NCBI GenBank assembly: GCA_944372665.1
Contig: CALVZV010000048.1
Span: 1-11,113 of the forward strand
DNA length: 11,113 nt
Direction: 5' to 3'
Source of the DNA: an uncultured Clostridia bacterium
GTDB taxonomy: Bacteria; Bacillota; Clostridia; Christensenellales; DTU072
The notes beneath the pieces were generated by a model. The model was not told where the DNA came from and ran no database searches. It worked only from the letters and a program-made list of their open reading frames with translations. Positions within the stretch are counted from its first letter, which is position 1. Every line of letters starts with the position of its first letter. The translations under genes were made by a program, and so were the position numbers. Shown here one piece after another: positions 1 through 11,113 of this stretch.

Positions 1-65
1 TTTAAGGAAAAAAAACGGACGCGCACGCACGCGAGTCGGGAGACCGGCTGTTTTGCCATTTCGCC

Positions 66-98
66 AAAAAAGCCGGCATGACGCCGGCTTTTGCTTTT
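66..98 (-). terminator. Rho-independent terminator (bidirectional hairpin) downstream of the 445-aa SPFH-like gene
   Basis: Plus strand has aaaaa-AGCCGGC-atgac-GCCGGCT-tttgctttt, a 7-bp GC-rich stem. Read on the minus strand the hairpin is followed by TTTTTTGG, immediately 3' of the stop at 123-125. Confidence 0.7.
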
Positions 99-122
99 CC
101 CGATCGATCGGGGCGTAGTTTA

Positions 123-1460
123 TTATTTGTTTTCGTTCGTCTTTCCGTCGCCGGCGCTGTCGGCGGCGCTGTCGGCGGCGCTGTCGGGTTTGCTTACGCT
201 TATCTCGGTCAGTTTGCCGCTGCGGGTAAAATAGTTCTTTTTGATGAAGAACGTGGCTATGCCGGCCGCCGCGAATATTATCGCCAGCACCAGACCTGCC
301 GGCACCGAAGCGATCATGACCAACAGGCTTATGAATACCAGCACGCCCGTAATCGCGCAAAGCGCGATGAGCCTTTTGTTCTTTCCGGGTTCGGGCAGCG
401 TCTCTATCACGACAGGCTCGGCGGTCTTGACCAGCTCTTCGGCGGGCGCCGCGTTCTCGGTGCGTTCGGACACGCTTTCCTTATCCAGCTGCAGACGTTC
501 TTCGCTGTATTTTTCCATTCTTACCAGATAGCGTTTCAGCGCCAGATCTTTTTCGGCTTCCGTCAACGTCACGGGGAAATTGGGATATTTTTCGTGTATC
601 TCGGCTTTCTTTTTGTAGTTTTCCAGCGATAATCCCGCGATATCGTTCTCCATTTCCTTTTTCATTCTTTCGATCTGTAACGCATAAAACTGCTCCGTGA
701 TCGACTCGTACATATTGTCCGCAAAAGAAATGCTCTGAATATTCACGTCGGATATCTCGGCGCCGTATTTAGAGAGTTTTAGGTTCAGCGCGTCGGCGAG
801 AGCCTCTTTCAGCTCGCCGTATTCGGCGCTCAGTTTATAAAATCCGATCTGCTTGGAATCTATGAAATCCTGAAGCACGCGCCTGTATTCGGTATTGATC
901 AGGTCGAGTAACGCTTCCAGAGCGTCGGGCAGATTTACGGACGCTACCTTGACATCCAGAAACCCGAAAAATTTGCACGCATCGTTGAATTTTACGGAAA
1001 CGCGCATATTCGTCAGCAGCGACGCGGGGATGCGCAAATCGCGGTCGAAATAGTATACTTCCTCTCCTTTATGCGAAACGTAATTCAGTGTAAGCACGAG
1101 TTTGTTGTCCATGCTCTGTTTGAGTCTGAACTTGTCGCCCTTCCATTTTTCGGATGTATCCTCGAACCGCTTTAACAGATAAATCTGCGCTATTTCGTCG
1201 AAATACTGCGGTTCACTAAGATAAATGAAATTGGAATACTTTTTGGAAACGGCGTCTAAAAGTATTTTTTTGCCGAATTTATCGAGTTTGCCTACCCCGG
1301 CAAGCAGCGACGGCTTCTCGGCGATCGCCGCTTCCAGCGCCTGTTTTTCGTAAATATCGTCGTAGTTAATTTCGCCAACGGCTTTTTTGCCGGCTATCAA
1401 AGCCAATGTAATTTGTTTTACGTTTTCTGCTTTTTTGTCGTTTTTGCTTTGGATATCCAT
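123..1460 (-). CDS. SPFH/band-7-like membrane protein (YdjI/COG4260-like), 445 aa, with a C-terminal two-helix transmembrane hairpin and a DSAA-repeat tail
   Basis: ATG at 1460 is preceded by GGGAGGAG with a 6-nt spacer. The central region has an SPFH-type signature (…KLSKYGAEISDVNIQSISFADNMYESITEQFYALQIERM…). Two hydrophobic helices lie near the C-terminus (LIALCAITGVLVFISLLVMIASV / AGLVLAIIFAAAGIATFFI). The stop is TAA at 123-125. Family assignment is from motif recall, not a search. Confidence 0.6.
   Translation of the reverse strand: MDIQSKNDKKAENVKQITLALIAGKKAVGEINYDDIYEKQALEAAIAEKPSLLAGVGKLDKFGKKILLDAVSKKYSNFIYLSEPQYFDEIAQIYLLKRFEDTSEKWKGDKFRLKQSMDNKLVLTLNYVSHKGEEVYYFDRDLRIPASLLTNMRVSVKFNDACKFFGFLDVKVASVNLPDALEALLDLINTEYRRVLQDFIDSKQIGFYKLSAEYGELKEALADALNLKLSKYGAEISDVNIQSISFADNMYESITEQFYALQIERMKKEMENDIAGLSLENYKKKAEIHEKYPNFPVTLTEAEKDLALKRYLVRMEKYSEERLQLDKESVSERTENAAPAEELVKTAEPVVIETLPEPGKNKRLIALCAITGVLVFISLLVMIASVPAGLVLAIIFAAAGIATFFIKKNYFTRSGKLTEISVSKPDSAADSAADSAGDGKTNENK
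153..188 (-). repeat. 12-bp perfect tandem repeat (3 copies; ggcgctgtcggc x2, then ggcgctgtcggg) inside the 3' end of the SPFH-like CDS; encodes DSAA-DSAA-DSAG
   Basis: Direct reading: positions 153-164 and 165-176 are identical and 177-188 differs only at the last base. A partial fourth unit lies at 146-152. Confidence 0.9.
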
Positions 1461-1475
1461 GTCTTCTCCTCCCGT

Positions 1476-1670
1476 TTAAAATAAATAAGTGCTGCACATT
1501 CTGCATAAAGCGTCGTCCGCGTCGTTAGGACATCCGCATACCGGGCATATCTTTTTCTCGGATTCAGGCTCGGTACAGGCGGATTTATTCTTTAAGCGGT
1601 CGATCTCCTCGGAAAGCAGCCTGTTTTCGAGTTTCAGGTACTGCATTGCCGTCATGTCGTTATCTTCCAT
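1476..1670 (-). CDS. Small coiled-coil + zinc-ribbon protein (64 aa), first gene of the operon with the SPFH-like protein
   Basis: ATG at 1670 is preceded by GGAGGTG with a 5-nt spacer. The six-frame-track ORF extends to a TTG at 1691, but the SD supports the 1670 ATG. The C-terminus is CPVCGCPNDADDALCRMCSTY (CxxC…CxxC zinc ribbon). The N-terminal half is heptad-like (LKLENRLLSEEIDRLKNK). The stop is 15 nt upstream of the next gene's SD/ATG. Confidence 0.65.
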   Translation of the reverse strand: MEDNDMTAMQYLKLENRLLSEEIDRLKNKSACTEPESEKKICPVCGCPNDADDALCRMCSTYLF

Positions 1671-1706
1671 CTTTTCACCTCCGTTATCCAAAAAATGACT
1701 AAATCT

Positions 1707-1735
1707 ATTTTAATCCCGCGTTCAACAGATGTCAA
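1707..1735 (-). promoter_or_regulatory. Consensus sigma-A promoter (TTGACA-17-TAAAAT) for the zinc-ribbon/SPFH operon
   Basis: Minus strand reads gttgTTGACAtctgttgaacgcgggatTAAAATagattt. The -35 is the complement of 1730-1735 and the -10 is the complement of 1707-1712. The predicted TSS is ~30 nt upstream of the ATG at 1670. Confidence 0.6.
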
Positions 1736-1783
1736 CAACGAAATGCGACATTATTTAATCAAATCCGCCGGAACGCCATAATT

Positions 1784-1814
1784 TAAAAAAACCGCCCGCT
1801 TGTCTGCGGGCGGT
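1784..1814 (-). terminator. Rho-independent terminator after the DUF3794/LysM gene (bidirectional hairpin)
   Basis: Plus strand has aaaaaaa-ACCGCCCGC-ttgtct-GCGGGCGGT-tt. On the minus strand the 9-bp GC stem is followed by TTTTTTT, 10 nt after the stop at 1825-1827. Confidence 0.8.
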
Positions 1815-1824
1815 TTAACGAGGA

Positions 1825-3288
1825 TCACTCCGCTTTGTAATAAAGAATCTTGTCGCCCGTCCTGACGGGAAGCGTCATCGCGGGATTCATGCGCTTGAGC
1901 TCTTCTTCGTCGGAATTCAACGCTTTGGCTACCTCGAAAAGCCCTTCTCCGTCGCCTACGACGTAAAGACTTATCACCAGATCGTCGTCGGCGGGCTTGT
2001 CCGCTATCTCGACGACAGAGGCGAGATACTTTAATTCCTCTTTGGTTTCGGAATATACTGTCGAAACTATTTCGCCGGTGATTTCCACGGTCCCGCCCTG
2101 CCTGAGCCGCGCCGAATACTCCTGAACGGAGGCCGACACCATGACCGACGACGGGCATACGCCTTTGGCGGCGGTTTCGCTCCTGAACGGTATTTCCGCA
2201 TAAACGCGCACGGGCTTGCCGGAATCGTCCTCGCAGATGATTTCCGCACCTATGACTCCTTCGATAACGACGGGATCGGCAGCCGATACCCCCAAAGCGC
2301 ATATCGCGGGAGCGCCGAGCGCCGCTATGCTCCTGACGTTTTTGTCCTCGGATACGGCGGCGTTGCCGAAAAACTTTATCTTCTCGCTGATGCCGCATAC
2401 GTCGCAGGTCACCTCGGCAACTCCGTATTCCGCTTGTGTCACCTTGGTGCGCGAGTACGCGTCGGTGACTATCTCGGTTTCGACCTCGTTTATCGCATAG
2501 CCCGACACGCTTACGGCGGCTTCGACTTTTAGCTCTCCGCCAGATTCCGTCGGAGTGAACACCACGCCGGCGTTCACCTTTACGGGTAACGGGAACACCT
2601 TTGAGCTTTCCGTGACGCCCGGGGTCAGCAATTCTTCCTCGAACGGAGTACGCATCACGTATCCGAACATTTTTTTGTCGGATATGTACCTGACATATGT
2701 ATACAGAACGCCCCCTATTTTGGTTATATCTGTCGCTGTAGATACCGAATCAATCTTTATCGACGACTCGGTAAACACTACTTCGTCAACGCTTTCGTGT
2801 ACGAAATCACCGCCCTCGACGATAAATTCGCCGCCTTTTACCGGCTCTGCGACACATATCGGCGCGGTTTCCTTTTTCAGACACATGTTGTCCGCCGTAA
2901 ACGCGTTTTCGAATCCGGCGCTTTCTATCGCCACGCCGGACACTTCCAGCATGATGCGGACGCGGAGCTTTAACGTACCCACGAATTCCGTGGAAACGAC
3001 CCCCGCCTCGGCTATAACGAAGCCGGATTCGTTCAGAAAGGGCGCGGACAATCTGACCGTTTCCGTCCTGACGTCCTTGACTGAGGCAAGTCCGTCCGCG
3101 CAGGCATAAATTACGGCGTAATCTATCGTAGTGACGACGTCGGCTGCGCCCTGAGAGGGCGTAACGCTATCCACGCGCGCTTTTGCCTGAACGGAAACGA
3201 CCTCCTCCGCGTCGTTCAGTTCCATGTCAGTATCGACATAGGTCTGGACGGGCTGCAGTTTTTTGACAGTATCACATTTGACGTACAT
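1825..3288 (-). CDS. DUF3794-like repeat protein with C-terminal LysM domain (SipL/SpoVID-like sporulation protein), 487 aa
   Basis: ATG at 3288 is preceded by AGGGGG with a 7-nt spacer. The C-terminus YVVGDGEGLFEVAKALNSDEEELKRMNPAMTLPVRTGDKILY fits the LysM pattern (Y.V..GD.L..IA…L…N…L..G..L). The body is acidic and beta-rich with a repetitive V/E/T composition, typical of DUF3794 proteins. Sits immediately downstream of veg. Confidence 0.6.
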   Translation of the reverse strand: MYVKCDTVKKLQPVQTYVDTDMELNDAEEVVSVQAKARVDSVTPSQGAADVVTTIDYAVIYACADGLASVKDVRTETVRLSAPFLNESGFVIAEAGVVSTEFVGTLKLRVRIMLEVSGVAIESAGFENAFTADNMCLKKETAPICVAEPVKGGEFIVEGGDFVHESVDEVVFTESSIKIDSVSTATDITKIGGVLYTYVRYISDKKMFGYVMRTPFEEELLTPGVTESSKVFPLPVKVNAGVVFTPTESGGELKVEAAVSVSGYAINEVETEIVTDAYSRTKVTQAEYGVAEVTCDVCGISEKIKFFGNAAVSEDKNVRSIAALGAPAICALGVSAADPVVIEGVIGAEIICEDDSGKPVRVYAEIPFRSETAAKGVCPSSVMVSASVQEYSARLRQGGTVEITGEIVSTVYSETKEELKYLASVVEIADKPADDDLVISLYVVGDGEGLFEVAKALNSDEEELKRMNPAMTLPVRTGDKILYYKAE

Positions 3289-3353
3289 TCGATAACCCCC
3301 TGGATTTGGTTATACCCTAACATATTCCTGCATTCCACGGGATATTCTTGAAT

Positions 3354-3641
3354 TTAAATTTTCCTTTTGAAAAACAGCACGTTTTTCGAAAGCACGTCCG
3401 CATAGCTGAAGCTCGAAAGCCCGCCGTCGGCGTGTCTTAACGTGAATACGTTGGGATAAGTGGCTTCGATCTCGCATTCCAGCCGCTCTATCCTGTTCCT
3501 TCCCCGGTTGATTTTTACGGTCAGCGGATAGCCTTTCAGCTTGTTCAGTCTGTCGATTGCAAAAGAGGTGTCGTTGATGTTTTGGTTGCTTCTCATAAGA
3601 GAAGTTTTACCCCGGAGACGATTTATAAACCTTTTCGGCAT
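3354..3641 (-). CDS. veg: Veg (DUF1021) family protein
   Basis: …IDRLNKLKGYPLTVKINRGRNRIERLECEIEATYPNVFTLRHADGGLSSFSYADVLSKNVLFF aligns to B. subtilis Veg (…[39 protein letters not shown]…SYSYADIL…). The start is ambiguous. The ATG at 3641 has no SD and abuts the ileS terminator. An internal ATG at 3596 would give an 80-aa product and is equally plausible. Confidence 0.85.
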   Translation of the reverse strand: MPKRFINRLRGKTSLMRSNQNINDTSFAIDRLNKLKGYPLTVKINRGRNRIERLECEIEATYPNVFTLRHADGGLSSFSYADVLSKNVLFFKRKI

Positions 3642-3643
3642 TA

Positions 3644-3668
3644 AAAAAGGCGCGCCGCCGCGCGCCTT
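3644..3668 (-). terminator. Candidate Rho-independent terminator for ileS (GGCGCGC-cgcc-GCGCGCC palindrome flanked by A/T runs)
   Basis: Plus strand has aaaaaa-GGCGCGC-cgcc-GCGCGCC-ttaaataaaat. On the minus strand the hairpin is followed by TTTTTTAA. Lies 23 nt after the ileS stop (3692-3694). Confidence 0.55.
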
Positions 3669-3691
3669 AAATAAAATCGATCCGTTATCCG

Positions 3692-6600
3692 CTATCTGTT
3701 CACGGGCGCCAGCTTTACGGTGACGGTACGGTCCTGGATCGAGAACGACTGTTCCGCTTCAGGCGACTTTACGTCACCCGTTTCGCTTGCCAGAATATCG
3801 GCGGCGATCTTGTCGCGGTATTTTTCTATCGCTTGCAGCGCGAACTCGTCTTCGGTTTCGAACGACGCCACAATGCGTTGTTCGACGGCGAAGCCCGCTT
3901 CCTTTCTCATGACCTGGATAAGCCTTATCAATTCTCTTATAAAGCCTTCCGCGGCGAGTTCGTCGTCCAGTTCCGTATCCAGCGCAAGCGTGATCTCGGC
4001 GTCTTTGGCGACGACGAAATGCTCTTTGGGTCTGAAGTGGCGATCGAACAGATCGGCTCCCAGTCCGCTGAAGTCGCCGATGTCCACGCTGTCTGCGGCT
4101 ACGGCTTTGTCCAACGCGGCGAAGCCCGCATTGTCCAGCGAATCGACCAGCTTTTTAAGGCGCTGCGCTTCGCCTTTAAGCCTTGCGCCGGCAACCCTGA
4201 AATTGACGGTGAAATAAACGTCGTTGTATGCCGTTTCGTCGGCGGTAAAGCTAAGCTTTTTGACGTTGAGCTCCTCCTTTATCACGTCCGCCAGCGGCAA
4301 AGCGGCTTCCTTCACGCCGTCGGGAGCGGTGACAAACAGATTTTTCAAGGGCTGTTTGACCTTGATCTGCGCTTCGTTGCGCATACGCTGCGCGGCGGCG
4401 ATTATACGGCGCGCGGTCACGGTTTCTTCAAGCACCGTCTTGTCTTCGGGAATTTCAGCCGGGACGGGATAATCCGTCAGATGCACGGATTCGGGAGCGT
4501 CCTTTTCGATCTCGCGTACTGTGTTTTGATATATATAATCGGTTATAAAGGGCGTGATGGGCGCCATAATTCCGATAACCGACTTCAGCGCGAAATACAG
4601 CGAAGCGTACGCGTTCATCTGGTCGAGTTTGTCGGTCGATTTCCAGAATCGCTTACGGTTGATACGTATATACCAGTTGGATACGTCGTCCACGAACACT
4701 TCGAATTCCTTTATCAGGGCGGGATGACGGAAAGTATCCATGGCGTTACGCGCGAACTTAATAAATTCGTTGGTGCGCTGCAGCAGCCATTTGTCGGAAT
4801 GTTTCAGCGAAGCGTAATCGAGCTTGTGAGCCGCTATATCGGGGTTGTCGATGGAGGCGTACAGATTAAAGAAAACATATATGTTCCAGAATCCCAGTAT
4901 CTTTCTTCTGGCCTCGTCCGCAAGCGAATATCCGAAACGCACGTCCGAAGCGATAGGATTGGACATAAACAGATATCTGACTGTATCCGCGCCCATCTTT
5001 TCCGCCGCGTCGTCGAAACGGATCATATATCCCGTCTTGCTGAATTTGCCGCCGTCTTCCTTTATGACGCTGGAGTGCGCGACAACCTGTTTATAAGGCG
5101 CCTTGCCGGTCAGTGCGACCGACATGAACAGCAGCGAATAGAACCACAGTCTGATCTGCTCTTTCATCTCGATGACCAGGTCGGAGGGGAAATTGTTTTC
5201 GAAATACTCCTTGTCCTCGAAATATTTTTTGGTCGAGAACGGCGTAATGCCCGCGTCCAGCCAGCAGTCGCCCACTTCGGGGATCCTTTCGACCGGCTCT
5301 CCGCACTCTTCGCAGTGGATCCTGATCTTGTCTATATATGGTTTATGCAGATGCGGCACGCCGTCTATGTTGCCGTGCTCGCTGCGCATGATAAGCTCTT
5401 CCTTGCTGCCGATGACCGTAACGTGTCCGCACTTTTTGCAGACATAGAACGGCAGCGGCAAACCGTAGAAACGCTTGCGGCTTATATTCCAGTCGCCCAT
5501 ATTGTTCAGCCAGTCCAGCATCCTCTTTCCCGCATATTCGGGTTCCCATTTCACGGTTTTGGCTGCCTCAATCATCATCGGACGGATTTCGGAAGTGTCG
5601 ATGTTCCACTCGTCCACCAGTTTGAACACCACGGGAGTCTTGCACCTCCAGCACTTGGGATAGCTGTGGGTGTACATTTCGGTTTTGTACAGTTTGTTCT
5701 GCTTTTCGAGTTCGTTCACTACGTCGTCCACGAGGTCGGTGGTTTTCATGCCGCTGAAGCGGCCGAATCCCTCCGTGATTACGCCTTCGTCGTCTATGGG
5801 GCAGATAGCCGGAATACCGTTTTTCCTGCCCAGTTCGAAGTCCTCGGCGCCGCAGCCGGGAGCGATATGCACCACACCCGTGCCTTCCGTAGCGTCGACG
5901 TCCTCCCACGCGTAAATTTTATGAGTAAAGTTCTGAACTCCGAATCCGGGGAAGCAGGTCTCGTATTCCCTGCCCACCAGCTCGGCGCCCTTGAAAGGTT
6001 CTCCGACTTCGACGATGTCGCCCTTTAATTTTCCCAGGGCGTTCTTGCCGACGATGAGCGGCGAAGTATCGGACTTGACTTTCACGCGTACGTATTCGAT
6101 TTCGGGGTTTACCGCAAGCGCCGCGTTCGCGGTCAGAGTCCACGGGGTGGTCGTCCATAAAATTATCTTGTCTTCAGTTCCCTTCACGGGAAGCTTGGCA
6201 AATATCGACAGATGCTCCATTTCCGCATAGGAGCCGCTCATTTCGTGATCGGAAAGGCTGGTTCCGCAGCGCGGGCACCAGGGCATCGGACGATGCGATT
6301 TCTTTATCCAGCCGCGCTCGGCGCATACCTTCAGAAAATGCCATATCGACGTGATGTTCAGATCCGTGTTCGTGAAATAGCTGTGTTCCCAGTCCATCCA
6401 TTGTCCAAGACGCTTGGACTGTTCCGTGATGACGCCGGCGAATTTTTTTACGCGGTCCATGCACTTTTCGGTGAACCTGTCGACTCCGTAATTGACTATG
6501 TCGGATTTGACCTTGAATCCGAGGTCCTTTTCGGTTTCCACCTCCACCCACAGTCCCTGCGAGTCAAATCCGTTCTGGTACTGACAGGACTTGCCGAGCA

Positions 6601-6817
6601 TGGCGTTGTAGCGGATATACATATCCTTCATCGTCCTGCCCCAGGCGTGGTGTATGCCCATCGGATTGTTGGCGGTTATCGGTCCGTCCAAAAAGCGGAA
6701 GCGTTCGCCGTTCTCGTTCTTTTTGACGAGTTTTACAAAACAAGCGTTCTTTTCCCAGAACGCAAGCATCTGTTTTTCGATTTCGACAAAATCTGTTTTA
6801 GCGTTTTCCTTTCTCAT
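3692..6817 (-). CDS. ileS: Isoleucine--tRNA ligase, type 2 (eukaryote-like, no C-terminal zinc finger), ~1041 aa
   Basis: CP1 editing-domain signature WTTTPWTLTAN is specific to IleRS (LeuRS and ValRS have TTRP[DE]T). The IleRS-specific motif DWNISRKRFYGLPLP matches the DWCISRQRYWGVPIP-type consensus. The anticodon-binding WYIRINRKRFW motif is present. KFSKT stands in the KMSKS position and PMGIHHAWGRTMKD in the HIGH position. The start is set at ATG 6817 (MRKENAKTDFVEIEKQMLAFWEK…), the usual IleRS N-terminus. The six-frame-track ORF extends to 7165 but overlaps the divergent lipoprotein gene and has no start there. Confidence 0.9.
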   Translation of the reverse strand: MRKENAKTDFVEIEKQMLAFWEKNACFVKLVKKNENGERFRFLDGPITANNPMGIHHAWGRTMKDMYIRYNAMLGKSCQYQNGFDSQGLWVEVETEKDLGFKVKSDIVNYGVDRFTEKCMDRVKKFAGVITEQSKRLGQWMDWEHSYFTNTDLNITSIWHFLKVCAERGWIKKSHRPMPWCPRCGTSLSDHEMSGSYAEMEHLSIFAKLPVKGTEDKIILWTTTPWTLTANAALAVNPEIEYVRVKVKSDTSPLIVGKNALGKLKGDIVEVGEPFKGAELVGREYETCFPGFGVQNFTHKIYAWEDVDATEGTGVVHIAPGCGAEDFELGRKNGIPAICPIDDEGVITEGFGRFSGMKTTDLVDDVVNELEKQNKLYKTEMYTHSYPKCWRCKTPVVFKLVDEWNIDTSEIRPMMIEAAKTVKWEPEYAGKRMLDWLNNMGDWNISRKRFYGLPLPFYVCKKCGHVTVIGSKEELIMRSEHGNIDGVPHLHKPYIDKIRIHCEECGEPVERIPEVGDCWLDAGITPFSTKKYFEDKEYFENNFPSDLVIEMKEQIRLWFYSLLFMSVALTGKAPYKQVVAHSSVIKEDGGKFSKTGYMIRFDDAAEKMGADTVRYLFMSNPIASDVRFGYSLADEARRKILGFWNIYVFFNLYASIDNPDIAAHKLDYASLKHSDKWLLQRTNEFIKFARNAMDTFRHPALIKEFEVFVDDVSNWYIRINRKRFWKSTDKLDQMNAYASLYFALKSVIGIMAPITPFITDYIYQNTVREIEKDAPESVHLTDYPVPAEIPEDKTVLEETVTARRIIAAAQRMRNEAQIKVKQPLKNLFVTAPDGVKEAALPLADVIKEELNVKKLSFTADETAYNDVYFTVNFRVAGARLKGEAQRLKKLVDSLDNAGFAALDKAVAADSVDIGDFSGLGADLFDRHFRPKEHFVVAKDAEITLALDTELDDELAAEGFIRELIRLIQVMRKEAGFAVEQRIVASFETEDEFALQAIEKYRDKIAADILASETGDVKSPEAEQSFSIQDRTVTVKLAPVNR

Positions 6818-6911
6818 GCCGCCTATTTTAGCACATATAAAACGTAAAGTAAAATAATTTATATAATTTGCACGTTTTAAAGGGGCACGCCGCGCTCCGG
6901 AGTCAGATGCG

Positions 6912-6940
6912 TTGACAAAAAGCGCCGGAACGGATAAAAT
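6912..6940 (+). promoter_or_regulatory. Consensus sigma-A promoter TTGACA-17-TAAAAT directly abutting the lipoprotein ATG (leaderless geometry)
   Basis: ttgaca at 6912-6917, an exact 17-nt spacer, taaaat at 6935-6940, then atcagat ATG (6948). The -10 to ATG distance is 7 nt. Confidence 0.6.
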
Positions 6941-6947
6941 ATCAGAT

Positions 6948-7433
6948 ATGAAAAAATTTCTCGGCTTGGTTCTGATATGCGTGCTGTGCGTTTCCACGGC
7001 GTACCTCGCGCTTGCGTGCAAACGCTCCGAACCTTCCGACGGCGATATCGCCGAAACGGTCTGCGAACACGATTTCGTCGCCGCGGAAAGCGAGCTGAAC
7101 CGCCCCGCCACGCATACGTCCGAAGGCAGACAATACGTCGTTTGTTCTAAGTGCGGTTTTTCCAAACTCGAAATAATCCCGAAACTCGGCTATGAGTCCG
7201 GAGACAAAGCTCCCGAGTTCAATCCGCTTCTGGACGCTTACGAAGGCGTGCCCGCCCGGACGACCTTTAAACAATTCACGGAAAAATACCTTCCTTCGGG
7301 CTGGGCGTTTAAAAACGAAGACGCCGGCGCCGCGATCGCCGACGGCGAATACCTGCTCGTCTTTACCCCGACGACGGAAGGATATACGCCTTTCGAATCT
7401 ACGGTCACGATAAAAACAAGGAGTCCGGAATGA
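6948..7433 (+). CDS. Putative lipoprotein (signal peptide MKKFLGLVLICVLCVSTAYLALA|C), 161 aa
   Basis: N-terminal K-rich n-region, hydrophobic core, and a Cys after …LALA (lipobox-like). The stop TGA overlaps the next ATG in an ATGA arrangement. The upstream TTG at 6912 used by the ORF track is the promoter -35 itself, so the ATG at 6948 is preferred. Confidence 0.65.
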   Translation: MKKFLGLVLICVLCVSTAYLALACKRSEPSDGDIAETVCEHDFVAAESELNRPATHTSEGRQYVVCSKCGFSKLEIIPKLGYESGDKAPEFNPLLDAYEGVPARTTFKQFTEKYLPSGWAFKNEDAGAAIADGEYLLVFTPTTEGYTPFESTVTIKTRSPE

Positions 7434-8236
7434 AACTTCCATCTGGCAAAACGGTTGTGATAACCGGCGCTACCGCCGGTATAGGCAAAGCGCTCCGCGA
7501 ACTTTACGAAAAAGCGGGGAACGTCGTCGTCAATATTTCCAGGCACGCTCCCGAAAGTTTGTCGGATTATGCCGCCGACATCGCCGACCGCGAAAGAATC
7601 GAGGCGATAGTCGAGGACATAGGCAAGCGTTTCGGAAAGATCGATATATTGATCAACAACGCGGGATACGGACAATCGGGTCCCCTGGAGCTGATTCCGG
7701 ATACCGAAATCAGAAAGATCACGGACGTCAATTTCTTGGGAGCGGTATGGCTGACGCGCGCGGCGATAAAGCATATGCCGCCCGGATCCGTCATCGGTTA
7801 CGTGTGCTCCGTCGGCAGCATAATCCCCATGCCCTACCGCACCATGTACGCGGCTACAAAAGCCGCTTTGGGCAGTACGGCTTTCGGGATGCGAATGGAG
7901 CTAAAGCCTTTGGGCATCAAGGTATGCGCACTTTACGTCGCGGCGGTCAAGACCGATTTCGCCGCACACCGCGAAAAAATACAGGTCAGCGAAGGGAAGT
8001 ATTTCAAGGCTTTATCGGGAACGGACAGATTTATCGACGACAAAGGCGGCAAGAACGCGACGGGAAAACTTACGCCGGAAAGCGCGGCGATCAAAATGGC
8101 TAAAGCGCTGGCGCGGAAACGTCCTAAAGCCGAAAAGCTTATAGCCACTCCGGCATATTTTATGATATATCCTCTGGCGAAATTCTCCCCCGGACTCGCC
8201 ATTTCGATAATCGAAAAGGTTTTCGGTGCACGCTGA
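7430..8236 (+). CDS. SDR family NAD(P)-dependent oxidoreductase (classical short-chain dehydrogenase), 268 aa
   Basis: TGATAGIGKA (TGxxxGxG cofactor motif), NNAG, and YAATKAA (catalytic YxxxK). AAGGAG SD 7 nt upstream of the ATG. Translationally coupled to the lipoprotein gene via the ATGA overlap. Confidence 0.9.
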   Translation: MKLPSGKTVVITGATAGIGKALRELYEKAGNVVVNISRHAPESLSDYAADIADRERIEAIVEDIGKRFGKIDILINNAGYGQSGPLELIPDTEIRKITDVNFLGAVWLTRAAIKHMPPGSVIGYVCSVGSIIPMPYRTMYAATKAALGSTAFGMRMELKPLGIKVCALYVAAVKTDFAAHREKIQVSEGKYFKALSGTDRFIDDKGGKNATGKLTPESAAIKMAKALARKRPKAEKLIATPAYFMIYPLAKFSPGLAISIIEKVFGAR

Positions 8237-8250
8237 AAACGCGCATCCTC

Positions 8251-8290
8251 AAAAAAACCCGCCTCCGGGCGGGTTTTGAATTTATTTTTT
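8251..8290. terminator. Bidirectional Rho-independent terminator shared by the convergent SDR (+) and 8282-9025 (-) genes
   Basis: aaaaaaa-CCCGCC-tccg-GGCGGG-ttttgaatttatttttt: a GC stem with an A-run on one side and T-runs on the other. Confidence 0.8.
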
Positions 8291-9025
8291 CTTTTTCGCT
8301 TCTTTTTCCGCTGCGATGCTTTTTTCCAGATATTCGCCTAAAGCCGTCATCTTCTCCTCAAGATAGCATGTTATGCGCTCAGTTTCCTGTTTCAGGGGCG
8401 CTTCGGGGTCGAATACGGTAGGCTCGCCCATCACCACGCGGCGCGATTTCGGATCGCAATAGCTGGGATAGAATTTCAGTATCTTGCCGGTTTCTTTATA
8501 ATAATAGTACGCCGAGTACGCGAAACCGCGCTGAAAACGCTTTAAATACTTGTTCATCGGCGTATCTTTGGTTTCGGGCGTGATCATCACTTTATTGCCT
8601 TCTTTCAGCGCTTTTACGGTGGCGTTATACGTTTCCCTGACTCTAAGATCGTGCCACGCGGGAATGGTGTCATAGCTGACGAAATAGAGATTTATCAAAG
8701 GCATCAGGATATATGCCAGCGGCATCAGAAAGCCCAGCTTGGTTACTTTGGCAAGCACGTTCTTGAAATGGTCTATTCCGTCTTTATAAGTTCTGAGCTT
8801 GGCGTTCGACCAGAAATTGAGCTTGTCGCCGTAAAACAGCTCGTATGCGAACGGCGCCTGAAGCGTGGTGTGATTGCACAAGATTATGCATGGCTCGCTC
8901 GGCTTTTCCACCAGGAATTCAAACGTGGCTTTTCTGGCGAAAAAACCTATCGTCTTGTTCAAGCACGTAGCGAATTTACCGTATTTTCTTTTATTAAAGT
9001 TAAGTTTAGCCATCTGCACATACAA
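8282..9025 (-). CDS. Hypothetical protein with weak lysophospholipid-acyltransferase (PlsC/LPLAT)-like motifs, 247 aa
   Basis: CNHTT… loosely resembles the HX4D block but lacks the Asp. VMITPETKD loosely resembles FPEGTR. A hydrophobic segment (LGFLMPLAYILMPLINLYF) is present. No SD before either candidate ATG (9025 or 9013). Likely co-transcribed with the upstream cytidylate-kinase-like gene, since no terminator lies between them. Confidence 0.35.
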   Translation of the reverse strand: MYVQMAKLNFNKRKYGKFATCLNKTIGFFARKATFEFLVEKPSEPCIILCNHTTLQAPFAYELFYGDKLNFWSNAKLRTYKDGIDHFKNVLAKVTKLGFLMPLAYILMPLINLYFVSYDTIPAWHDLRVRETYNATVKALKEGNKVMITPETKDTPMNKYLKRFQRGFAYSAYYYYKETGKILKFYPSYCDPKSRRVVMGEPTVFDPEAPLKQETERITCYLEEKMTALGEYLEKSIAAEKEAKKKK

Positions 9026-9092
9026 AAAACAGTTTATTTACCGCAAAGATCAAAGCATCGGATTCCGGCAGTTTGCAAAGTCAAAAAGGCGA

Positions 9093-9701
9093 TCAGGATT
9101 TATTTTCCTTGAACCACCCTTCCGCATAGGCTTTCAAGCCGTCGATCAGCTTGTCTATATCGGCTCCCGCCGTATTTACCATCAGATTATACCCGCGCCT
9201 GTCGCCCCAGCGTATCGGCGCAAACGTGTCGTGCGTTTTGCGTCTGCCGGCGTCTATCTGTCTGCATTTCCTCAATATCTGTCTGTCCGTCGCCTCGGGA
9301 TGCAGCTCGCCCCTTTCCCTGCACCTTCTGATTTTATGCTCGGGATCGGAATACACAAATATCTTCAGCGGATTCTTCTTGGCAAGAATGATATCGCCCA
9401 TGCGCCCCACGATAACGCAGTCGCGTTTTTCGCTCAGCGCGGTAATCACCTTATGCTGCGCCGCCAGCACGTCTATGGCGGGCTGATTTATCGAAAAACC
9501 GAAAGTCCGTCCGTAGTGGAAATTGAAACTGACCGCGCCGTCGGAAACCTTGTCTATGAAACCGGCGTCGTAATCGGTATGCCTGACGATCTCCTTGATG
9601 ATCTCGGAATCGTAATAAGCAAATCCCAGCGCTTCGGCGAGTTTTTTACCAAGCTCCCTGCCGCCGCTTGCAAATTCTCTGGATACGGTTATTATACGCA
9701 T
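9093..9701 (-). CDS. Cytidylate kinase-like family protein (PF13189-type P-loop NTPase), 202 aa
   Basis: MRIITVSREFASGGRELGKKLAEALGFAYYDSEII matches the Cytidylate_kin2 N-terminal signature (IItIgReyGSGGreigkkLAekLg.pyyD.eli). ATG at 9701 is preceded by GGGAGA with a 6-nt spacer. The six-frame-track ORF's TTG at 9716 is rejected in favour of this ATG. Confidence 0.75.
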   Translation of the reverse strand: MRIITVSREFASGGRELGKKLAEALGFAYYDSEIIKEIVRHTDYDAGFIDKVSDGAVSFNFHYGRTFGFSINQPAIDVLAAQHKVITALSEKRDCVIVGRMGDIILAKKNPLKIFVYSDPEHKIRRCRERGELHPEATDRQILRKCRQIDAGRRKTHDTFAPIRWGDRRGYNLMVNTAGADIDKLIDGLKAYAEGWFKENKS

Positions 9702-9729
9702 ACCTGTCTCCCGCAATTATGTTTTTATT

Positions 9730-9744
9730 ATGTATAGAATACAT
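9730..9744. promoter_or_regulatory. Perfect palindrome ATGTAT-aga-ATACAT ~30 bp upstream of the cytidylate-kinase-like ATG (candidate operator)
   Basis: Direct reading: 6-bp arms with a 3-bp spacer, located between the SD and the likely promoter of the minus-strand gene in the divergent intergenic region. Confidence 0.3.
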
Positions 9745-9849
9745 TTTTCCCCTGAAAATGTCAATCCCTAATAGCTATAGCCTGCCAAAACCTATATAAC
9801 GTTTAAAATCGCAACTGATTCCTCAAGTCATTTTTTATCGGCAACGCAC

Positions 9850-9878
9850 TTGAAATTTTTTTTCCGTGCATGTATAAT
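9850..9878 (+). promoter_or_regulatory. Strong sigma-A promoter TTGAAA-17-TATAAT for the membrane-protein gene
   Basis: ttgaaa at 9850-9855, an exact 17-nt spacer, tataat at 9873-9878 preceded by TG. ~38 nt upstream of the ATG at 9916. Confidence 0.65.
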
Positions 9879-9915
9879 AATTATATTGCAAAAATTTGTG
9901 AAACGGAGGTTTATA

Positions 9916-10442
9916 TGGCTAAAAGTAAAGCTACTTCTGTAAATACCCGCAACGATACCGTTATGGCGGCGCTGGCGTTTATAATCCTCGGCACCATTCT
10001 GGTAGCTGAAAAATCGCTTAATGTGTTAAAACTTGCCGTAATCGTGTTCGGCGTCGCGCTGCTCACCTTGGGTTTATTGGAACTCATAAACCGTAACCTG
10101 ATAGTCGGACTGGCGGAAATAATCGTGGGCGTCGCATTGATAATCATGGCGGCTCTGGTACCGGACATAGCGACGCTGGTGCTTGGAATAGCGCTGTGCC
10201 TTTACGCCATCTATTTCCTTATAATATATTGGAGCTCCCTGACCGGCGGCAAACTCACGCTCAGAAAGGTCATCATTATTCTGCTGATACTGTTCGCGTT
10301 TATTGCAGGCATCCTGCTGATAGTCGAATACTGTGTCGGCGTAGGCGCGGATCTGTGGATCTCCGCAGGCGCGTTCTCTCTGGGAGCAGGTGCTATGCTC
10401 ATTCTCAAGAAATTCGTTTCCGAAGTCAACAGCAAAAAATAA
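9916..10442 (+). CDS. Small polytopic membrane protein (about 5-6 short TM helices, internally repetitive; possibly DUF308/HdeD-like), 175 aa
   Basis: GGAGG SD 6 nt upstream of the ATG at 9916 (MAKSKATSVN…). The ORF-track start at 9870 lacks an SD. Successive ~20-aa hydrophobic segments are rich in small residues (G/A) and Ile/Leu/Val. Confidence 0.7.
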
Positions 10443-10460
10443 AAATAGTTCAAGCTTTAA

Positions 10461-10528
10461 AAGCCGAAGCCTGCGCTTCGGCTTTTTTGTTGCATGTATC
10501 AGCACGAGCACGCCTTCGTGCTTTTAAA
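10461..10528 (+). terminator. Tandem Rho-independent terminators after the membrane-protein gene
   Basis: Hairpin 1: AAGCCGAAGC-ctgc-GCTTCGGCTT followed by TTTTTTG (10461-10489). Hairpin 2: AGCACGA-gcacgcct-TCGTGCT followed by tttaaatatt (10501-10530). Confidence 0.8.
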
Positions 10529-10549
10529 TATTATCTAAAGCTTAAATCG

Positions 10550-10741
10550 TACCCGACAAAGGCGCCGAACGGGTATTTTGACCGAAAACGCGGAAAAGAC
10601 GCTTAAAGCGCGCATGGATTTTTTGCACATTTTAACTACCTTATAAAATAAAAAAACGATAGAACTTCTATCGTAATTTTACCTATTTCGCCCGACAGAC
10701 GCGTTCGGTCTGTCTGTTCTATACTAGTGTGCAAAAAATCT
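10550..10741. repeat. Copy 1 of a ~192-bp tandemly duplicated non-coding module. Contains a 13-bp inverted repeat pair (GATTTTTTGCACA 10617-10629 / TGTGCAAAAAATC 10728-10740) enclosing two hairpins.
   Basis: Direct base-by-base comparison with 10840-11031: identical over 10550-10716, then 3 mismatches (10717, 10724, 10727), then identical to 10741. Internal palindromes: CGATAGAA-c-TTCTATCG (10657-10673) flanked by an A-run and a T-rich run; GACAGAC-gcgttcg-GTCTGTC (10694-10714); ACCCG-n14-CGGGT (10551-10574). Confidence 0.9.
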
Positions 10742-10839
10742 CACAGATGTCGTGTGCGGCTTGAAAGAACGCGTCGGCAGCGATTTAACGCGAATTTTTC
10801 GATGATTTCGCTCAAAACGCCGACCGAGGAGTATCCGGA

Positions 10840-11031
10840 TACCCGACAAAGGCGCCGAACGGGTATTTTGACCGAAAACGCGGAAAAGACGCTTAAAGCG
10901 CGCATGGATTTTTTGCACATTTTAACTACCTTATAAAATAAAAAAACGATAGAACTTCTATCGTAATTTTACCTATTTCGCCCGACAGACGCGTTCGGTC
11001 TGTCTGCTCTATAATATTGTGCAAAAAATCT
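10840..11031. repeat. Copy 2 of the ~192-bp module (offset +290 bp), with the same 13-bp inverted repeat pair at 10907-10919 and 11018-11030
   Basis: See copy 1. 189 of 192 positions are identical. Sequence diverges immediately outside both ends. Confidence 0.9.
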
Positions 11032-11113
11032 GAAAAGTCGAACAGATTGTTAAGAAGCGAGAAAGATTTAGGCACTCGGCATGACCCGTTAGTGCGACTC
11101 GTTTGCACGAGCC

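Follow-up and report, generated by a model that had tools for sequence, protein, structure and literature searches.

A self-contained operon of two genes is encoded in the window (the whole analysed stretch of 11,113 nucleotides from contig CALVZV010000048.1 of an uncultured Clostridia bacterium). The operon codes for an SPFH protein with a membrane hairpin at its C-terminus and for a small zinc-ribbon protein. We consider it likely that the operon as a whole specifies a C-terminally anchored SPFH protein together with a zinc-ribbon accessory subunit which derives from a truncated SPFH paralog. The new point is that a full-length, ribbon-ended SPFH paralog is encoded at the upstream position in the deepest-branching relatives.

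Layout of the operon

The features of the operon are, in the direction of transcription:

1789..1816 (-), intrinsic terminator which belongs to the SipL/SpoVID-like gene upstream and marks the 5' boundary of the operon (11-bp stem with 8 GC pairs, then a T run)
1707..1735 (-), putative sigma-70-like promoter TTGACA-17-TAAAAT in the intergenic gap, just 3' of the preceding gene's terminator (11/12 positions match)
1676..1682 (-), Shine-Dalgarno sequence GGAGGTG of the small gene, read in the sequence
1476..1670 (-), small gene (ORF, ATG at 1670), coding for a soluble 64-aa protein with a variable N-terminal helix followed by a zinc ribbon
1466..1473 (-), Shine-Dalgarno sequence GGGAGGAG of the large gene, read in the sequence
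123..1460 (-), large gene, coding for the C-terminally anchored SPFH protein of 445 aa ("B-type"; ORF, Pfam, AF2, Foldseek)
1152..1460 (-), family-specific N-terminal helical domain, aa 1-103 (AF2: six helices, pLDDT 80-97)
723..1130 (-), alpha/beta domain of SPFH type, aa 111-246
588..713 (-), long helix of coiled-coil type, aa 250-291, corresponding to the helix that forms the wall in SPFH cages (AF2)
519..584 (-), signature motif KYPxxxxTLTEAEKDLALKRYL, aa 293-314, which is conserved better than any other segment in the family
378..518 (-), poorly conserved low-complexity linker, aa 315-361 (AF2: no regular secondary structure, pLDDT dips to 62-83)
222..377 (-), hydrophobic two-helix hairpin, aa 362-413, with basic residues on both flanks (Kyte-Doolittle scan, AF2)
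152..187 (-), three perfect 12-bp units (CCGACAGCGCCG) coding for DSAA-DSAA-DSAG in a disordered tail (TRF; copy number polymorphic)
66..92 (-), intrinsic terminator 3' of the large gene, AAAAGCCGGC-GUCAU-GCCGGCUUUUUU (RNA fold; absent from the list of the consensus terminator scan)

The stop codon of the small gene (1476..1478) and the ATG of the large gene on the same strand are separated by 15 nt. In a natural read-through fusion of both genes, the 5-residue spacer would put the ribbon beside residue 1 of the large protein. The signals proposed in the initial annotation, namely a Shine-Dalgarno sequence for each gene and the promoter (1735..1707), were all found, and the pair is located between a consensus-like promoter and a terminator. 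Because the region has no more promoter-like sites than expected from shuffling, only the quality of the site and its position right after the upstream terminator (1816..1789) favour a promoter. An Rfam search of the whole window returned no matches.

The large protein

The resemblance of the large protein to SPFH proteins of the YdjI group had been noted from the sequence alone and is borne out by profile searches. Pfam Band_7 (PF01145) matches residues 188-269 with 28.1 bits (cut-off 23.6; profile positions 95-170 of 176), and Band_7_1 (PF13421), the closest Pfam family to the SPFH core, matches with 24.4 bits (cut-off 24; profile positions 132-205 of 211, leaving the N-terminal part of the model unmatched). 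Both matches are restricted to the C-terminal part of the models. One or the other family is matched by 9 of 10 homologues, the best family member reaching E=2e-9 to Band_7_1. For both proteins of the pair, NCBIfam and PADLOC searches gave no significant match. The AF2 model of the large protein (pLDDT 87.3) shows a long helix after an alpha/beta fold of SPFH type, and its top 40 Foldseek matches in the PDB are all SPFH proteins (E-values down to 1.5e-5), QmcA being among the structural matches. The long helix lies inside the alignments to stomatin, prohibitin, and HflK/C, which extend over 200-240 columns. A sequence search of the PDB gave a weak match to PH stomatin (E=0.027). The N-terminal helical domain has no Pfam or NCBIfam match and no specific structural match.

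Among 72 diverse members, residues E303, K304, D305, A307, and R310 of the signature motif are invariant, as is K285 in the preceding coiled-coil helix. A reading of the LTExEKD helix as a SHOCT-like element was considered (one outgroup protein ends in SHOCT) and was dropped for want of Pfam support.

An N-terminal membrane anchor (helix or hairpin) is typical of stomatin, HflK/C, prohibitin, and flotillin. The large protein has no N-terminal hydrophobic segment, the hairpin being its sole hydrophobic block. The two AF2 helices (362-384 and 386-413) are joined by an SVPAG turn and flanked by KNKR and KK. A C-terminal hydrophobic block of 45-50 aa is present in nearly all full-length family members, so that the anchor, which had been described as a C-terminal hairpin at residues ~365-410, is conserved across the family with only its limits slightly adjusted. 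Because both ends of the hairpin are basic, the positive-inside rule predicts a cytoplasmic location for the DSAA tail and all of the soluble part. An anchor that follows the coiled coil at the C-terminus is hard to fit into the geometry of a canonical SPFH cage.

The description of the family is based on an exhaustive profile search of 1.84 billion representatives, of which 99 matched at E<=1e-30 (about 100 clusters at 50% identity); a word-indexed search with a 72-sequence profile gave 11 proteins. Wherever a source is named, it is an uncultured member of the Clostridia. The nearest non-family matches were Band_7_1 proteins, which aligned mostly within query positions 135-285, one of them reaching 354. 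A CxxC...CxxC pattern is found in none of the approximately 115 B-type proteins returned (fragments included), nearly all full-length ones having the hairpin; in most outgroup proteins the situation is reversed, with a ribbon and no hairpin. Our literature search gave no paper for COG4260, nor any on bacterial SPFH proteins with a C-terminal anchor.

The tandem repeat near the 3' end had been placed at 153-188 and regarded as slippery. It is indeed a perfect triplicate of 12 bp, located one base off that position (TRF: period 12, 3.4 copies, 147..187). Its copy number differs between strains as had been anticipated: near-identical strains have two or three DSAA copies in frame, the 441-aa alleles P0004 and P0005 lack one unit, and a DNA alignment with two P0005 contigs revealed the absence of exactly one 12-bp unit. 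A functional switch is unlikely, and phase variation was rejected, because changes in unit number keep the frame and affect only a tail which is disordered (AF2 pLDDT <50) and non-conserved. The repeat is probably a neutral in-frame length polymorphism.

The zinc-ribbon protein and its origin

The ribbon of the 64-aa protein reads C42-x2-C45-G-x2-N49-x6-C56-x2-C59-S-T-Y-L-F (cysteine pattern CxxC-x10-CxxC). Nine positions (C42, C45, G46, N49, C56, C59, S60, Y62, and L63) are invariant in 70 small-protein sequences. The ribbon is modelled by AF2 with a pLDDT of 83-86; Pfam Zn_Ribbon_1 (PF13240) scores 17 bits, which is under the cut-off of 25, and zinc binding is putative. The preceding "coiled coil" of the initial annotation proved to be a helix predicted with low confidence (residues 8-31, pLDDT ~65), which is peculiar to the clade of the window, the N-terminus being variable in other family members. 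It lacks any transmembrane segment. Gene callers report the form of 64 aa (on 46 contigs), whereas alternatives of 71, 59, or 56 aa are not on record.

That this ORF is real, conserved, and tightly linked to the SPFH gene is supported by 160 clusters of small proteins (48-87 aa among the best 120 listed) and by the neighbourhood of the large gene. A zinc-ribbon gene is directly upstream in every related locus with readable upstream sequence. Homologous small ORFs are found at this position in every crown-group relative examined, either overlapping or at a distance of at most 17 nt in the window and in loci L001, L006-L012, and L025, while the cut tail of such an ORF is visible in L005 and L022. 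Apart from a third gene downstream in five more distant loci, no other gene is common to the loci, and the neighbouring genes give no hint of a physiological role.

In the deepest-branching relatives (L021/L023, L024, and L026), the gene directly upstream of the B-type member codes for a Band_7_1 protein of 334-356 aa ("A-type"). These loci thus carry two adjacent full-length SPFH paralogs, whereas the upstream gene in the window codes for just 64 aa. A-type proteins share the LTExEKD motif with B-type proteins, and two of the three end in CxxC-x10-CxxCSN, the third being degenerate at this site. In a neighbour-joining tree (205 columns) rooted on generic Band_7_1 proteins with a ribbon, A and B are sister groups. 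Within B, the members whose partner is a large A protein form the sister group of all those with a small partner. The bootstrap values (of 100) are 99 for A+B, 97 for B, and 74 for the crown, so that the key crown node has 74% support; three lineages with a large partner and about nine with a small one were inspected. Because the deepest relatives encode a full-length ribbon-ended SPFH paralog upstream, the small protein is, as judged from sequence, most likely the remnant of a second SPFH subunit and not an equivalent of YdjG.

Alternatively, the small gene may have been acquired independently and may code for a regulator or adaptor (e.g. a zinc- or redox-sensing or nucleic-acid-binding micro-protein) that merely shares the operon. 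Similarity between small proteins and A-type C-termini is weak (10-18 bits), and one generic ribbon scores about equal. A ribbon-only HMM of the small proteins ranked the A-type ribbons 1st and 4th among outgroup ribbons, generic ones thus scoring about as well, and the N-terminal halves of the small proteins have no similarity to A-type proteins. Because ribbons are short and sequence similarity is weak, the case for homology of the small protein and the A-type ribbon is built chiefly on the position of the gene and on the CSN signature. Yet the small gene occupies the very position of paralog A, immediately upstream with tight spacing, and the linkage is strict in every locus examined. Cysteine spacing (x2/x10/x2) and the CxxCSN knuckle are also the same; among the generic ribbons listed, CxxCS occurs in none and CxxCG in all but one. 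In favour of the paralog origin, the A-type ribbons rank 1st and 4th among the outgroup ribbons with the ribbon-only HMM. We therefore regard an independent acquisition as rather unlikely.

The initial annotation had favoured another reading, in which the ribbon of a YdjI-type SPFH protein was split off into a mini-gene that replaces YdjG, the pair being an envelope-stress module similar to PspA/YdjGHI. The nearest non-family relatives are indeed Band_7_1 proteins with fused C-terminal zinc ribbons, and a Rosetta-stone link between SPFH domain and zinc ribbon does exist. In Bacillus subtilis, YdjI carries a zinc finger of its own close to the C-terminus (PMC8581546) and works with the membrane protein YdjG, which contains a TF_Zn_Ribbon domain (bioRxiv 10.1101/2021.02.15.431232). 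However, the ribbon of the deep-branching relatives ends the second, paralogous SPFH protein encoded upstream and not the hairpin protein, which argues against a fission of the latter. The small protein is a poor stand-in for YdjG, since it lacks a transmembrane segment, and the large protein, being anchored by itself, needs no receptor of the YdjG/YdjH kind. Moreover, no relative of pspA, ydjG, or ydjH is encoded in the window or in any related locus examined. Because neither these genes nor nfeD are linked, the envelope-stress reading is unsupported, and we consider the split-ribbon explanation improbable. A sporulation, mobile-element, or defence function, as might be suggested by the upstream SipL-domain protein with its LysM-like C-terminal end or by the ParE/RelB and T5orf172/ResIII helicase neighbours in L025, is very hard to reconcile with neighbours that differ in every lineage, with a terminator and a separate promoter that isolate the pair from the sipL-like gene, and with the lack of significant PADLOC matches.

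Proposed model and relation to known SPFH systems

The preferred reading, that the small protein is the remnant of paralog A, can be set against three known systems. With the YdjI/SamI protein of Bacillus subtilis (Band_7_1, COG4260-type), the large protein shares the order of SPFH domain, coiled coil, low-complexity linker, and terminal module as well as a functional tie to a zinc ribbon. YdjI, encoded in the pspA operon, is a soluble protein with its ribbon in cis and depends on the membrane proteins YdjG/YdjH for recruitment, whereas the large protein ends in a membrane hairpin and has its ribbon on a different protein of 64 aa. In addition, the beta-rich N-terminal part of Band_7_1 is replaced by the helical domain.

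HflK and HflC are SPFH paralogs encoded back to back; they have an N-terminal anchor, face the periplasm, and cage FtsH. As in this and other heteromeric cage-forming pairs (prohibitin-1/2, flotillin-1/2, erlin-1/2), the SPFH domain of the large protein is followed by a long wall-forming helix, and the back-to-back arrangement of paralogs recurs in the deepest-branching relatives. Whereas all these pairs are anchored N-terminally, the large protein has a C-terminal anchor. Its soluble part is predicted to lie in the cytoplasm, there is no linked protease partner, and of the second paralog only a zinc ribbon is probably left in the window. SPFH-NfeD operons (E. coli QmcA-YbbJ, B. subtilis FloT/YuaF-type) likewise consist of two genes, for an SPFH protein and a small dedicated partner. 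NfeD is a membrane protein with an OB-fold domain, whereas the partner reported here is a soluble zinc ribbon without an NfeD match in Pfam or NCBIfam.

Under the proposed model, the ancestor would have been a tandem of two SPFH paralogs resembling the HflK/HflC arrangement: A, soluble and, like ordinary Band_7_1/YdjI-type proteins, with a zinc ribbon at its end, and B, ending in a membrane hairpin. In the crown group, which includes the window, paralog A would have been cut down to its ribbon. The large protein, with its helical N-domain in place of the usual N-terminal anchor, its single SPFH domain, the long coiled-coil helix, the invariant LTExEKDxAxxRY, the flexible linker, and the C-terminal hairpin, probably resembles other SPFH proteins in forming a ring or cage, here on the cytoplasmic side of the membrane and with the coiled coil and the motif region as the assembling parts. 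The zinc-ribbon protein, made together with it, may bind as an accessory subunit. Somewhat more tentatively, we propose that the pair represents an SPFH hetero-oligomer in which one paralog was whittled to a zinc-ribbon micro-protein of ~60 aa and the other switched to a C-terminal hairpin anchor. A role in membrane scaffolding or in the upkeep of membrane integrity is only a guess.

To our knowledge, all solved SPFH cages (HflK/C, QmcA, flotillin, stomatin, and prohibitin) are tethered by their N-termini. A subfamily with a hairpin tether after the coiled coil would test how general this architecture is and, if the proposed hetero-oligomer is real, would have a membrane orientation unlike that of all of these cages. 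The practical impact is limited for now, as the family is small, so far confined to uncultured Clostridia, and has no known phenotype. If paralog A was indeed whittled down, the ribbon and not the SPFH body would be the indispensable part of the lost subunit, and the family would show how a subunit of several domains can shrink to a micro-protein annotated just as "hypothetical". The zinc ribbon accompanies the SPFH domain in cis (Band_7_1/YdjI-type proteins), on a paralog (deep branches), or as a micro-protein (the window), and this conserved pairing would offer a tractable route to the role of the unexplained C-terminal zinc finger in YdjI-type proteins.

Operon layout and the DSAA repeat

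The genes for the 64-aa zinc-ribbon protein (small protein) and the 445-aa SPFH protein (large protein) lie among the following features of the window.

1816..1789, minus: intrinsic terminator ending the preceding gene, for a 487-aa SipL-domain protein
1735..1707, minus: promoter-like TTGACA-17-TAAAAT, after that terminator
ATG at 1670, stop 1476..1478, minus: small ORF, 64 aa (ORF call)
1460..123, minus: large ORF, 445 aa (ORF call)
152..187, minus: DSAA repeat, three perfect 12-bp units (tandem-repeat scan)
about 66..92, minus: closing 10-bp hairpin and U-run, 3' of the pair

The stop of the small ORF is 15 nt from the large ORF, and both have strong Shine-Dalgarno sites (GGAGGTG and GGGAGGAG, respectively). 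Because of these sites and spacing, the upstream terminator, the promoter-like site and the closing hairpin, the sequence argues that the pair is a discrete two-gene operon. Gene callers annotated the 64-aa form on 46 contigs. The gene order in the source genome is ileS, veg, sipL-like, pair, ispE-like kinase, glgB, glgC.

Both ORFs share a reading frame (1458-1670, minus), separated by TAA and four codons (…YLF*TGGED-MDIQ…); read-through of the stop codon would give a ribbon-SPFH fusion. The shared frame is probably a coincidence since it is not conserved (in the related locus L001, the genes overlap out-of-frame by ATGA).

The copy-number change foreseen for the DSAA repeat was found between strains: the P0004 and P0005 alleles (98-99% identical) are one unit short, and in a DNA alignment of two P0005 contigs the missing part is exactly one 12-bp unit. 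This is an in-frame, slipped-strand length polymorphism, which is probably neutral. The repeat sits in a disordered tail (pLDDT below 50) that lacks conservation among family members. A plus-strand terminator-like match (160-187) coincides with this GC-rich repeat and was rejected as an artefact, since the repeat can base-pair with itself there, within coding sequence.

The large protein and its family

The large protein is an unusually laid-out member of the SPFH superfamily. It matches the Pfam models Band_7 (28.1 bits, cut-off 23.6) and Band_7_1 (24.4, cut-off 24), spanning only the C-terminal part of each, and 9 of 10 homologues match Band_7 or Band_7_1 too. An AF2 model computed from a 72-sequence alignment is confident (mean pLDDT 87.3).

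Segments of the AF2 model of the large protein
aa 2-103: N-terminal domain, six helices
aa 111-246: beta-sheet and helices
aa 250-291: 42-residue helix
aa 301-314: short helix
aa 315-361: linker without regular structure
aa 362-384 and 386-413: two hydrophobic helices
after aa 413: disordered tail (pLDDT below 50)

The top 40 Foldseek matches in the PDB are all SPFH proteins (stomatin, prohibitin, HflK/C, flotillin, QmcA); no specific relative of the N-terminal domain was found. The SPFH assignment and the C-terminal hairpin anchor of the initial annotation thus stand. Basic stretches (KNKR and KK) border the hydrophobic block, and by the positive-inside rule this suggests a cytoplasmic location for both of its ends.

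Searching 1.84 billion representatives with a profile (E<=1e-30) retrieved 99 proteins, most of 400-480 aa with alignments over the full length (B-type family). Nearly all full-length members have the C-terminal hydrophobic block (45-50 residues), and none contains a CxxC...CxxC motif. Invariant in 72 diverse members are K285, E303, K304, D305, A307, and R310, giving the motif LTExEKDxAxxRY. Genome hits are uncultured Clostridia MAGs in every case (e.g., Candidatus Stercoripulliclostridium). In NCBI, one relative (52% identical) is already annotated 'SPFH domain-containing protein', and the small protein next to it 'hypothetical protein'.

The small protein and the origin of its ribbon

A zinc-ribbon ORF adjoins the SPFH gene, at most 17 nt upstream of its start or overlapping it, in the window, L001, L006-L012, and L025; in L005 and L022, where the contig ends, its cut tail is seen. 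When ORFs were compared all against all across the loci, just one gene besides the pair recurred beyond close relatives (the third gene of some lineages, see below). A search with a profile of the small proteins yielded 160 clusters, and the best 120 listed are all 48-87 aa. Among 70 sequences, C42, C45, G46, N49, C56, C59, S60, Y62, and L63 are invariant and the N-terminal half is variable; AF2 predicts the ribbon with pLDDT 83-86 and helix 8-31 with low confidence. We thus consider the small protein to be a real partner of the large protein, strictly gene-linked to it in the loci examined.

Beyond the B-type family, profile searching matches Band_7_1 proteins of ~300-400 aa, mostly across the SPFH core. 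These outgroup proteins have no transmembrane segments, and most have one or two fused C-terminal zinc ribbons; YdjI is likewise an SPFH protein with a fused C-terminal ribbon (PMC8581546). The three closest (P0120, P0123, P0126; A-type) are encoded directly upstream, with gaps of 0-2 nt, of the most divergent B-type members (P0112, P0107, P0117). In such tandems (L021:1433-3697; L023:491-2755; L024:3001-5762; L026:1928-4146), A has Band_7_1 and a C-terminal ribbon, and B the membrane hairpin. Such back-to-back SPFH paralogs recall hflK-hflC; they seem not to have been described before. The LTExEKD motif also occurs in A-type proteins, two of three of which end in CxxC-x10-CxxCSN, with Cys spacing and CSN knuckle identical to those of the small proteins. 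Among the generic ribbons listed, none has CxxCS and all but one have CxxCG. By itself, ribbon similarity is weak, with the A-type ribbons coming 1st and 4th in a ranking of the outgroup ribbons and one generic ribbon scoring equally high.

A neighbour-joining tree (a simple method, with few large-partner lineages sampled) covering the SPFH domain, coiled coil and motif, with generic Band_7_1 proteins as the root, places A-type as sister to B-type, and large-partner B members as sister to all small-partner members, the crown group, which includes the window (bootstrap out of 100: A+B 99, B 97, crown 74). Most simply, a duplication would have generated the A/B tandem, and A would later have been cut down in the crown group, leaving the ribbon.

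Neighbouring genes and proposed mechanism

Several more distant relatives have a third gene 3' of the SPFH gene, frequently overlapping it (L001:6242-6811; L009:5161-5652; L010:4068-4640; L011:1603-2130; L012:5262-5717); it is absent in the window's clade. The product, which has no Pfam match, is a single-pass membrane protein of 150-190 aa whose beta domain is rich in Tyr and Ser. Three share DDDSG(D/I)..NF and most have a (T/S)YY(L/I/F) stretch, which recalls pre-peptidase C-terminal (PPC)-type domains.

The 487-aa protein (1825-3288, minus) carries a SipL/SPOCS domain at its N-terminus (E=2.8e-8), is LysM-like at its C-terminus, and is likely a SpoVID/SipL-type spore-coat morphogenetic protein. 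Its gene is preceded by a Veg homologue (3354-3641, minus); the two indicate a spore-forming Clostridia lineage as host. The mechanical ORF of isoleucyl-tRNA synthetase (3692-7165, minus; C-terminal domain DUF5915) overruns the likely true start (MRKENAKTDF…, near 6820) by ~115 codons. In an Rfam scan of the whole window, neither a T-box nor any other RNA element was detected. Pfam matches are lacking for three ORFs:

6912-7433, plus: 173-aa protein, lipoprotein-like signal sequence (…LVLICVLCVSTAYLALAC)
8282-9025, minus: 247-aa protein
9870-10442, plus: 190-aa multi-pass membrane protein

In GCA_964483825.1 (L025), the pair may lie within a variable or mobile region, because it is flanked by ParE/RelB toxin-antitoxin genes on one side and a large helicase gene (T5orf172/ResIII) on the other (207-832, 3888-6379).

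By analogy with known SPFH proteins, the large protein would oligomerise through its coiled coil, and the invariant charged motif, common to both paralogs, would be a likely inter-subunit contact. The ribbon protein may bind this assembly, as suggested by the ribbon's occurrence in fused form or on a paralog and by how closely the genes are spaced. No defence-system signature was found for the pair. The initial annotation was confirmed in its observation of a ribbon-SPFH gene pair and was right only in part in its interpretation: no pspA, ydjG/H, or nfeD was found near the pair in the window or related loci, so that a PspA link is not supported. The B-type proteins are an undescribed subfamily and architecture inside the well-known SPFH superfamily, and an instructive evolutionary twist on it.

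Follow-up and report, generated by a model that had tools for sequence, protein, structure and literature searches.

How can two divergent genes be translated when the promoter of each ends only 7 nt before its start codon? The question is raised by an 11,113-nt contig of an uncultured Clostridia bacterium (CALVZV010000048.1; the whole stretch analysed is called the window here). In it, the isoleucyl-tRNA synthetase gene ileS and a gene for a predicted lipoprotein point away from each other across a short spacer. The window carries Firmicutes genes of the housekeeping and sporulation types and has the following features.

123-1460, minus strand: Band-7 protein
1825-3288, minus strand: SipL-like protein
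about 3354-3596, minus strand: Veg
3647..3668, minus strand: intrinsic terminator, 24 nt past the ileS stop; 9-pair stem (7 G-C), then TTTTTT
3692..6817, minus strand: ileS, type-2 isoleucyl-tRNA synthetase (IleRS), 1041 aa (Pfam tRNA-synt_1, Anticodon_1, DUF5915; TIGR00392)
6948..7433, plus strand: predicted lipoprotein, 161 aa, first cistron; translation with the signal peptide MKKFLGLVLICVLCVSTAYLALA ahead of its Cys
7430..8236, plus strand: short-chain dehydrogenase (SDR), second cistron (Pfam adh_short)
8254..8277, plus strand: terminator of the lipoprotein-SDR unit; 10-pair stem, then T-rich tail
8282-9013, minus strand: 243-aa ORF
9093-9701, minus strand: cytidylate-kinase-like protein
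9915-10442, plus strand: 175-aa membrane protein

Two findings agree with the Firmicutes origin assumed in an earlier, sequence-only reading of this DNA: neighbouring genes encode Veg and SipL domains, and the closest genomes are gut MAGs of uncultured Clostridia, classified under Christensenellales or 'Candidatus Stercoripulliclostridium'. The window sequence is also contained in two ENA assemblies, L161 and L162. Because of the terminator 24 nt past its stop, ileS is taken to be monocistronic. On the other side, the start of the SDR gene overlaps the stop of the lipoprotein gene (ATGA). The SDR gene has its own Shine-Dalgarno sequence (SD), AAGGAG at 7418-7423 with a duplex energy of -7.8 kcal/mol, which ends 5 nt before the ATG.

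The predicted lipoprotein matched no Pfam or NCBIfam family. Read from the sequence, it begins with MKK and a hydrophobic core, followed by LALA and the Cys at residue 24, which is the pattern of a lipoprotein signal. Most orthologues likewise have a Cys after a signal-peptide-like segment; two (L003, L004) look membrane-anchored instead. The ENA gene calls give the lipoprotein as 173 aa from TTG 6912. Because this TTG is the first half of the -35 hexamer TTGACA (see below), the called start is wrong. The ENA call for the IleRS of a relative (P0004), at 1069 aa, begins 29 codons too early.

Two promoters abutting two start codons

The spacer between the two ATGs covers 6818-6947 and contains two divergent promoters of the sigma-70 type.

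6854..6870, minus strand: A/T-rich stretch caaattatataaattat, read from the sequence directly upstream of the ileS -35; may be an UP element of the ileS promoter
6853..6848, minus strand: ileS -35 hexamer TTTACT, 17 nt from the -10 (promoter scan)
6835..6832, minus strand: TGTG one base upstream of the ileS -10 hexamer, which makes the -10 extended
6825..6835, minus strand: ileS extended -10 TGTG-c-TAAAAT (promoter scan: TG before the hexamer; TRTG-n-TAnAnT kept in 5/5 species of the clade)
6830..6825, minus strand: ileS -10 hexamer TAAAAT (promoter scan)
6818..6824, minus strand: aggcggc, the 7 nt between the ileS -10 and ATG; agcggc (N=6) or aggtggc (N=7) in relatives
6912-6917, plus strand: lipoprotein-gene -35 hexamer TTGACA, identical in 13/13 species
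6935-6940, plus strand: lipoprotein-gene -10 hexamer TAAAAT, 17 nt after the -35; top-base frequency 0.97 in 13 species
6941..6947, plus strand: atcagat, the 7 nt between the lipoprotein-gene -10 and ATG; 6 nt in 12 orthologues

Both promoters had been described from the letters alone, as TTGACA-17-TAAAAT ending 7 nt before ATG 6948 and as TTTACT-17-TAAAAT-aggcggc-ATG on the ileS strand, and both were recovered by the promoter scan. The distance from the end of the -10 hexamer to the ATG is 7 nt on either side. The sequence-only reading also had the length of the divergent region right at 130 bp; the ileS start codon has to be placed at 6817..6815 on the minus strand, not at 6818-6820. Of the 12 consensus positions, the lipoprotein-gene promoter has 11. 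The ileS -35 is weak (4/6 consensus positions), and the promoter as a whole has the elements of the sigma-A extended -10 promoter typical of Gram-positives, with TRTG one base upstream of the hexamer and a -35 at a distance of 17 ± 1 nt. The heptamer aggcggc is too short for a leader or an SD.

The scan returned 19 promoter-like sites in the whole window compared with 9.9 ± 3.0 in shuffled sequences, i.e. about twofold, and 3 compared with 0.6 ± 0.7 in the region 6500-7400. A second, weaker site on the plus strand is TTAGCA-16-TAAAAT at 6828-6855, and on the ileS strand no further promoter-like site was detected by the scan between 6854 and the lipoprotein gene. Two inverted repeats in the spacer were discarded as operators: the pair I1 merely mirrors the two -10/ATG modules, and I2 is, by eye, absent from the relative L001. 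A sister clade has a GC-rich inverted repeat around its -10 hexamer. No CodY box was found in the spacer, the single match in the window (729-743) having 3 mismatches, which is chance level.

The strength of SDs was calculated as the duplex energy with the anti-SD ACCUCCUUU. The six SD-led genes of the window (Band-7, orf64, SipL-like, SDR, CMK-like and orf175) have duplexes of -7.4 to -10.8 kcal/mol located 3-6 nt before the ATG. The best duplex of ileS was -5.7 kcal/mol at 0 nt from the start, that of the lipoprotein gene -4.1 kcal/mol at 13 nt, within its own promoter. Thus neither start has a usable SD, as had been claimed. The window also holds leadered units: TTGACA-17-TAAAAT at 1735..1707 is followed by a 31-nt stretch with GGAGG, and TTGAAA-17-TATAAT at 9850-9878 by GGAGG and the ATG at 9915.

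Conservation of the starts and loss of the ileS leader

Homologues of the lipoprotein gene adjoin ileS in many relatives in either orientation. The arrangement TTGACA-17-TAAAAT-N6/7-ATG is present in 13 species; the -10 is TATAAT or TACAAT in two of them, and N is 7 in the window. Mean top-base frequencies among the 13 species were 1.00 for the -35 and 0.97 for the -10, while the 17-nt spacer and the six bases before the ATG reached only 0.50 each. In ten orthologues (L001, L029, L003, L004, L008, L007, L034, L013, L033, L039) a stop closes the frame three codons before the ATG, so that no other start codon is possible there. Because the conserved hexamers stand at a fixed distance of 6-7 nt from an ATG that has no SD, they carry the signature of a leaderless gene.

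On the ileS side, TRTG-n-TAnAnT-N6/7-ATG is kept in five species, i.e. that of the window and four relatives with IleRS identities of 92% (L001), 85% (L002 and L165) and 84% (L029). Their -10 hexamers are TAAAAT, TAAACT or TAATAT, and the bases between the -35 and the -10 differ (ttacgttttatatgtgc, tcccgcgcgcgatatgg, aggcgcgcgcgatatgg, gcgcgtgaaatttatgt). As these five are fairly close species (83-92% protein identity), the conservation of the ileS pattern could partly reflect recent shared ancestry. A metagenome scan for closer relatives gave a best match of 75% identity and so did not enlarge the clade.

In each of the 21 leadered relatives that were examined (67-83% identity), TATAAT is followed by 31-42 nt (mostly 33-35), with GGAG or GGAGG a few nt ahead of the ileS ATG. 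All five members of the clade keep the TRTG before the -10, as do most of the 13 leadered relatives nearest to them. A neighbour-joining tree of the proteins was built quickly from distances and carries no support values; in it, the five leaderless species form one clade nested among the leadered lineages. Because of this nesting, the simplest history is that an SD-bearing ileS leader of about 30 nt was lost once, in the ancestor of the five-species clade. We infer that the loss was one deletion of about 28 nt, which would have left the same promoter against the ATG.

Taken together, the conservation across species strongly supports the earlier suggestion of leaderless mRNAs on both sides of the spacer. 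We assign a probability of about 0.8 to the view that the mRNAs of both ileS and the lipoprotein gene are leaderless, with higher confidence for the lipoprotein gene and lower confidence for ileS.

Three other explanations address the promoters and starts themselves. It is quite unlikely that the true promoters of both genes lie further upstream and that the genes have real 5' UTRs without an SD, the translation being SD-independent and leader-dependent. The plus-strand site at 6828-6855 would give the lipoprotein gene such a leader of about 90 nt, and the spacer is A/T-rich. Yet the hexamers and their distance of 6-7 nt to the ATG are invariant in 13 and 5 species, respectively, while the surrounding bases drift, other genes of the window have clear SDs, and the ileS strand offers no alternative site in the stretch scanned. 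Wrongly assigned start codons, i.e. TTG 6912 for the lipoprotein and an upstream GTG or TTG for ileS, are very improbable. They would agree with the two ENA calls of 173 and 1069 aa and, for ileS, with a frame that, in the window, has no stop in the roughly 124 codons before the ATG. However, TTG 6912 belongs to the invariant TTGACA, the lipoprotein frame is closed in the ten orthologues, and MKK, hydrophobic core and Cys 24 make up a normal lipoprotein signal peptide. The ileS ATG is aligned with residue 1 in most of 80 homologous loci. Moreover, an in-frame stop lies 4 codons upstream of the ileS ATG in L002 and L165, which favours the ATG over the upstream non-ATG start that the sequence-only reading had named as an alternative; in L001 the in-frame stop is 21 codons away, and the stretch from there to the ATG contains no start codon.

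That the hexamers are functionless chance matches in A/T-rich DNA has a probability close to nil. Consensus scans do give many false positives, and about ten per window are to be expected from the shuffles. But for a site whose end lies 6-7 nt ahead of a start codon, the expectation is only about 0.0017 per gene (our own arithmetic from 19 sites on 22,226 strand positions), hence for about 0.02 genes among the roughly ten of the window, and two were seen. In addition, the conservation between species is specific to the hexamers. We thus favour leaderless mRNAs on both sides of the spacer.

A probable housekeeping ileS without a T-box

Among cultured Firmicutes, at least 29 of 34 genomes were reported to control ileS by a T-box (PMC2494555). 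The sequence-only reading had noted that no T-box precedes ileS in the window, and this was confirmed in two ways. With E <= 10 as the limit, the covariance model RF00230 of Rfam matched neither the whole window nor the stretch 6700-7500 searched by itself; as a positive control, the model scored 110.5 bits on the relative L059. The T-box sequence (similar to GGTGGTACCGCG) was not found within 600 nt upstream of ileS with up to 2 substitutions allowed. Likewise, in place of a T-box leader of 200-300 nt ending in a terminator there is a spacer of just 130 bp with a promoter that abuts the ATG. A leaderless ileS message could contain neither a T-box nor another attenuator, nor could it be controlled by masking of an SD.

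The relatives were screened in the same manner. Among 153 related type-2 ileS loci of Christensenellales and Oscillospirales with at least 350 nt upstream, the motif with up to 2 substitutions was in the expected place in two (L059 and L140). Of 32 ileS loci scanned whole with Rfam, one (L059) had a T-box at the gathering threshold. With a gathering score of 93 bits and up to 2 substitutions in the motif screen, very divergent T-boxes could escape in the distant loci. In the window, a T-box is ruled out by the permissive Rfam scan. The absence of a T-box is thus the norm among the related ileS genes; what sets the clade of the window apart is only that it has lost the short leader. The earlier statement that ileS is canonically T-box-controlled in Firmicutes therefore holds for cultured genomes and fails for the relatives of this gene. 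Similarly, this ileS does differ from the canonical housekeeping gene in having no T-box, but that does not set it apart from its relatives, and nothing suggests a secondary ileS.

The identity of the enzyme is relevant here. The TIGR00392 equivalog model for ileS scored 732 bits (cut-off 621), and DUF5915 spans residues 845-1037. In comparisons with structures the protein reached 570-613 bits with the 1032-aa chains 8c8u-8c9d and with Thermus thermophilus 1ile, and about 288-306 bits, roughly half of the scores of the 1032-aa chains, with the chains 8c9e, 8c9f and 1ffy of 917-921 aa. We take the former to be type 2 and the latter to be type 1, in part from PMC10485003. The class-I signature is GIHH at residues 54-57, a form of the G/AXHH variant that is known only in IleRS2: no natural IleRS1 carrying it has been found, and it was shown to give mupirocin hyper-resistance, yet it is widespread in housekeeping IleRS2 (PMC10485003).

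The last observation bears on the possibility that the window ileS was acquired horizontally as an auxiliary gene for mupirocin resistance, with a T-box-controlled housekeeping ileS1 as its paralogue elsewhere in the genome. The GXHH signature with its link to hyper-resistance would fit, as would the situation in Bacilli, where ileS2 is always accompanied by ileS1. We nevertheless regard a paralogue as unlikely. GXHH is common in housekeeping enzymes, as stated above, and the NCBIfam exception models for MupA and MupB scored 594 and 575 bits, far from their cut-offs of 1900. The neighbourhood of ileS with veg, sipL-like and ispE-like genes is kept across the order. In the tree, the closest relatives (77-92% identity) stand apart from the more distant ones, and there is no sign of recent transfer. 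Finally, in bacteria outside Bacillaceae the housekeeping role mostly falls to ileS1 or ileS2 standing alone (10.1101/2022.02.09.479832). Because of this standalone rule, the order-wide synteny and the tree, the window ileS is probably a housekeeping IleRS2 and the only IleRS of the organism.

Predicted leaderless expression in the lineage and its implications

How the locus would work follows from its geometry. RNA polymerase would start from two sigma-A promoters placed back to back, each giving a transcript whose first base is the A of the ATG or lies no more than 1-2 nt away from it. Counted from the hexamer, this A comes seventh with N=6 and eighth with N=7, both ordinary start distances; with 7 nt past the -10, a start 1-2 nt before the A is possible, which counts against an exact +1 at the A. 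The mRNA of ileS alone and that of the lipoprotein and SDR genes would both begin with 5'-AUG. At the first cistrons, the ribosome together with initiator tRNA would recognise the 5'-terminal AUG without pairing to an SD, and the SDR cistron would be translated from its own SD. Because there is no leader, the output of ileS would have to be set at the promoter. In Bacillus subtilis, an A at +1 makes a promoter responsive to the ATP and GTP pools in amino-acid starvation, and in Firmicutes such promoters are favoured as GTP falls in the stringent response. By analogy with B. subtilis, the obligatory +1A of a leaderless ileS might speculatively provide a response to starvation without a T-box.

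Leaderless genes of this kind have been described. In the survey of Zheng et al. 2011 (PMC3160421), TA-led leaderless genes have TANNNT with its first T about 12 bp before the start, with a TG peak in low-GC Firmicutes. Leaderless genes were detected in 56 of 209 Firmicutes genomes and made up 4.2% of the genes on average (PMC3160421). In the window, TAAAAT begins 13 bp before both ATGs (12 bp in most orthologues), no SD stands at a functional distance, TG precedes the -10, and the start codon is ATG, as it is in every orthologue with leaderless geometry. The reading of the window pair as TA-led leaderless genes of the known Firmicutes kind is thus well supported by these features. The lineage, uncultured gut Clostridia akin to Christensenellales, lies outside the survey (PMC3160421), and the evidence here is conservation gene by gene instead of a genome-wide signal. 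Furthermore, the ileS case can be dated to a single loss of a leader, which goes beyond that study.

Other systems share some of these features. The T-box-controlled ileS genes of Bacillus, Staphylococcus and Priestia megaterium encode the same essential enzyme, and ileS2 of P. megaterium is also type 2. In P. megaterium both ileS genes have a T-box. Unlike the window ileS with no leader, these genes have one of 200-300 nt with a specifier loop, T-box and terminator. The mapped leaderless mRNAs of Clostridioides difficile and Acetobacterium bakii resemble the predicted ones in having promoters of the sigma-A type and an ATG at the 5' end; ATG is the start codon of the A. bakii leaderless genes. 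They are rare: 6 leaderless mRNAs among the 5' UTRs derived from 1646 transcription start sites (TSSs) in C. difficile and, in A. bakii, 11 leaderless ORFs among the roughly 1100 to which a TSS was assigned, i.e. not more than about 1% of mapped starts, in contrast to two of about ten genes in the window plus a third family, all predicted from sequence. This rarity in Clostridia was counted against the leaderless reading. Divergent leaderless pairs are common in Actinobacteria and also occur in Deinococcus, where short spacers have -10 boxes abutting the starts. In these groups 19-39% of the genes are leaderless (PMC3160421). Yet their genomes are GC-rich, whereas the Firmicutes genome of the window has about 50% GC and otherwise normal use of SDs.

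The third family is an IspE-like GHMP kinase gene just past the end of the window (11141 in L161) with TTGATT-17-TATAAT-N6-ATG; at least 10 species have the arrangement TTGATT-17-TATAAT-N6/7-ATG at this gene. Before long ORFs of the close clade, the distances from the -10 to the ATG peak sharply at 6-7 nt (26/42 sites). With strict promoter criteria, the numbers of sites with N=5-8 compared with N=20-50 were 8 and 8 in the close clade, where the counts come mostly from one orthologous gene, 0 and 15 in the middle group and 4 and 29 in the far group. These data are no more than suggestive of a heavier use of leaderless mRNAs in the lineage. The basis for going further is that at least three unrelated families within about 12 kb, one of them an essential tRNA synthetase, have the geometry. 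We advance only as a rather doubtful conjecture, taken as a whole, that a genus-level clade of gut Christensenellales is far more leaderless than the other Firmicutes studied and that its order and neighbours are without T-box control of ileS.

The findings do not change what is known of how leaderless genes work. Their interest lies in a datable switch from SD-led to leaderless initiation in an essential synthetase, in a deeply conserved lipoprotein promoter and in the order-wide absence of the ileS T-box. Because automatic gene callers mis-start leaderless genes, such genes are probably under-recognised in MAGs from the gut. The ileS genes form a natural before-and-after pair, with apparently the same promoter followed by an SD leader of about 30 nt in one clade and by none in its sister, and could be used to study the switch from SD-led to leaderless initiation. 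The rule that ileS of Firmicutes is T-box-controlled fails for large uncultured lineages of Clostridia. If the order-wide loss of the T-box is real, it implies that these bacteria have other means of matching the supply of IleRS to the charging of tRNA-Ile; candidates would be sensing of the nucleotide pools through the +1A or repression exerted through the GC-rich inverted repeat of the sister clade.

Start regions and gene calls

A further start region was found in L161, one of two ENA assemblies with the same sequence as the window.

L161 11141-11971, minus strand: IspE-like GHMP kinase gene, just past window position 1, start region TTGATT-17-TATAAT-N6-ATG (N6, 6 nt between -10 hexamer and ATG)

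The kinase gene in L161 does not have a Shine-Dalgarno sequence (SD), and the same arrangement of promoter and ATG is seen in at least 10 related species. The shared geometry makes the IspE-like kinase a third leaderless candidate family in the neighbourhood. The 243-aa ORF starting at 9013 on the minus strand of the window also has no SD, with a duplex energy for anti-SD pairing of +0.9 kcal/mol, and no -10 hexamer was recognised next to its ATG. Its orthologue in the related locus L167 has an SD; in L166 the leader is 29 nt long and its SD is poor.

The automatic call for the lipoprotein gene uses as its start the TTG of the gene's own -35 box (window 6912, plus strand), giving a protein of 173 aa versus 161 aa. 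For one IleRS orthologue (L163 1083) the automatic start lies 29 codons too early, resulting in 1069 aa. Mis-called starts look like a systematic error for predicted leaderless genes.

The ileS upstream region in relatives

The lipoprotein gene and ileS diverge in the window, L001 and L029, where the former is joined with the SDR (short-chain dehydrogenase) gene in one operon; in L002, L165 and L003-L013 the lipoprotein gene is co-oriented with ileS. The differing orientation between relatives indicates that the ileS upstream region has been rearranged repeatedly. No family was assigned to the lipoprotein (window 6948-7433) in Pfam or NCBIfam. A CxH...NRPAT...EGR...CSxCG pattern is kept among its homologues, and it looks like a small metal-binding ribbon.

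The ileS -10 hexamer of the leadered sister clade (L006, L007, L013, L033, L034, L036, L039) lies between the halves of an inverted repeat, GC-rich and about 10 bp long (TTGTRCGYGC ... GCRCGTACAA), in the stretch of about 30 nt on either side. Both arms are altered in L007. The window's clade does not have this repeat around the ileS -10 hexamer. The repeat may act as the operator of a putative ileS regulator.

Non-coding elements

Window 10550-10741 and 10840-11031: non-coding direct repeat, 192 nt, copies 98% identical, period 290 nt
L029, minus strand, 6270-6343 and 6478-6549: pair of Gut-1 RNA matches scoring 62 and 56 bits, both exceeding the gathering score

TTTGCA-16-TAAAAT occurs in each copy of the direct repeat, as do a palindrome of 19 nt, ACGATAGAACTTCTATCGT, and a further hairpin. 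The repeat has no convincing match in Rfam, and ARAGORN found no tRNA gene in it. Both Gut-1 RNA matches of L029 are located downstream of ileS; the window had no Gut-1 match.

Class-I signature of IleRS

In the window's IleRS, GIHH replaces HXGH as the class-I signature (residues 54-57; window 6649-6660, minus strand). The swapped G/AXHH motif is known from type-2 IleRS only and was demonstrated to confer mupirocin hyper-resistance (PMC10485003).

Follow-up and report, generated by a model that had tools for sequence, protein, structure and literature searches.

We consider it fairly probable that the two direct repeats near the right end of the window (the whole stretch of 11,113 nucleotides analysed here) are intrinsic terminators, arranged in tandem and partly bidirectional, that lie in the 3′ flank of an unlinked 16S rRNA gene. 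The gene would lie just beyond the window on the minus strand and would be transcribed leftwards into the repeats, and it is because of this direction of transcription that we read the repeats as a terminator region. Each terminator also sits inside a perfect inverted repeat that a plain terminator does not explain; apart from this enclosing element, a doubled stop signal behind a 16S gene would be ordinary.

Anatomy of the Repeat Units

A repeat search over the whole window found a direct-repeat family of 192 nt with two members, copy 1 at 10550–10741 and copy 2 at 10840–11031, which are 98% identical, start 290 nt apart and are separated by a 98-bp spacer (10742–10839). In the sense of the predicted 16S gene (minus strand), copy 2 is the proximal unit and copy 1 the distal one, with model matches of 163 bits over 10906–11031 and 159.6 bits over 10616–10741, respectively. 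In both copies a pair of 13-bp arms, GATTTTTTGCACA / TGTGCAAAAAATC, is 100% complementary and stands 98 nt apart. The left arm was located by the repeat search at 10617–10629 in copy 1 and 10907–10919 in copy 2, and the right arm is found at 10728–10740 and 11018–11030. With up to 2 mismatches allowed, the arm motif occurs four times in the window where 0.46 occurrences are expected, a count reached by 0 of 200 shuffles. The three differences between the copies (10717/11007, 10724/11014 and 10727/11017) all fall within 11 nt to the left of the right arm.

Between the arms are the palindrome ACGATAGAAcTTCTATCGT, referred to here as hairpin A (10656–10674 and 10946–10964), and hairpin B, GACAGAC-n7-GTCTGTC (10694–10714 and 10984–11004), which is apparent in the sequence and in the terminator scan. 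Sequence and folds also give a hairpin C, TACCCG-n14-CGGGTA, followed by TTTT on the plus strand, at the left edge of each unit (10550–10575 and 10840–10865). Read in the 16S sense, the order in a unit is 5′ arm (the right arm), hairpin B, hairpin A, the U-tract UUUUUUAUUUU and 3′ arm (the left arm, past the U-tract), and beyond the 3′ arm each unit has a small G+C hairpin and UUUU before hairpin C.

This anatomy is as described in the original prediction, from the two copies, their identity and spacer to the perfect arms and the two hairpins. Its finer points also held, with all three mismatches gathered beside the inverted repeat and the right edge of the direct repeat coinciding with the outer end of the right arm. 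The module had further been called structured and non-coding, and the 192-bp unit folds better than all shuffles on either strand (z = −3.2 and −4.0). ORFs of 59–69 aa do overlap the repeat stretch, and six-frame translations of unit and trailer (stop-free, concatenated) had no match in a predicted-protein collection of 5.8 billion clusters, in keeping with the earlier judgement that no ORF here is credible. A possible minus-strand small peptide (AAGGTAG-n6-ATG, MCKKSMRAL...) was set aside, as neither its start nor its frame is kept in the related contigs L088 and L031. The Rfam 15 covariance models gave no hit inside the units even at E ≤ 1 and none in the window at gathering score, and a tRNA search of the window found none.

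Organism and Neighbouring Genes

The window carries a class I isoleucyl-tRNA synthetase (IleRS) gene (3692–7165, minus strand) whose closest relatives among species-representative genomes, with identities of up to 90%, come from uncultured Clostridia MAGs and 'Candidatus Stercoripulliclostridium'. Because these relatives are Clostridia, sigma-A promoters and Firmicute biology apply to the locus, and a Bacteroidetes-type promoter reading was dropped for the same reason. Further along lie an SDR gene (7430–8236, plus strand) and, facing the repeats, a plus-strand gene at 9870–10442 for a hydrophobic, membrane-protein-like product of 190 aa with 30 homologues and no Pfam family. This convergent gene has its own strong intrinsic terminator at 10459–10486 (plus strand), which was found as an inverted repeat and by the terminator scan, with an A-tract before it, a T-tract after it and a folding energy of −17.7 kcal/mol. 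The scan also showed a second plus-strand hairpin with a T-run at 10501–10525. Exact copies of the 190-aa gene are found on three other contigs. Homologues of at least 90% identity and those of the L031 type are syntenic, and those of 67–78% identity sit in unrelated neighbourhoods; the position of this gene beside the 16S gene would therefore be a recent one. Extra loci were sought through these homologues, and about five informative lineages were obtained.

Some observations on the neighbouring genes are recorded here in their own right. The IleRS ORF is 1157 aa long with a TTG start, and its residues 1–100 (window 6860–7165, minus strand) are matched only in its two nearest relatives, L004 and L031; in other homologues the alignment begins at residue ~102–117. 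The true start is probably about 300 nt downstream, leaving an unannotated leader, and no T-box or other Rfam family was detected in that stretch. Directly downstream of the IleRS gene, L031 has two copies of Gut-1 RNA (RF01706) on the minus strand, at 8940–9013 and 9148–9219 (62 and 56 bits; gathering score 50), and the equivalent stretch of the window gave no match to this family at a cutoff as loose as E ≤ 0.05. A 287-aa ORF at 8874–9737 (plus strand) runs antisense to two conserved minus-strand genes, 8282–9025 (247 aa) and 9093–9716 (207 aa; related contigs have a counterpart with the annotation cytidylate-kinase-like). The 287-aa ORF is unlikely to be a gene, since its tblastn matches are weaker shadows of those of the minus-strand genes. 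L031 also has ~1.1 kb extra between the unit and the 190-aa gene, without an obvious gene, and at ~540–830 it shows by eye the short direct repeats GGGACTTCAATCTAAAGACCGCAT and TGTATCTTGTCGCCATG, twice each.

A Predicted 16S rRNA Gene beyond the Window

The original prediction pointed to the sequence past 11113 as a place to look for an adjacent gene, and this sequence could be viewed through the relative L031. L031 is syntenic with the window, sharing the IleRS gene (83% identity), the SDR gene and the 247-aa, 207-aa and 190-aa genes. Window positions 11035–11107 align to L031 54–125 with 89% identity over ~75 nt (E = 2e-21). About 36 nt further on, in window orientation, the L031 contig ends with ...AAAGGAGGTGATCCAGCC, the reverse complement of GGCTGGATCACCTCCTT. 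The latter is the 3′ terminus of bacterial 16S rRNA with the anti-Shine-Dalgarno, and it occupies L031 positions 1–17 in the window's minus-strand sense. Across all relative loci searched, GGCTGGATCACCTCCTT at no more than 1 mismatch was found at this end of L031 and at one unrelated site only. Because the L031 homologue of the trailer runs into the 16S 3′ end, we infer that a minus-strand 16S rRNA gene ends about 30 nt past 11113 and is transcribed leftwards into the repeats, which would make 11032–11113 (the window end) its 3′ trailer. The placement draws on one relative and on a pattern of contig ends, and the gene itself lies outside the window.

The trailer contains a boxA-like element, CGCTTCTTAACAA, on the minus strand at 11047–11059, which agrees at 10 of 13 positions with the E. 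coli rrn boxA consensus TGCTCTTTAACAA. A trailer hairpin differs by a compensatory change between the window (GGCTCGTGCAAACGAGTC) and L031 (GGCTTGCATACGCAAGTC).

In nine independent assemblies the contig breaks off within this region or shortly past it, as expected beside a multi-copy rRNA gene. In window coordinates, the window and L001 end at 11113, L002 at 11030 and L003 at ~10714; L004, L090 and L091 end at the palindrome, L088 ends just past the right arm, and L031 ends inside the 16S gene. A multi-copy rRNA neighbour would thus explain why assemblies in this lineage break at this point. L004 (1–43), L090 (930–971) and L091 (3658–3701), three assemblies of a species whose 190-aa homologue is 90% identical, stop within 3 nt of one another at the A-run just before the palindrome. 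The sequence from that A-run towards the 16S gene must be repeated in this genome, and the repeated stretch could be a second unit or other 16S copies that share the trailer as far as the terminator.

Neither the window nor L031 gave an Rfam match to 23S or any other rRNA, and the ~11 kb past the inferred 16S end are thus free of such genes. The convergent protein gene begins no more than ~700 nt from that end, and protein genes fill the space. A 16S gene has been classed as unlinked when no 23S gene occurs within 1500 bp past its 3′ end (PMC8178347, citing bioRxiv 10.1101/705046), and unlinked rRNA genes have been reported in herbivore-gut Clostridiales (PMC8178347). By the 1500-bp criterion the 16S gene at this locus appears to be unlinked, conditional on its inferred position. 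This flags an unlinked 16S gene in an uncultured group of herbivore- and bird-gut Clostridia for which such arrangements are little documented.

Putative Tandem Terminators

The terminator scan, which covered both strands, flagged both palindromes on the minus strand, ACGATAGAAGTTCTATCGT followed by the tail TTTTTTTATTT, in agreement with the earlier reading of the palindrome as a minus-strand intrinsic terminator by sequence. In copy 2, hairpin A has the 8-bp stem ACGAUAGA-AGU-UCUAUCGU with a fold of −7.5 kcal/mol and is followed by its U-tract at 10935–10945; in copy 1, found by the repeat search and the terminator scan, the U-tract is at 10645–10655. The orientation of the tract is clear. 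In the 16S sense, U6AU4 comes directly after each palindrome (U7 if the closing U of the stem is counted), giving 10 U in 11 nt. On the plus strand, A7 precedes hairpin A and AAUUUUACC follows it, which gives a weak terminator in reverse. Because of this A-tract before and short U-tract after on the other strand, we regard hairpin A as weakly bidirectional.

Hairpin A and its 16S-sense U-tract are kept in L002, L088 and L031, although the sequence of the stem differs. The changes in L002 are in the loop, L088 reads CGATAGGAATTCCTATCG and has gained one G-C pair, and in L031 the palindrome is an unrelated one, AGTTCATTCGaaCGAATGAACT, with a T7 run after it in the 16S sense. In an alignment fitted to the covariance model, with L031 as the diverged lineage, both partners have changed in six of the 8 pairs of hairpin A. 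The original prediction had proposed covariation as a check on the structure; it was found in these pairs and in 5 of 13 pairs of the closing helix formed by the arms, and all of it comes from the L031 lineage, through an alignment fitted to the model.

If this reading is correct, RNA polymerase would leave the 16S gene, cross the conserved trailer with its boxA-like element and meet cassette 2 first, and on read-through cassette 1 would act as a back-up terminator. In each cassette the palindrome would fold into an 8–9-bp hairpin which, with the U-run on the 16S-sense strand, would bring about intrinsic termination at the predicted site. On the opposite strand hairpin A might also put a weak block in the way of read-through from the convergent gene at 9870–10442.

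Some points count against the terminator reading. The stem is weak, with 8–9 bp, only 3 G-C pairs and −7.5 to −9.6 kcal/mol compared to −17.7 kcal/mol for the terminator of the neighbouring gene, and it is odd that a boxA-like antitermination element should stand directly before a terminator. The reading also leaves unaccounted for the arms, the near-invariant hairpin B and the conserved sequence past the U-tract.

The Enclosing Inverted Repeat and Alternative Explanations

The arms pair at 13 of 13 positions in both window copies and in copy 1 of L002, and at 12 of 13 in L002 copy 2. At the orthologous position L031 has a perfect 18-bp pair, TTGATTTCTTTGCCGAAA / TTTCGGCAAAGAAATCAA, with its arms 96 nt apart; compared to the window it has one extra (inserted) C-G pair and at least 3 other changes made on both sides. 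Across the closing helix, 96% of cells in the alignment are paired, against 36–46% when the partners are slid. The arms thus covary in L031 as a paired element, as they had been taken to be, and they appear to be selected for pairing. L088 is the exception, with degraded arms (TTTTTTTCAC vs. GTGCAAAAAAGT). Hairpin B is invariant save for one loop change in the window, L002, L003 and L088 and is not clearly present in L031, which has another, 11-bp hairpin at the place of hairpin C.

One explanation for this pattern takes the unit as a structured RNA domain of the 16S 3′ external spacer, with the closing helix and hairpins B and A making up a single functional RNA; this might be a stable small RNA cut from pre-16S, or the helix could be an RNase III fail-safe acting on read-through. 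We regard this as unlikely. In its favour, 4 of 6 copies have a perfect closing helix and L031 keeps its 18-bp perfect helix by changes on both sides, more cells are paired than with slid partners, hairpin B is near-invariant among close relatives, and each strand folds better than every shuffle. However, the 3′ arm comes after the U-tract in the 16S sense, and for this reason the closing RNA helix is possible only in read-through transcripts of the predicted terminator. Besides the degraded arms of L088, no Rfam family matches, the window and L031 have no conserved promoter in common, and perfect inverted repeats are equally typical of DNA-level elements. The evidence on the strand conflicts as well, with the arms of L002 copy 2 pointing to the plus sense and hairpin C to the minus sense; an attempt to identify the transcribed strand from G-U versus C-A patterns was dropped, as the events were too few and contradictory. 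An independent small-RNA gene, which was one side of the original prediction, finds no favour here given the absence of an Rfam match or a conserved promoter and a 16S gene transcribed into the repeats.

A related suggestion is that the terminator together with its enclosing repeat forms a conserved functional RNA or DNA device in the 3′ spacer of unlinked 16S genes of this Christensenellales-like lineage, which we hold to be unlikely. A polymerase modified for antitermination would pass hairpin A, and the arms would then pair into a helix of 13–18 bp. RNase III might enter at this helix and cut the read-through transcript, giving fail-safe termination, or the helix might release a stable small RNA derived from the spacer; alternatively, the arms might bind a protein roadblock. 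A perfect inverted repeat is as compatible with a role at the DNA level as with an RNA helix, and an RNase III-type helix for fail-safe termination or processing is our leading speculation on what the arms do. Should the helix help to control read-through or to process the spacer, this would add a little to the picture of how bacterial rRNA transcription ends, and the RNase III version would be a bacterial counterpart of the RNase III-assisted fail-safe termination behind eukaryotic rRNA genes. If the helix has no role, the locus is an ordinary one.

The 13-bp arms bound a non-coding segment of 124 bp and so have the form of terminal inverted repeats on a short element, and the original prediction had accordingly likened the module to a MITE. 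A MITE or an immobile remnant of one, inserted behind the 16S gene and carrying a terminator, would account for the perfect terminal repeats (13 bp; 18 bp in L031) of a small non-coding unit and for the sharp right boundary at the end of the direct repeat. We nonetheless think it very unlikely. No target-site duplication is seen in the flanks, which read CATG|...|TGAA and CATG|...|TCAC in the window and GGTA|...|TCCC in L031, the duplicated unit is 192 bp and not the 124-bp repeat-bounded segment, and the L031 copy sits at the orthologous position. Further copies, for which a BLASTN search had been suggested, were absent both from the 11-kb window and from 1.45 Mb of ~80 related genomes searched by blastn and covariance model, so no dispersed copy came to light. 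The covariance model of the 124-nt element, run over all related loci, found L031 at 29.7 bits; weak model matches in L068, L071, L066 and L011 were rejected as ordinary gene-end terminators, with the A-tract, hairpin and U-tract producing the match. Searches further afield gave no match to the unit in plasmid and phage collections by blastn, none to an exact 48-mer of the unit in genome contigs, none to a 20-mer of the conserved trailer or to the hairpin-B pattern (21 specified bases) in metagenome contigs, and none to the hairpin-B pattern in viral contigs. The six-frame translations of unit and trailer, which might have picked up copies on contigs with spurious ORF calls over them, likewise turned up none.

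The perfect inverted repeats could also belong to an invertible switch whose 98-bp core turns over between the arms and so reverses an asymmetric terminator, as at cwpV of Clostridioides difficile. The arms do flank a terminator that is strong one way and weak the other, and identity of the arms is what recombination sites require, but the core has the same orientation in all 7 complete and all 4 cut-off copies from ~5 strains or species, no recombinase is found among the window genes (such enzymes can also be encoded at a distance), and there is nothing downstream to switch on, merely the antisense of the convergent gene, leaving this reading extremely unlikely. Tandem plus-strand sigma-70-type promoters (TTTGCA-16-TAAAAT at 10622–10649 and 10912–10939), after the manner of rRNA P1/P2, are hardly credible even though a scan gives an identical 9/12 match in both copies: L031 shows a 16S gene pointing into the repeats, so that the units lie downstream of its 3′ end and not upstream and could make antisense 16S RNA only, the '-10' is the complement of the terminator U-tract, and neither L088 nor L031 keeps the hexamers as such.

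History of the Duplication

The relatives give some indication of the course of the duplication. The strain L002, which matches the window at 96.9% identity over 1.27 kb, has two units with the same spacer, but the identity between these two is only 84.6%. The 16S-proximal unit of L002 is closer to the partial unit of the L004/L091 species, with which it shares 96.4% identity. L031 has one unit only. The spacer of the window aligns collinearly with the sequence left of the L031 unit with a score of 28 (shuffles: mean 16.0, sd 2.3, max 27), and it is probably the ancestral left flank of the unit, which suggests that spacer and copy 2 keep the ancestral layout and that copy 1 is the addition.

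Because the copies of L002 are 84.6% alike, the duplication would be older than the 98% identity in the window implies. It would predate the window strain, with the 98% identity reflecting later homogenisation or re-copying, or else there has been recombination in L002. A local duplication of the 192-bp unit may have provided the second cassette, with the copies then homogenised, or the second re-copied, in the window strain. The original prediction had named a simple recent local duplication of a terminator region as the alternative that would count against it; a terminator region is what we favour, and it is the word recent that does not agree with L002. On this account the locus would offer a clear natural example of a terminator cassette that was copied behind an rRNA gene and whose copies were later homogenised.

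Comparison with Known Systems

A close parallel is rrnB of E. coli, in which the tandem Rho-independent terminators T1 and T2 stand behind the rRNA transcription unit. Both loci would have two terminators of the hairpin and U-tract type in series directly behind an rRNA gene and in the rRNA sense. The terminators of our locus are predicted from sequence and are copies of one 192-bp unit, whereas the E. coli pair are unrelated to each other; here, they would follow a lone 16S gene and not a 16S-23S-5S operon, and around each lies a long-range inverted repeat of 13 bp.

Intrinsic terminators that work in both directions between convergent genes are the topic of, e.g., bioRxiv 10.1101/2022.10.23.513370. 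Hairpin A resembles such elements in being flanked by an A-tract and, opposite it, a U-tract, and in lying between the plus-strand gene at 9870–10442 and the minus-strand 16S gene. It differs in its strong asymmetry, with 10 U in 11 nt in the 16S sense compared to 4 U in the opposite one, and in that the convergent gene already has its own strong terminator at 10459–10486. Surveys of unlinked rRNA genes (PMC8178347, bioRxiv 10.1101/705046) treat an arrangement like the one seen here, where no 23S follows the inferred 16S end; their subject is gene arrangement and not the 3′ flank or its terminators.

The enclosing inverted repeat brings two other systems to mind. The first is yeast, in which the RNase III enzyme Rnt1 cleaves a stem in the 3′-ETS and this cleavage is coupled to Pol I termination. 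There, as here, a long helix is found in the spacer directly behind an rRNA gene, and the likeness is one of analogy only, since the yeast system is eukaryotic and any cleavage of our helix or coupling to termination is hypothetical. The second is the Correia-type MITEs of Neisseria, small repeats that can have terminator or promoter activity and whose transcribed ends can be RNase III substrates. Like these, the element described here is non-coding, ~100–150 bp long and bounded by terminal inverted repeats; unlike them, it showed neither target-site duplication nor dispersed copies in our searches, and its position is orthologous across species.
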